Of a DNA stretch of 64,000 bases, positions 1-64,000 are shown piece after piece. Below the pieces are notes generated by a model. The model ran no database searches and was not told where the DNA came from. It was given only the letters and a program-made list of their open reading frames with translations. Numbering within the stretch: position 1 is the stretch's first letter; each line of letters opens with the position of its first letter. The stretch lies in the NCBI GenBank assembly GCA_963675745.2, contig CAXXWX010000005.1, forward strand, positions 32,001 through 96,000, given 5' to 3'. The translations under genes and the position numbers were made by a program. The stretch comes from Phycisphaerae bacterium (lineage in GTDB: Bacteria; Planctomycetota; Phycisphaerae; UBA1845; Fen-1342).

Positions 1-14
1 TTCTTATGCGCCAT
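1..14 (-). CDS. rpmA: Probable 5' end of 50S ribosomal protein L27 (runs off window edge)
   Basis: Minus strand reads ATG GCG CAT AAG AA = MAHK(K), the typical L27 N-terminus, preceded by purine-rich GAAAGGTAG. Only 4-5 codons are visible. Confidence 0.55.
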
Positions 15-139
15 GGCGTTAAGCTACCTTTCCGTCGAAGTTACTCGCACGATTCAGAGCCCTATAGGATAGTGACGGGATGCCCTTTTGGCAAGCACAC
101 ACCGGGCGTGTTATCGGACAGTGACGCGGGGGAACGCAA

Positions 140-835
140 TCAGCGCATGATCCAACGGCGGGTCAGGAACACCGGCTTTACCGACCCACGGGCACGCTCT
201 GACCCGGGAAGCGCATAACACAGTTCCAGCGTCTTACGCAACGTGAAGTGCTGCGGGTTGACATCAATTTCACGCCCGCGACCGTCTTTGCCGACCACCG
301 TGGCTGTCTGCGGACGATCCGGGTCATACTCAGGATTGGCGATGAACCGCGTCTCGCCGCTCAGGCCGGCCACGAAAACCGTGAAGCTGTTGACGTTCAG
401 CTCACCGGCCCGCCAGATCGCAACTGACTGGCGCGCATGGTCGTCGCCGGTTTTCAGATCGCCGATTACCTTCGTCGGGTGCATCAGGTAGCGGTGTGTC
501 AGTCTGTGGCGTTCCTTGATCGCCTGAAACACCAGCGGACTGATACCCATATCCGTGTCGATCACCCGCAGATCTTCAGTCACAAGCTGAAACAACGGGA
601 AAAACGGCTGCGTGCGATGGCCGGGGTTCGTCACGGTGTAGACCATATACCAATACACAGTGGGGCTGGTGTGCCCGGGAAGCTGCACGGCGATCCGCTG
701 CGGATGCGTGAACTCGAACTCGAATTCCCAGGCAACTGGTGTCGGCGACGGTTCAGGACCACTGCCTACGCGCGCGTCATCCGCCGTCGGTGCCGCCGTC
801 GTGGAAAAGAGCACAGCCAGAACCAATGAGAACAT
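140..835 (-). CDS. Exported conserved hypothetical protein
   Basis: 231 aa ORF with a signal-peptide-like N-terminus and a YWYMVYTVTN motif; starts 9 bp after the HEAT gene stop. Confidence 0.8.
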   Translation of the reverse strand: MFSLVLAVLFSTTAAPTADDARVGSGPEPSPTPVAWEFEFEFTHPQRIAVQLPGHTSPTVYWYMVYTVTNPGHRTQPFFPLFQLVTEDLRVIDTDMGISPLVFQAIKERHRLTHRYLMHPTKVIGDLKTGDDHARQSVAIWRAGELNVNSFTVFVAGLSGETRFIANPEYDPDRPQTATVVGKDGRGREIDVNPQHFTLRKTLELCYALPGSERARGSVKPVFLTRRWIMR

Positions 836-844
836 CTGTCGCTC

Positions 845-3301
845 CTAGCCGCCGTACGTGTTGCGGATGATCTGACTGGCCGGGTTCCCAGGCAGATTGA
901 GCGCCCCGAGCGCCTGCGAGGCCGCCGTCCGGATCACCATATTCTCATCGCTTTCGGCGATCTTGATCAGCGCGTCCACGTGCGCCGGATCGAGCAACGC
1001 GCCGTTTCGCTTCGCCGCCTCGGCCAAGGCGCCGAACATGGCGACACGCATCGGTTCGGCCGTTTCCGTATCGAGGGCGATCAAGGCAACGGCATTCTGA
1101 GCACCGCCTGAGTGAATGTGCGCCAGTACGTTCGCGACCGCGATGCGCAGCTCGTCATCTTCGGTGGACAGCGCATTCAACAGCGCGACTTCCAACTCCG
1201 CCGGCGAGAACAGGGGGTTGTTGCCAGCCGCGAACAGCCGCAGAACTTCGACCGCCTCCTTGGCCAGCGCCACACCGCGATCGGCCGTGATCGACTCCGC
1301 GCCGACCGCGCCGGACACTTGCGCCACGACCTCGTTGATCTCCTCGGCTTCGTCGCCAGGATGAGTCTCACCCAGCCGATGATCAGCGCGTACCAGATCG
1401 CGCACGCGCCCCTGTTGGGCCTCCTTGGTGATGATCACCACCGGCGTCGCAGCGAAGCGGAATTCACCACGCAGAGACTCGAGTGCCCCGGCCAGGTCGG
1501 GATTCGACACATCTGACGCCAGGAAAATGACGTCGATGCCCGGCGTCTGTTCACGGGCCTGCTGCAAACCGGACAGCAGCTCGTTTGTGACGATCACCGC
1601 GTAACCCTCGTCGCGCAACGCCCCCGCAATCACATTCGCTGAACCGCTGTCCGGGTCCACGATCAGGGCGTCGCGCATGCCCGCGTGCAGGTTCAGCGTT
1701 TCTCCCAACACCGGCATCAGGTTCTGGTAGTCCTTGAATATCTCCGCCGGCTGAGCGAAACCCAACGCCAGCGCCGCCTGAATGCGTACCATTCGGTTGG
1801 GGAACGACAGTGCCTGAGCCAACGGTGGTGCGGCGTGTTCGCCGCTGAACAGGCTCGCCGGTCCGGCCGTCTTGCGCAGGGCCGCAATTGCGCCGAGTGC
1901 CACTGCGGGGTCGCCGTCCTTCAGCGCACGCGCCAAGGCGCGCTGGCAATACTCAGCGCCGGCGGACTGGGCGAAGTAGACTCCCGTGGGGAACACATCA
2001 GGGCGTGTGTTGTCGGTCCGGTCACCCAGTTGTGCTTCGCGCCGCAAATTAGCCGCCAGCCAGAGCGACAGGGCCTCTGTATGGTCCGGATTGAGCAGCA
2101 GTGCCTTTTCGCACAGCCGCATGGCCATCACTTCGTTGAAGATATCCGTCGGCACTTCGACATTCTGGAGAATGTCGTCACGCCAATACCACACGTTGGC
2201 CCACTCCAACAGCGGGTCGGCGGCCACCGTGCGATGGTCGTCGTAGTACATTTCCGCCAGACCCAGCATCGCATCGGCGGCGTCCTTGACCGCGTCACCC
2301 TGGGTACCGCTCACCGCGAGCTCGTCAAGCGCTGCGCGCGCCGCGGTGCGCACCTGGGGGGCGGTCTCATCCTCGGCAAGCAGTTGCAGCAAATACGGTG
2401 CCGCCTGAATGTAGCCGATTTGCCCCAGAGCCTTGATGATGTACAGCTTGACCGTGTCATCATCCAGCTCGAGCGCCGCCACCAGCGGATTCAACGCCGG
2501 GCGATCAATCTGCGGCAGGCAGCGCAAGATCGGCAAAAGCAACTCCTGCCGATCCGGGTCACGCAGGGCTTCAATCAAAAACGGTGGGGCGTACTCACCA
2601 GAGTCCTTCAGCAGGGCAACGCCGTTCTCGAAGGCGCGCGGCGGCCCGCCGAGGCGCTCGATATTGCGTTTGATGCGCACCGGGTCGGATTTGACAATGC
2701 GCTCCCCCTCGCGCAGTGCCGCCAGCACGTTGCGCACCGGTTCGCCCATGACGGGATGACCGGCGAGCTGCACCAGGATGGCGTGTCGCCGCGGCAGGCG
2801 ATCGGCGAATTCCAGCAATGCGACCGGATCAACCTCGCTTTTGAACAGCTCGCGGAAGTTCGCGGCCGCAACATCGAACCGTCCGATTGACGCGAAGTAC
2901 CAGCCGTCGTCGGCCTGGTTCATCTGTTCGCGCCCGGCGCGCAGCAACTCGACGACCCGGCCCGCGTTTTCACCCAGCTCTTCCTGGTCGTAATCCTGTT
3001 CGAGCAGCAGCACCGCCCCACCGCTTGCCGCGCGCTGAGTGGTGTGTTCTTCGAGCAGCGCCATGCGCAGTGGCGAAGGATCCGTCTCCAGGAGTTCGCC
3101 AAATGCGGCTTCAACAGGTTCCTGGTCCTGGGCCAGCACTGCCTTGAGCGCGGCTTGCCAGCGCTCCCACGCCTGAGCCGCACGCCCGGTCACGAATTCG
3201 TCGGTCTGCGTCTGGGCCACTGCCGGAGTGGCTGCCATCGCGATTGCCGATATGACCAGGACTGAGCTCAGGGGACGAACGACGCGCGTCAAAACACCCA
3301 T
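845..3301 (-). CDS. Exported HEAT-repeat protein with receiver-like domain
   Basis: GGAGG RBS before ATG 3301; signal peptide ending AVAQ; HEAT-like helices (IIKALGQIG, VRIQAALALG, IRTAASQALG); REC-like segment ALIVDPD...IDVIFLASD...PVVIITK. Confidence 0.8.
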   Translation of the reverse strand: MGVLTRVVRPLSSVLVISAIAMAATPAVAQTQTDEFVTGRAAQAWERWQAALKAVLAQDQEPVEAAFGELLETDPSPLRMALLEEHTTQRAASGGAVLLLEQDYDQEELGENAGRVVELLRAGREQMNQADDGWYFASIGRFDVAAANFRELFKSEVDPVALLEFADRLPRRHAILVQLAGHPVMGEPVRNVLAALREGERIVKSDPVRIKRNIERLGGPPRAFENGVALLKDSGEYAPPFLIEALRDPDRQELLLPILRCLPQIDRPALNPLVAALELDDDTVKLYIIKALGQIGYIQAAPYLLQLLAEDETAPQVRTAARAALDELAVSGTQGDAVKDAADAMLGLAEMYYDDHRTVAADPLLEWANVWYWRDDILQNVEVPTDIFNEVMAMRLCEKALLLNPDHTEALSLWLAANLRREAQLGDRTDNTRPDVFPTGVYFAQSAGAEYCQRALARALKDGDPAVALGAIAALRKTAGPASLFSGEHAAPPLAQALSFPNRMVRIQAALALGFAQPAEIFKDYQNLMPVLGETLNLHAGMRDALIVDPDSGSANVIAGALRDEGYAVIVTNELLSGLQQAREQTPGIDVIFLASDVSNPDLAGALESLRGEFRFAATPVVIITKEAQQGRVRDLVRADHRLGETHPGDEAEEINEVVAQVSGAVGAESITADRGVALAKEAVEVLRLFAAGNNPLFSPAELEVALLNALSTEDDELRIAVANVLAHIHSGGAQNAVALIALDTETAEPMRVAMFGALAEAAKRNGALLDPAHVDALIKIAESDENMVIRTAASQALGALNLPGNPASQIIRNTYGG

Positions 3302-3522
3302 TAGCCACCTCCACGCGGCGCTGTGGTTGGGAGGGCAACGCGCCGCCGAGTGCATGCTGATAACCGTTGCGGATTATAAATCGGGGGCCGACCCTGTCAA
3401 ACCGACCCGGCGCCGTGGTACGCCCTGGAGTCTCACGGTATGGGGACCCGTTTGGCCAGTGGCATGCCGTCCCGGGCACACGGCTGGCGCTGACCAGCGG
3501 TGTGCCCGGCGGCATGCGCTTG

Positions 3523-4578
3523 TCAGATCGGCTGGTAGTTTATCCAATCCCGCACGAGGAACTCGAAACGTCCCACGAGCAGCGCGATACGGCCCATGAC
3601 CGTGAAACCGAAGCCGGCGCCGAACGTGACCATCAATACCCAGACGCCTATGCGCGAGATCCTCCCGACCACCCCTTTGTGCTCCAGTGAGAAGAAGAAA
3701 TACACCAGTGTCGCGAAGAGCCCGAGCAGCAACACGACGTTCTTCAGCGAGAAGTAAAACGCCAATCCGAAATCATAGGGTTGCCCGGCATCAATGCCAT
3801 CCCGCGTGACGACCAAGGGTGCGGTCGCGGCGCTAATCTGCGCTACAAAGTCCGCCTGGAGGTACGCCACCATGCGGAGGCCGGCGGTGCCACCGATCAC
3901 GAACGCCAGCGGCCAGCGCGAGATCCACTGCCCCGACGGGGCCAGCCGCCAAAGCAGCATGACACCCAGCACCATTGGAATCCAATACCACCAGTTCATC
4001 AGCAGATACCACGGGGCATTGAGTCCCTGACCCACCGCCGCGCCGTAGTCCACTATTCCCCACTGGCTCAACCAGTTTTCCGCCGCCAGCTTCTCGACCC
4101 ACTCATCGAGTGGATGTCCGGGGGCGAGGTTGAATTTCACGAATCGCGGGAACAAGCGCCCGATGCCGATCGGCACCGCCATGTTCCAGAAGGTGACGAC
4201 CATCCAGTACGCCGCCGACGCCCCGACAAAGATACTCTCGGCCAGGCGGTAGAAGGGACTGTCCTTGTACAGGAAGGAGAGGATGCACAGCGTGAAGAAC
4301 GCCGCCAGCCAGACGCCGATCGTGCGGACCGGGCTGAACTGGACGTTCTTCTCCAGCTCGGCAAGCTGCGTCTGCCTGTCGGCGTCAGTGAGCGACTCAT
4401 CGTGCATGATCTGTGTACGCCGCTGCTCCAGGTCGCCGGTCGTAACGGTGGTGCGCTTGATGGTCTTGCCCTCACCGATGACCTCGTACTGGCCAGTGCC
4501 CATGCCGCCCAACAGGGCCCTGACCAGGATCAGGATCACACCGGCTGCGATAATGAAAACGCCGATCTTGCGTCCCAT
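3523..4578 (-). CDS. Polytopic membrane protein of unknown function (operon gene E)
   Basis: About 8 hydrophobic segments; motifs SFLYKDSPFYRLAESIFVG and MVTFGAGFGFTVMGR; ATG 1 bp from the upstream stop. Confidence 0.85.
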   Translation of the reverse strand: MGRKIGVFIIAAGVILILVRALLGGMGTGQYEVIGEGKTIKRTTVTTGDLEQRRTQIMHDESLTDADRQTQLAELEKNVQFSPVRTIGVWLAAFFTLCILSFLYKDSPFYRLAESIFVGASAAYWMVVTFWNMAVPIGIGRLFPRFVKFNLAPGHPLDEWVEKLAAENWLSQWGIVDYGAAVGQGLNAPWYLLMNWWYWIPMVLGVMLLWRLAPSGQWISRWPLAFVIGGTAGLRMVAYLQADFVAQISAATAPLVVTRDGIDAGQPYDFGLAFYFSLKNVVLLLGLFATLVYFFFSLEHKGVVGRISRIGVWVLMVTFGAGFGFTVMGRIALLVGRFEFLVRDWINYQPI

Positions 4579-4579
4579 G

Positions 4580-5488
4580 TTATTGAACCTCGCGTGCGCT
4601 GCGTTGCATGGCCAGGATGATGTTGCCGACAATGATCAGCACGAGAATCAGGCAGTGGGCGATGAGCTGTGGGCCCATGCGATTTATGCCCTGCGTGAAC
4701 TCGATGCGCGGCTTGAGCTTGTCCGCCGCCGTCGTGCTGTACGTCGGCCCGTACGTGTACTCGGGGTACTTCTTGCCGAGAAGAAACTCGTATTCGGCGG
4801 CACTTTTGATCGCCCCCAAAAGGCCTTTCATCTGTCCCGGGTAGTACGGATATAGCAGCGGAGCCTGCACTCCCGTGCAACCGCCGATCACGTCGATGTT
4901 GTAGGGCGTGCCGGCGTATTGGACCCACTCCTTGGTGCCGGGGTAGCCGGCGCTGACGCTGATGATCAGGTCCATGTCCTGGACGCTGGTGATCTTCTTC
5001 GTCATGGGGATATCGTTGAGGCTCTTGCCGCGCCGGTCGGTGTTGAAGAGGTTCTTCAGGTTCGTGACGATGACCTTGATGACCCCTTCGTTTCCGGTGC
5101 GGAACGTGAGATTGACGTAATCTTCGCCCTCAACCAGGTCGGGGAAATCCTTGTGAAGCACCTGGCTGACGGTGTCCTGCACCATGTTCACCCCCAGCGG
5201 CCACAGCGCCATGAAGTACATCTTGTGGCCCTTCTGGGCACAGTGCCAGGTGAACGATGTGGCCATCGGCTGCAACTCCGGGGCGCTGCCCGGGTCATAG
5301 TCGAAAGCCAGCAGAATCTTCGATCCCGATGGAAGCTCTTCCACCGCATCAAAGGCATCCTGCACCAGCAGCGATGGAATCTGCCATGACTGCATCGGGA
5401 ACAGCACCGGGATGATGACGGCGATTCCCATCAGCAGGAAAACCCAGCGGCGATCCAGGCTAATCAGGTGTTGAACCAACGAGGCCAC
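4580..5488 (-). CDS. Membrane-anchored protein of unknown function (operon gene D)
   Basis: N-terminal TM (DRRWVFLLM), soluble alpha/beta middle (FDYDPGSAPELQPMA; GLLGAIKSAAEYE), C-terminal TM. Confidence 0.85.
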   Translation of the reverse strand: MASLVQHLISLDRRWVFLLMGIAVIIPVLFPMQSWQIPSLLVQDAFDAVEELPSGSKILLAFDYDPGSAPELQPMATSFTWHCAQKGHKMYFMALWPLGVNMVQDTVSQVLHKDFPDLVEGEDYVNLTFRTGNEGVIKVIVTNLKNLFNTDRRGKSLNDIPMTKKITSVQDMDLIISVSAGYPGTKEWVQYAGTPYNIDVIGGCTGVQAPLLYPYYPGQMKGLLGAIKSAAEYEFLLGKKYPEYTYGPTYSTTAADKLKPRIEFTQGINRMGPQLIAHCLILVLIIVGNIILAMQRSAREVQ

Positions 5489-5491
5489 GGC

Positions 5492-6532
5492 TTACCCCTT
5501 GTCTGAGCCAAGATATGACCGGTCGATTCCCAGTAGCACCTTCAGCGATGTCGCCACGATGCCCAGCGCAATCCCGATCATGATCGCGCGGTTGCCGGCC
5601 GTGTTGAATGTGAGCATGATCCAGTCCGCCAGATTCTCGATGCGGAAAAACGACAGGAAACCTGTCTTCGGCAGGGGATACGTGATGGCCGCGCCGGCAG
5701 CCGTCCGCCCCAGCAGAATGATGAACGCCGTGCCCAGCAGCATCACTGACTCGGCGTTGCGCGCCCGGAATGCACGGAACGCCGCCGACGCCACGTAGAA
5801 CGCCAGCATGGCGAACATCGTTGCCTGCAACGGGCGATAGACGCTGGAATAGATAAACCAGAACGCCGACCCGTCGTAGATATGATCGCCGGTCATCCAG
5901 CCATAAGGCTGCAATTCAGCCGACAGTGAGCCGATTTTGACGCTGATCGGCTCGTACACGGGCACGTCCGCCGGGTCCTGCCCCGGCCGGGCGATGACCT
6001 CGGGAATGTAATACTCCGCGAGGAAGGCGTTTTCGGGCTGTTCATCATCGCTCGCCCACGCCAACGTCATGTCGGCGTTGCCTTTCGCGTCCGTCTCGAT
6101 TTCGGCACGCCGCACACCGGCGATTTCGATCGGCAGCGTCGCGTCTGCTTCCGCCCCGCGCAGGCTGATGGTCAACTCGCGCGCTTCCGATGTTCCATCA
6201 AACGTGATGAGCGCGATTTGCCTGTCCTGTTGCGGGATGGCGTGCAATCCGGTCTGTGGCGGCACACCTACTTTGCCGATACCGACGATCAACGTCACCG
6301 CAAAGGCCGTCACGGTGACGGCGCTATAGCCCCAGCCCTCGGTCTTCTTGTAGATCTTCTCACCGTGCGAGCGGAGCAGGTTTCCGCCGCCGAGGATGAA
6401 GGCGAAGGCTGCGATGATGTCGAAGTAGACCGCGGTTTCTTCCGACAGCTTTCGGATGTTCGGGATGAACGCCGAGAGTATCAGAATGAAGCCGACAGCC
6501 GCCGTGATTAGCAGAGGTACGTTTCTTTTCAC
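5492..6532 (-). CDS. Polytopic membrane protein of unknown function (operon gene C)
   Basis: GTG 6532 after AGGAG; 3 TMs, a large loop, then PLQATMFAMLAFYVASAAFRAFR and RAIMIGIALG...LLGIDRSYLG. Confidence 0.85.
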   Translation of the reverse strand: MKRNVPLLITAAVGFILILSAFIPNIRKLSEETAVYFDIIAAFAFILGGGNLLRSHGEKIYKKTEGWGYSAVTVTAFAVTLIVGIGKVGVPPQTGLHAIPQQDRQIALITFDGTSEARELTISLRGAEADATLPIEIAGVRRAEIETDAKGNADMTLAWASDDEQPENAFLAEYYIPEVIARPGQDPADVPVYEPISVKIGSLSAELQPYGWMTGDHIYDGSAFWFIYSSVYRPLQATMFAMLAFYVASAAFRAFRARNAESVMLLGTAFIILLGRTAAGAAITYPLPKTGFLSFFRIENLADWIMLTFNTAGNRAIMIGIALGIVATSLKVLLGIDRSYLGSDKG

Positions 6533-6551
6533 GTCAGTGCGCTCCTGGTCG

Positions 6552-8090
6552 TCACTCGGCCACTTCGAGCAGGTTGTTGCGGACAAAATCGAGCACAGCG
6601 CCCACCCAGCTATACTTGGCCTCCCCCAGCATCACCATCGTCGAGAGCAAGACGCCGACCACAATGAACAGCGCGACGATGATCTTGCCAATGTCCTGGC
6701 CCTTCAGGCTGCCGAGCTGGTGGGGTTCGCCGGACAGGTAAGCCGACGCCGCGAAGAACTCCTCGCCGATCAGCGTATAGTCACACGCCGCGACAAAGAA
6801 CGGGAGCTGTGCGGGCATGGCCGTGCCGGCGATCTGAATGGCACCGGTTTCGTTGGCGGTCTCGGCCAGAATCAGCGACTCGGCGTAAAAGGCCCCCATG
6901 TAGAAGCAGGTGGCCGGCCGCTTGCGGACCATGGCCCCCGTCACCGCCGCCACGTAGCCAAACTGCTCGTCCGTAGTGTAGTAGATCTGCTTGTCGCTAT
7001 ATGCGTCGGGACGGCCCGCGTTGTCATAGCTGGTCTTGACGATCTCACGCGCCGTCGTCATCACAAGTGAGCGGCTCGTGGGCACCTCCAGCATCGCGTC
7101 GTGCTCCGCCGCCGTCTTGGCGACCCGGCCGAGGATGATCAGGCCGGCGATCGTCTGGATGTCGGTGATGTCCTGGATGCCCGGCACGAACATGATCGGC
7201 CGGCCCATCTCAGTGGCGCGCCCGACGGCCTCATCGACGGCTTCCAGACCCGCGATCTTGCGGATGTAGATGTCCTTGCCGCTTCTGACCTGCTCGATGT
7301 AGAAAACCACCGCCCCGCAGATCACCAGCATGAAAACAAAGAACGGGATTTTGCGCGAGTGGAACCAGCCGCCGCGCGTCTGCGTCACGTTGGTTGTCAA
7401 CGTGGCCAACGGCCCGGCATCCGCCGGCGTCTCGCCATCCGCGGCCGGCAGCACCGTGACCCGATACCGGTAGCGCTTGCCGATGCGGAGGTTTTTGTCA
7501 TCCTCCAATCGGCGGTCGGCGGCGGGCGCCACGGCCAGCGTCTCCCACTCGCCGGCCTCTTCGTCAGCCTCGCCCATGACCTGCTGCCGTTCGACCTTGT
7601 ACGACCCGGCCCGCTGATCCTGTTTCCACACCACAATCAGCTTGAGTCCGTCATCATCGGGATAGTCGAACGCGGCGGCCCGCGGTACGACCATCAGCAA
7701 CCGGCTTTGAATGGTATCAAGCGCTGACGCCACGTCCCCTTCAGCCAACCCGAACTCTGTGTCATCGAGCCGGTGGTCGGGATAATCAAAATTGTGCAGC
7801 GCGTCATAGGTGTCCTGCCAGACGTCATCCGGCAGGTCGGCATCAGCCTCCTGCAACAGGCCGCGCGCCGAGCGCAGGGCAAGAAACATGCGATCGCGAT
7901 CCGCCAGGCTTTCGTATACATCCCAGACGTCGCGAATCTTGCCCTCATCCTCGAAGACCCGGGCGCTTGCCCCGGCAGCCATGCGCACGTCCGTTGCGTC
8001 CGGAGCCTCCTCCTGGGCCGCTGCCAGCAGCGGTATGGTCAGCATCACCGCGCAGCCGGCCAGCAGCCGGCACTTTCGTCTCCAGGTCAT
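6552..8090 (-). CDS. FN3-like + DUF6754-like membrane protein (operon gene B)
   Basis: ATG 8090 after GAGGAAG; signal peptide; FN3-like segment (LIVVW...YKVER...YRYRVTV); TM; IRKIAGLEAVDEAVGRATEMGRP and QLPFFVAACDYTLIGEEFFAASAYLS recognised as DUF6754-like; C-terminal TM. Confidence 0.85.
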   Translation of the reverse strand: MTWRRKCRLLAGCAVMLTIPLLAAAQEEAPDATDVRMAAGASARVFEDEGKIRDVWDVYESLADRDRMFLALRSARGLLQEADADLPDDVWQDTYDALHNFDYPDHRLDDTEFGLAEGDVASALDTIQSRLLMVVPRAAAFDYPDDDGLKLIVVWKQDQRAGSYKVERQQVMGEADEEAGEWETLAVAPAADRRLEDDKNLRIGKRYRYRVTVLPAADGETPADAGPLATLTTNVTQTRGGWFHSRKIPFFVFMLVICGAVVFYIEQVRSGKDIYIRKIAGLEAVDEAVGRATEMGRPIMFVPGIQDITDIQTIAGLIILGRVAKTAAEHDAMLEVPTSRSLVMTTAREIVKTSYDNAGRPDAYSDKQIYYTTDEQFGYVAAVTGAMVRKRPATCFYMGAFYAESLILAETANETGAIQIAGTAMPAQLPFFVAACDYTLIGEEFFAASAYLSGEPHQLGSLKGQDIGKIIVALFIVVGVLLSTMVMLGEAKYSWVGAVLDFVRNNLLEVAE

Positions 8091-8150
8091 TTCGCTTCCT
8101 CGAAGAGGCTGCGCCTTGGGCCCGCGCCTACCATGTTCGCGCACCGTTCG

Positions 8151-8603
8151 TCAGCTTTCGCGCTCCTCAGCAGTGGACACGCCACCCGACGTTTCCCGCT
8201 GCCCGCGCACCTTGGGTTCGTCCGCAAGCTCCTCGATCCGGCGGCAAAGCGTCTCGATGCTGCCGCGTTTCTCGAGAAACCCAGTCAGTGTCTTATACTG
8301 TTCGGGGTCGAATACAAGCCGGGCCAGCGGGGCGATGAACACCAGAAACTGGCTGGCCACGTAATTGAGTGGGCGACTGCACTCCAGGAACATCAGCGCC
8401 GGCGGCGCCATGCCGCGCCGGACGACAGCCTCCGCCAGCCGGTCCACCAGCAGTTGCTCAGATTCGGTCGGTTTGACGGGCCCGGGGGGATCGACCGCGA
8501 ACGCGTGCTTGAGCCGGCCCAGCAGGCTCCCGTCGCGCTGAGCCTCGACACTGCCGCGAGATGCCGCGCTGCCCGGTCTTGTGGTCGTTGGCGAATCGTC
8601 CAT
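8151..8603 (-). CDS. Small conserved hypothetical protein (operon gene A)
   Basis: 150 aa; amphipathic core RRGMAPPALMFLECSRPLNYVASQFLVFIAP; 60 bp upstream of gene B on the same strand. Confidence 0.75.
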   Translation of the reverse strand: MDDSPTTTRPGSAASRGSVEAQRDGSLLGRLKHAFAVDPPGPVKPTESEQLLVDRLAEAVVRRGMAPPALMFLECSRPLNYVASQFLVFIAPLARLVFDPEQYKTLTGFLEKRGSIETLCRRIEELADEPKVRGQRETSGGVSTAEERES

Positions 8604-8746
8604 TACCGCCCGCTGTCACTTCAAACCCCCGGGTCAATTTCTCAACCAGAACGCGGAATGTTACCCGCAGCGCCGAGGCCTGTCACGTGTCGAGGCGCGA
8701 GATTCTTCGTCCGGCGTGGCCGGCGATCCTTACACGTCTCTAACTT

Positions 8747-9235
8747 TCAGTCCGCCGCCTCTTCGGCGCGGGCAACCACGCCCTCCGGGAGACACTCGCG
8801 TATGCGGCGCAGGACGGCATCGCGCTGCCTGCCAAACAGAATGTGGATGCCGCGTCGCCCTTCGCGCCACGAACGCCGGCTCAACGGTGATAGCCAGGCT
8901 CCGCGCGAGCCAAAGGCGCACAGCCGCACCTCAGACCAGCTCAACCGCCGACTGCCAAAAAGCGTGTTGACCACTATCTGTTCGCGGCTTATCTCGTAGC
9001 CCGTCGCAAAAAAGAACCTGTGCAGTACCAGGCACAGCAACACCGCCGCACCGATTCCCGCCGCTCGTGCCTCCGCGAGCTGGCTCACCAGCACCGCCAG
9101 CGCGCCGATCACAATCAGAGCGGCCACGGTCGCCAGCGGACGCTCACGCGCCGGATGTGACTGCCAGCTAAGAATCGCCACATCGTCGGTCGAACCGGCG
9201 TCCTGCGATTGATCTGTCGGCGCTGCCCCGTTCAT
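8747..9235 (-). CDS. Two-TM hypothetical protein with bacterial PH-like tail
   Basis: Two hydrophobic helices followed by YEISREQIVV...RRLSWSEV. Confidence 0.65.
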   Translation of the reverse strand: MNGAAPTDQSQDAGSTDDVAILSWQSHPARERPLATVAALIVIGALAVLVSQLAEARAAGIGAAVLLCLVLHRFFFATGYEISREQIVVNTLFGSRRLSWSEVRLCAFGSRGAWLSPLSRRSWREGRRGIHILFGRQRDAVLRRIRECLPEGVVARAEEAAD

Positions 9236-9323
9236 GCCACACATCATAACGCAATGGGCCGTGTGTGGCCGCAGGCGCTGCGGCAAAGACCGTGTGGCAA
9301 CCAGATGCCGGGTCTTGCTTGAG

Positions 9324-9353
9324 TTGACCGCCTGCGACCACCTGTGCTAGCCT
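9324..9353 (+). promoter_or_regulatory. Possible sigma70 promoter, leaderless arrangement
   Basis: TTGACC-N18-TAGCCT with an extended TG; ATG 9360 lies 6 bp after the -10. Confidence 0.4.
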
Positions 9354-9359
9354 TACGGA

Positions 9360-10259
9360 ATGGAAAGCAACTCACAAGCCGCACGCGCGCACGCAAACCC
9401 GGAGTGGGTGCACAGTCTGAGACTGCTCCTGGCGATTGGCGTGGTCTGGGCTTTGCTACATTTCCTGGTAACCGGGTTGGTGTTGCCACGCGGGCTTGAC
9501 CGGCCGCCGGTCATCGCCGCCAGTGGCGGATTGGCCGCCCCCGCACTGGTCATCGCGCTCCTGCTCGGAACGACTATCGGTGTCTTCATCGCCGGACGCG
9601 CCAACGTACGTGGCGCACTGCTGGTCTCCATTCCGGCCCTGGTTATTTGGGCATCGTTCGGCGGCACGATGGACAAGTGGCTGACGATGTGCAACGTCGA
9701 GGCCGGCCCACCAGTTGGGGCGCCCTATTGGCCGTTGATGGCTGATTATCTGGTCTTGTTTATCGCGGTGGCGGGCGTGATAGCGATCGGCGCCGTGTCC
9801 GAACGCCGAGGCTCGATATCGCGCGTGCTGCGCCTGAAAGACGCGCGACGCGACCTGGCCGGCGGGCTCGCGACGCTGGCGCTCGTTGTTATCGTGGCCA
9901 CGGTGGTCATGGGCGTGCTGATGGGACCGGCGGTGAGCCAGACGCACCGCGGGCAAGTGTACTTCGCCGTGCTGGTGGCGTTTTTTGCAGGCGCGTTCAC
10001 AGCGCGCTCGGTTCTCGGACAACAACACCAGATCTGGTACTGGTTGGCGCCATTTGTCGTCGGTCTGGCCGGATTGATCGTGGCGGCAGCCTGGCCGGCC
10101 CTGATGATCCCGGACACATACCGCAAATTGAACCTGCTGCCAGCCTGGTGGCTGGCTCGACCTCTGCCGGTCGAGATGGTCGGCGTGGGCCTGCTTGCTA
10201 TTATCTGGTCAGTGGGCGGCCACACACCGCGCGACCAGCACCGATCCGCGCGTGATTGA
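9360..10259 (+). CDS. Polytopic membrane protein
   Basis: 299 aa with about 8 hydrophobic segments. Confidence 0.75.
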   Translation: MESNSQAARAHANPEWVHSLRLLLAIGVVWALLHFLVTGLVLPRGLDRPPVIAASGGLAAPALVIALLLGTTIGVFIAGRANVRGALLVSIPALVIWASFGGTMDKWLTMCNVEAGPPVGAPYWPLMADYLVLFIAVAGVIAIGAVSERRGSISRVLRLKDARRDLAGGLATLALVVIVATVVMGVLMGPAVSQTHRGQVYFAVLVAFFAGAFTARSVLGQQHQIWYWLAPFVVGLAGLIVAAAWPALMIPDTYRKLNLLPAWWLARPLPVEMVGVGLLAIIWSVGGHTPRDQHRSARD

Positions 10260-10345
10260 GTATCGCTCCGCCAGACAGCGCCGGCGCCGGCGCCGGTCAC
10301 CAGTTTCCCGCGGGCTCCAGGGGGCACGGATTCCGGAGCGGCACA

Positions 10346-10546
10346 ATGTCCAGGCGCCGACCGCCCGACAAAGACGAAACCAGAGAGGAGATGCAGCGGC
10401 GCCTGGTCGCCGAAACGTCCGTTTATCTGACCGAGTGCCTCAGGCACCCCGAGCTGGCGACACGCATCCCCATCATCCAGGCCGGGACCGGTCATTTCCC
10501 ACCGTCACTCACTCCGGCCTTCTGGAATGCGATCCTGTACGAGTAG
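10346..10546 (+). CDS. Small hypothetical protein (66 aa)
   Basis: GGAG RBS before ATG 10346; fills the gap between two plus-strand genes. Confidence 0.55.
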   Translation: MSRRRPPDKDETREEMQRRLVAETSVYLTECLRHPELATRIPIIQAGTGHFPPSLTPAFWNAILYE

Positions 10547-10591
10547 GCCACGCCGCGACATTGCCGCGACGCGGTATGATATGAACGGCCC

Positions 10592-11950
10592 ATGCGGATA
10601 CTTGCGATACAGTTTGCCTCCAGCGTGACCGGTCGTCCGGTTCCGCGTTTTGACGCGCACCTCGGCACGTTGCTGGCGCTGCTCGGCAGTCGTGGGCACG
10701 AGATCGCGCTTCTCGGCCTGGCGCGTTTCGACATACCGCTGATCAAGGCCGCCATGGCCCGCAGCTTGCCGCAGTTGATCTATGCGGATATCAGCGGCGT
10801 GTGCGTTGATCTGGCCCGGCGGACATTCGAGCACATCCGCCAGCATGAATCGCTGTCGATTGTCGCCGGCGGCGTGTATCCAACCGTGGACCCCGCCGGA
10901 AGCCTGAGCCTGCCGGGTGTACAAGCCGTCGCCATCGGCGAGCCCGACGCCAGCCTGGTTACATATCTCGAACGCATGAAGGACCCCGCGATTGCTCAGG
11001 TGGTCCTCGGCGTGTGGTTGCGGGACGAGCGCGGCGTGGCACTGCCCAAGATGCCGTCGCTGGTCGAGGATCTCGACTCACTGCCCCACCCCGAGCGCGA
11101 CCTGTTTGGCTATGCGGCGCATGTGCAACGCACCAACGAGATCGAGATCGCCACGGGACGGGGCTGCCCGCAACGCTGCGCCTACTGCGTCAATGAACAC
11201 TTCCGCAGCCGCTACAGCGACGACGATGAGTGGGTGCGACACCGTTCACCAGATGACATACTCGACGAGATCGACCAGCTCAGGGCGCGGTGCCAGCCGG
11301 TGCGCCTGGTGCGCTTCCTCGACCATGCCTTCGCTCTCGATACCGAATGGCTCGACGCCTTTCTGGATCGCTACGTATTCCGCTGCGCCTTGCCGTTCCG
11401 TTGTCACTTGCGGCTCAACCGGGCGACCGAGGATATCATTGGCATGCTCGACAGCGCGGGTTGCCATCTGGTGGACGTCGAGCTGATCAGCGGCAGCGAT
11501 TTCATCCGCAACGAGATCTTCCACATGGATCTGTCGGCCGAGCAGATAGAGGCGGCTTTTGCGCGTCTGCACCGCACGAACATCCGCACACGCGCGATCG
11601 TGTATCTCGGCGCGCCGTATGAAAGCGAAGCGTCGCTCGCCGACACACGCACACTGCTGCGTCATCTGAAACCCACAGTCGTTGACGCCCGGCCCTATTA
11701 CCCGTTTCCCGGCACGCTTGCCGCAGAAACCTGTAGCGAAAACGGCTGGGTCCATGCGCGCGGCGTGGACCAGTATCACAGTGATCGCAACGGCATCGAC
11801 ATGCCCGCGTGCCGCCCCGACCTGGTCGCCGCCCAGATCCGCCGGCTGCGCGCCGAATTCCCCGGCGCGCTCGATGAGCCGTGGTGGCGCCGCTGGTCCC
11901 AGGCCTCACGCGTCGCGCTGGGGCAGCTATTCGACAAGCGGCGAGCCTGA
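10592..11950 (+). CDS. B12-binding-domain radical SAM protein
   Basis: GGVYPT and IGEPD motifs, LDSLPHPER linker, GRGCPQRCAYC (CX3CX2C), PFPGT. Confidence 0.9.
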   Translation: MRILAIQFASSVTGRPVPRFDAHLGTLLALLGSRGHEIALLGLARFDIPLIKAAMARSLPQLIYADISGVCVDLARRTFEHIRQHESLSIVAGGVYPTVDPAGSLSLPGVQAVAIGEPDASLVTYLERMKDPAIAQVVLGVWLRDERGVALPKMPSLVEDLDSLPHPERDLFGYAAHVQRTNEIEIATGRGCPQRCAYCVNEHFRSRYSDDDEWVRHRSPDDILDEIDQLRARCQPVRLVRFLDHAFALDTEWLDAFLDRYVFRCALPFRCHLRLNRATEDIIGMLDSAGCHLVDVELISGSDFIRNEIFHMDLSAEQIEAAFARLHRTNIRTRAIVYLGAPYESEASLADTRTLLRHLKPTVVDARPYYPFPGTLAAETCSENGWVHARGVDQYHSDRNGIDMPACRPDLVAAQIRRLRAEFPGALDEPWWRRWSQASRVALGQLFDKRRA

Positions 11951-11989
11951 TTCACCACTTTGGCCCCCGCCGATCATCGCACTTCGAGC

Positions 11990-12763
11990 CTACTCGCTTC
12001 GGCAGTACGGGCACCATCGCTCCCAACCCAGCAGCGTGCCGATACCCGCCGCGGTCACGCCGAAGATCAGGTAGGCCCTGCCGTACTTCTGAATCCAGCT
12101 CCAGATTCGATCGAACGTGCCGTTAACCAGCGTTGTGCCCGTGACGATGATCACGCTGGATTGGCGAACCAGTTCCTCCGTCTGTGTCTTCCCGTCCCAG
12201 ACCGTCACGCCGAATCTGCTGGCTCCGACGTTCTTCTGGTTCAGATCGGTGATGCGTACGTTCTCTGAACCCAGCGCGCCGACGAGCGCCTCGGCGATCG
12301 CCGGATTCAATCCGATGAGCCCGGCGGTGGCTCGCGACCATCTCTCGCTGACGTGGCCGGCAAGTTCCGTCGCGCATTTCTCCGGATCGTCGTCCCGGCA
12401 GTGCAGGCTGGCTTCGAGCGTCCCGAGCGACCGCAGCGTGGCGTTGAGCGCGGCGATGAAGATAGCGCGATCCTGATTCGATGTGAGCGGCAACGCCATC
12501 ACGTCGCGCAGCGTGCCGCCGAAAGCGCGCGGCGAGTCGGTGAAGGCGTGGCCCTTGGCGCCGTTGACCATGGCCTCGACCAGCCGCTCCTTGCCTTCGA
12601 TGATGGGGAAGTCGCGCCGCGTGGGGTTTCCGATCGCCTCCTCGGCACTCAGTGCCGATACGGCGACCGCGACGTCGGCGTCCAGCAGTACGTTCTCTTC
12701 AACGATCCGCGCAAACTTGAGCTTGGCCGCTGCCAGCGCACAAGTCGAATTCTCCACGCTCAT
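11990..12763 (-). CDS. DUF364 / Rossmann-like domain protein
   Basis: AIGNPTRRDFPIIEGKERLVEA; VIIVTGTTLVNGT; start overlaps the TauE stop (ATGA). Confidence 0.8.
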   Translation of the reverse strand: MSVENSTCALAAAKLKFARIVEENVLLDADVAVAVSALSAEEAIGNPTRRDFPIIEGKERLVEAMVNGAKGHAFTDSPRAFGGTLRDVMALPLTSNQDRAIFIAALNATLRSLGTLEASLHCRDDDPEKCATELAGHVSERWSRATAGLIGLNPAIAEALVGALGSENVRITDLNQKNVGASRFGVTVWDGKTQTEELVRQSSVIIVTGTTLVNGTFDRIWSWIQKYGRAYLIFGVTAAGIGTLLGWERWCPYCRSE

Positions 12764-13551
12764 ATTCCAACTCCAAAAAACGACAGTAAGAACTTCATCG
12801 AGACATAAGCAAAGACGGCGCCGAACACAACTTTCAATCCGGCCGACGGAGACTTGCGGTTCAACGTTGCCCCCAGGTATGCCCCCGCCAGCGTCCCGAT
12901 GCAAGCCGGACCGGCGATGGCCAGGTCAACATAGCCCTGAGCGTACTTGAACGCCGCGCTGATCAGCGCATTAGCGGCGAAGCAGGTCAGGGAGCAGCCG
13001 ATGGCGATCTTGATCGGCGTCCGTAAGACCAGCGCGAACGCCGGCACCATGATCCCGCCTGTGCCAATGCCCAGCAGCCCGGGCAGCACGCCGCCGGCCG
13101 TGCCGATCGCCAGCTTGTAACCAAGTAACCCGCGCATCTGGCTTGCACCGGCCGGTGGGGCCGCCCGGCCGCCGCGAGACTCGCAAAGCCCCTCGATGAC
13201 CATGCGTACCGAGATCATCGTGAACACCAGCCCTGTTCCGAGATCCAGCCATCTACCGCGTTGGGCGATCCACAGAAAAGCGAACGAGAAGATGGTCGTG
13301 GCAACGACGCCGGCAATGATCACCGGAAAAATCAAGCGGATATCGACATGTCCAAGCCGGTGATGCCGAAAGCTCCCGGAAACTGTCGTGCAGAACACGG
13401 CCGCGGCACACGTGCCGGCCGCATACGCCGGGGACATACCGACACCGAAGCGGAGAAAGGGGATCAGAACGATTCCACCGCCGATGCCGAGCAGGCCGCC
13501 GAGCGTGCCGGCTACCAACCCAATAACCAGAACTCCCAGCGTCTCAGCCAA
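12760..13551 (-). CDS. Sulfite exporter TauE/SafE family membrane protein
   Basis: Duplicated GLLGIGGG / GLLGIGTGG motifs, about 8 TMs. The start codon is uncertain. Confidence 0.9.
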   Translation of the reverse strand: MAETLGVLVIGLVAGTLGGLLGIGGGIVLIPFLRFGVGMSPAYAAGTCAAAVFCTTVSGSFRHHRLGHVDIRLIFPVIIAGVVATTIFSFAFLWIAQRGRWLDLGTGLVFTMISVRMVIEGLCESRGGRAAPPAGASQMRGLLGYKLAIGTAGGVLPGLLGIGTGGIMVPAFALVLRTPIKIAIGCSLTCFAANALISAAFKYAQGYVDLAIAGPACIGTLAGAYLGATLNRKSPSAGLKVVFGAVFAYVSMKFLLSFFGVGI

Positions 13552-13803
13552 CTGTCATACCTGGACTTCCCTGATTCCGCTCCCGGTGGTGCGGGCACGA
13601 TGCGTTCCCCGCGGGCGCCGTGCAGCGGCTCAATATACTTCAGCGTACGTTATCCCGATCCGACAAGTGTACCAAACCGTGTTTCAGCTTCCCCCAGGTC
13701 ATGAGGACCATTCGACCACGACCAGCTTGGTCAAGCGTGGCGGCCGGCGTTACAATCCGCTCTGCTGTTCGCTTCCGTTTCACGCGGCCATGAGGTCCCA
13801 TGC

Positions 13804-15063
13804 ATGAACGTGATGGTTGTCGGCTCTGGCGGACGTGAGCATGCGCTGTGCCACGCACTCGCGCGCTCGCGGCTGCTCGACAAGCTCTTCATCTTGCCCG
13901 GAAACGCCGGGACCGCGGAGCTCGGCACTAATGTGCCTGGCGATGCCACGGATATCAAGCTGGCCGTCGAAGTGGCGCGGCGCGAGCAAATCGACCTGAC
14001 CATCATCGGTCCGGAAGCACCACTCGCGGCTGGCATCACCGACGCCTTTGCCGAGGCCGGTCTGCGCGTCTTCGGCCCAACGGCCGCCGCGGCGCGCCTC
14101 GAGGCCGACAAGGCCTTTGCCAAACAACTCATGCGCCAGCACGCCATTCCGACCGCCGAGGCGCGCGTCTTTGATGATTTCAGGCACGCCAGGGAATACA
14201 TCGCCACGCGCGACGACGCGCTGGTGGTGAAAGCCACGGGGTTGGCCCAGGGTAAGGGGGTCGTTGTCTGCGAAGACCCCGCCGACGGCATCAATGTCGC
14301 CGAGCAGATGCTCGTGAGCGGCAGGTTCGGCGAGGCCGGCCGGCAGATCATTGTCGAGGAACGCCTCGAAGGCCCGGAGGTATCGCTGCTGGCCATCGTT
14401 GACGGTCGCACGGCGTACATTCTCGAACCGGCCAAGGATCACAAACGCCTAGAAGATAATGACGAAGGCCCCAACACGGGTGGCATGGGAGCTTGTAGTC
14501 CAGCGGCTTCGCTTAACGCGGACACCTTGCACCAGATCGAGCAACGTGTCTTTGTGCCGGTGCTCGATGCGCTCGTGCGCCGGGAGATTCACTACCGTGG
14601 CGTGTTGTACGCCGGCTTGATGCTCACGCACGCCGGCCCGAAAGTGCTGGAGTTTAACTGCCGGTTCGGTGACCCTGAGATTCAGGCGGTGCTGCCACGG
14701 ATGCGCTCGGACCTGCTCGAAGTGCTTGATCTGGTCACACGCGGCAAGCTCGACCAGGCTGATATCCAATGGGATCCACGCCACGCGTTGTGCGTCGTGA
14801 TGGCGTCGGGCGGGTACCCCGGATCATATTCAACGGGCCTGCCGATCGCCGGATTGCCCGATACGCGCGACCGCGATGACCTCATCGTCTATCACGCCGG
14901 CACCCGGCGCTCTGGCGGTCAGCTACTGACTGACGGCGGCCGTGTGCTCGGCGTAACGGCGCTGGCGGATACACTCGCCGCCGCGCGCGCCAAAGCCTAT
15001 GAGACCGTTGACGGGATCAGTTTCGACGGCGCGTGTTACCGCCGCGACCTCGGATTGTCCTGA
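13804..15063 (+). CDS. purD: Phosphoribosylamine-glycine ligase
   Basis: VGSGGREHAL, GPEAPLAAG, GPNTGGMG, EFNCRFGDPE, HAGT, GGRVL. Confidence 0.97.
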   Translation: MNVMVVGSGGREHALCHALARSRLLDKLFILPGNAGTAELGTNVPGDATDIKLAVEVARREQIDLTIIGPEAPLAAGITDAFAEAGLRVFGPTAAAARLEADKAFAKQLMRQHAIPTAEARVFDDFRHAREYIATRDDALVVKATGLAQGKGVVVCEDPADGINVAEQMLVSGRFGEAGRQIIVEERLEGPEVSLLAIVDGRTAYILEPAKDHKRLEDNDEGPNTGGMGACSPAASLNADTLHQIEQRVFVPVLDALVRREIHYRGVLYAGLMLTHAGPKVLEFNCRFGDPEIQAVLPRMRSDLLEVLDLVTRGKLDQADIQWDPRHALCVVMASGGYPGSYSTGLPIAGLPDTRDRDDLIVYHAGTRRSGGQLLTDGGRVLGVTALADTLAAARAKAYETVDGISFDGACYRRDLGLS

Positions 15064-15098
15064 CGCGTTCAGTGCCGGGCACCACAGGAGGCGTACTC

Positions 15099-15494
15099 AT
15101 GCTCGAACCGGGCGACATTCACATCTACGTAACCGACGTAGCCCGCGCCGTACGCTTCTGGGCCGACGGCATGCAGCTCGAAATCGCCGAGAAAGAGATT
15201 ACCGCGCACAGCGGCTTTGCGCGTCTGGATTTCCCCGGCGGGTTGATGTCACTGCATCTGGTCGGCCCCGTGGATCCCTGGATCGCCGACCAGCGGCCCG
15301 AGCACGGTACGCGCCCGTCCATCAGCTTTGATGTGGCGACGGACGACTTCGATGCGACGCTTGTCCGTCTGATCGAGAACGGCGGCACACAGCTCGGCGA
15401 AATCGAGACATACAACGCGCTGCGCGTCGTATCCATCGCCGACCCGGACGGCAATATCTTCGAGCTGCTCGAAATACCGCCCGACGAAGAGTAG
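15099..15494 (+). CDS. VOC / glyoxalase family protein
   Basis: AGGAGG RBS; IHIYVTDVARAVRFW...DPDGNIFEL. Confidence 0.9.
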   Translation: MLEPGDIHIYVTDVARAVRFWADGMQLEIAEKEITAHSGFARLDFPGGLMSLHLVGPVDPWIADQRPEHGTRPSISFDVATDDFDATLVRLIENGGTQLGEIETYNALRVVSIADPDGNIFELLEIPPDEE

Positions 15495-15630
15495 TCGGCG
15501 CATCATGAGCCCGCTGGCGCGGTTTCAGAGTGGCGCCAATCTGCGAGGCGCCTCCTCGATCATGTGACACACGCCCGGCGCGTTGCTACACTCTCGGCAT
15601 TCCACATCATGCTCGCTGGAGTTGGGCCAC

Positions 15631-17092
15631 ATGCGCGGCAGACTGCATTACTCTGATCTTCATCGGCATGGCCATCGGCGCGGCCGTCGGAACCGGACTC
15701 TGGCTGGTGAAACGCGGGGCCGCCGCCGGCGACGTGCCACTGCCGGCCTATTGGGTGCCGACCGTCTGGACGCTCGAGCTGATCGGCCGGCATATGTTCA
15801 TCTCGGCACTCAAGATGATCATCGCCCCGTTGATCTTCGCCAGCATTGTCGCCGGCGTTACCAGCTTGCCCAACATGCGCGAGGTCGGCGCCATCGGCTG
15901 GAAAACTCTGGTCTACTACGCACTAACCACCACCGTCGCCGTGACCATTGGCCTGATCTGCGTGCTCACCATACAGCCGGGCAAGAAAGCCGCGCCGCTC
16001 AACGAGCGCAAAGTGCGCGTCGCGCAACTCGCGGCGCGCCAGGTGGAATATCGCGAAAAAACCGGCGTTGAGCCGATGGACCGTGACGGAGAGCCGACGC
16101 ACGACTACCTGCGCTGGCTCACGCAAAAAGAGTCGGCGGCCTTCGCCGGCACCGGCCAGCAGGCCCTCTTCGAAAAACTGGTGCGCGCCCGGGAGCGCAC
16201 GCCCGCCGACATGTTCGTCCAGGACATCATAAAGCCGATTCTGATGAATCCTTTTCAGGCCCTGGCCAAGGACCCGCCCAACGCGCTGGGCATCATATTC
16301 TTCGCACTGTTGTTCGGCATCGGCTGCACTTTTGTCGGCGACGTCGCGGCCCCCGTGGTCGGTTTCTTCAAGGCCCTTAACTCGATCATCATGCAGATCA
16401 CCCACTGGATCATGTCGGTTTCGCCCTTTGCCATCGCGTGCATAGTGGCGTGGCTCGTGGCGGAAAAGGGGCTCGAGGTCTTCGTTACCCTGGGTTGGTA
16501 TTGCGGCACCGTCATCGGCGGCATCGGCATCCATATCTGTATGTTGCTGGCGATCGCATGGCTGGTTGGTGGCAAGACCCCGCTGGCGATCTGGACCGGC
16601 ATCCGCGAAGCCTGGCTGATAGCGTTCAGCACGCGCTCCAGCGCGGCAACATTGCCCATCACCATGTCGTGCGCAACCGAAAAACTCCAAGTCTCCCCCA
16701 AGGTCGCCGGCTTTTCCCTGCCGCTCGGCGCGACGATGAACATGGATGGAACCGCGCTCTACGAGGGCGTCGCTGTCATCTTCCTCATCCAGATCTACGG
16801 CGGCCTGACGGATGTGCCTATCGCCGAGATGACCATGGTCGCGACATTCCTGATTTTCATCACGGCTGTGCTGGCTTCGGTCGGAGCGGCCGCGGTGCCC
16901 GATGCGGGCCTGGTGACCATGGTGCTGGTGGCCAGCGCCGTGGGCTTGCCGATTTACTACCTGCCGCTGATCTTTGCCGTTGACGCGTTTCTCGATATGT
17001 TCCGCACATCGACGAATGTGCTGGGTGATGTTGTGGGCGCGGTGGTGGTAAACCGGCTCGAGCGCAGCCGACTCGGGGACCCGCCTCCATAG
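15631..17092 (+). CDS. Dicarboxylate/amino acid:cation symporter (GltP/SDF family); likely +1 indel near the start
   Basis: FSTRSSAATLP, PLGATMNMDGTALY, DMFRTSTNVLGD. The best RBS+ATG (15631) is out of frame by one T at 15648-15649. Confidence 0.93.
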
Positions 17093-17114
17093 CCGCCGAC
17101 GTCCTCGTCGGCCG
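17090..17114. repeat. REP-like palindrome, family A copy 1
   Basis: TAGCCGCCGACGTCCTCGTCGGCCG; related copies at 18462, 42260 and 59304. Confidence 0.7.
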
Positions 17115-17229
17115 TCGCATGCCAGACAATCGTTGTTGGGTACAGAAGGCCCAACGTTACCGACGGTGGCCGCCGTCATCATTCAACTTGCGGCCGGAGA
17201 GAGTCAAACCCAACGCGCGGAGGAAACCA

Positions 17230-18432
17230 ATGAGCGCGATTCGACAGCTTGCCATCAAGACCCCCAACCAACCTTCCCTGCACGCGATTCCCGTCATCGG
17301 CACAGTGTTGCTTGCCCTGCTGGTCGCGCTGGCCGGGTGTGATAGAAAATCCTCGAGCAGCTCATCCGCGCCGTCGGACGAATCCTCCACCGCCGCGCGG
17401 CAGTCATCGAGCCCCGCACCAGCCGCCGCGAAGAGCGACGCGGCGTCGCGCCGTCCGGCCGCGGCCCCGGCCCCGGCCGCCAAGCCGTTCATCGAACGCG
17501 AGGACGCCAACGACCTGCGCATCGTCGTTTTCAACATCGACAGCGTCTACCCCGAGCGCAAGTACCTCATGAACCGCGCGTTCAAACGCGTGGTCAAGGC
17601 GCTCGATCCCGACATTCTCGCACTTCAGGAGATCGGCGGCATGCACTCGGCCGAGTTCGTAGCCGAGATGCTCGACGAGATTATGCCCTTGGCGGATGGG
17701 GCCAAGTGGCACGCGTACAAGGGTACCTCCAATCACATGGCGAACCTGATTGCCGCGAGATTCCCGTTGTCGATGACCGGTGATGTCACCGTGCCACCGG
17801 CACGCGAGGAAGGCGACCGCCAGGCCCGTGTCGCGTTTGCCCTGATCGACTTGCCGGATGACCGCTTTGCCACCGACCTGTATCTCACCAACCACCATTT
17901 CAAGAGTAGCGGCGGAGAAGCCAACGACGAGCTGCGCCAGGAAGAAGCCGATGCGCTGGTGAACTGGCTGCGCGATGCCCGCACGCCCGGCGACAGCGTG
18001 GACCTGCCGGAGAACACGCCCATCGTCGTTGTCGGTGACCTCAATACGGTCGGCGGACCCCAGATCATCAAGACCGTGCTCACCGGTGACATCCAGGATG
18101 AGCAGCGCTTCGGTGCCGATGCCGCCCCGGATTGGGATGACTCCCCAATGACCGACGCCAAGCCCAAGCACAATGCCGTCGGGCCGGATGTCTACACGTG
18201 GCGCAATGACCGCAGCGAATTCGACCCCGGTCGGCTGGACTACGTCATTTACAGCGACAGCGTGATGGAGGTGGCCCACTCATTCGTACTCAATACCACG
18301 ACCATGTCGGAGAAGCTCCTCGCCGACGCCGGACTTGAGACCTACGACGTGTGCGACGATGGTGTCGGTGTTGTCTTCGATCACTTGCCCCTGGTCGTGG
18401 ACTTCAGGTTGCCGGCGCCATCCGGCGAATAG
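17230..18432 (+). CDS. Endonuclease/exonuclease/phosphatase family lipoprotein
   Basis: Lipobox LAGC; IVVFNI, DILALQE, VVGDLN, RLDYVIYS, DHLPLVVDF. Confidence 0.9.
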   Translation: MSAIRQLAIKTPNQPSLHAIPVIGTVLLALLVALAGCDRKSSSSSSAPSDESSTAARQSSSPAPAAAKSDAASRRPAAAPAPAAKPFIEREDANDLRIVVFNIDSVYPERKYLMNRAFKRVVKALDPDILALQEIGGMHSAEFVAEMLDEIMPLADGAKWHAYKGTSNHMANLIAARFPLSMTGDVTVPPAREEGDRQARVAFALIDLPDDRFATDLYLTNHHFKSSGGEANDELRQEEADALVNWLRDARTPGDSVDLPENTPIVVVGDLNTVGGPQIIKTVLTGDIQDEQRFGADAAPDWDDSPMTDAKPKHNAVGPDVYTWRNDRSEFDPGRLDYVIYSDSVMEVAHSFVLNTTTMSEKLLADAGLETYDVCDDGVGVVFDHLPLVVDFRLPAPSGE

Positions 18433-18461
18433 ACGACCGGCGTGCAGTACGCGGAACCAGC

Positions 18462-18487
18462 GTGGCGGCCGACGTCCTCGTCGGCCG
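18462..18487. repeat. REP-like palindrome, family A copy 2
   Basis: GTGGCGGCCGACGTCCTCGTCGGCCG. Confidence 0.7.
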
Positions 18488-18541
18488 CTGCGTCGGGTTG
18501 ACGCGACACTCGACGGGCTGGGCGAGAACGGGCCACTGTCG

Positions 18542-18946
18542 ATGATCAAGCGAATCAGCATACAGTCGCGCGGACTCGGCCTGCACGAGATTACCGGCGA
18601 CGTGCAGGCGGTCGTGAGCGCCGCCGGCTGTACCGAGGGGCTCTGCACCATTCTGATTCAACACACGTCGGCCAGCCTGACGATTCAGGAAAACGCCGAC
18701 CCCAGCGCCCGGCATGATCTGGAGCGTTGGCTCGACCGCCTCGTGCCCGAAGCTGATCCCCACTATACCCACACACACGAAGGCCCCGACGACATGCCGG
18801 CCCACATCAAAGCAGCCCTCACCGCGACGTCACTGGCGATTCCCGTGCTTGACGGGCGCCTGGCGTTGGGCACCTGGCAGGGTGTTTATATCTGGGAGCA
18901 CCGCCGCCGCGGCGGCACGCGCCGCTGCGTCATTCACGTCGCATAA
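18542..18946 (+). CDS. yjbQ: YjbQ family (secondary thiamine-phosphate synthase)
   Basis: HTSASLTIQENADP, EGPDDMPAHIK, LGTWQGVY. Confidence 0.92.
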   Translation: MIKRISIQSRGLGLHEITGDVQAVVSAAGCTEGLCTILIQHTSASLTIQENADPSARHDLERWLDRLVPEADPHYTHTHEGPDDMPAHIKAALTATSLAIPVLDGRLALGTWQGVYIWEHRRRGGTRRCVIHVA

Positions 18947-18990
18947 CACAGCCGCTCGAACGCCGCGCCCTGAACGGGCGCCCGTCGTGT

Positions 18991-20067
18991 TCACGCTCGC
19001 CGTAGAGGCCGGCGACCCGCCATTACTCCGACCAACAGCAGGATCAACGAAGACGGCTCCGGTGTCTGCGGATCTTCATGAGGCAGATTCGGATCGCTTC
19101 CCGGCGGTAGTGGTTCATCGTCTGGTACGTACGGCGCTGGCTCGTCGTACGGCGGGTCCACGAAAACGAGTTCGTCTCCACCACCCGTGCCACGCGGCTC
19201 ACCCGGCAATGGCGGGTCGAGCCAGTCCAATGGCGGTGTGTACGCCGGCGGTGAATCCCACATATCCGGCACAGTTATGATCTGGCCGATTCCTCCACCC
19301 AGCGCCGAGCCGCCCCCACTGGCTCCGCTGCCACCACCGCCACCACCACTCAGCGCGCGCTCGCCCCAATTCACCGAGGTTAGCAGCGCGATGGGCAGCC
19401 CGCCCACTTCCACTGTCGAGAACAGCTCGGTCTCCGGCTTGATCGCAAGCACGGACGTGCGGAAGACCACGCAGGCACACGTCGGATCGGCACCGGCCTG
19501 TTGGACAATGTCTGCCGGCTCGTGACTGGCCCACATCCAACGTGCCTGGGGTTTGATCTCCGGTATCACGCCATGACTTTCGCCGTCATTGCGGCCGCCG
19601 ACGTAGGTTTCGTCCCAGGTATTGCCAACGTTGGCAGCCCGAATGATGGCCCGCAGCTCTTCCGGATCGGGCGCCGGATCACTGGCGTCACGCCGTAGTC
19701 CGGTGCGCACGACGCGCCAGGTTGCGTCACCACTCGTCAATGTCAACCCGTCAGTATCGAACTGCGCCAGCACGCCGGTGCTGTTCACCGCTGCGCCCCA
19801 GACAACCATGTACACCTGATTCTCGCCGTCAACGCGGAACGAGTGTTCCTCGGGCAACGCCCATGCGGCGGGAGTTGGCGGCGCCATCGGTCGCGGTGTG
19901 CAGTTACCCCCGATCAACGTCAGGCCTTCGCCCGTCGCCGCACCGATGTAGAGCGCGTAGCAATCTCGTGTTGAGACCACGGCATCCACGTCAGCGGCCT
20001 GGGTCACTGATGCCCAAACGCACAGCGGCAATACAAGCGCGAGGAGATACCAACGTCGCATGATCAC
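18991..20067 (-). CDS. PEP-CTERM surface protein
   Basis: Signal peptide; Gly/Pro-rich linker; C-terminal TPEPSSLILLLVGVMAGRRPLRRA. Confidence 0.85.
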   Translation of the reverse strand: MIMRRWYLLALVLPLCVWASVTQAADVDAVVSTRDCYALYIGAATGEGLTLIGGNCTPRPMAPPTPAAWALPEEHSFRVDGENQVYMVVWGAAVNSTGVLAQFDTDGLTLTSGDATWRVVRTGLRRDASDPAPDPEELRAIIRAANVGNTWDETYVGGRNDGESHGVIPEIKPQARWMWASHEPADIVQQAGADPTCACVVFRTSVLAIKPETELFSTVEVGGLPIALLTSVNWGERALSGGGGGGSGASGGGSALGGGIGQIITVPDMWDSPPAYTPPLDWLDPPLPGEPRGTGGGDELVFVDPPYDEPAPYVPDDEPLPPGSDPNLPHEDPQTPEPSSLILLLVGVMAGRRPLRRA

Positions 20068-20386
20068 GCCCTCGAAAAGGCCCGGCGATGGTTCTCGGTT
20101 ACCCGCGCCGCTTGGTGGGTCAGACCGGTCAGCGCGCGTCGGTGGGAGATTACGTCCGCATCCTGTGCGGCCCTGGTGCTCTGACCAATACTAGGATCGC
20201 ACGCCGCGCACGATCCACCGGGTCTGCGGTGTGAAAAAAAAACGCGTTTTGCGCACCCACCCGGATACGCCCATCGACCGCATCGTTTATTGGACACCCC
20301 CCCGACCGCCCCCACTCACGCAACAATAAAACCCGCGCCTACTCAGACCTTGCCGATAAGCCCGTTACGCCCCCGCCGCGAAACCC

Positions 20387-20421
20387 GTTCCCCGTTCCCT
20401 GTTCCCTGTTCCCAGTTCCCT
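20387..20421. repeat. Heptamer tandem repeat (GTTCCCN x5)
   Basis: gttcccc gttccct gttccct gttccca gttccct, intergenic. Confidence 0.85.
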
Positions 20422-20512
20422 GCCTTCCTGTACCATCGCCCCTGTACCGACTAGGATACCCCATCAAGTCGCACGCCCGTGCGGCGGCCCGACCTGATGG
20501 AGAATCACCCGC

Positions 20513-21307
20513 GTGAATACCGGCAAAGGCACCCCCGGCGACGCCGAAACCGTCGCTTCGGCTGATCTGTTCAAGGAAGTCGGGGCCATTGCGCGCCGCC
20601 TGGGGCCGGCCAGCGTTCTGGCCGTGATCGCCGCCGCCCTGCCCGCCCTCGGCGGATTCGCGCTCCTGTATTTCATTGATACCGCGTCGACCGCGCTACG
20701 CGAACACCAGAATGCGGGCCTGGCTATCTATACGCTGGTCTTCGCTCTCACGTCGGGTCTCGCCCTGCTGCCAACCTACGCCCAGGCTCTGCTCGGCGGG
20801 TGGGCGTTCGGCGTCTGGATCGGCGTGCCCGCCGCACTTGTCGGGTTCACCGGCGGGGCACTCATCGGCTACGCCGTTGCCCGTCGCGCTTCGGGCGAGC
20901 GCGTAACACAGCTCATCAACGAGAAGCCGAAGTGGCGTGCCGTGTACGAGGCGTTGCTGGGCGGCGGTTTCTGGCGCACCCTGGGGCTGATCACGCTCCT
21001 GCGCATTCCACCCAACTCCCCGTTTGCGATCACCAATCTGGTTATGGCCGCCACGCGCGTGCCGCTTGTGCCATACATCATTGGCACGATTGTCGGCATG
21101 GCGCCGCGCACCGCCGTCGCGGTCTACTTCGGCAGCCGGCTTGAAGGTGATTTCTCAATGGGGCGCCCCTGGTGGATGATTCTCGCCAGCATAATCTGCG
21201 CGATCATCATCCTTGCGGTCATCGGACACATCGGCAACCGCGCCATCGCCCGCGTGACCGGCGCAACCACCGCCGATCCCGAAGACACGCCAACTCCCGC
21301 AGACTAG
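20513..21307 (+). CDS. DedA/VTT (TVP38) family membrane protein
   Basis: LLGGWAFG, LLRIPPNSPFAITN, YIIGTIVGMAP. Confidence 0.88.
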   Translation: MNTGKGTPGDAETVASADLFKEVGAIARRLGPASVLAVIAAALPALGGFALLYFIDTASTALREHQNAGLAIYTLVFALTSGLALLPTYAQALLGGWAFGVWIGVPAALVGFTGGALIGYAVARRASGERVTQLINEKPKWRAVYEALLGGGFWRTLGLITLLRIPPNSPFAITNLVMAATRVPLVPYIIGTIVGMAPRTAVAVYFGSRLEGDFSMGRPWWMILASIICAIIILAVIGHIGNRAIARVTGATTADPEDTPTPAD

Positions 21308-21378
21308 CGCATCTTAAGAAACGGCGTCAGTGTGCCACGGCTCGTGGCGGTGAGGTGCCGCCGCTCTGGAGACAGGTC

Positions 21379-24250
21379 CTATTCCTCCGCCGGCAGCTTG
21401 CCGCGCCACTCGGCTGCGGCGTCCGGCTGGCCCCACATATCGTACAGGTCGACCAGTGCCTCGACCGCATCGACCGTCCGCATGTTGCCCGGCCCGGCTG
21501 CGTTGAGAAATCCCTCGTAGCACTCGAGGAAAATCTCCTCCGCCTCTTCATATCGCTGCTGACCGCGATAACAGCGCCCCAGTGACATCCGAGCCGTCAG
21601 GCGAAACCAGTGTCCCGGCGGTGCGGTTGCATCGACTTTCTCCACCAGGTCCGCCAGCAATGCCTCCGCCTCCTCAAACTCACCCATCGCGACAAGCAGC
21701 AGTCCGAGGTTGTTGGTGAACATCAGCGTGCGAATTCCGGTCGGACCATACGCCTCATGGCAGGCTTTCACCACCTGCCGCATGATTTCCTCAGTCTCCG
21801 CCAGCTTACCCTGGCCGTGTAACACGCCGGCATAGCCGTTCAGGCAGTCGATGGTCACCGGGTGATTCTCGCCGTGTATCTGGCGCGCGAGCGCGACGGC
21901 GTCGGCGAGGTACCCCTCGGCCTCCTCCAGCTTGCCGCGCAGCCGCAACGCGATCCCGAGGTTGAGCAGTGATTTGAGCGTGTCCGGATGGCGCGCCCCG
22001 AGGATTTCGGGCGCCTGGGCGGCGACCTCGCGCGAGAGAGACTCTGCTTCCTCAAGCGCACCGGACTCGGTCAGGTGTCCAATCAGGTTCAGCTTGGCCT
22101 GCACGGTACTGCGGTGGTCCTCGCCATACAGCTCGCGCGCCAGCCTCAACACCTCGCGCTTCAACGCTCCGGCTTCCTCCAGGCGACCGCGGTCGCCAAC
22201 CACCGACGCAAGATTCTGCAGCGCGACCAACCGTTGGGGCGAATCCTCACCGTGCCGCTCCGCCCAGAGCTGTTCAATCCCGCGCAGCAGCTCCTCGGCC
22301 TCCTCCAACCGCCCGCGCTCGCGCAGCAGAACCGCCAGCCCGTTTGTAGCTTCGAGCGTGGCGTTCGCGTCGTCGCCGAACGCGGCACGCATCACGGTGA
22401 GCACGTCGCTCAGCTCCACCTCCGCCTCGTCGATCCGGCCCTGCTCCCTCAGTACGCCGGCGAGTTGAAAGCGCAGGTCGAGCGTGTCCGCGTGGTTTTC
22501 CCCCCAATTCGGCGGCGTAGCGCGCGATCAGGTAGCGGTACAGCGTCTCCGCCACCTCCAGGCGGCCCTGTTGCCAGCGCAGCTCAGCCAGGCAGCCAAG
22601 CGACGCCCACGTGTCAGGATGATCCGGCCCCAAGTGGGCCAGCCGCAAATCACGCGCCGTCTCCAGATGCCGCTCAGCATCCGGATAATCACTGATATTG
22701 CAGTAGACCATGCCGATCGTGTTGTGGATCTCAGCTTGAATGGTCGGGAAACCCGCAAGCTCGGTGTCGATCCGTTCGGCGGCGTCGTCGAGAATCTCCC
22801 GCAGCAGACTGACGTCGCGGCCCAGCGCCTCCTGTGGATTAACGTGCCGCAACATGTCCATCAAGAACGCGCTGATCGTTTCCGCCTTGGCGGCGGCGGC
22901 CTCCGCGTCAGCTTGCGCGGCCAGTGCATCGTCGAGTCGCGTCGACGCCAACGCCTCGGCCCGCGTCGCGCGCAGCCACTGCACCGTGCTGATCACCGTG
23001 CCGGCCACCAGCGCCAAGACCACCACCAACATCGCGCCCACCAGCGTCCGATGCCGCCGCGCAAACTTGCGCATCTGGTATAGCGCGCTTGCCGGTCGCG
23101 CCGCGATCGGCTCGTCATTCAGAAAACGCCGAATGTCAGCGGCCATCTCGGCTGCGGATTGGTAACGGCGTCCGCGGTCCTTCTCGAGCGCCGTCGCGAC
23201 AATCGTCTCAAGGTCGCCGCGCAGCGAACGATTCGCCGTGCTCAAACGGGCGGCGGTCTCCTCGCGAATGACGCGCACCGCCTCCGGCACATTCTTGCCG
23301 CGCACTTCGTAGGGCAGTTGACCCGTGAGCGCTTGATACGCGACTACGCCCAGCGCGTAGACATCCGAGCGCGTGTCCAGTTGACTCGAATCACCCTCGA
23401 CCTGCTCCGGGCTCATGTAGGGCAACGTGCCGATCAATTGCCCGAGATCGGTGTGCATGGTCGTCACGCTCACGTCGGCATCGGTCATGCGCGCCACGCC
23501 GAAATCGAGTATCTTCGGCTGTCCGGATTCGGTGATCCGGATGTTGCCAGGCTTGAGGTCGCGGTGAATCACGCCCTTCTGATGGGCGGCGTGAACCGCA
23601 TCGCAGATTCTGGCCAGCAATTCAAGGCGGCGACGCAGCGAGATGCCGGCCCGCTCGACGTAGCGGCCCAGCGCTTCGCCGCGTACCAGTTCCATGGCGA
23701 GGAATGGCTGCTCGACCGTCACGCCGCCGGCCCGCGTGACGGTGGCGGTGCCGGCTTCGTATATCTGCGCGATTCCCGGGTCCTGAAGCTGTCCGAGCAC
23801 ATGTGCCTCGAACTGAAATCGACGCATCACGTCTCGCGACGCCAACCCCGGGCGGATGATCTTCAGGGCGACGGTGCGGCGCGGGATATCCTGCTCCGCT
23901 TCATACACCACCCCCATCCCGCCGGCCCCGATTCTGCTGATGACCCGGTAGCGACCGATCTGGGCCGGCATCTCCTCATCGGCCTCGGGCCACGGATCGA
24001 GACCGGATGAGGGCTCGTCCTTGGCGGCACCCGGCGCAAACGCGCGCAACGCCTCCGCAGCTTCAACCGGTCGGCGAATCGGCAACGTCTGCTGATCGTG
24101 AGCCAGCAGCGATTCAACTTCCGAGCGCAGCTCGGCATCCGTCGCACCCAGGCGGTCGAGGTACACGCGGCGCTCTGCCGCCTCCAGGACGCAGGCCTCG
24201 CCATACGCGCTCTTGATTTGCTGATATCGTTCCGGTGTCACCGGTACCAC
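21379..24250 (-). pseudogene. Ser/Thr protein kinase with C-terminal TPR array, split by a single-base frameshift (or a sequencing error)
   Basis: GAGGMGVV, VALK, HRDLKPGN, DFG, GTLPYMSPEQ. Deleting one G from the G6 run at 22500-22505 restores ELGENHADTLDLRFQLA... and fuses ORF 22274-24250 with ORF 21379-22419. Confidence 0.88.
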
Positions 24251-24403
24251 CTGCCCACGGAGTGCGTGCTCCGGGTCGTGCGCACGTGTTAACAGGGTCT
24301 CGGCCGCAACTCATGCGGCTGCCAACCCCAGCGCTGCCCCCGGCAGATCGCGATTATAACCGAACGCACCGCCGAGTGACGCGACTTATATCTGGTCGCG
24401 GCG

Positions 24404-26050
24404 TCAGTTCGGGCAAACCGCCACAACCCACACCGTTTCGTAGCGGCCCTTAACGTAGTTGAAACCTGTCACGCCGTTCCAACCCGCCGCTTCCGTCCCG
24501 GATGCCAGGCCCGCGCGATCGAGCAACTCGCCGGCCACGATCACTACCCTGGACTGCCCTGTGCATGTCAGTTCCTGCGCGATTTCCCCGCGCGGCACGA
24601 TGCGCGCCTGACGCTTTAGGTAGTAGTAGATCGTGGGCTCCTCGTCGGTGGTCGCGACCAGCTCGACGTCGGGCGTCATAAGCGCATTCGCCCGCTTTGC
24701 TACGTTCACGCTCAGCCGATGCGCTTCGAGGCTTGGCAGCAAGCACAGTCCGACCATGACGTGGAACACGCCTGTCACGCCGGCGGCAGTGGCCCAGGTG
24801 ACAATCAGGCGGCGCCGCGCGGCAAACCACGCGACCAGCACGAACCCACCCACCAGCGCGCCGCCGCACACCAGCGCCGCGCTACCCCACGTTTGCCCGC
24901 TGCCGAAATATCCGGCACCTGCCAGCGCGCCACCACAAGCCGCCGCCAGCGCGATCCAGACGAACAGCACGACCCGCTGCCCGGCGGTGATGGTCGCGTC
25001 CACACCGCGGTCCCACATTCGCCCGAACATGATTGCCAGGGGCACGAAACAGGGCAGCACATAGTGCGGCAGCTTGCCCGGAATGAGCTCCAGCAGCAGC
25101 CACGGCACCACGAACCAGATCACCAGCAACATGGCACGCCGGTCATCCCGCCGCGCGCGCCATGCTTCGAACAGCGCCCCCGGCACGAGCACGCTCCACG
25201 GCATCCAGCCGGCCAGCCCGACTACTGCGTAATAGCCCGGCGGCCCGACGTGCCCGTGTGGCGGCTCGGTGAAGCGCGAGATGATCTCGTACCCGAGGAA
25301 CTGCTCGGCCAGCGCCCCACCCCCGTGTCGGCCGATGTACCAGTACCAGGGTGCCGCGATCATGATCGCCACCGGGCACGGCAACCACAGCCGCCATGAC
25401 GCCAGCCAGCGGCGCGAGCGCGCCGATTTGAGCAGCGCCAACCCGAACCCCGCCAGGAACAGGGCCACCACCGGCCCCTTTGTCAGCACCGCCAGGCCGA
25501 CGTAGAGCCAGAATACCATGCCGCCGCACAGCGTCGCGCCGCGCTCGGATGTCCGCCAGAGCGCGCACATCGCCGCCAGCATCCACAAGAGCAGCAACGC
25601 ATCGGTGATCATCAGACGCCCGAGAATCACCGGCATCCCCGCAGTCACAAACGAAACGGCCGCAATCCACGCCACCCGTCGGCCGTACAGCGCGGCGGCT
25701 AGCGCTGCCAGTAGCTGCACCACCGCCGCCATCGCGATCACGGACACAAGCCGGCCCGCCCATTCCTGCTGACCGAACACACGCCAAAGACCGCCCACAC
25801 ACCAGTACAGAAGCGGCGGCTTGCCGATCCACGGCTGCCCCAGATAACGCGGGACCAGCCAATCTCCGCTATCGAGCATCTCGCGCGTCACCTCGGCGTA
25901 CCAGCCCTCATCCCGATCGGTGAAGCTCACGCCGAATGTGCCCGGCAGGAAAATCGCCAGCGAGATCAGCAGGAGTGCCACCCGATCGCCGATCGGGAGC
26001 GAGCCGCCTGTCCCGGGCGCCACGTGGTGTTGAACGGGGTCGTTGGACAT
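24404..26050 (-). CDS. ArnT/PMT-family (GT83/GT39-like) glycosyltransferase
   Basis: DRDEGWYAEVTREM, KPPLLYW, LTKGPV, KLPHYVLP; polytopic. Confidence 0.9.
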   Translation of the reverse strand: MSNDPVQHHVAPGTGGSLPIGDRVALLLISLAIFLPGTFGVSFTDRDEGWYAEVTREMLDSGDWLVPRYLGQPWIGKPPLLYWCVGGLWRVFGQQEWAGRLVSVIAMAAVVQLLAALAAALYGRRVAWIAAVSFVTAGMPVILGRLMITDALLLLWMLAAMCALWRTSERGATLCGGMVFWLYVGLAVLTKGPVVALFLAGFGLALLKSARSRRWLASWRLWLPCPVAIMIAAPWYWYIGRHGGGALAEQFLGYEIISRFTEPPHGHVGPPGYYAVVGLAGWMPWSVLVPGALFEAWRARRDDRRAMLLVIWFVVPWLLLELIPGKLPHYVLPCFVPLAIMFGRMWDRGVDATITAGQRVVLFVWIALAAACGGALAGAGYFGSGQTWGSAALVCGGALVGGFVLVAWFAARRRLIVTWATAAGVTGVFHVMVGLCLLPSLEAHRLSVNVAKRANALMTPDVELVATTDEEPTIYYYLKRQARIVPRGEIAQELTCTGQSRVVIVAGELLDRAGLASGTEAAGWNGVTGFNYVKGRYETVWVVAVCPN

Positions 26051-26115
26051 GTGCCTGGCATGCTACTCGCCGCGCCGGGCTTGCGAAACACGCGCCCAGC
26101 CGTTTCACTTCCCGG

Positions 26116-26949
26116 ATGTCGCGCGATCCGACCATCCGCCTGCCCTGGTACCCGCTGGTCATCGGCGCCGGCCTGTCCCTGCTTGCGGTCTTTATCGACC
26201 AGCCGGTCGTGGCCGCCCTGAGCCAGGGAGGCGCCGCGCATAACAACGTCTGGCTCGTCATCAAGCTGCTCGAGCCGATCGCCGCCCTGTGCCTGTTGCT
26301 GGTGTTCATGGTGACATTGTGGCGGCGGCAGCGCCTGGCGCGCGCCCTGATGTTCCTGGTGGCCGCTATCGCCGTGAATATCACGCTGGAGCTGCTTCGC
26401 CTCAGGATCGCGCCGGATTCTCCTGGGGCCGCAGCGCTTCAGTCGCTGCAGTCCGGCGTCGGATGGGCGTTGGTGCTCGCGCTGCTGAGTCTTTACGCGA
26501 ATGGCCAGCGTCTGTGCGCCGGCTTCCTGACGGCGGTTGTGGCGTCAACCACGCTCACGCACTTGCTCAAGTGGCTCATCGGACGTGCGCGACCACACAC
26601 CGATCTGGGCCTGTTCCACTTCAATCCGCTGCATGGTGGCCAGGGCGACTTTGAGTCGTTCCCTTCCGGCCATGCCAGCGCGGCCGCCACGCTCGCGCTG
26701 CTGCTCAGCCTTTACTTCCCGCGTGCCCGGCTGCTGTTTCTTGCCACCGCCATCCTGACGGGATTGGAACGGATCGCCGCGGACAAGCACTTTCCGTCTG
26801 ACGTGCTGGCGGGCTACGTGCTGGGTTTGACAACGGTATACGTGGTGGTACGGATTCTGGGCAGCGACTATTACCGCCTGGAACTCCCCGCGCCCCCACT
26901 CACCGATGCCACGCCGCCATCGGCTACGGGCTCACAATCTTCTCTCTGA
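26116..26949 (+). CDS. PAP2-family membrane phosphatase
   Basis: KWLIGRARP, SFPSGH, ERIAADKHFPSDV. Confidence 0.92.
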   Translation: MSRDPTIRLPWYPLVIGAGLSLLAVFIDQPVVAALSQGGAAHNNVWLVIKLLEPIAALCLLLVFMVTLWRRQRLARALMFLVAAIAVNITLELLRLRIAPDSPGAAALQSLQSGVGWALVLALLSLYANGQRLCAGFLTAVVASTTLTHLLKWLIGRARPHTDLGLFHFNPLHGGQGDFESFPSGHASAAATLALLLSLYFPRARLLFLATAILTGLERIAADKHFPSDVLAGYVLGLTTVYVVVRILGSDYYRLELPAPPLTDATPPSATGSQSSL

Positions 26950-27559
26950 TCGCGTATCGCGCCAGATCGACGCGGTCGCGCAGCCCCAGCTTGCGTAAGA
27001 GGCTCGTGCGGTAAGAATCAGCCGTTTTGTAGGCGATGGCCATCTTTGCCGCCGCGTCGCGCAGTGTCATCCCCATCGCCAGCAGCGGGAGCAGCTCGGC
27101 TTCGCGCCGCGACAACGCCGGTTTGCCGTTATTGCCGCGTCCCCCGAACAGAATCCTCGCCACCGAATCGCTGAAGTGACGTCTGCCGGCGAGCAGCGTA
27201 TCGACTGCGATCGCCAACTCGCTCACGTTGGCCTGCTTTGTTACGAAGCCGTCCAGCGAACACCCGCGCCACGGCAGCAGCGAGGCTTCGTCCGTCGCCC
27301 CGGACAGAACCAGAATGCGCGCGCGCGGCTGAAGTCGTGGAACCATCTGAACCGCGTCCGACACTTCCGGGGTCGGATGATCGCAGTCGATGACAACCAG
27401 ATCGGGCTTTTCGCGCAACGCCGTCCACACCGCGGTGGCTTCGAACCCCGTGTCCTTCGCAATCGGACAAGCCAGGTCGTGTTCGAACAGGCGGCGCATG
27501 GACTGCCGCACAAGCGTGTACGGCGCCATCAGGTAAACCAGCGCGTCTGAGCGATGCAT
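26924..27559 (-). CDS. NarL/LuxR-family response regulator
   Basis: PDLVVID receiver; LSRREAELL...KTADSYRTSLLRKLG HTH. Confidence 0.9.
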   Translation of the reverse strand: MHRSDALVYLMAPYTLVRQSMRRLFEHDLACPIAKDTGFEATAVWTALREKPDLVVIDCDHPTPEVSDAVQMVPRLQPRARILVLSGATDEASLLPWRGCSLDGFVTKQANVSELAIAVDTLLAGRRHFSDSVARILFGGRGNNGKPALSRREAELLPLLAMGMTLRDAAAKMAIAYKTADSYRTSLLRKLGLRDRVDLARYAIREKIVSP

Positions 27560-27729
27560 GACCAGTGACTTGCCGGGCCGCCGCACGTCGCAGCGCGTGT
27601 CGGCGGGTTGGGTTGCACTACGTTGACCCAGGCGAACACCCCACACCCGTCGGGCGAACGCCCCAACCGCATTGCCCTAGCCTAACCGCTAACGGCTCAG
27701 GTGAATGCCTGTATTATCAGAACTTTTGC

Positions 27730-28665
27730 CTAACTTCTGGACCCGCCTGGAACTGCGATCCCCATGAACCTCATAACCTGCTGCAAGTCTTCCCACGTCT
27801 TGCCCTTCTCACCCGGACTGCGCAGCAGATACGCCGGATGAAACGTCGGCATCAGTTTGACGCTCGGAAGCCCGAAGCTCGCCAGCTCGGGCGGCGGAAA
27901 TTCGTGGAACGAACCCCGCAGTCGCCCTATCGGCGTGCGCGTCAGCAGCAGAGCCTGCGACGACGGACGTCCCAACGTCACAATCACCTTTGGTCGCAAC
28001 ACCGCCAATTGCCGGAACAGATACGGCGCGCACGTGGCCATTTCCTCGTCGGTCGGCGTGCGATTTCCCGGCGGACGGCACTTCACGATGTTGCTTATGT
28101 AGACCTGCTCGCGCGTCAGCGTCATCGCCGCCAGCATCCGCGTCAGCAGTTGGCCCGCCCGCCCCACAAACGGCACGCCCTGACGATCCTCTTCGGCCCC
28201 AGGCCCTTCACCGACGAACACCAGCTCCGGCCTCGGGTTACCAGCGCCAAATACCGTCCGCGTACGGCCCTGGCACAGCCCGCAGCGCGTGCAGGTCTCC
28301 ACGTGTTCCCGGTTGAGCTGATCCAAAGCCGCCTGGGCTTCATCCGGCGACAGCTCCCGCTCGTTCGCCTCCGGGAGCTCTTTCGGCATCTTGATATTGC
28401 GGAGCGGAGCCTGTCCCGCCAGCGGCTGGAGAGGTTCACGCGGCGGGGCCGGCGCGCGATCATCCGACCACAACGAAGAAGATCGCGTCGGCGTGGCGGG
28501 CTCGGGTGATGCCGGGCTGAGCTCCACGTCGGGCATCTGTTGAGGGCCCCCCCTTCCGATTGACCGTTCGGGTGAGACCGCCACGTGGCGAATGCCGAGC
28601 CGCCGCTCGCCGCGCAGCCACTCCCGCAAACTGCCAGTAATCTGATCGCCTTTCCCAGCACTCAC
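27730..28665 (-). CDS. Uracil-DNA glycosylase family 4 (Fe-S type)
   Basis: CTRCGLC, VGEGPG, PFVGRAGQLL, NIVKCRPPGNR, FHPAYLLR. Confidence 0.93.
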   Translation of the reverse strand: MSAGKGDQITGSLREWLRGERRLGIRHVAVSPERSIGRGGPQQMPDVELSPASPEPATPTRSSSLWSDDRAPAPPREPLQPLAGQAPLRNIKMPKELPEANERELSPDEAQAALDQLNREHVETCTRCGLCQGRTRTVFGAGNPRPELVFVGEGPGAEEDRQGVPFVGRAGQLLTRMLAAMTLTREQVYISNIVKCRPPGNRTPTDEEMATCAPYLFRQLAVLRPKVIVTLGRPSSQALLLTRTPIGRLRGSFHEFPPPELASFGLPSVKLMPTFHPAYLLRSPGEKGKTWEDLQQVMRFMGIAVPGGSRS

Positions 28666-28932
28666 GCCAACAGGATATAGACGCGCCGCGCAACGTACAA
28701 GGTCAGGGCGAGCCAGCGCCGCAGCCCGGAGTAGCGGCCCGCGGGCTCACGCACTGACGGTGATCACGAAAACACCCGCCGACAACTCGTGAATTCCATG
28801 ATGATACGATTCACTAATATGGCAACGGCGCGGCGGGCTCTGGCGTAACCGCATCAACTACAACCGGTTACGTCCCAGTGGCCGGGGAGCCGTGACCGTT
28901 TGAGGTTCTGTCTGCGGCCGGTCGGTTTTTGG

Positions 28933-28961
28933 TTGATAACGCCCCCGCGTTCCAGTAACAT
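28933..28961 (+). promoter_or_regulatory. Sigma70-like promoter
   Basis: TTGATA-N17-TAACAT upstream of the PEP-CTERM gene at 29053. Confidence 0.55.
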
Positions 28962-29052
28962 TGGGGTGGATGAGGAGAAAGGCTGTCCCCAGCCTTAGTT
29001 TGTGCAACGTACTAATAGCATGTCTATTCTGACCATGCAGGAGGAGGATGGT

Positions 29053-29739
29053 ATGAAACTCAAGTTCAGCATTGCGGTAATCGCCGCGCTGGGCATGTTT
29101 GCGAGTGGTGCGGGGGCCGACACGATCGGCTACTGCGACTCAGTGGTGTTCACCAGCGATACTCAAGCCGATCAGAGCATTGTCTTGCCGGCGTTTGATA
29201 CAGCCGGTGGCACGCTGACGTTGACGGGTGTTTCTGTCTCGGTGACCCACGACGGATCATGCGACATTCGCGGCGACAACGATGACCCGTTCAAGACGGC
29301 GGACGTTCAAGCGCGGATTATTCGTCAGGCTATGGTCATTGGACCGGGCGTCTCCGCGTTTGCCTCCAAGACGATTACGAGCGATGTGGAGCATCTGCTG
29401 GCGGACGACGGTGACCTCACGGTCTTCGACCCCACCCCGCCGGACGGCCATGATTTCGGCTTGCTTACCTATGTTGATGAACCTGCGTTTGGCTCACCGT
29501 TCAGCCCCTCGCCGGCGCTGTATGCCGACGTGGGCACCGTCACGTTTACGGTTGGAAACGGGCAGCTACTGATGGTGAACGACCAGCAGTTCATCGGTAC
29601 GGCGCCGGATTCCTGGCAGTTGGAAGTTGAGAATCCGCTCTTCGAGATCGAGGTCTGCGTAGAGTACACGTACATCCCAGAGCCGGCGTCGTTGTCGCTG
29701 TTGTCGCTGGCCGGCCTTGCACTCCTGCGCCGCCGCTAG
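29053..29739 (+). CDS. PEP-CTERM protein (choice-of-anchor E-like)
   Basis: GAGGAGG RBS; signal peptide; LPAFDT..GTLTLTGV; IPEPASLSLLSLAGLALLRRR. Confidence 0.9.
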   Translation: MKLKFSIAVIAALGMFASGAGADTIGYCDSVVFTSDTQADQSIVLPAFDTAGGTLTLTGVSVSVTHDGSCDIRGDNDDPFKTADVQARIIRQAMVIGPGVSAFASKTITSDVEHLLADDGDLTVFDPTPPDGHDFGLLTYVDEPAFGSPFSPSPALYADVGTVTFTVGNGQLLMVNDQQFIGTAPDSWQLEVENPLFEIEVCVEYTYIPEPASLSLLSLAGLALLRRR

Positions 29740-29779
29740 CCGGGTCGGTGTCAGGGGGAGTTGAAGATTCGGGAAACAG

Positions 29780-29810
29780 CGGGGTCGCGTGGTAGCGCGA
29801 CCCCGTTTTT
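29780..29810 (+). terminator. Rho-independent terminator
   Basis: CGGGGTCGCG-tggtag-CGCGACCCCG followed by TTTTT. Confidence 0.9.
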
Positions 29811-29900
29811 GTTGCTGCTGCCGGAACTCAATCAGCACGAATCCTGCCCGCGTGTTTCGTGGGCGTGTTACCCGATAGTCGGGAAGAGAGATTCTTGTCT

Positions 29901-31688
29901 ATGTGTGCGCTGCATTCTCCCCCAAAGGCGGCCATTGCGGCGACGCTCCTGTTGCTGCTGGCCGGGGCGCCGGTGATTGCCCAGACGGCCATATACGTCG
30001 ACGCGGAGAACCCGCCGGGTGACGGAACAACTTGGCAGCAAGCCCACAACGACCTGCAAGTCGCCCTGTCATATGCACCGGCCGGAACGATCATCCGTGT
30101 TGCGGCGGGCACCTACTACCCCGACGGCCTGAGTGGAGATCGCACCGCCACCTTCAACCTCCCGCTCGACGTGACGATTATGGGGGGCTACGCTGGCTAC
30201 GGCGAGACCGACCCGAATGCGCGCAACCCGGAGATATATCGCACAACCCTGAGTGGCGATATCGGGGTTGCCGGCGACGCTGCCGACAACTCGTATCACG
30301 TTGTCACGATTCGCAACACGGGCAGCTCGACGCAGCTAGACGGCGTATCAATCACGGGGGGTAACGCCAGCGGTAGTTCCCCTCACAACATTGGTGCGGC
30401 CCTCTATGTCGACAATGCGCAGCCCAGCCTGCACGATTGCATCCTCAAACAGAACCAGGCCGAATCGGGCGCAGCCGTCTTCGCGGTAAACTGGAGCTCG
30501 CCGACCTTCGTTGACTGCGTCTTCGCCGAAAACACCTGCCAAGGCAACGGCGGCGCATTCTTCGGCATCACCGGTGCGCCATGGTTCTCCAACTGCACGT
30601 TTCAGGACAACTACGCGCTGGTTAAAGGTGGCGCCATTTGCACTATCATCTGTGACATTCAACTCGATGGATGCACGTTCGGAGACAACTACACCGAGAC
30701 CCGCGGCGGCGCGATCTGTCTGGCCGGGGGAACTCCAGCACTGACCGAATGCACATTCATCGACAACTCCGTGTTAAACCAGGGCTTCACCACCGACAGC
30801 AGCGGCGGTGCGATCGTGGTCGAATCGGGCAATCCGCAAATCGTCGAATGCGTGCTCTATGATAACCTGACGATTGATAATGGCGGCGCGCTGGCAATAC
30901 TGGATGGCGATGCACAAATCGTCAACTGCGCATTCATAGACAACCTGGCAACTGGAAGCGGCGGTGGCGTGTACAGCGAAACCGGGACGGCTGTGCTCAC
31001 AAGCTGTGAGTTCATCAGCAACACTGCCTTTATCAGCGGTGGCGGCCTGGCCAACAAATACGCCACCGTTGCGGCAAATGGCGTTACGTTTCAAGGAAAC
31101 GTGTCACACGGGATGGCCGGCGGCATCTATGTCGAGAATGGATCCGCCTCACTCGTAAGTTGCGTCCTCTGGGAGAACCGCGGCGATGGCGGCAACGATG
31201 AGCCCGGCCAGATCACCCGCGTCGGCGGAAGTCTGTTCGTTGACTTCTCATGTATTCAGGGACTGACCGGCGCCCTCGGCGGTCAAGGCAACATCGGCGT
31301 GGACCCGCTGTTTGTGGACCCCGATGGGGCCGACAACATCGCCGGGACGCTCGACGATGACCTGCGCCTGCAAGTCTCGTCCCCCTGTATCGACGGTGGC
31401 GATCCAGCATATGTGCCAGCGCAGGATGAGACCGACCGGGGCGGCGACGCGCGCGTGATCTGCGACGTGATTGATGCCGGCGCGTACGAATTCCCCCGAG
31501 TCATCGCCGACCTTGACTGCGATCGAGATATCGATCACGACGACCTGCAACTCTGGTTGGGCTGCGCGGCAGGACCTGGAATGATCGTTCCAGGCGATTG
31601 TGATGATGGTGATCTCGACGCCGACACCTTCATTGACATGACTGATTTTGCTGAACTCCAGGCGCGAGCCACCGGCTCTGGCGTCTAG
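29901..31688 (+). CDS. Secreted parallel beta-helix (Pmp/pectin-lyase-like repeats) protein with dockerin-like tail
   Basis: Repeated FxxN...GGA(I/L) units; SPCIDGG; DAGAYE; DLDCDRDIDHDD and DLDADTFIDMTDF. Confidence 0.85.
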   Translation: MCALHSPPKAAIAATLLLLLAGAPVIAQTAIYVDAENPPGDGTTWQQAHNDLQVALSYAPAGTIIRVAAGTYYPDGLSGDRTATFNLPLDVTIMGGYAGYGETDPNARNPEIYRTTLSGDIGVAGDAADNSYHVVTIRNTGSSTQLDGVSITGGNASGSSPHNIGAALYVDNAQPSLHDCILKQNQAESGAAVFAVNWSSPTFVDCVFAENTCQGNGGAFFGITGAPWFSNCTFQDNYALVKGGAICTIICDIQLDGCTFGDNYTETRGGAICLAGGTPALTECTFIDNSVLNQGFTTDSSGGAIVVESGNPQIVECVLYDNLTIDNGGALAILDGDAQIVNCAFIDNLATGSGGGVYSETGTAVLTSCEFISNTAFISGGGLANKYATVAANGVTFQGNVSHGMAGGIYVENGSASLVSCVLWENRGDGGNDEPGQITRVGGSLFVDFSCIQGLTGALGGQGNIGVDPLFVDPDGADNIAGTLDDDLRLQVSSPCIDGGDPAYVPAQDETDRGGDARVICDVIDAGAYEFPRVIADLDCDRDIDHDDLQLWLGCAAGPGMIVPGDCDDGDLDADTFIDMTDFAELQARATGSGV

Positions 31689-31733
31689 CCCGGGACCTCC
31701 CGCGCCGCCCACCGCAGTGATGCCAGCTACCGC

Positions 31734-32585
31734 TTATCTCCCCGCCGCCTGTGCCAGCAGTCGTCGGATGCGCTCTTCAGTCTTGGGGTGCGTGCTGAAC
31801 AGCGTCGCGCCGATGTCCCGGGCCGACAACGGTTCCATGATAAACATCTGGTTGAACGCCGGGTTCGCGCCCATCGGAATACGCTCGTTGCCCGCCTGAA
31901 GACGCCGCAGCGCGTTGGCTAGCTTGCGCGGATCGCCGCACAGTTCGCCGCCGTAGCTGTCCGCGGCGTACTCCCGCTGCCGCGAGATGGCCATTTGAAT
32001 CAGCATGGCCGCAATTGGCGCTAGAACAATCATCGCGATCGTGCCAATCGCCCCCAGCGGGTTCTCACGGCTGCGACCGCCGCCGCCGAACCACATCAGC
32101 ATCCAGCCGGCGTAGCTGATCATGCCGGCCATTACGGCCGCGATCGTCGAGATCAACACATCACGGTGCTTCACGTGTGCCAGCTCGTGCGCCAGCACGC
32201 CCTCAATCTCCTCCGGCGGAAACCCGCGCAGCATGCCCTCGGTCAGCGCGACGGCCGCCTTTGATGGGCCGCGGCCCGTCGCAAACGCGTTGGGCGCCGG
32301 CTGTGGACAGATGTACACGCGCGGCATCGGCATGCCGGCCCGCTGCGCCAGACGCTCGACCATATCGATCAGCCAAGGCAGTTCGTTACGCGTCACTTCC
32401 CGGCCACGCATCGCGGCGATCGCTATTTTGTCGGAGAAGAAAAACGCAATGATGTTGCCCAGCCCGCCGAAAATCAGGCCGATCAGCATCCCGTGCGGCC
32501 CCAGGAAGAAATGCCCGAGCAGCATGCACAGGCCAATGAGGCCACCCAACAGCAGTGCCGTTTTGGCGTTATTCACAAATCGCAT
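31734..32585 (-). CDS. htpX: HtpX-like M48 zinc metalloprotease
   Basis: PNAFATG, AHELAH, SRQREYAAD, FSTHP. Confidence 0.92.
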   Translation of the reverse strand: MRFVNNAKTALLLGGLIGLCMLLGHFFLGPHGMLIGLIFGGLGNIIAFFFSDKIAIAAMRGREVTRNELPWLIDMVERLAQRAGMPMPRVYICPQPAPNAFATGRGPSKAAVALTEGMLRGFPPEEIEGVLAHELAHVKHRDVLISTIAAVMAGMISYAGWMLMWFGGGGRSRENPLGAIGTIAMIVLAPIAAMLIQMAISRQREYAADSYGGELCGDPRKLANALRRLQAGNERIPMGANPAFNQMFIMEPLSARDIGATLFSTHPKTEERIRRLLAQAAGR

Positions 32586-32978
32586 AGTGCCTTCACCTCA
32601 TCCAGTCGTTCATGGCGGCAAGCTCGTGGCGACCACTGGATATCATATGGTCGCCGCAAGCTGACTTATCTGCAATCTCCGTTCCACCGATGCCGGAGCC
32701 CGGCTCCGGGTGGCGACGCCTCTTAACTTCTGTGATATCAGCATGATAGAACGCTACAGCCGTGGGGCAATCCGCTCCAACGGCCGGTGTGAGCGCCTGC
32801 CGAAATTTGCCGGGCCTGCCATATGGGCGCCCCCCTTGCGCCGCATCGGCTGCGTGGTTAGAATCTCGGTGGTGCGTAGCAGGCGCGTGGCCGCGTGGCG
32901 CGGGATCAGTGTACCACCGCCGCCGCACCATAACAGACGACCCGTGCTGCGGGTCTGCGTCATCCAACTGGGCTTCAG

Positions 32979-34752
<1,774 letters not shown>

Positions 34753-34779
34753 CCAGACGACTCAATCGGAGCCGTTTTT

Positions 34780-34820
34780 GCTGATAGCTGAACGCTGAAA
34801 GCTGATTGCTGAAAGCTGAC
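34780..34820. repeat. Heptamer tandem repeat (GCTGANN x6)
   Basis: gctgata gctgaac gctgaaa gctgatt gctgaaa gctgac. Confidence 0.85.
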
Positions 34821-34825
34821 CAACA

Positions 34826-35365
34826 ATGTCCAACGGCGGCGGCATGGCAACAGTCCTCTTCTGGGTGATGGCCCTGGTGGGCTGTGCCGTGCTGGCACCC
34901 TGTCTCATCCTGCCACCACTGTTCGACTACCACGCCACGCTGGAAATCAACCGCCAGGCCGACCGGCGCAATGCCGCCATGCGCGATCGGCTCGCCGTGG
35001 TGACAAATCAGATCGCCACCATCGAGCGCGACCCGGCGTACATCGAACGACTCGCACGGGAGGAGTTTGGCCTGACTCCCAGCGGCGTCACCCCGATCCG
35101 CGTTGAATCGGCGGACGCCGTGGCGGCGGACAGCGGGCTCAGCACTGATGAAGAGGCCGCCGATCTCGCCGACAGCAAGCTCCCGGAGGTATCGGAGATG
35201 GCCCAGCGTCTGGTGCGCGAATACCCGCTGGCCCGCACTTTCGTCATGCCGGAGACGCGGCCCTACGCCCTGCTGTTCGGCGTCGGCATGCTATTGGCCG
35301 CCGTCCTGCTCCTCGGTTCGCCCCCGCGGCGCACGGCCCAGCCCCCGACGGATTCGCGCGGCTGA
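34826..35365 (+). CDS. FtsB/DivIC-like septum formation initiator family protein
   Basis: TM + coiled coil + DPAYIERLAREEFGL; directly after eno; extra C-terminal TM. Confidence 0.75.
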   Translation: MSNGGGMATVLFWVMALVGCAVLAPCLILPPLFDYHATLEINRQADRRNAAMRDRLAVVTNQIATIERDPAYIERLAREEFGLTPSGVTPIRVESADAVAADSGLSTDEEAADLADSKLPEVSEMAQRLVREYPLARTFVMPETRPYALLFGVGMLLAAVLLLGSPPRRTAQPPTDSRG

Positions 35366-35399
35366 ATGGCGACGTACGTGCCTGAGGGCCCCCGCGCTG

Positions 35400-35804
35400 T
35401 CAGTCTCCGCCGCGCGTGCAGCCAGACGAACCGCCCGGCAGCCGTGTCAACGTGTCTTCGGCGAACAGCAAAGCGGCGCGCTCAACCTCAGCCTCGGTGC
35501 AGACGGCCGCCTCGATTCCGTTGCGCGACAAATCCGTCATCAAACGCGGCCCCATGCCACGCGAGATCAACGCCTGGCAATCGGCGAGCGCGTCGAGCAA
35601 CGCCGTGTGGCTGTGCCCCGACTTCCCTTCGTGCGCGTGGGTCTCCGCTCCACAGTCCCCTTGGGCATGATGCGTAAAGCGGTTCGCCCGAAACTCGATA
35701 CGCTTGGCCAGGCCGTCGATGATCTCGTATATCACAAACCCGCCGCAGCGCCCGGTGTGGGCGGCGATGTGCTGCTGATCGTCGGAAGCGATCGCGATTC
35801 TCAT
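35400..35804 (-). CDS. NifB/NifX-family (FeMo-co binding fold) protein
   Basis: MRIAIAS...HTGRCGGF...DCQALISRGMG; His-rich insert. Confidence 0.88.
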   Translation of the reverse strand: MRIAIASDDQQHIAAHTGRCGGFVIYEIIDGLAKRIEFRANRFTHHAQGDCGAETHAHEGKSGHSHTALLDALADCQALISRGMGPRLMTDLSRNGIEAAVCTEAEVERAALLFAEDTLTRLPGGSSGCTRGGD

Positions 35805-36352
35805 GGCATCCGCTCCTCATCAGATGTGTTGTGTGCCAGGTGTCTCCGCCGGCGGCCACCGACACCGCGCCCGCGGACACGGCTGCCGGACTGGCCGCCG
35901 GACCGGCCGTGATGGCGGCCACGACGCCCGCCCGCTCCGGGGGCATCGTTTGCGCGGTGGATATTGGGCGCACCACACTTCGGGCAGGCCGTCGGCCGGC
36001 CGGTGCCGTGCGGCTCGGCCCATGTGTGCCCGCAAGCGACGCAATTGAATGTTCTCTCGATTGCCATTGTGTAGGCTCCCGACTCGAAATGAAGCAGCTT
36101 GCCGTGCAACAGCGCGTCCGCGATCTTCTGACGCGCGCCCGCGACAAGCCTGGCGAACGTCGGCCGCGAAATCTCCATGCGTTCCGCGGCGGCGTCCTGA
36201 TACAGCCCTTCAAAATCCGCCAGCCGTACCGCCTCGAGCTCGTCATGCCGCAACAGCACAACCTCCAATGCGCGCCCCGGCACGCCCTGTGGCTTGAAGC
36301 CGGCGGCAACAGGTTCACGACTCACTCGGCGGCACTTCGGGGCACGTGGCAT
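35801..36352 (-). CDS. DUF134 HTH protein with C-terminal zinc ribbon
   Basis: MPRAPKCR, FKPQG, DELEAVRLAD, AAERMEISRPTF, ARQKIADAL; CVAC...CPKC. Confidence 0.92.
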   Translation of the reverse strand: MPRAPKCRRVSREPVAAGFKPQGVPGRALEVVLLRHDELEAVRLADFEGLYQDAAAERMEISRPTFARLVAGARQKIADALLHGKLLHFESGAYTMAIERTFNCVACGHTWAEPHGTGRPTACPKCGAPNIHRANDAPGAGGRRGRHHGRSGGQSGSRVRGRGVGGRRRRHLAHNTSDEERMP

Positions 36353-36370
36353 AGGCAGTATCTCCGCGGC

Positions 36371-36406
36371 TATTATGAACATATGTTCATAATACGGGCC
36401 TGTCAA
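36371..36406 (-). promoter_or_regulatory. Sigma70 promoter overlapped by a perfect 24-bp palindromic operator
   Basis: TTGACA (36406-36401)-N17-TATGTT; palindrome TATTATGAACATATGTTCATAATA at 36371-36394. Confidence 0.85.
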
Positions 36407-36481
36407 TCCCCTTGTCTTGAATCAAGGGGAAAACGCCTCGTCGGCGCCGCGACGCGACGCCGTCAGGATAGGTCCGGGGGT

Positions 36482-37015
36482 CTACGAACTGCGTAACGCC
36501 TTCAGGCCGGCCTTTTGCCGGATGCGATTGGCTTCCGCCCAGGCCTTCGGCGTGGCCGCAAGGAAACGGGTCAAGCTAGACGGACTGACGCCGATGATCT
36601 CGGCCGTTTCCTTCATCCCACCCTTCTGATCGGCCAGCACGTCCAGAATCCGCGCCAGCAACTCCACGCGCTGCGGGTTCTTGTCGCTGATACGCAGACT
36701 ACCCTCCGGCGAGACTGCGCCGGGCGGCCACTGAATCGGCTCGTTGGGCGCCACACGAAAACCGATGCCGATGGCTTCGCGCAGCCGCCGTAGCGCGCGG
36801 GCCTTGTTTTCATGCTGCGATCGGCTTTCCTCGGCCGGGGCGCGCAACCCGCTGGGGCCGTGGTGCAGGCGCACGGCTGACGAGGTCTTGTTGCGCTTCT
36901 GACCGCCGGGACCACTCGCGCGATAGGTGTGAACCTCGCATTCGGCCAAAAGCTCGGCGTCCGAGTAGTAAAGTCGCTCGCGTATCGCCTTGGCGTCATC
37001 TGGGGATGCGGGCAT
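36482..37015 (-). CDS. Peptide chain release factor-like (RF-1 domain, GGQ) protein
   Basis: YRASGPGGQKRNKTSSAVRL, ESRSQHENK; C-terminal HTH-like segment. Confidence 0.85.
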   Translation of the reverse strand: MPASPDDAKAIRERLYYSDAELLAECEVHTYRASGPGGQKRNKTSSAVRLHHGPSGLRAPAEESRSQHENKARALRRLREAIGIGFRVAPNEPIQWPPGAVSPEGSLRISDKNPQRVELLARILDVLADQKGGMKETAEIIGVSPSSLTRFLAATPKAWAEANRIRQKAGLKALRSS

Positions 37016-37232
37016 TTCGGTTCCACTCAACGTGTCAGCGCGCCTCGCGCGTCGCAATGGCCATCGCCTCCTACCGGTCAACTGGCGCCATCCAATCCGG
37101 AAGAGCCACCAACCGGCGTAAGTACAGGATAGCACCTGATCCCCGCCGGTGTCATCAACATTGGACCCTTGACCGTGAGTGAAGCCGGGCCGTTTTGGTA
37201 TAATGTTGACGGGTCGCTGTGGATCGCGTTTT

Positions 37233-37292
37233 GTGCCACGGCTCTGTGAGCCGTGCTTTGGGGTCGACATTCAATGAACACGGCTCACAGAG
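37233..37292. repeat. REP-like inverted repeat, family B (right arm truncated)
   Basis: GTGCCACGGCTCTGTGAGCCGTG (37233-37255) pairs with CACGGCTCACAGAG (37279-37292). Confidence 0.8.
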
Positions 37293-38359
37293 ACATTGCT
37301 GAGTGGAGCGTCGATCCCAACGGCGTGTACAATTACGACCCGAACGACCCGAACACGGTCGAATACGCCATGCTCGCGGCACGCGAGTTCCGCGGCGACG
37401 GGATTGGACGGTATCTGGTGCGTGACGTGAACCCGAATACGCTGTCGCCGATGGGACCGACGATCTGGACGGATCGCGTCGGATCGGCGGCGTATGGCGA
37501 CTTCGTCACCGATTACGACCCGAACCTCGTGGTCGCGGACACAACGCGTTACCTCGGCTTCGCCCAGCAGGATTACAACGGCGCGAGTTGGGACAGCACG
37601 TTCCAGCATCACGACATGCTCGGCTCGACCACGCTGACCGCCGAAGACACCGGCCAGCGCGAATACGAGTTCGTCTACACGGCGTTCGGCGAGCTCTGGA
37701 ACTGGCCGGACGACCGCGACCCGAATTACGTCAACGAGCCAGGCACGCCGCCGCCGACGCGCTATCTCTACGCGGGCAACTGGCAATACGAAACCGGCCA
37801 ACTCTACCTCTACGGCACCAACGAAGACCTCCCGCCGATCGTCCTCCAGCACGTCGGCGAGCGCTGGTACCAGCCGAACATCGGGCGGTTCATACAGAGG
37901 GATCCGATTGGGATTCGTGGTGGGTTGAATGTGTATTTGTATTGTGGGGCGAATCCGCTAAGTGTTGTGGATCCACTTGGCTTACGGACGTGGGCTGAGG
38001 CGTTTCTCGACTGGACGGGCGGTCGCGGCCACGTGCCGGTTATTGACTACGGACGCGCTCACACGATTGTGGTCCGCACCGCAGAGATAGTATCATTGGC
38101 GTCACCTGGAGGTGCGGCCAGAGGCACCACGGTGCTGTGCGCTAGAGCTAGTAAGGTAGGTAAGATCGCCCGCACCTTGAAGAGGACAACCGACGAGATC
38201 AAGAAGGCCATTGAGAGGGCCAAGGGCGGCGGAAGGGCAAGCGGTGGCGCGGGGCGGAAGAATCCAGACGTTGAAATTGAACTTGACGGTGATGATATCG
38301 GCGAGATATTCATCGAGGGCACAGACGAGGGGATCGGGAACATTTTTGATTTCTTCTAG
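37274..38359 (+). CDS. 5'-truncated Rhs core with polymorphic toxin tip (orphan Rhs-CT)
   Basis: HDMLGST, YTAFGE, RWYQPNIGRFIQRDPIG...NVYLYCGANPLSVVDPLGL, followed by a ~124 aa tip. Confidence 0.88.
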   Translation: MNTAHRDIAEWSVDPNGVYNYDPNDPNTVEYAMLAAREFRGDGIGRYLVRDVNPNTLSPMGPTIWTDRVGSAAYGDFVTDYDPNLVVADTTRYLGFAQQDYNGASWDSTFQHHDMLGSTTLTAEDTGQREYEFVYTAFGELWNWPDDRDPNYVNEPGTPPPTRYLYAGNWQYETGQLYLYGTNEDLPPIVLQHVGERWYQPNIGRFIQRDPIGIRGGLNVYLYCGANPLSVVDPLGLRTWAEAFLDWTGGRGHVPVIDYGRAHTIVVRTAEIVSLASPGGAARGTTVLCARASKVGKIARTLKRTTDEIKKAIERAKGGGRASGGAGRKNPDVEIELDGDDIGEIFIEGTDEGIGNIFDFF

Positions 38360-38361
38360 AC

Positions 38362-38778
38362 ATGCGACGAGAAAGATTCAATCTGTGCATTCGCATAGTT
38401 GGTCCGCGTCTGGACCCAACGCTTGCAACCGAGCTCATTGGGCTTGAGCCATCTTCTACGATAAGAGTTGGCGAGTCTCTTTCAAAGCGATACCCCCAGA
38501 ATGTCGCTCGTCACGCAGCTTGGTCACGTATCCTAGCCAAGGACGTTCCCTTGCAGGCGCTGGGTTCGACAATCATGCGTGCGGAGAAAGCGATACCCGT
38601 GATTGCCGATACGGAGCTCGACGCGGACATTGATCTGTTCGTGAGCCTCTACGATGTCGAAGACCAAGCATCCATAGAGCTCGAGGCGGAATTACTGCTT
38701 GCGTTGGGCAAGCGCGGTTGGGCATTAGTATTCGATTTGTACCCAGTGATTGATGATGTTCCAGCGCCAGATGAGTAG
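38362..38778 (+). CDS. Putative immunity protein (DUF4279-like)
   Basis: Starts 2 bp after the toxin stop; LDPTLATELIGLEPS...GE and ELLLALGKRGWALVFDLY; lower GC than its surroundings. Confidence 0.78.
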   Translation: MRRERFNLCIRIVGPRLDPTLATELIGLEPSSTIRVGESLSKRYPQNVARHAAWSRILAKDVPLQALGSTIMRAEKAIPVIADTELDADIDLFVSLYDVEDQASIELEAELLLALGKRGWALVFDLYPVIDDVPAPDE

Positions 38779-38820
38779 AGGTGGGCGTTGTGGAGCGTGC
38801 GCGCGGTGTTTTGACTGGAC

Positions 38821-39151
38821 CGGCGACGGGATTGGACGGTATCTGGTGCGTGACGTGAACCCGAATACGCTGTCGCCGATGGGACCGACGGTCTGGACCG
38901 ATCGCGTCGGCGGCGCCGCGTATGGCGATTTCACCACGGAGTACTCGGGCGAGACGCTCGTGGTCGACGACACGACGCGTTATCTCGGCTTCGCCCAGCA
39001 GGATTACAACGGCGCGAGCTGGGACAGCACGTTCCAGCATCACGACATGCTCGGCTCGACCACGCTGACCGCCGAAGACACCGGCCAGCGCGAATACGAG
39101 TTCGTCTACACGGCGTTCGGCGAGCTGTGGAACTGGCCGGACGACCGCGAC
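38821..39151 (+). pseudogene. Duplicated Rhs core fragment
   Basis: Near-identical copy of 37393-37720, with one divergent internal patch and 3 extra bp; ends before the DPxG motifs. Confidence 0.9.
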
Positions 39152-39207
39152 ACAAAACGCAGGTAGCCGTGCGATGACGTCAACCACAGTCGAGCGTGCG
39201 CCGGGTC

Positions 39208-41205
39208 TCACTGGCCGCTGAGATTCTCCGGGATTCGCGCGACGACCAGCGAACCGTCCCCGCAACCCCACGCGATTCGTCCTGAATCCGGCGAGAACGC
39301 AACGCGGCGGGCCGCCGTATCCGTGTAGATTCGCAGCAAGGCACCATCGGCGGTGCGCCAAACCTTGATCGTCCCGTCATCGTGACAGGAGGCCAGCAGC
39401 CGGTAATCCGATGAGCAGGCTGTCGCGATAAACTGGCTGTCGTCTTCAACGTTACCCAGATGCTCGCCGTCCGTCATACGCCGGAACCAGAGACTATTGC
39501 CCGACTTGGTGATCAACATCCGGCCGTCGGCGTCAAACCCGATGGGCGTCTCGTCCACGCTCTGCGACCAGACAACCGCGCCATCGCTCGTCTGGCGCAG
39601 CAGGAGCTCCTCCTCCCGGACGGCAACGTGCGCGCCATCCGGTGCCAGCACCGCGGCCGTGGCGAAATACTCGAAGTCGTTCACCAGGGTATATAGCTCC
39701 GTCGCTTCGGGAATCGCCCAGATGGTCAGGCCGGCCTGGCCCGAGCAGCACTTCAGCCAGACAGAGCGGCTGGCGATCAGCAGCGACCTGCCATCAGGGG
39801 CAAAGCCCATGCCAACGACCGGCGCCACCGGTAGTACACAGACCACCTTTTCGTCGGCGAGACGCACCGCGGTTACCCCGCATGTGCAGTATGCGCCGCC
39901 AATCACCAGGTATTGCCCATCAGGCGAGAACCGCAGCGAGCCGATCTGCCCCCTTCTACTGAACACACGTAGCGGAGTGCCGTCGTCGGCCTGCCATTCA
40001 CGCGGCGTATCGAAGTACCTGACCGATGGGACGCCCGAATTAAAGTCGGGGCCGTCGCCTCCGCCGGCCGAGACGAGCGTCTGCCCGTCGGGGCTGAACG
40101 CCACCGCGCCGATCGCGGAGTAATGTGTGGGCAGCTTGCCCAGTGACTCACCGTCAGTAGTGCGCCAGAAGTAGACCCCCAAGTTGCCGTAAGTAACCAG
40201 TTCCTGACCATCGGACACGTACGCAACATTCCAGAAATGCCCGGGCGCATCGAAGTGGCCCATATTGATCTGTGAAACCACTGTGCCGTCGCTGGTGCGC
40301 CAAGTGAACAGCGAATACGACAGAGCGCTCAGAGTGGCTCCGTCGGGGGAAAACACGGCCACGTCGCCGGCGTCGATCTCGGGGTCGCCTGCCAAGGACG
40401 TGCTGCCTTGGAGTTGGCCGTTCGTCAGGTCCCATACCGCCAACGACGCCGGCTCGCGCGTAACAGCGCTGAGTGTCTGCCCATCCGCGGCAAAGCGCAG
40501 AGCGATCGCCGGCGTTGCCAGTGTCTGCTGGACCGTGCCGGCCGCCACGCTCCAGATATTCACCTCCTGTTCCGAGGCCCAGGCGATCGTCTCGCCGTCC
40601 GGCGCGAAGGCTACGACACCACTGCCGTCTGAGTCCGAGAGCGTGCGCAGCAGCCCCCCATCAGAGACGCGCCGCAGATGCAGGGTGCCGTCGCCAACCG
40701 TGGCCAGCGTCCGGCTGTCCGCGCTGAAGACGAGGGCGCTGGCCGCCTGCTGATGCTCATGTGCCCGGCTCCAAAGCAGAACACCGTCCGCCACTCGCCA
40801 CAGGTTCAGCAGGCCATTCGGGTCGGCGGCGGCGAGCATCGTCTCGTCCGGCGTGAAGGCGATGCAAGTGGGGATGTCCATCAGGCCGGTGAGGTGTGGA
40901 CCGGGCCGGTCGTCGTCATGCCGCCACAACTGGACTCCGTCAGGTTCCGGCAAAGCGAGCAGGTTACTGCGAGGCGCGCTGACGAGCGCGGCGGTGGCGG
41001 AGTCAAACGTGGGGCTGTAGCCGGGAGTTTCCCACAGTATGTCCGGCGGCTCGGGTGTGGGTCGCGGGCCCGATCGAATACTCAGATCGGTCGGTGAACC
41101 TGTGTTGGGATTGCCGTCACCGCCCACTCCCGCAAGCTGCGGGCAGCCGCTCAAGGCGCACAGCAAGCCAACCGCACACAACGCACCCATCGTCCGTTTT
41201 GGCAT
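39208..41205 (-). CDS. WD40 beta-propeller lipoprotein
   Basis: AGGAGG RBS before ATG 41205; lipobox LSGC; many FSPDG / WRxxDG repeats. Confidence 0.88.
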   Translation of the reverse strand: MPKRTMGALCAVGLLCALSGCPQLAGVGGDGNPNTGSPTDLSIRSGPRPTPEPPDILWETPGYSPTFDSATAALVSAPRSNLLALPEPDGVQLWRHDDDRPGPHLTGLMDIPTCIAFTPDETMLAAADPNGLLNLWRVADGVLLWSRAHEHQQAASALVFSADSRTLATVGDGTLHLRRVSDGGLLRTLSDSDGSGVVAFAPDGETIAWASEQEVNIWSVAAGTVQQTLATPAIALRFAADGQTLSAVTREPASLAVWDLTNGQLQGSTSLAGDPEIDAGDVAVFSPDGATLSALSYSLFTWRTSDGTVVSQINMGHFDAPGHFWNVAYVSDGQELVTYGNLGVYFWRTTDGESLGKLPTHYSAIGAVAFSPDGQTLVSAGGGDGPDFNSGVPSVRYFDTPREWQADDGTPLRVFSRRGQIGSLRFSPDGQYLVIGGAYCTCGVTAVRLADEKVVCVLPVAPVVGMGFAPDGRSLLIASRSVWLKCCSGQAGLTIWAIPEATELYTLVNDFEYFATAAVLAPDGAHVAVREEELLLRQTSDGAVVWSQSVDETPIGFDADGRMLITKSGNSLWFRRMTDGEHLGNVEDDSQFIATACSSDYRLLASCHDDGTIKVWRTADGALLRIYTDTAARRVAFSPDSGRIAWGCGDGSLVVARIPENLSGQ

Positions 41206-41387
41206 CGGTCGGTTCCTCCTCACAGCGCGTGACGCGGTGCTCAGGTTTGGCACGCTTCCCCCGCGCAACACGCACAACCGGCATACCTCAGCGCGTTTTC
41301 GCATGCGGCGGACCACCCGAATCCAAGACTTCACCGTCACGGATGTGCAAGTCAGTATACTACACATCCACCGGAGAGGTGTCAGCC

Positions 41388-41486
41388 CCACAGAAAACGT
41401 GTCACCCACAGAAAACGTGCCAGGAAGATTTTCTCGCACCATTGACCACAGAAAAGGTGTCAGGAAGATTTTCTCGCACCATTGAC
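41388..41486. repeat. Tandem direct repeats (40-bp unit x2; 17-bp subunit x3)
   Basis: CAGGAAGATTTTCTCGCACCATTGAC at 41421 and 41461; CCACAGAAAASGTGYCA at 41388, 41406 and 41446. Confidence 0.88.
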
Positions 41487-41493
41487 GCCGGAC

Positions 41494-41518
41494 GAACACG
41501 GCTCACAGAGCGTGGCAC
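41494..41518. repeat. REP-like family B right arm
   Basis: GAACACGGCTCACAGAG identical to 37276-37292, continuing CGTGGCAC. Confidence 0.8.
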
Positions 41519-41781
41519 ACTGCTGCGCCAATGGCGACGGGATCGACACTGTCTTTGACGAACATCCTGTCAGCCGATTACGCGAAGACGCATCTCCGCG
41601 AGTGGATCGTTGCGACTAACGCACCTGGTCCGCTTTCCGCCCTCGGTGCGGGATTGCCCGGCGGCATCCCGCACAAGTGGGCCGGGCGCAATACAATCAC
41701 GACGACGTAGTTGATACACGGAGAATCTTCGATGAGCGCGCGACCTTGCTCGCGTGCGACCGCCGCGGACCAGGAGAAGAC

Positions 41782-42240
41782 ATGCCAGTTGATTGGGTGG
41801 ACAAAATCCTCGATTGCGCCATCGCCAATGAGGAAAAGGCGGCCGAGTTTTATCGCTACCTGGCCGGCGAAGCCCGGCGGGAGGAAGTCAAGCAAGTCTT
41901 TCTGGACTTCGCCCGCGAGGAGGATGCGCACAAGGTCAAGCTGCTGGGCATAAAGGCCGGTAAGGGGCAATTGCTGAGCGAGGAGAGCATTATCGACCTG
42001 GGATTAGCTGAACAACTTCCGGATGAGCCGATCGACCTGGCGGGGAACATGGATTATGAGCAGGCCCTGTCAATCGCCATCAAGGCCGAGCAGGACGCCC
42101 ACGAGCTCTACAGTCGTCTGGCCGAGTCGACCACCGACCAAGCCTGCAAATCAGTACTGCTCGGTTTGGCGCAGGAAGAGGCCAAACACAAGCTGCGTTT
42201 TGAGCTCGAATACGCCGCCCACACGCGGAAAGAAGGCTGA
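41782..42240 (+). CDS. Ferritin-like / rubrerythrin-family diiron protein
   Basis: Two AIxxE...EExxH units (EEDAH, EEAKH); AGGAG RBS. Confidence 0.9.
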   Translation: MPVDWVDKILDCAIANEEKAAEFYRYLAGEARREEVKQVFLDFAREEDAHKVKLLGIKAGKGQLLSEESIIDLGLAEQLPDEPIDLAGNMDYEQALSIAIKAEQDAHELYSRLAESTTDQACKSVLLGLAQEEAKHKLRFELEYAAHTRKEG

Positions 42241-42259
42241 TACCCCCCCACCTCAAAAC

Positions 42260-42285
42260 GTAGCGGCCGATCCCCGAGTCGGCCG
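42260..42285. repeat. REP-like palindrome, family A copy 3
   Basis: GTAGCGGCCGATCCCCGAGTCGGCCG between convergent genes. Confidence 0.65.
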
Positions 42286-42356
42286 TTGTTACGAGCGCGT
42301 GCGCTCATGCCGAAACCACGTCCAACGCCGGAACGGCGCGCAATCACGCGGCGACT

Positions 42357-44759
42357 CTACGGCCCCGTGAAATATGCCTGTAGCAGCGAGACATCGGCCA
42401 GGTCGACATCCAGGTCACCGTCGCCATCCTCGCCCGCGCAAATGTGACCCGGCGCGTAAGTCGTGCCCGGCCCCTTGAAGCAGAATACGAAGATGTAGAA
42501 ATCGTCAATATCCACGTCCCCATCATCGTCGTAATCGAAATCGACGCACAACACATCAAAGTTCTCGGCGTGTGCCCCGTGGATGTTGTCGTCGTTGGCG
42601 AAGTATTCGTGGTGACCGATGCCGAACCGCCCGGATGCGTGGGTTGTGTCAACAACGTCGGCGATCACCGCGCCATCGACGAGATAACGAATCGCCGTGC
42701 CGCTGCACTCGATGCGGAATGTCCGCCACGCCGTGCTCGGCTCATAGAGCGGGCCGGCCTCAAGAAAGTCGGTGAACGCGCCCGCGACAACAACGCCGGC
42801 ACGGACCCGGCCGGTGTCGGTGTCAAAGGTCAGTGCGTAGCAATTGCCGCCGCCCAGCTCGCTGGAGTCAAAGTTGGCGTTACCGTCATCGCGTGTGAAA
42901 ACGCCCACGCGCTCAAACCCATCACCAGCCACCTCGGGCCGATACTCGCAGTAGATTGATGCCTCCACCGTACAATCCGCATCGCCGCAGAGGCCGACGG
43001 AGGCTGTCTCATACTCGCCCACCGGGTTCACAAGCTCCATGACGTAGCCGTCACCCTCCGGCGCCGGCGGCGCGTGCGCGACGACCGGGTTGGAGCTGAA
43101 CTTGTCATCCCAGGCCAGCGCGCGGCCGGCCGCGCTGAATGGGTCGCTCAGCGGCGAAGTCGTCTCGGTCTCGCGCTCGACCAGCAACAGCGCATTGGGC
43201 ACACCACGCTCATAGCCGGTGCAGGGCGGGTCGGCGCCGTCCGAGGGGCAATTCACCACGCCTCCGTTGATAACCATCGTGGTCGATCCGCCGCCGTCGA
43301 AATTGACTGCGTGCTCAACCTGCAAGCAGTCCACCAAAAAGTCGGCCATCTCCTCGTATGTCATCCCGACGCTATAGCCGTCCTGGCGACCGTCGCACGT
43401 TACAAACCAATGGCGCTTGCCGCTCCACGCCAACACGGTGCGCGGATGTCTGACCGGCGCGTGCCCGTAGTTCCAGCCGTCGGGGTACGGCGCCCCATCC
43501 TTTACCAGCCAGCCCGACGCGCCGCCGCAGATCACGCTGGCGTTGTTCAGATCGAGTGGTTCCAGCGCGACATGCGCGCTGACGGAATCTCCCACAAAAG
43601 CGTGGGCGAGGAGGTCCGCCTCGGCCCCCGGACAGGCGGCCAGCACAAACCCGTCGGCCGGAATCAGGTTGTTCACCGAAGCCGGCCCCGTGCGTACATC
43701 AGTGATCACGCCGCTGACCCACTTGTTCGGCCGCCAGGGATAAGAGACTTCCTCGACGATAACCTCCACGCCTTCAGCCGTTGAGCCGGTGCGCGCTCCC
43801 CAGATGGGCGTGTAGATGGCCAGCGCGTTCGTCGTACACGAGTAGTTGAACACGTCAACGCTCCGCTCCGTGCTGTCGGCGAAACGCACGGTCGGATCGG
43901 CGCTCGGCGTGTTTGTGGCGACAAACGCCGCGCCCGACTCCTGGAGCACATAGGCCTCTTTGGGCCAGGTCAGCGTGGGATAGCCCACCACACTGCCGTC
44001 CGCTCCCTGCATGCCGTGTATGAAGATGTCGGCGTCGAAGTGGGAAGCGTTGATGGCGGCGATCACGTCATGCGGGCTCATTTCATAGCGCGCCGCGATC
44101 TGGCTGGTAGCCTCCTTGCTGGTGTAGTTACGCTTGTGTTGTGCAAAACCCATCTCGATCGTGTACTGCCGGTTCTCCAGGTCAAAATCGAGCACATGAA
44201 GCACCTGGGGTGCCGGTAGAGTCCACACCGAGTGCCATACGCCGGGCGCGACCTCGGTTGGCGTCGGCGGCACTACCGGGCAACCGCCATCATCGCCAAA
44301 ACGCACGGCGTCGGCGATCGTCGCAGTTCCACCCGTACTTCCACCAGCATCCAGCGTGATCAAGCTGTCGCCGGCGTTGAAGGTGTACGTGCCGAGCGAT
44401 TCCCATCCATAGCCCCCCACGCTCTGATCGAGATACACCGTGTACGTCTGGTCCGCGGCGAAGATGTCATACTTCGTCGACGTGGTGCGGTTTGTGCCGG
44501 GGACGTACCAGACGAACACCTCGTAGGCCCCCGCGTCGGGCAGATTACCCGTCCACGTAGCCGTCTCGGAGCCGCCGGGCGTGGTCCACCGATAGGTTCC
44601 ACCGTCGTAGCCTGTCGAGCCGCTGGTGGACCAGGTGCCGGTCTCGACATACGCCGGCGACCCGGCGTCATTATCCACTATGACCGCGCCGAGCACGCTG
44701 CTTGCCGACAGAAACGCCCCCAGGACAGATACGCGGAAGGCTCTCCCGCAGACGGACAT
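42357..44759 (-). CDS. Secreted phosphodiester glycosidase (NAGPA-like) with golvesin/CBM-like N-domain and dockerin-like tail
   Basis: IADAVRF N-domain; HPRT, CDGRQ, NFDGGGSTT; DYDDDGDVDIDDF and DGDGDLDVDLAD. Confidence 0.85.
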   Translation of the reverse strand: MSVCGRAFRVSVLGAFLSASSVLGAVIVDNDAGSPAYVETGTWSTSGSTGYDGGTYRWTTPGGSETATWTGNLPDAGAYEVFVWYVPGTNRTTSTKYDIFAADQTYTVYLDQSVGGYGWESLGTYTFNAGDSLITLDAGGSTGGTATIADAVRFGDDGGCPVVPPTPTEVAPGVWHSVWTLPAPQVLHVLDFDLENRQYTIEMGFAQHKRNYTSKEATSQIAARYEMSPHDVIAAINASHFDADIFIHGMQGADGSVVGYPTLTWPKEAYVLQESGAAFVATNTPSADPTVRFADSTERSVDVFNYSCTTNALAIYTPIWGARTGSTAEGVEVIVEEVSYPWRPNKWVSGVITDVRTGPASVNNLIPADGFVLAACPGAEADLLAHAFVGDSVSAHVALEPLDLNNASVICGGASGWLVKDGAPYPDGWNYGHAPVRHPRTVLAWSGKRHWFVTCDGRQDGYSVGMTYEEMADFLVDCLQVEHAVNFDGGGSTTMVINGGVVNCPSDGADPPCTGYERGVPNALLLVERETETTSPLSDPFSAAGRALAWDDKFSSNPVVAHAPPAPEGDGYVMELVNPVGEYETASVGLCGDADCTVEASIYCEYRPEVAGDGFERVGVFTRDDGNANFDSSELGGGNCYALTFDTDTGRVRAGVVVAGAFTDFLEAGPLYEPSTAWRTFRIECSGTAIRYLVDGAVIADVVDTTHASGRFGIGHHEYFANDDNIHGAHAENFDVLCVDFDYDDDGDVDIDDFYIFVFCFKGPGTTYAPGHICAGEDGDGDLDVDLADVSLLQAYFTGP

Positions 44760-44927
44760 GTCCGTTACCCCTTGACCCCGACTATCCAACGAAACGCGAT
44801 AGCATCAGTGAGACGCAGCCGAGTGACCCGCTGCGCGCCATCTACAGCATAGCGATTCAGCACGGCCGATTGCAATGGCTAACGGTGAAGCGGCTCAGTG
44901 GTGTGTGCGAGACCAAAGCAGGCCCCG

Positions 44928-45878
44928 CTACACCGGCTCTGGGGTGGCATCGACACGCAGCATCGAGTTCAACCAGCGCTTGAGGGCATTATCGTCGCCG
45001 GCCAGGGCTTTGAAGCGGTCGATTGAGCTTTGAATTGACGAGCGGCCGATCTTGGCCGCGCCGGAGTCACGTTCGGCGCGCGAAAGTGTCATCGCCCCCC
45101 AGGCTATTGGCAGTCCGCAGAAGTAACGCAGCTCACGCGCGTGCGATGGCAGCGCCAGTACAAACTCGATGCCGCGTTGCAGGCTGGTACGCGCTTCGGT
45201 CAACGCCAACCGGTATATCTCGCTGGGCGAGAGCGTGCCGTCGCTGGTCGTTGGCAGATAGCGGCGACCGTGCTTGGCGTCGGTCAGCGCGTCTTTCAGC
45301 ACGTTCACCAGTTGCAGGCCGATCCCCAGCTCAATCGACAGCTCGCGCAGTTGCAGCAACCCGGGCATCTTCAGATAGCGGGCCATCAGCTTGTTGAGCA
45401 TTACGCCCACCACGCCGGCCACGTAATAGCAGTACTCGCGCATCTCGTCCGCATCGCGGATCGCCGGGTATGGGCGCCCACGCTGGCCGGCCCGGGCCAT
45501 GATCTTCCGCACCCCGCCCATCATCTCGCGCGCGCAATCGTAGACCGCTTCGCGATCAGGCGATTCAAGCCCGCGCAGACGCTCGAGCACCTCCGCCATA
45601 TCACCCATCAGCACGGCTTCGGCGTCGGTATCGCCGATCGGCTCGCACAGCACGTCCGGCGTTGGCGCCTGTGGATCAGCCAGCACTCGCTCCAGCTCCG
45701 CAAACCGGGCAAGTCTCTGCTCGTCGTCCAGGGCCGCACAGTCTTCGAGCGTATCCACAACACGCATCAGCAGATACGCCAGCCCGACCGTGTCCGCCAG
45801 GCCCCGCGGCAGCATCGGTACGAGAATAGCATAGGTGCGCGACACACCTTGCAGGTGGCGCGCAACAAAAGCATCCAT
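44928..45878 (-). CDS. Squalene/phytoene synthase family protein (Sqs/FdfT-like)
   Basis: VSRTY, AYLLMRVVDTLED, YCYYVAGVVG, GLQLVNVLKD...GRRYLP. Confidence 0.88.
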   Translation of the reverse strand: MDAFVARHLQGVSRTYAILVPMLPRGLADTVGLAYLLMRVVDTLEDCAALDDEQRLARFAELERVLADPQAPTPDVLCEPIGDTDAEAVLMGDMAEVLERLRGLESPDREAVYDCAREMMGGVRKIMARAGQRGRPYPAIRDADEMREYCYYVAGVVGVMLNKLMARYLKMPGLLQLRELSIELGIGLQLVNVLKDALTDAKHGRRYLPTTSDGTLSPSEIYRLALTEARTSLQRGIEFVLALPSHARELRYFCGLPIAWGAMTLSRAERDSGAAKIGRSSIQSSIDRFKALAGDDNALKRWLNSMLRVDATPEPV

Positions 45879-45911
45879 ACTGTCAGGTCTCCGGTACGCG
45901 AAACACTCGGA

Positions 45912-47852
45912 TCAAGGCCGCTTGACGGTCCCTGGTCCCTCATGGGCGGTGGAGTGTACCGTGTTTCCGGCGTGCTGACGAGAGGTGCGGATGGCCCGAC
46001 GGGCTGTTTCGGCGATGCCCGCGGCGTCAATGCCCGCCTCTGAGAGCTGGCCCGCTCGCGAACCATGCTTGTAGAACTTGTCCGGGGCCAGGCCCAGGCG
46101 CACGATCGACTCGGATGGTAAACCGAGTTTGTTGGCCGTTTCGAGCACCGCGCTGCCGAACCCGCCCGTTACCGCATGGTCTTCAACCGTGATGACCGGG
46201 CCGCCGCGCGTGATCGCCGTCGTGAGCATGTCTTCGTCGATCGGCTTGGCAAAGCGGGCGTTGACGACGGTCATATAGATGTCTTCGCCAGCCAAAGTCC
46301 GCGCCGCTTCGAGCGCGAAGGGCACCTCGCCTCCATACGCGATAATCGTGCCGTCCGGTCCTTCGCGCATGACGCGCGATTCGCCCAGCGCCACCGCCGG
46401 CGCCTCAACGGATGCGTCCGGCACGGTATCGCGCGGATAGCGGATGACGCTGGGACGATCCAACGTGACAGCCAGTCGCAGCATCGCGCCGAGCTCGGGC
46501 TCATCGGCGGGCGCCATCAGGACGATGTTCTGGAAATTGCGCAAGTACGCGATGTCGAGATAGCCGTGATGGACAGCGCCGTCGCCTCCCACCAATCCCG
46601 CCCGGTCCACACAGAAGACCACGGGGAGGTTTTGCAGGACCACCTCCTGGAAGACCTGGTCGAACGCCCGTTGTAGAAACGTCGAATAAATGCAGACCAG
46701 CGGTCTGAGACCGGCTTTGGCCATGCCGGCGGCGACGTCCACCGTACAGCTTTCGGCGATGCCGCAATCGAGGCAACGCTCGGGCAACACCTGCCGGATC
46801 TTCGCGATTCCCGTGCCGTCCGGCATCGCCGCGGTCAGCAAGTGGACCCGCTCGTCCTCTTTGGCGACGTCGATGGCGGCGTCGGCGAACGCCGTCGTCC
46901 AGCTCTTGCGCTCGCTCTTGACGACACTGACGATGTCGCCCTCGATACGCAGTTTGCCCGGACTGTGAAACGCGCACGGGTCTTTCGACGCCCAGTCACA
47001 TCCGCGGCCCTTTTCCGTGTGGACGTGCAGGATCACTGGCGTCTCGACATTGCGCAGCAGTGTCAGCATGTCGATCAGCGCGCCGAGATCGTGCCCGTCC
47101 ACCGGCCCCACGTACAACAGACCGAGCTGCTCGAATATCTGGTGCGGCGAGACCGTGGCCTTGAGACCTTCCTTGAGGTGTTCGAGCACCTCGGTCATGC
47201 TCGAACCAACCAGCGGCACCCGGCTCAGCGCCGACCGCACGCGCCGCTTGACGTCGTCGTAGAGTGTGCTCGTGCGGGCGCGCGCCAGATACGAAGCCAG
47301 CCCCCCCTGCGTCTTGGCAATGCCCATCGAATTGTCGTTGAGGACAACCAGAAACTGGCGTTTGAGCACGCCGGCCTGATTCAGTCCTTCAAAAGCCACG
47401 CCGTTGACGATACTCGCATCCCCGACCAGGGCGACCGTGCGGCGGGTGTTGCCGAGAACCTTATCGCCGCGCGCCAAACCCACGGCGGTGGCGATCGCCG
47501 TACCGGCATGGCCGACGTCGAACTGGTCATGTTCGCTCTCGGCAATACTGGGAAATCCGCTGACGCCGTCGCGCTGCCGCAGCGTGTCGAACGCGGCGTT
47601 GCGTCCGGTGATTAGCTTATGGACATAGCACTGGTGGCCGACATCCCAAAGCAATCTGTCACGGTGCAGGTCGAACACGCGGTGCAGTGCCAGCGTGAGC
47701 TCGACGACGCCGAGATTGCTGGCCAGGTGTCCGCCGTTGGTGCTGACCACATCTATGATGCGCTGTCGGATCTCGCCGGCCAGCGTCTGTAGTTGCGCAA
47801 GCGTAAGCGGCTTCAGATCGGCCGGTGATCGAATCGATTCCAGTATCGTCAT
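45912..47852 (-). CDS. dxs: 1-deoxy-D-xylulose-5-phosphate synthase
   Basis: GGHLASNLG, WDVGHQ, YVGPVDGH, IAES, DRAGLVG.DG..H. The start could extend to 47867. Confidence 0.97.
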   Translation of the reverse strand: MTILESIRSPADLKPLTLAQLQTLAGEIRQRIIDVVSTNGGHLASNLGVVELTLALHRVFDLHRDRLLWDVGHQCYVHKLITGRNAAFDTLRQRDGVSGFPSIAESEHDQFDVGHAGTAIATAVGLARGDKVLGNTRRTVALVGDASIVNGVAFEGLNQAGVLKRQFLVVLNDNSMGIAKTQGGLASYLARARTSTLYDDVKRRVRSALSRVPLVGSSMTEVLEHLKEGLKATVSPHQIFEQLGLLYVGPVDGHDLGALIDMLTLLRNVETPVILHVHTEKGRGCDWASKDPCAFHSPGKLRIEGDIVSVVKSERKSWTTAFADAAIDVAKEDERVHLLTAAMPDGTGIAKIRQVLPERCLDCGIAESCTVDVAAGMAKAGLRPLVCIYSTFLQRAFDQVFQEVVLQNLPVVFCVDRAGLVGGDGAVHHGYLDIAYLRNFQNIVLMAPADEPELGAMLRLAVTLDRPSVIRYPRDTVPDASVEAPAVALGESRVMREGPDGTIIAYGGEVPFALEAARTLAGEDIYMTVVNARFAKPIDEDMLTTAITRGGPVITVEDHAVTGGFGSAVLETANKLGLPSESIVRLGLAPDKFYKHGSRAGQLSEAGIDAAGIAETARRAIRTSRQHAGNTVHSTAHEGPGTVKRP

Positions 47853-47969
47853 GTTTTGTTCCAACACGCCGGAGTTGCTACCGCGTTACCGGCATCTTCT
47901 CAAAATAGCGGCCTGCGCCGTCTGCCACGGCACTCAAGCAGTGCTATTCCCAGACCCCGCTTAAGCCAA

Positions 47970-48890
47970 TCAGCGGTCGCGCGACAGCACGAACCGCGCC
48001 AGCCCCCGGAGATTTCCGGCCTTGTCACCGAATATGCGCAGCGCGGCAATCGCGTCGTCGGTCTCCCGCCTTGCCTGTTTGCGGCTCTCCTCGTCGCCGA
48101 AAACCGCCGGATAGGTCTGCTTGCACACGTCGGCGTCTTTCTGCGTTCGCTTGCCGAGCACCGCGGTTGATCCGGTACAGTCCAATAGATCATCGACAAT
48201 CTGGAACGCCAGGCCGAGATGCCGGCCGTACTCCCCCAGCGCCTCGACGGTATCATCCCCGGCGCGCGCACAGATTGCGCCCAGGCGGCAACATGTCTCG
48301 ATGAGCCGCGCGGTCTTGTGCATGTGAATGAAGTTGACCAGACCGGCGTTCGGCGGCCGGCCTTCGCCCTCGATGTCGGCCCCCTGTCCTTCGACCATTC
48401 CCAGGCTGCCACGTCCGAGCGTGCGTACCAGCGCCGCCGCGATAGCCGGTTCGACCGCGGGATCGGCGAGCAGCTCGAATGCGTGCGCGACGAGCCAGTC
48501 GCCGGCCAGAATTGCCAGCGCCTCGCCAAAGACCTTGTGACTTGTGGGGTTGCCACGTCGCAGATCATCGTCGTCCATCGCCGGCAGATCGTCATGAATC
48601 AGTGAGAACGTATGAATACACTCGACGGCCAGCGCCGCCACCGACGCATCAGTAACCGAGCCGCCGCACACCGCGCAGCTTTCTCGGACGAGGATGGGCC
48701 GCAGCCGCTTTCCGCCCTGGTTCATCGAATAGGCCACCGCCTCAAAAAGCCGGCTGTGACCCGCATCGTGCTCGCGCAGATCGCTGACGTGCCGCTCAAT
48801 CATACGGTCGACGGCGGCGCGTTGTTCGATCGCCCACGCTTTCCACTTGTCGAGATTTACCTCATGTGCTTCGGGGAGAGTCGCGCTCAC
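47970..48890 (-). CDS. ispA: Polyprenyl (farnesyl/geranylgeranyl) diphosphate synthase
   Basis: GGKRLRP, SLIHDDLPAMDDDDLRRG, FQIVDDLLD; GTG 48890 after GGAGAAGG. Confidence 0.93.
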   Translation of the reverse strand: MSATLPEAHEVNLDKWKAWAIEQRAAVDRMIERHVSDLREHDAGHSRLFEAVAYSMNQGGKRLRPILVRESCAVCGGSVTDASVAALAVECIHTFSLIHDDLPAMDDDDLRRGNPTSHKVFGEALAILAGDWLVAHAFELLADPAVEPAIAAALVRTLGRGSLGMVEGQGADIEGEGRPPNAGLVNFIHMHKTARLIETCCRLGAICARAGDDTVEALGEYGRHLGLAFQIVDDLLDCTGSTAVLGKRTQKDADVCKQTYPAVFGDEESRKQARRETDDAIAALRIFGDKAGNLRGLARFVLSRDR

Positions 48891-49050
48891 TGCCTTCTCC
48901 ACTCGCCGGGCGCTTTGGAAACTTGTCTGGACACCGCCGAATCCGTCAGGATAAAGTGTTCCCGGCGGCCATGCCAGCGGATTCTCGGACGAGCGCGCGG
49001 CGCCGGCCGCCGGTTGAACTGAGATATCGGCCCAGACCGGCACTTGAGCC

Positions 49051-49634
<584 letters not shown>

Positions 49635-49635
<1 letters not shown>

Positions 49636-50816
49636 TGAACGCTCACGAACGTCGTGGTCGAATTGTCGCGTTGCTCGCAATGCTGGCGCTGACGCCACCG
49701 GCCTTGGCCAACGCCGGCACGCCGCTGATGTGGCTGACGATGGGCCACCTGCTGATCGGTAACGCGCTCATCGGCGTGGGCGAAGCGGTCTTGATTGCCC
49801 GTCTGTTCAAAGCGCGCCTCTGTCTCGCGGTTCCCGTACTAATCGTGGCAAACTACGTATCAATGATCGCCGGTGCCGCGCTTGTTGGCCATTACGGAGG
49901 CGACATCGGGGGAATCGCCCGGCTGATTGTCGGCGAGGAGTCGCTCAGCAACGCCATTCGCTTCAACCTGCTGGCGTTGTTGTCATTGGCCTTTGTGACA
50001 ACACTTGTCGAGTGGCCGTTCGTATTCGCCGTGTTGCCCGCCAGGAACCGCGTCGCACGCTCGATCGTCGCCACGCTGGCCGCCCAAGCCGCGTCATACC
50101 TGGTGCTCACCTTGCTGTACTTCCGGGTCAGCAACATGTCCGTCGTCACGCAAACGGTCAACACTGATCCGGCCGACTTCGCGCGCACGACCAACGCTTG
50201 GGTTTACTACCTCCCCCTAGACCGTAGCGGTCTGTGGCGCGTGCGGCCCGACGGCGCTGACAACGCGCGCGTGCGCGAGATCGGTGCGCCCGACGAGTGG
50301 GCGCGGCTGTACTGGCTGCGATCGACTGACGGAGCGGGCTGGGATTTGTGGATCACAACTCCCGCGGATCGCCCCACGTATGTGCCGAGCGGTCCGCAAC
50401 GCCCGAAACAGCCGTTGCTCACGGGGCTGGCCGGCCGAGCCGCCATGCATCGGCGCGATGAGACGCCGGGGGGGACTCGCACCAACAATTGGACTTCCTG
50501 GGGCAAGGCGCCCGATCTCCGGCTGGCGGGCGCGGACGAACTGAGCGTCCGGGCCGGTTTCTGGCCTGCCGAGGGACTGGTTGTCGGGAAGGGAGACCTC
50601 TACACTGGGCGCTGCTTCGCCATGGAGACACCAGTCACAAATTGGGTTACGCGAAGTCCCACGCTGCTCCCACACGACCAGGTGGTCTACCAGCTCGGCG
50701 ACCAGATTGTGCTGCTCGATCTTAACACGCGCCAAATCGGCCTGATCACACGCGGCACCAGCCCGGTTGTCATCATCGAAGAAGCCCCGCCAACCAGCGC
50801 GCCGTCGGCCCCTTAG
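49635..50816 (+). CDS. Hypothetical membrane protein with soluble C-terminal domain
   Basis: Overlaps the aat stop; signal peptide, 4-5 TMs, then a beta-rich region. Confidence 0.75.
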
Positions 50817-50843
50817 TCTCGCCGGCCCACAAACCGGGTGTGG

Positions 50844-51218
50844 CTATCCGAGGAACAGGCGGCGTAAACGGCTGCCGATGTTGCTGCCGGAGAGGCGCGA
50901 CAGCTCGCCGGCGTCGAGCCAGTTGCCGTAGCACACCGTGCAGCTATCGAGAATCGTGCCGGGACTGAGCCGGCTGTTGAGCTTGATGAGCGTCGCGCCC
51001 TCGCAACGCGGGCACTTGAGCTGCGCGCCACTCGTGCCGGAGTCCGCTTTGGCGAACACGCGATCCTCGCCGAGCAACGACTTGGGGTGGGCCTCGAGCA
51101 ATCGTTCGAGCTCGAGCGCGTCAAGCCAGATTCCGTTGCATTGCGGACATCTGTCGATCTCGACGCCTTCGATTGTCTCGGACACCAATTCCTGGCCAGT
51201 GCATTTCGGGCAGTGCAT
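50844..51218 (-). CDS. Double zf-TFIIB-like zinc-ribbon protein
   Basis: CPKC...IDRCPQCNGIWLD..EL and CPRC...LDSCTVCYGNWLDAGEL. Confidence 0.88.
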   Translation of the reverse strand: MHCPKCTGQELVSETIEGVEIDRCPQCNGIWLDALELERLLEAHPKSLLGEDRVFAKADSGTSGAQLKCPRCEGATLIKLNSRLSPGTILDSCTVCYGNWLDAGELSRLSGSNIGSRLRRLFLG

Positions 51219-51318
51219 GATCGCTCCTTGTTCCGCGGTCGACCACTCACCACGCATCATACCAACCACACGTACCTCCGTCGTGCGGTCAAGCGCATCG
51301 ACCTGCCCAACAGCGCGT

Positions 51319-51350
51319 TTCTGACTTCCAACTTCTGACTTCTTACTTCC
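51319..51350. repeat. Heptamer tandem repeat (TTCYNAC x4)
   Basis: ttctgac ttccaac ttctgac ttcttac ttcc. Confidence 0.75.
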
Positions 51351-51405
51351 GCGCCGCGAGCGCGCCACCGGCACCAGCTTTCCCCGGGAACGCGCGAAAC
51401 ACCAC

Positions 51406-51440
51406 AAAAACCCCGCCGGCGCGCATCAGCGCCGGCGGGG
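51406..51440 (-). terminator. Rho-independent terminator of groEL
   Basis: Minus strand CCCCGCCGGCGC-tgatgc-GCGCCGGCGGGG TTTTT. Confidence 0.9.
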
Positions 51441-51476
51441 CAAACGATTACATCCGGAGATTGAGACGCCCGGGGG

Positions 51477-53108
51477 CTACATCGGCGGCATGCCGCCGCC
51501 ATGACCGCCCTTCTTGTCGTCCTTCTCCTTGATTTCGCTGATCACCGCGTCAGTGGTCAGCAGCAGGCTGGCGACGCTGGCGGCGTTCTCGAGCGCGACG
51601 CGCTCGACTTTCAGCGGGACGATCACGCCCATCTTGATCAGATCGCCGTACTCTTCGGTCAACGCGTTGTAGCCGAAGTTCTTGTCTTTGCCTTCCTGGA
51701 CCTTCTGGCAGACGATCGAGCCATCCAGGCCGGCGTTCTCGGCGATCTGTTTGATCGGGGCGCGCAGCGCGCGTCGGATGATCTCGACGCCCGTCTTCTC
51801 GTCGCCGCGCACCTTCTTGTAGGCCGCGTCCAGGGCGGCATCGCAGCGCAACACCGCCGTGCCGCCGCCGGCCAGGATACCCTCTTCAACAGCCGCCCGG
51901 CAGGCGTGCAGAGCATCTTCGACGCGGGCCTTCTTTTCCTTCATCTCGACCTCGGTCGCGGCGCCGACGTTGATCTGGGCCACGCCGCCCGAGAGCTTCG
52001 CGAGCCGCTCCTCGAGCTTCTCGCGGTCATAATCGCTGGTGGTGTTCTCGATTTCGGTCTTGATCGACTCGATGCGACCCTTGATGTCGCCGCTCTTGCC
52101 GGCACCCTCGATGATCGTGCAGGTTTCCTTCTCGACGATCACGCGCTTGGCCCGACCCAGGTCGGCCAGCTCTGTTTTCTCCAGGGTTACGCCCAGATCC
52201 TCGAAGACCGCCCTCCCGCCGGTGAGCGTCGCGATGTCCTCGAGCATTGCCTTGCGGCGATCGCCAAAGCCGGGGGCCTTGACCGCCGCGCACTGGATGA
52301 TGCCGCGCAGGCGATTGAGCACCAGCGTCGCGAGGGCCTCTCCCTCGATATCCTCGGCGACTACCAGCAGCGGCTTGCCGGCCTTGGCCACCTTTTCGAG
52401 CAGCGGCAGGAAGTCCTTGATGTTGGTGATCTTCTTCTCATGAATCAGCACGTACGCGTCATCCAGCACGCATTCCATGGATTCGGGCTTGTTGATGAAG
52501 TGCGGCGAGATGTAGCCCTTGTCGAACTGCATACCTTCGACCAGGTCGACCGTGGTTTCGAGGCTCTTACCCTCCTCGACCGTGATCACGCCATCCTTGC
52601 CGACCTTCTCCATCGCCTCGGCGATGATGTCGCCGATGCCCTTATCCTGGTTGGCGGCGCACATGCCTACCTGGGCGATCTGGACCTTGCCCTTGACCGG
52701 CGTGGCCATGTTGGTGAGCTCGGCGATCACCGCCGCCACACCCGCGTCGATGCCGCGCTTCAGCGACATGGCGCCGGCGCCGGCGGCGAGGTTCTTGAGA
52801 CCCTCGTCGAAGATGGCCTCGGCGTAGATGGTCGCGGTGGTCGTGCCGTCACCAGCGACGGTTGACGTCTTGCTGGCAACTTCCTTGACCATCTGAGCGC
52901 CCATATTCTCATTGGCCTCTTCCAACTCGATTTCCTTGGCGACGGTTACGCCGTCCTTCGTCACCGTCGGCGCGCCGAACGATTTCTCCAGTACGACGTT
53001 CCGGCCGCGCGGGCCGAGCGTGACCTTGACGGCCTTGGCCAGGGTTCGCACTCCACGGCGGATGCCCTCGCGGGCTTCCATGTCATAAGCGATTTGTTTC
53101 GCTGGCAT
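51477..53108 (-). CDS. groEL: Chaperonin GroEL
   Basis: [36 protein letters not shown]. Confidence 0.98.
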
Positions 53109-53213
53109 CTACTTCTCCCTGCTGCGATGTGTCGCATCTGTGGTGTCAGGCCGGTGGGCCTGTCGAGGTTTTGCTGGTTTCTCTGGTGAGCTGATCGAAT
53201 CGTGACGTCGAGA

Positions 53214-53510
53214 CTAATCGAGGATGGCGAGAATATCGCTCTCATCCATGATGATCATCTCTTCGCCTTCAACCTTGACTTCGGTGCCCCCATAGCTGGT
53301 GAACAGCACTTGATCGCCGGCCTTGACCTGCAAGCTCTGGCGCTCCCCACTGTCAAGCAGCCGACCATCGCCGATGCTCAGTACGGTGCCGCGCTTCGGC
53401 TTTTCCTTGGCGGTCTCCGGCAGCACAATCCCGCCGGCGGTAACGTCTTCGGCGTCCATCCGCTTGACCAGAACCTTGTCGCCCAGAGGACGAATCCCAA
53501 CTCGCGCCAT
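53214..53510 (-). CDS. groES: Co-chaperonin GroES
   Basis: IRPLGDKVLV, TAGGIVLP, ESDILA. Confidence 0.97.
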   Translation of the reverse strand: MARVGIRPLGDKVLVKRMDAEDVTAGGIVLPETAKEKPKRGTVLSIGDGRLLDSGERQSLQVKAGDQVLFTSYGGTEVKVEGEEMIIMDESDILAILD

Positions 53511-53609
53511 GCTTTGCTCCTTCGTTCGCGTCGTCGCGTTGTCAATCCTGCCATTAGCTCACCCAACGGGCTCTCCCTGAGCCTGTAAAGGTGCGTGGAG
53601 GTTATAATG

Positions 53610-53624
53610 GCAAGCAGCGTGCCA
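53610..53624 (-). promoter_or_regulatory. Sigma54-type -24/-12 promoter
   Basis: TGGCACG-CTGC-TTGC, 100 bp upstream of groES. Confidence 0.7.
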
Positions 53625-53916
53625 CTCGGAACAGCCTTCAGGGCAACATTCCTAAGTGCCGCTTGATACTGCTGTTATGAAAACGCCCTATCCGTGGCCA
53701 GTCCCCGGTTCGCCCCTTTGGCGGCAGTACCGCCTCCGCCGACTGTCAAACCGGCAGGCCACTTGCGCCGGCAACCAGAGCACGCCGGTACGCACACGAG
53801 CCGCCGGCTGATGCCTGCGGCTCGTGCGTGATCGTGCCGTGCTGGAGGAAACCGGCGGCCGATGGGCCAAACGCGACGGCGACACTCCGGCCACCTTCGG
53901 CGTTGTCAAGGCCGGA

Positions 53917-55962
53917 CTACTCCCCCTCGTCCAGCCCCAGGTGTTTGACGAATGCGTCCATCTGCGGCGGTCGCCCCAGGTAATCGGTCAACATCTCCAT
54001 TTCGTCGCGCGTCCCGCCGCGCGCCAGGATCTTCTCGCGAAACTCCGCCCCCGCCTCCGGGGCGAGCATCCCCTGCTGGCGGATTCTCTCGGCGATGTCG
54101 TGGGCGTAGACGAGCGACCACAAGTAGCTGTAGTAGCCCGCCTGATAGCCGAGCAAGTGGCCAAACCCCGCCTCGAAGAATGTATTCGGAGCCGCCGTGT
54201 AGAGAGTGACCTCAGTGTACGTGTCATTTCCGACGGTCGTGGTGTCGACGTCGCCATCGGTGTCGGTGTGGTAGCGCATGTCGGTCATGCCGAGCCAGAT
54301 CTGGGCCAGGTTCTTCAGCCCCGAGCAGAAGTTGCGCGCTTTGATCATGCGGTCAACCAGCTCGTCGGGAATCGGCTCGCCGGTCTTGTAGTGTTTCGCG
54401 AAGCGCTTGAGCACATCGCGATCCCAGACCCAGTTCTCGAACATCTGCGACGGAGTTTCTACGAAATCGGTCGTCGTGCGTGTGCCGCTGAACCGGTAGT
54501 AGCGTGACTCGCTCAGCAGCGTGTGCAGCCCGTGGCCATACTCGTGGAAGAACGTGACAAGCTGCTCGTGAGAAAGCAGCGGCGGCTTGTCCTCGCCGGG
54601 CGACGTGAAGTTGCAGAGCATCACGATGAGCGGCTTTTCGACCGTGCCGTCAAGCCACGTCTTGCGCGGGACGGCGCCCCAGCACCACGCCCCCTGGTCC
54701 TTGGCCTCGCGCGGGAACAGGTCCATGTAGATCGTGCCCATGGTCTTCCCGCTGGCTTTGTCGCGGACCTGAAACACGCGAATCTCGGGGTCCCAGACGG
54801 GCACCGGGTGCTTGCTCGCGTCATCGGTCACGTTTTCGTATGCGAGCCCGTAAAGCGTCCCGGTCACCATGAAAAGCCCGTCGAGAACGCTGTCGAGCGG
54901 GAAATACTCACGCACCTTCTCGGTGTCCACCGCGTAGTTCTCGCGCAGCAGCATATTCTGATAGAACGACTGATCCCACGGATTGAGCGTCGCCGCCGGG
55001 TCGCCGGTGTGACGCCGTTTGGCGGCCAGCAATTCGTCGAAATCCACTTGGGCCTTGCGCGTTACCAGTGGAATCAGATCTTCGTAAAACTTCCACACGG
55101 TCTCGACGTTCTTCGTCATCTCGGTCTCGAGCTGGTACGAAGCGACCGTGTCGTGGCCCAACAACTCCACCCGCTCGTGCCGCAGCTTGAGAATCTTCTT
55201 CAAGACGTCCACGTTGCGTTGCCCCGCCTGGCGGCGCGCGGCAATGTAGACCTTGTGGCGCGTCGTCTCGTTTTCGCAGAAGTCCTGAATCGGCGCGAAG
55301 ATCGGCCAGTCCAGCGGCACGATGTATAGCTCGCCGGACATCTTCTGCTTGAGCGCGTCAAGCACGTGTTGCGGCGTGCCCTTGAGCTCCTCGGCGGTGA
55401 GCAGGACTCGGGTGGGGTCTTCGTTGATGTTCCGGTCAAACTCGATGCTGAGCTCGGTCAGTTGTTTCTCAAGGCCTTTGAGCTTTTCGCGTTTTTCCGG
55501 TGGAAGTGCCATGCCGGCTCGCCGGTAGTCGCGCAGCAGGTGGTCCAGATAGCGCTGCTGCACCGGGTCGAGCTGAGGATTGCGCGCGGCGAGCGCCTGG
55601 ATCGCATGATACAGGTCCTCGCGTTTGCTGAACTCGGTGGCCCAGTCGCTTTCGTCCTTGTTGGCCTGCCACCCAAGATCGCGCTTGGCCGGGTCGGTCG
55701 AAACCGAGGCCATGAGCTGGGTGTACCAGACATCCTTCTGCAACTGCATCTGCATGTCATCAAGGGCGCCGATCGTGTTGTTGAAATCGCGCTGATCGTC
55801 CGGGATGTCGACGATCTGCTGTATGGCCGCGTCGGCCCGCTTGAGCGCATCGGCGATCGGTGAGTTCTCGGGGATTTCGTAGGCCAGGCCTGCCGATGTC
55901 GCCGCCAACGAGGCGAGGACACATCCCCAGGCAAGTGTACGTAGACGGATTAGTGAGCGCAT
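53917..55962 (-). CDS. Exported M3A metallopeptidase (thimet oligopeptidase-like)
   Basis: Signal peptide; FHEYGHGLH; DFVETPSQMFENW; GYYSYLWS. Confidence 0.93.
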   Translation of the reverse strand: MRSLIRLRTLAWGCVLASLAATSAGLAYEIPENSPIADALKRADAAIQQIVDIPDDQRDFNNTIGALDDMQMQLQKDVWYTQLMASVSTDPAKRDLGWQANKDESDWATEFSKREDLYHAIQALAARNPQLDPVQQRYLDHLLRDYRRAGMALPPEKREKLKGLEKQLTELSIEFDRNINEDPTRVLLTAEELKGTPQHVLDALKQKMSGELYIVPLDWPIFAPIQDFCENETTRHKVYIAARRQAGQRNVDVLKKILKLRHERVELLGHDTVASYQLETEMTKNVETVWKFYEDLIPLVTRKAQVDFDELLAAKRRHTGDPAATLNPWDQSFYQNMLLRENYAVDTEKVREYFPLDSVLDGLFMVTGTLYGLAYENVTDDASKHPVPVWDPEIRVFQVRDKASGKTMGTIYMDLFPREAKDQGAWCWGAVPRKTWLDGTVEKPLIVMLCNFTSPGEDKPPLLSHEQLVTFFHEYGHGLHTLLSESRYYRFSGTRTTTDFVETPSQMFENWVWDRDVLKRFAKHYKTGEPIPDELVDRMIKARNFCSGLKNLAQIWLGMTDMRYHTDTDGDVDTTTVGNDTYTEVTLYTAAPNTFFEAGFGHLLGYQAGYYSYLWSLVYAHDIAERIRQQGMLAPEAGAEFREKILARGGTRDEMEMLTDYLGRPPQMDAFVKHLGLDEGE

Positions 55963-56085
55963 GTCTGTTGAAGCCTCCGTTTTCAGGCCCGCAACAGAGC
56001 TCGGCCCAACCCCGAGCGGGCGGATAGTGAGCATACGCCTGCGCCACACGGAGACGGCTGCTGAGGCTCCGGTCGGGCGGCGTTC

Positions 56086-56553
56086 CTAGTCGATTCCCCC
56101 GATGTCCTGATTGAATACCAGCATGGTAATCATGGCCTCGCGCTGGTTGTGTTGCGCGGTAATCGCCATGAATCGCTGGATGCGCGCCCCCGCATCAGCT
56201 ATCAGCAGACGGTCGCTGCACTTTATCTGATCCAACTCGCCCGTGATCCACTCCGCCATTTTGAGGATTTCGTCATGCTCGTGCTTGATCCGCTCGACCT
56301 GATCAGACAACGTCGGCCGCACCTCGAGCACGTGCGCGAGATAGCCCCCCGAGCGTTTCACATCGTAGTTGATCTTCAGGTGCGATTTCAGCCGCTTGAA
56401 GCTCTCGCGCAAACCTCTCAACCAGTCGTCACACTCGACGCCCGGCTGCGCGACGATGTGCTCCTTGATCATGTGGTTGAGATCCAAAAGCGCCTTGTGC
56501 TGCTCCTGCATCCAGGCGGCCATTTCCTGTTCCGACATCGATCCTGAACTCAT
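56086..56553 (-). CDS. Hemerythrin-like domain protein
   Basis: Helical, with spaced His motifs (QH, HL, HEH, HNQRE). Confidence 0.65.
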   Translation of the reverse strand: MSSGSMSEQEMAAWMQEQHKALLDLNHMIKEHIVAQPGVECDDWLRGLRESFKRLKSHLKINYDVKRSGGYLAHVLEVRPTLSDQVERIKHEHDEILKMAEWITGELDQIKCSDRLLIADAGARIQRFMAITAQHNQREAMITMLVFNQDIGGID

Positions 56554-56720
56554 TACGCGACTCCTTGCCGGCTAACGCATCCTGCGGCAGAACGACCGTC
56601 TATCTCGGCCGGAGTATATCCGAACAACCCGGCCAGTGGTAGCCAGCGCCGCGAGCAGCCCCTGGCCGGGGCCGCGACACCTGCGGCGGGAATTCCGCGC
56701 CGGTGGTTTCCGAGTTACTC

Positions 56721-56902
56721 GCCCCGCAGGGGCGCCTGAACATAGCCCAGTACGCAGTGCTGGGTTTCGATCGCGTACCCGGCCCTTGAGTCCCGCACGG
56801 GACGACTGAAAGCTCAGCCGTCCCGGTGGGACTGGGTCTTCACGTGGCGACGATTGCCCCAGCACTGCGTACTGGGCTATGTTCATTGCGTCCCTGCGGG
56901 AC
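56721..56902. repeat. Nested palindromic REP/MITE-like element
   Basis: Perfect 28-bp IR 56737-56764 / 56858-56885, plus inner and outer GTCCC..GGGAC-type hairpins. Confidence 0.85.
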
Positions 56903-56993
56903 GACATGGCTACGGCCCCCGACTGTGTCACCGCCCCCCCGGGCCGTGTGCCGCCGGATAACACGCCGGATGCGTCCTTACGCGCCCCGCTCG

Positions 56994-59108
56994 CTATCCA
57001 TGCGCCGGCAGGTAATAATCGCGCGTGTAGTCGCCCAACATCCGGTGCGTACTGAACTGCCCGCACACGGACCGCATCGAAGCGTGCATCATCTTGACCC
57101 AGCGTTTCGGGATGCCGTCCCGACCGCGATCGTAAAACGCCGGCACGATTTCCCGTTCGAGCAACTCGTACAGCGCCCCCACGTCGTAGCTGTCCTGCCG
57201 CGCCTGGCTCTTGAACTGTCGGCCTTCCCCAATCTGCCAACCGTTCTTGCCGTTGTAGGCCTCCGGCCACCAGCCATCCGGGATCGAGCAGTTCAACCCG
57301 CCATGCAGCGGCGGCTTCATCCCGCTGGTACCCGAGGCCTCCCGTGGCCTGAGCGGGTTGTTGAGCCACACGTCGCACCCGCCGGTGAGCATGCGTCCGA
57401 CGTGCATGTCGTAATTCTCGAGCAGGACCACGCGCCCGTGAAAGCCGGCCCGGCGCGCGTGCCTGTAGATCTGTCGCGCAAAAGCCTGGCCGGCGGCGTC
57501 CGCCGGGTGGGCCTTGCCGGCGAAAACAAGCTGCACCGGCCGATTGGGATCACCCAGTATGCGCGCCAGGCGCCGGGCATCCTTGAATATCAGCGGCGCG
57601 CGCTTGTACGTGGCAAACCTGCGGGCGAATCCGATTGTCAGGGCACACTCGTCCAGCGTTTCGTATGCCGCCATCAGATCTTCCACCGGCCCCAGCCGAC
57701 GCCGAATCTGTTCGACCAGGCGCTGGCGGATGAAGAGCACCAGCTTGCGCCGCAGCACGCCGCGCGTTTTCCACAGCTCGGCCGGTGGAATCCGGCCGGC
57801 ATGCGACCACGGATTGCTGTCCGGCCGCGCGCCGAGCCATTTCGGCTTCAGATAGCGCGCGTACAGCGCGTCCATCTCGGGTGCCAGCCAGGTTTGAGAG
57901 TGAACGCCGTTGGTCACATACCCGATCGGGACGTCCTCAACGTGTGCGACATTATGCACGTGGCGCCACATTTCCCGCGAAACCTGCCCGTGAATCTTCG
58001 CCACACCGTTGCGGCGCTCACTGAGGTTAAGCGCCAGCACGGTCATGCAGAACGGCTCGGCCCGCGCGCGGGGATCTTCTCGCCCCAATGCCAGGAATCC
58101 GGCTCGCGATAACCCCAGATCGTTGGCCAGCGGGCCCAGGTAGCGCATAGTCAACTTGGGATCAAAGCGATCGTGGCCGGCGGGCACCGGGGTGTGCGTC
58201 GTGAAAACCGTTGATCCGCGCACCTTCTCAATCGCGGCTGCCTGTCCGACGCGCTTGCCGCGAAGCTGACGCAGTCGTTCGAGGGCACAGAACGCGGCGT
58301 GCCCTTCATTCAGATGAAACACCGTCGCGCGGATTCCGAGCTGTTGCAGCGCTCGCACACCGCCAATGCCCAGCACAATCTCCTGCTGAATTCGCGTTTC
58401 GCTGTCACCCCCGTATAGCTGCCGCGTGATTGCGCGATCGCGCGGCCGATTCTGCGGAATGTCCGTATCGAGCAGGTAGAGCGGAACGCGCCCGACCTGA
58501 AGACACCAGATCCTGGCGGCGACCACACGTTTGCCGAGCGGCACATCGACACACCGGCCCGTATCGGTCAGCGGGAAACGACCGAAGTCGTGGGCGTGAC
58601 GCGCCACGATTGTCGCGCCGTAGCGGTCAAACGACTGGTCGTAGAATCCCTCCCGATAAAGCAGCCCCACACCCACCAGCGGGATACCGAGGTCCGAAGC
58701 CGACTTGAGATGATCGCCCGCCAGCACACCCAGGCCGCCGGAGTACTGCGGGAACGACTCGTGGACGGCGAACTCGGCGCAGAAGTAGGCCACGCGCATG
58801 CGTCGCTGGCGCGGCGTCGCGGTCTTCTGAAACCAGGTCCTGGCGGACAAATAGCGCTTCAGGTCGCGCTCGACATTCGCCAGGTGCCGGACAGACGCGG
58901 CGTCGCCGGCAAGTTGCGCCAGACGCTGTGGTTCGAGGGTACGCAAAACATCGAGAGGCGCATGGTTGGTCGCCCGCCACTGCACCGGATCGAGTGCGGC
59001 GAAGAGGCGCTGCGCATCGTGATTCCAGGTCCACCACATATTCCGGGCGAGCGCATCAAGCCTGTCGTGCAGTTTCTCACCGACGTTGCGGCCGGTTTGC
59101 TTGGTCAT
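56994..59108 (-). CDS. glgP: Alpha-glucan (glycogen/maltodextrin) phosphorylase
   Basis: YSGGLGVLAGD, HLNEGH, ARRFATYKR, EASGTSGMK. Confidence 0.96.
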   Translation of the reverse strand: MTKQTGRNVGEKLHDRLDALARNMWWTWNHDAQRLFAALDPVQWRATNHAPLDVLRTLEPQRLAQLAGDAASVRHLANVERDLKRYLSARTWFQKTATPRQRRMRVAYFCAEFAVHESFPQYSGGLGVLAGDHLKSASDLGIPLVGVGLLYREGFYDQSFDRYGATIVARHAHDFGRFPLTDTGRCVDVPLGKRVVAARIWCLQVGRVPLYLLDTDIPQNRPRDRAITRQLYGGDSETRIQQEIVLGIGGVRALQQLGIRATVFHLNEGHAAFCALERLRQLRGKRVGQAAAIEKVRGSTVFTTHTPVPAGHDRFDPKLTMRYLGPLANDLGLSRAGFLALGREDPRARAEPFCMTVLALNLSERRNGVAKIHGQVSREMWRHVHNVAHVEDVPIGYVTNGVHSQTWLAPEMDALYARYLKPKWLGARPDSNPWSHAGRIPPAELWKTRGVLRRKLVLFIRQRLVEQIRRRLGPVEDLMAAYETLDECALTIGFARRFATYKRAPLIFKDARRLARILGDPNRPVQLVFAGKAHPADAAGQAFARQIYRHARRAGFHGRVVLLENYDMHVGRMLTGGCDVWLNNPLRPREASGTSGMKPPLHGGLNCSIPDGWWPEAYNGKNGWQIGEGRQFKSQARQDSYDVGALYELLEREIVPAFYDRGRDGIPKRWVKMMHASMRSVCGQFSTHRMLGDYTRDYYLPAHG

Positions 59109-59303
59109 GGTGAGTCTCCAGCTTCCTGCGTGTAATCGTGTGTACCGATCGGCGTTTTCGGGCCTCGACAGCCCACACAGCGTCGTCCGCCACGATGATC
59201 ATTGCGGGACCACGAATATCATTGTGGGACCGGTTTTTAACCGGTCATGAGCACAGGCGGCGCCACCATGCGCCGGCATATCCCGATCTTCCACGCCTCC
59301 TCA

Positions 59304-59327
59304 GCCGACGGGGACGTCGGCCGCTGC
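59304..59327. repeat. REP-like palindrome, family A copy 4 (reverse orientation)
   Basis: Reverse complement reads GCAGCGGCCGACGTCCCCGTCGGC. Confidence 0.7.
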
Positions 59328-59335
59328 GGTTTTGG

Positions 59336-60904
59336 TCAGTGGCGCCTCTTGGTCGTGCTCGGCAACGGGCGCACGCGGTCGTATGCCTCGGACAATCCGC
59401 GCAGCCGACGGGCGAGCCGCGCCGTCAGGCTCTTCGCCGGCAAGCGCCAGGTCCAGTTCCCGGTCGGTTTGCCCGGGACGTTCATCCTGGCGGCGTTGTC
59501 CAACTGGAGCACGTCCTGTACCGGGATAATCGCGGTGTTGGCCGACGATATGTAGGCGGCCCGGATCAGGTCCCAACATATTTCGTGCCCGTCGGTCCCG
59601 ACATAACGCAGCAGACGGTCGTATTGGGACAAGCCGCCCCGCGCCCGCCGTTGCCGCTTCGCTTCGCGTTTGATCCGCTGGAACCAGCCCAGAGCCGTCT
59701 CGTTGTCATGCGTGCCGGTGTACACCACGCAGTCAGGCGGATGGGCGTGCGGTTCATCATAAAACTGCTCGCCCCAGAACGCATTCAGCAACAGACGCAT
59801 CCCGGGGTAGCCGAACTTCTCGCGCAGCTTCACCGCCTGGGGCGTAACCAGCCCGAGGTCTTCCGCGATGATCTCGACGCGTCCCAACGCGCGAGTAACC
59901 GCGGAGAGCAACTCATCGCCTGGCGTGGGTATCCACTTCCCGCGCCGGGCCGTCTTGGCACGCCCCGGCACCGCCCACAGGCGACAGAACCCGAGAAAGT
60001 GGTCGATGCGCGCCCCGTCAAACTGCTCGACCAATCGCCGACAGCGCGCAATCCACCATGCCCACCTGGTCCTGCGATGTCGCGGCCAGGCGTAATGCGG
60101 GTGGTTCCAGAGTTGACCATCTTTCGAGAAATAGTCCGGCGGCACGCCGGTGACAATCTTCGGACGCCGCTGGGCGTCAAGTGCGAACAGCTCCGGGCTG
60201 CCCCAGACGTCGGCGCTGTCGGTCGCCACGAATATGGGCAGATCGCCCACCAGCCCCACGCCGCGCTTGCTGGCGTAGGCGCGCAATGCCGCCCACTGGC
60301 GGTCAAACTCGAACTGGCAGAACCGCTCGAAGTCGAGCTCGCCGGCGAAATCTCGCCGAAGTTGGCGCAGCTCGGCGCGGCTTGCCAGCCGCAAGGCCCG
60401 CGGCCACTCAAACCACGCCTTGCCATGATTCCGGCGTTTCAGCGTGGCGAACAGGGCCCAGTTGTCGAGCCACCCGCCTTGTTGCTGACAGTAGTGCTTG
60501 AACTCGGGATCGGTGAGCCCGCCGAGGTCGGCAAAACGCACAAAAGCCCGGCGCAGCCGCGCCAGGCGATAGCGCATCGTCGTGCCGAACACGACCCGCT
60601 CGTCGCGCAACCCGGCAACCGGTCGCAGGTCCGCCGACTTCAGCAGGCCCTCTTGCTTCAGACGATCGAGGCTGATCAGGTGCGGGCCGCCCGCGAATGC
60701 GGAGAGTGGGCTGTAGGGCGAATAACCCAGCCCCGGCGGGTTGGTCGGCAGCATCTGCCACCAGCGCTGGCCGGCGTCCGCCATGAAGTCCACAAAACGG
60801 TAGGCCGCCGGGCCAAGATCGCCGCTGCCGCCGTTGCCCGGTAACGAGGTCGGGTGCAGCAGCAGGCCGCAGGCCCGCTGATCAAAGCGAAACGCTGGTT
60901 TCAT
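59336..60904 (-). CDS. malQ: 4-alpha-glucanotransferase (GH77)
   Basis: LLHPTSLPG, GVPPDYFS..GQLW, RIDHF, IAEDLG, YTGTHDN, RMNVPG. Confidence 0.96.
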   Translation of the reverse strand: MKPAFRFDQRACGLLLHPTSLPGNGGSGDLGPAAYRFVDFMADAGQRWWQMLPTNPPGLGYSPYSPLSAFAGGPHLISLDRLKQEGLLKSADLRPVAGLRDERVVFGTTMRYRLARLRRAFVRFADLGGLTDPEFKHYCQQQGGWLDNWALFATLKRRNHGKAWFEWPRALRLASRAELRQLRRDFAGELDFERFCQFEFDRQWAALRAYASKRGVGLVGDLPIFVATDSADVWGSPELFALDAQRRPKIVTGVPPDYFSKDGQLWNHPHYAWPRHRRTRWAWWIARCRRLVEQFDGARIDHFLGFCRLWAVPGRAKTARRGKWIPTPGDELLSAVTRALGRVEIIAEDLGLVTPQAVKLREKFGYPGMRLLLNAFWGEQFYDEPHAHPPDCVVYTGTHDNETALGWFQRIKREAKRQRRARGGLSQYDRLLRYVGTDGHEICWDLIRAAYISSANTAIIPVQDVLQLDNAARMNVPGKPTGNWTWRLPAKSLTARLARRLRGLSEAYDRVRPLPSTTKRRH

Positions 60905-60925
60905 CGGGCGCTTGCCTCGCCTGGA

Positions 60926-63385
60926 TCACTTGGGCGTCGCGGCGCGGACTACGACGCCGTCAACTGGCGGGAGCTGCAGAGTCAGTGTATCCGCCTTGCT
61001 CTTGAGCGCGCCGACTTCACCCCAGACGCCCTGCCACGCGGACGGCGAGCCTTTCGGCAACTTGACGCTGATCTCGCGCGGCTTGTCCGATGCGTTCAAA
61101 GCGACCACGAGCTGCTCGTTGGCGTCACTGCGCAGGAACGCCCACACATCCCGCTCGTCATCGACCAGGAGTGTCTCGAACAACCCGGTGCGCAAAGCCG
61201 GATGCGCATTGCGCAGCGCGATCGCTTTCTGGTAGTGCGCCAGGTGCTCGGTGATTACCGAGTTTTCTTCCGGCTTCTCGTAGGGCTCCAGGTCTTGCCA
61301 CAGCATCGGCTTGCGGCAGGTCGGGTCATCGGCGCCCCACATTCCCGCCTCGTCCCCGTAGAAGATCATCGGAGCGCCGATGTAGGTCATCTGGAGCAGC
61401 ACGATCAGCCGCGCTCGACGATAGGCTTCCGCGGGCGGCTTGTCATTGTTGTAGTTCGGGCCGCTGTCCTGCACACGGTTGGCGTCGTCATACTGGCGAT
61501 CGGGGTTGATGACCATTGATACCAGGCGGTCGGTGTCGTGGCTGTCCATCAGGTTTTGCAGCACGAGCGTCGCAGGCAGCGGATAGGCCAGCCGCAGGTC
61601 CGTCAGCCGCCGATCGAATTCGCTGACGCTGATCTTGTTCTCGTGATCGATGATCCAGCGGACCACCGCGTTGGCAAACTCGTAGTTCATGACCGCGTCG
61701 AAGTGTTCGCCGTCGAGCCACGTATCGGCCCGGTCCCAGATTTCCCCCGTGATATAGGCGTCCGGGTTGATCGATTTCACCAGGGCGCGCCACTCGACCC
61801 AGAACGGAGCGGGGATGCTGCCGGGCACATCCAGGCGCCAGCCGTCGATGCCGTCGCGCGGATCACCGTCGCCGTCCGGGTCCATCCAACGGCGCGTGAC
61901 ATTGAAAATGTGTTGCTTGGCCTCTTCACTTGCCAGACCGTTCGCCGACTTGCGAAACTCCGGCAGGGCGTCGAACCCGCCCCAGCCGACATACTCAAAG
62001 GGCTCCCACGACGTCACGCTGAACCAGTCGGCGTACGGCGAATCCTGTTTCTTCTCGAGCACATCGACAAACGCCGGATGGGCCGTGCCCACATGGTTGA
62101 ACACGCCGTCAATGATGATGTGAAGTCCGGCGGCGTGAACCTGCTCGATCAGCTTCAGGAAGCGCTTGTCGGACTTGGTCCACTTCCAGGTCGCGGGGTC
62201 ATTGAGATCCTCGCCGGCTGTGATTTTGTCGTAGTCATCAGCGGGCCCGGCGCCAAAGCACGGGTCTATGTGCAGGTAATTGCGTGTGTTGTATTTGTGG
62301 TGACCCTGGGCAATAAAGACCGGATTCAGGTATAGCGCACCGACGCCCAGTTTCTTAAGGTAACCGAGCTTCTCCGCCAGCCCATCAAAATCGCCGCCGT
62401 ACATGCGGTCAAACACATACCAGTTGTAAAATGACTGCCCCTGCGCCTCGCGCTCTTTCTCCCAGGGTTGAGCCGTAAACCAATCACTCGTCCACGGGTG
62501 CGCGGGCTGAACGTCGTTCGACGGGTCGCCGTTGCGGAAACGCTCGGGCATGATCTGGTACCAGACGGTGTGCTTGGCCCAATCCGGGGTCTTGAAGACT
62601 TGCGTGTCGGCGAAGCTCTTGGAGTACACGTTGGGGGCGCTGGCGCGCAGGTTGCCGTCTTCGAACACGAACGTGTAGCGGATCGTGGTGACATCGGGGT
62701 CGTCGTTGTCGCTCAACCGGACGTCGGCTTCGTACAGGTCAAACATCGGAGTTTCGCGCGCCAGGTGCATCGGCGTAAGCTCGCCCCCTTTGACCGCCAC
62801 CCAAGCGCGCTGTACGTCGTTGGCGAGCACGCGACAACGCAGTAACATGCGATCCGTCGCCAGCGGCTGAAAGTAGAGTGGCAGTTCGCCGCGGTGCTCG
62901 ATCCCCATGGCGTTTATGCGGCCATCGCCGCGCTGTGCCTCCGAAACCGACAGGTTGGCGAGTTCGCCGAGCCGCAGCAGCGAGTTGCTGCCGCCGCGCT
63001 GGTCGTCGGCCCCGTCAGGATTCTCCGGATCGGGAAACCACGCCCCGCCGTCCACGACAAACTTGTACTCGTGTCGTCCCGGCGCCAGGTCGACCGACGT
63101 CATCCAGTAGCCGTCGCCGCGCGGGCCACGCAGGCGCGTGGTGGTGGAGTTCCATCCGTTGAACGTGCCGGCGAGCGTGACCGATTGTGCGTCGGGACCG
63201 GGCTTGAAACGAAACGTGCAGTGCCACAGGCCGCCGTCGGCCATCTCGGCCTGAACGCTGGGGGGCAGACGCCCCGGGTCAGTCGCCATCTCTACTTCGA
63301 GTGGCGGTGCTGGTGGCCATGATCCCGCGACGGCAACCCCGGCGAGTAACCCCACGAACAGCAGCGCCCAGCCGCCCCGCATCAT
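60926..63385 (-). CDS. Exported GH13 alpha-amylase/neopullulanase-type enzyme with CBM48/AMPK-like domain
   Basis: Signal peptide; LAGTFNGW...EYKFVVDG; YQIMPERF; DGVFNH; DGWRLDV; GEIW; SHD. Confidence 0.93.
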   Translation of the reverse strand: MMRGGWALLFVGLLAGVAVAGSWPPAPPLEVEMATDPGRLPPSVQAEMADGGLWHCTFRFKPGPDAQSVTLAGTFNGWNSTTTRLRGPRGDGYWMTSVDLAPGRHEYKFVVDGGAWFPDPENPDGADDQRGGSNSLLRLGELANLSVSEAQRGDGRINAMGIEHRGELPLYFQPLATDRMLLRCRVLANDVQRAWVAVKGGELTPMHLARETPMFDLYEADVRLSDNDDPDVTTIRYTFVFEDGNLRASAPNVYSKSFADTQVFKTPDWAKHTVWYQIMPERFRNGDPSNDVQPAHPWTSDWFTAQPWEKEREAQGQSFYNWYVFDRMYGGDFDGLAEKLGYLKKLGVGALYLNPVFIAQGHHKYNTRNYLHIDPCFGAGPADDYDKITAGEDLNDPATWKWTKSDKRFLKLIEQVHAAGLHIIIDGVFNHVGTAHPAFVDVLEKKQDSPYADWFSVTSWEPFEYVGWGGFDALPEFRKSANGLASEEAKQHIFNVTRRWMDPDGDGDPRDGIDGWRLDVPGSIPAPFWVEWRALVKSINPDAYITGEIWDRADTWLDGEHFDAVMNYEFANAVVRWIIDHENKISVSEFDRRLTDLRLAYPLPATLVLQNLMDSHDTDRLVSMVINPDRQYDDANRVQDSGPNYNNDKPPAEAYRRARLIVLLQMTYIGAPMIFYGDEAGMWGADDPTCRKPMLWQDLEPYEKPEENSVITEHLAHYQKAIALRNAHPALRTGLFETLLVDDERDVWAFLRSDANEQLVVALNASDKPREISVKLPKGSPSAWQGVWGEVGALKSKADTLTLQLPPVDGVVVRAATPK

Positions 63386-63607
63386 CAGCCCTTCATCACA
63401 ACGGTATCTCATCGGCGTATCTTCCTGGCTTCGTCTCGTACATGGATGCCGCGAGTGGCAAACGTTCCGCCTATGGTAATGGCGTAGGCGCCGTTAAGCC
63501 AATATCATGCGTCGATTAGACCGGAGTTGCGGCACTTGTCTGGGAGTGGAATGGCACCGCAGGATAACCACATCACCACCGACCGCGCGCAACCGATCTT
63601 GACCGCT

Positions 63608-64000
63608 ATGCGCGGCGTATTCTGGGCCGCGCTCGCGACTTATGTCGCCTGTCGGTTGCTCTGCGGTTCTCCTGTTCGAATCGATGGTCCGCAGTGGTGG
63701 CCGTGGCTGCACGGGGCGCTGGCTTCGTTGCTCCTTCTGCTGGCCGCCGGGCGCGTCGTGGTCGCCACGGTCAACCGAAAGCTCTTCCGCGAGATTCGGG
63801 TCGACGTCGCTATCTGCGCCGTGATCCTCGTCGTCTGGGCGTTTGGCTGGGTCATCTCGCGGCCCTATCGGCTCGCGGCGGAACGCGGCGATCAGATCGA
63901 ACTTGTGCTGATGAACTGGTCCGGCGGTGGTGGCCAGAAGGAAGAGCAGATCGTCGCCGACATGATCGACCGCTTTCAACGCAGCCACCCACATATCAAG
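63608..64000 (+). CDS. 5' part of a probable sugar ABC solute-binding protein with N-terminal TM helices (partial)
   Basis: Open from ATG 63608 to the window end: MRGVFW..., 2-3 hydrophobic helices, then IELVLMNWSGGGGQKEEQIVADMIDRFQRSHPHIK, typical of an SBP family 1 start. Confidence 0.65.
   Translation, partial: MRGVFWAALATYVACRLLCGSPVRIDGPQWWPWLHGALASLLLLLAAGRVVVATVNRKLFREIRVDVAICAVILVVWAFGWVISRPYRLAAERGDQIELVLMNWSGGGGQKEEQIVADMIDRFQRSHPHIK

Follow-up and report, generated by a model that had tools for sequence, protein, structure and literature searches.

A DUF6754 membrane cassette and its ASKHA-fold partner genes: a recurrent seven-gene set predicted to be a likely ATP-driven transport machine

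The window analysed here—64,000 nucleotides of DNA from a Phycisphaerae bacterium—carries five minus-strand open reading frames, A to E, at positions 3523-8603, separated by 60 bp (A/B), 19 bp (B/C), 3 bp (C/D) and 1 bp (D/E). Gene A (8151..8603) encodes a small amphipathic helical protein of 150 residues. It is free of transmembrane segments (TMs), since no 19-residue window reaches a Kyte-Doolittle mean of 1.5 (maximum 1.48), and its amphipathic helices show a moment of up to 0.79. Gene B (6552..8090; ATG start; 512 residues) encodes a signal peptide and a variable ectodomain with an FN3 domain, followed by a Rossmann-like DUF6754 core, predicted to be cytoplasmic, between two TMs. Gene C (5492..6532; GTG start; 346 residues) encodes a six-TM protein with its N-terminus predicted inside. 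The product of gene D (4580..5488; GTG start; 302 residues) has a Rossmann-like core, predicted to be extracytoplasmic, between TMs at residues 16-34 and 275-293, and that of gene E (3523..4578; ATG start; 351 residues) has an extra N-terminal TM before a six-TM core with its N-terminus predicted outside. An earlier sequence-only reading had described five co-oriented genes with these same gaps, encoding one small amphipathic protein, two proteins with a soluble domain between TMs and two polytopic proteins; the reading frame coordinates and a hydropathy scan agree with it. It had also noted the absence of Walker A, Fe-S and heme motifs, and a pattern scan likewise finds no Walker A, CxxC or CxxCH pattern in any of A to E.

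A co-oriented gene upstream of A, here called U (8747..9247, minus strand; about 166 residues, start uncertain), encodes a small membrane protein. It is an optional member of the gene set, being found directly upstream of A in 26 of the 58 loci with room for it. Five promoter-like sites were found by a scan in which 1.3 were expected. One of these is a perfect sigma-70-type consensus (3373..3400, minus strand; 12/12, 16-nt spacer) between E and a HEAT-repeat gene, and its position suggests that the transcription unit ends at E and that the downstream gene is transcribed separately, from its own promoter. A weaker promoter-like match upstream of A (8658..8686, minus strand; 9/12) may be a chance match. 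The HEAT-repeat gene and the gene after it were considered as members of the set and rejected; they are present in 5 and 4 of the best 79 of 589 loci and lie behind their own promoter-like site.

Residues 240-488 of B (6627..7373, minus strand) match Pfam DUF6754 (PF20539) over profile positions 3-251 of 257, with 405.8 bits against a gathering cut-off of 27 (E 7.6e-122). The resemblance noted by the earlier reading is thus confirmed; the Pfam family covers the B core alone and assigns it no function. Near-invariant glycines lie at the ends of strands 1, 4, 5 and 6 of this core, which is bounded by TMs at residues 248-266 and 470-488. The signal peptide, assigned by eye to residues 1-25 (8016..8090), has a basic start, a hydrophobic segment at 7-25 and an Ala-x-Ala end. 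The FN3-like extracytoplasmic domain (7371..7733) is optional and is borne out for the family as a whole: a profile built from the ectodomains of 80 B proteins finds titin, fibronectin and FN3con domains, and 15 of the 80 members match Pfam fn3 individually, the window's own B not being among them. The FN3 domain is absent from 16 of 136 B copies, which have no ectodomain. At the other extreme, the largest copies reach about 1,300 residues and carry very large and varied outer domains, which would suit a receptor or adhesion role equally with an importer. Outer domains vary, with FN3 and PKD found on B, FG-GAP and FHA on C, and CARDB and HEAT in D. No match to B was found in plasmids or phages.

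The remaining proteins have no assigned family: Pfam and NCBIfam scans returned nothing over cut-off for A, C, D, E or the partner protein Y described below. In C, the outer loop between TM3 and TM4 is enlarged by about 115 inserted residues, and conserved polar residues lie in TM4 and TM6. A G-x-G-x-x-G pattern at the end of its TM3 was set aside, as it is not conserved in the consensus of the family. The ESM Atlas gave no usable named match for C, and neither the C nor the E family matched a K+ pore family. The sole hint of an internal repeat is a profile comparison of hairpin 1-2 of E with its hairpin 3-4, at 32%.

Together, the five genes form the membrane portion of a larger seven-gene set, which recurs in several bacterial phyla that have received little study, usually in the order A-X-Y-B-C-D-E. 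The order B-C-D-E is kept in 62 of the 63 GTDB loci that extend at least 3.5 kb past B (drawn from the 79 loci closest to B, the best 79 of 589), which is more than chance. Planctomycetota, Zixibacteria and Ignavibacteria often carry the set, and named loci also come from Neomarinimicrobiota, Acidobacteriota and Eisenbacteria. In Zixibacteria and Ignavibacteria loci, B-C-D-E cassettes stand in tandem in 2-4 copies. Within the phylum of this genome, B is present in 80 of 301 genomes and the A family in 78, 77 of them with B; the D family comprises 5,171 clusters at 50% identity. The occurrence in archaea mentioned by the earlier reading was not confirmed, as the named relatives are all bacterial and DUF6754 is present in none of 14 control genomes, a sample that was not directed at archaea and contains four of them. 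D and E are naturally fused in some relatives: 53 of 55 cover at least 96% of a 636-residue D-E query, and three further fusions occur among longer D matches. The fixed gene order, the tandem repetition of the block, these fusions and a confident, compact model of D-E indicate that B, C, D and E likely form a heteromeric complex.

The two remaining members of the set are X, a GlmL/MutL-like ASKHA (actin/Hsp70-fold) protein of about 600 residues with intact ATP-binding motifs, and Y, a barrel-sandwich/KOW protein. X matches PF13941 with an E-value of 1.7e-130, and in the X of this genome the two phosphate motifs and the adenosine motif are all present (residues 13, 286 and 429). Among 35 Y members, KOW is matched by 15, and the barrel-sandwich hybrid domains RnfC_N and NQRA_N by 21 and 8, respectively; the ESM Atlas returned only unnamed or barrel-sandwich/KOW clusters for Y. 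In 36 of the 46 loci that extend far enough, Y is the immediate upstream neighbour of B, and X and Y are fused into one reading frame in two loci (L017 and L022). The genome studied here has two cassettes and two A genes but a single X and a single Y, both on other contigs, away from the cassette.

Across the 301 genomes of the phylum, the MutL family is found over cut-off in 82 and Y in 78; the 80 genomes with B include 77 with X, 76 with Y and 77 with A, counts in which related genomes are not independent, and 215 genomes have none of B, X and Y. The earlier reading had called the complex ATPase-independent. This is unsupported, because the cassette travels with the ASKHA protein X and its partner Y. 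To our knowledge ASKHA ATPases carry no Walker A motif, so the motif scan behind that claim could not have revealed one. What stands of the proposal of a heteromeric transporter or sensor complex of an undescribed class is a conserved membrane gene set without family assignment that likely encodes a heteromeric complex.

The architecture of the membrane subunits was studied on models of paralogues or relatives: D-E from the second cassette of this genome, and B from locus L074 (61% identical). The B and D models have a pLDDT of about 92 and share a TM-Rossmann-TM plan with a common order of elements; the D-E fusion is modelled as one rigid unit (pLDDT 91.9, pTM 0.89). The Lys/Arg bias in 76 sequences per subunit places the core of B inside and that of D outside, with the N-terminus of C inside and that of the E core outside. 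B and D are therefore predicted to have the same fold plan on opposite faces of the membrane, D likely being a structural paralogue of the B core in inverted orientation, and the six-TM proteins C and E appear mutually inverted. Four templates (6lrf, 4ovy, 4i5i and 1kjn) align to both B and D over the same stretch of the template; profile comparison gave no significant signal for either B-D or C-E paralogy (probability at most 14%). Inter-chain covariation (mutual information with APC; 129 cassettes, effective number 96) was underpowered: the top z was 5.9, and neighbour-swapped controls reached 5.4 and 5.6.

For both soluble domains, fold comparisons returned no more than tied, generic Rossmann-like matches. 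The VIA lists for the models were filled by Rossmann-like domains (for the D-E model, its D domain). For B, Sir2, transhydrogenase domain III and ACDS epsilon (Z 9-10.2, rmsd 3.3-4.1, 135-145 aligned residues) are tied with RCK domains, PGK and glycosyltransferases. D aligns with a single lobe of class I sugar-binding proteins over about 125-130 residues (Z 7-8.2, rmsd 3.0-3.6), on a par with RCK and other Rossmann-like folds and in the range that the tool calls a common arrangement. Foldseek, suggested earlier for a comparison with known transporters, found no counterpart of either the D-E or the B model at E<=0.001, and a PDB sequence search with B, D, Y, C and E profiles gave nothing below E 0.09; neither result shows the folds to be new. 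A DHS-like dinucleotide domain in B found no support from profiles, its score being below 1% against ETF-alpha, PntB domain III and Sir2, where the control pairs gave 87% (ETF-Sir2), 50% (PntB-Sir2) and 1.9% (ETF-PntB).

Taken as a whole, the seven-gene set is likely an ATP-driven transport machine, a function predicted from these comparisons. Our tentative preference, at somewhat less than even confidence, is for a B-C-D-E complex of the inner membrane, powered by X and Y with A as adaptor, that imports a solute or small polymer. In such a machine, B, C, D and E would assemble as one unit, the capture of cargo would fall to the outer domain of D and to the variable outer domains, and C and E would form the path, their twelve core TMs in opposite orientations giving the two-fold pseudo-symmetry typical of transporters. 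X would bind the cytoplasmic domain of B and let it go again as it cycles through ATP, resembling the prising action proposed for GlmL-type chaperones on B12 mutases; the coupling of X to B is suggested by genomics. A would probably be the adaptor, likely cytoplasmic, and one X-Y pair may serve several cassettes, as in this genome. Close to an even chance may be given to the broader proposal of a primary active transporter or translocase of a new class, in which an actin/Hsp70-fold ATPase takes the place of an ABC, P-type or AAA motor. Such a class would combine two inverted pairs—B/D, with twin Rossmann domains inside and outside, and C/E, with six TMs each—with extracellular capture domains swapped across one to four cassettes per shared ATPase module.

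Other readings draw on the same observations. The hypervariable FN3, PKD, FG-GAP, CARDB and HEAT outer domains, the KOW matches of Y and the regulatory RCK domains among the closest folds of B would also fit a transmembrane receptor, in which a ligand or surface is sensed by the outer domains, the signal passes through B and X-Y serves as a nucleotide-switch output, the KOW-like end of Y possibly contacting RNA polymerase or ribosomes. We consider this unlikely: genes for kinases, cyclases, DNA-binding proteins or sigma factors do not recur among the best 79 of 589 loci, the twelve core TMs, conserved and with invariant polar residues, exceed what a receptor needs, and some B copies (16 of 136) have no ectodomain. 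Nor does a pilin, secretin, glycosyltransferase or outer-membrane gene recur in those loci, which makes improbable an ATP-driven motor for export, assembly or envelope remodelling, with X as a Hsp70/PilM-like puller or scaffold and the cassette moving or anchoring protein, lipid or polymer outward. ASKHA proteins do have such roles at membrane machines (PilM, GspL and Hsp70 import motors), and the large adhesin-like outer domains and the phyla in which the set is common would agree with it. For the preferred importer, too, no neighbour gene consistently reveals a substrate in the best 79 of 589 loci.

A membrane enzyme or energy converter is also rather doubtful. Here X-Y would act as an ATP enzyme of the hydantoinase/carboxylase type, and B and D would each bind a dinucleotide or cofactor on its own face, coupled to ion flow through C/E. 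X does weakly match Hydantoinase_A (E 1.4e-5), Y has RnfC/NqrA-like domains, and the glycines of B and its tied top folds (Z 9-10) could be read in this way. CxxC and CxxCH patterns are absent from A to E, and a dinucleotide-binding domain on the outer face would be unusual; the B and D profiles score below 1% against ETF-alpha, PntB domain III, Sir2 and TrkA-N, a comparison in which the positive control ETF-PntB likewise failed. A self-contained, ATPase-independent five-gene secondary transporter or sensor, with X-Y a mere frequent neighbour, is very improbable. A-B-C-D-E stands without adjacent X-Y in 9 of 114 loci (seven ABCDE and two UABCDE) and in 5 of 24 metagenome loci, and inverted topology is typical of secondary carriers, but genomes with a split operon retain X and Y elsewhere (this genome, G031 and G298), and only 3 of the 80 B genomes are without an X match, all of them fragmented assemblies (410 to 1,140 contigs). 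Least credible of all is a role as accessory to a vitamin-B12 mutase, which the database label 'GlmL/MutL' and the PF13941 match would suggest. The reactivation of glutamate mutase is reported to be the chaperone function of MutL/GlmL (PMC4682846). Glutamate mutase E, the one B12 enzyme profiled here, is encoded by 5 of 301 genomes, G000 not being among them, and by one of the 77 with B and X (G298), where it lies beside a separate GlmL. Three of the five genomes with X and no B have a true GlmL beside it.

Several known systems can be compared with the preferred transport machine. X falls in the same Pfam family as the GlmL/MutL chaperone and a GlmL-related ornithine-degradation protein, with intact ASKHA motifs. 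Unlike them, it is about 600 residues long, tracks the membrane cassette rather than glutamate mutase and, in locus L006, whose X is 61% identical to that of this genome, scores below all three NCBIfam GlmL cut-offs (239.6 against 475, 216.2 against 600 and 166.1 against 204). ECF and ABC importers use a shared energising module, and here too one ATPase module seems to serve several membrane cassettes; one lobe of class I solute-binding proteins is also among the tied fold matches of the outer domain of D (Z 7-8). In contrast to these importers, the ATPase is of the ASKHA type, A to E have no Walker A motif and no ABC or ECF family match, and D has just one binding-protein-like lobe, to which two TMs give an anchor. 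Only in locus L099 is an oligopeptide ABC ATPase found between two cassettes. Rnf and Nqr have an inverted six-TM pair (RnfA/E), and the barrel-sandwich domains of Y match RnfC_N and NQRA_N. They differ in that A to E lack CxxC and an ASKHA partner is present; no Rnf or Nqr family is over cut-off in A, B, C, D, E or Y, and one of 76 C sequences matches Rnf-Nqr weakly (E 0.066). Trk/Ktr RCK channels and transhydrogenase domain III likewise place a cytoplasmic Rossmann-like domain on a membrane complex and are among the tied folds of B, whereas profiles score below 1% and the B domain lies between two TMs with an inverted twin outside.

No description of the seven-gene system was found in the literature outside supplementary tables, which may hold proteomic or fitness data by locus tag. 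If true, a transporter driven by an ASKHA ATPase would add a type of energy coupling to membrane transport, and would set right the interpretation of many 'GlmL/MutL' genes for which there is no glutamate mutase to assist. The full seven-gene set is present in Gimesia loci, which makes a planctomycete model plausible.

Genes A–E, five co-oriented genes on the minus strand (3523–8603), are part of a conserved seven-gene set, A-X-Y-B-C-D-E in its usual full order, which includes a protein with ASKHA motifs and no tie to glutamate mutase. The five ORFs lie where the sequence-only reading had placed them, with gaps of 60, 19, 3 and 1 bp, and its account of their products was borne out. A has amphipathic helices and no clear transmembrane (TM) segment. 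B and D have soluble parts between TMs: in B a hydrophobic segment at the N-terminus precedes two TMs, and the core of D is flanked by two TMs. C and E are polytopic. A motif scan of all five proteins found no Walker A, CxxC or CxxCH pattern. In a family search of all five, B was identified as DUF6754 (E 7.6e-122), as the sequence-only reading had suggested, and was the sole member assigned; A, C, D and E matched no family above the cut-off. The B ectodomain is FN3-like, again as proposed: a profile built from 80 B ectodomains matches FN3 structures, and 15 of the 80 match Pfam fn3 when scanned singly, the window's own B not being among those 15.

A scan of GTDB genomes with the B core yielded 589 relatives; the counts below refer to the 79 best loci among them, a sample biased to close relatives. 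Within it the nearest relatives of B are from Phycisphaerae (83% identity); C is found in 77 of the 79 loci, D in 71, E in 69 and A in 41. These neighbours do recur elsewhere: where the locus extends 3.5 kb or more beyond B on the downstream side, B-C-D-E stands in this order in 62 of 63 cases, and the sole exception, L059, has B without C-D-E. In L074 the set is compact, its B, C, D and E totalling 997 residues. Tandem cassettes of 2–4 copies occur in loci titled Zixibacteria and Ignavibacteria. The source genome has a second, divergent B-C-D-E cassette on contig C27 (L082:8159-11922), with D and E fused into one ORF, and just downstream lies a second A-like gene (L082 about 13094-13336) on the opposite strand, convergent on the cassette. 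The D–E fusion represents a real family, at least 96% of its length being covered in 53 of 55 relatives, and three further D–E fusions are found among the longer D matches. P0066, a protein of 630 aa, has two tandem D-type domains. In locus L098 two short tandem B genes (6940-8639) stand ahead of a single C-D-E set, a hint that complexes can differ in their number of B subunits. In a single case, a gene for an oligopeptide-type ABC ATPase (ABC_tran x2, oligo_HPY; L099:8736-10769) separates two B-C-D-E cassettes.

Models were made of the second cassette's D–E fusion (pLDDT 91.9, pTM 0.89) and of the B core of locus L074, which is 61% identical to the window's B (pLDDT 92.6). The B and D models have a common order of elements: each starts with a TM and a helix, continues with six strand-helix units and ends in a TM, and helix 2 spans residues 71-90 in either model. 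Their VIA fold lists, of the best 50 matches each, have at least eight entries in common, four of which span a nearly identical template range for B and D. Profile comparison did not confirm homology of B with D or of C with E, so paralogy within these pairs rests on the models. The best folds are tied: sirtuins, PGK, glycosyltransferases, RCK and transhydrogenase domain III for B (Z 9-10.2), and flavohemoglobin, RCK and single lobes of sugar-binding proteins for D (Z 7-8.4). These matches concern the cores and show both as Rossmann-like, with no particular family indicated. Topology was read from Lys/Arg bias in 76 sequences per subunit. Values of 1.1 before and 4.3 after TM1 place the B core inside, and values of 3.0 and 1.0 place the D core outside; by the same bias C is N-in and the E core N-out. 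D–E is predicted to form a compact unit, and the subunit pairs to be inverted. Among the near-invariant residues in an alignment of 195 B sequences are a Gln-Asp-Lys cluster where TM2 begins and the glycines ending strands 1, 4, 5 and 6; such conservation would be in keeping with a site for a ligand or a partner.

In most loci the interval between A and B is about 3 kb and contains X and Y; all seven genes are present in Gimesia-type loci. X matches Pfam MutL (PF13941; E 1.7e-130), and that of the source genome has two phosphate motifs and an adenosine motif, as is characteristic of ASKHA ATPases. Y, a barrel-sandwich/KOW protein, is encoded immediately upstream of B in 36 of the 46 loci with room; of 35 members, 30 match Biotin_lipoyl, 21 RnfC_N and 15 KOW. 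X and Y form a single ORF in L017 and L022. In the source genome X is on contig C17 and Y on C1, with unrelated genes around each; near them are large secreted protease-like proteins (L083:82-5318 and L084:2568-5717) with, as judged by eye, dockerin-like repeats at the end. Genes are also inserted within the set (L105:724-1794, L106:12381-13421, L117:10552-14004, L097:10713-12485), between X and Y for a protein of 1,150 aa that has no Pfam match or for a PD40 beta-propeller protein, and between Y and B for one with Sel1 repeats. In L100 (7275-9749, an 824-aa fusion), L101, L102 and L103, X is divergent and its Y-like partner is either divergent too or fused to it, and the stretches examined contain no cassette; these are possibly a separate subfamily.

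Across the phylum, one even sample of 301 genomes was profiled, MutL being counted above the cut-off only (9 weaker matches excluded). B is present in 80 genomes and MutL in 82, while Y and A are each present in 78; B co-occurs with X in 77, with Y in 76 and with A in 77 (the last tallied by hand), and all of B, X and Y are absent from 215. As related genomes are not independent, these counts are given without a p-value. GlmL is described (PMC4682846) as a reactivating chaperone of glutamate mutase. Whereas GlmL serves that enzyme, X has no such partner in the source genome, and the one X tested fell under all three NCBIfam GlmL cut-offs. A B12 role for the system is highly unlikely. Glutamate mutase E is present in 5 of the 301 genomes. 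In three of those five it adjoins the MutL match, and MutL next to glutamate mutase E explains three of the five genomes with X and no B; in genome G298 its neighbour is an additional MutL gene, separate from the first. The claim that the system is ATPase-independent proved unsupported, because the set tracks a MutL-family protein that bears ASKHA motifs, co-occurs with B and lacks a glutamate mutase partner. In favour of ATPase independence, A-B-C-D-E recurs without adjoining X–Y: 9 of 114 loci have this form (a set including 35 hand-picked for divergent or long B genes or X–Y contexts), as do 5 of 24 metagenome loci. Wherever the whole genome could be checked, however, X and Y are kept elsewhere, and a system working without an ATPase is very unlikely.

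B, C, D and E very probably assemble into one complex, which X and Y would likely energise. Import is the leading, though tentative, proposal for the overall output. Such a complex might instead belong to a signalling system, which seems unlikely, or act as an export or assembly machine or as a membrane enzyme, each rather less likely again. A search at the level of titles, with subscription journals and supplements outside its coverage, found no literature on DUF6754, PF20539, PF13941 or such a system.

The outer parts of the proteins vary. By mechanical start calls, the N-terminal extension of B is shorter than 30 residues in 16 of 136 copies and longer than 300 in 12, and in a scan of 43 hand-picked proteins PKD was found attached to B, while C can bear FG-GAP and FHA, and D can contain CARDB and HEAT. 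A HEAT-repeat gene is downstream of E in only 5 of the 79 loci (the best 79 of 589). In the window this gene (845-3355, minus strand) encodes 836 aa, including a domain that resembles a receiver (Response_reg E 6e-4). A perfect sigma-70 promoter consensus of its own (3373-3400) stands ahead of it, and behind that consensus it is paired with a gene for an exported-looking protein of 231 aa (140-835, minus strand); the pair follows E in the closest relatives only (L001-L005). U, the gene upstream of A, is an optional member of the set: of the 58 loci that extend far enough, 26 have it directly before A. Divergent from the U–A unit, on the plus strand, is a gene for a polytopic membrane protein of 299 aa and no family (9360-10259), whose position is kept only in L001 and L004.
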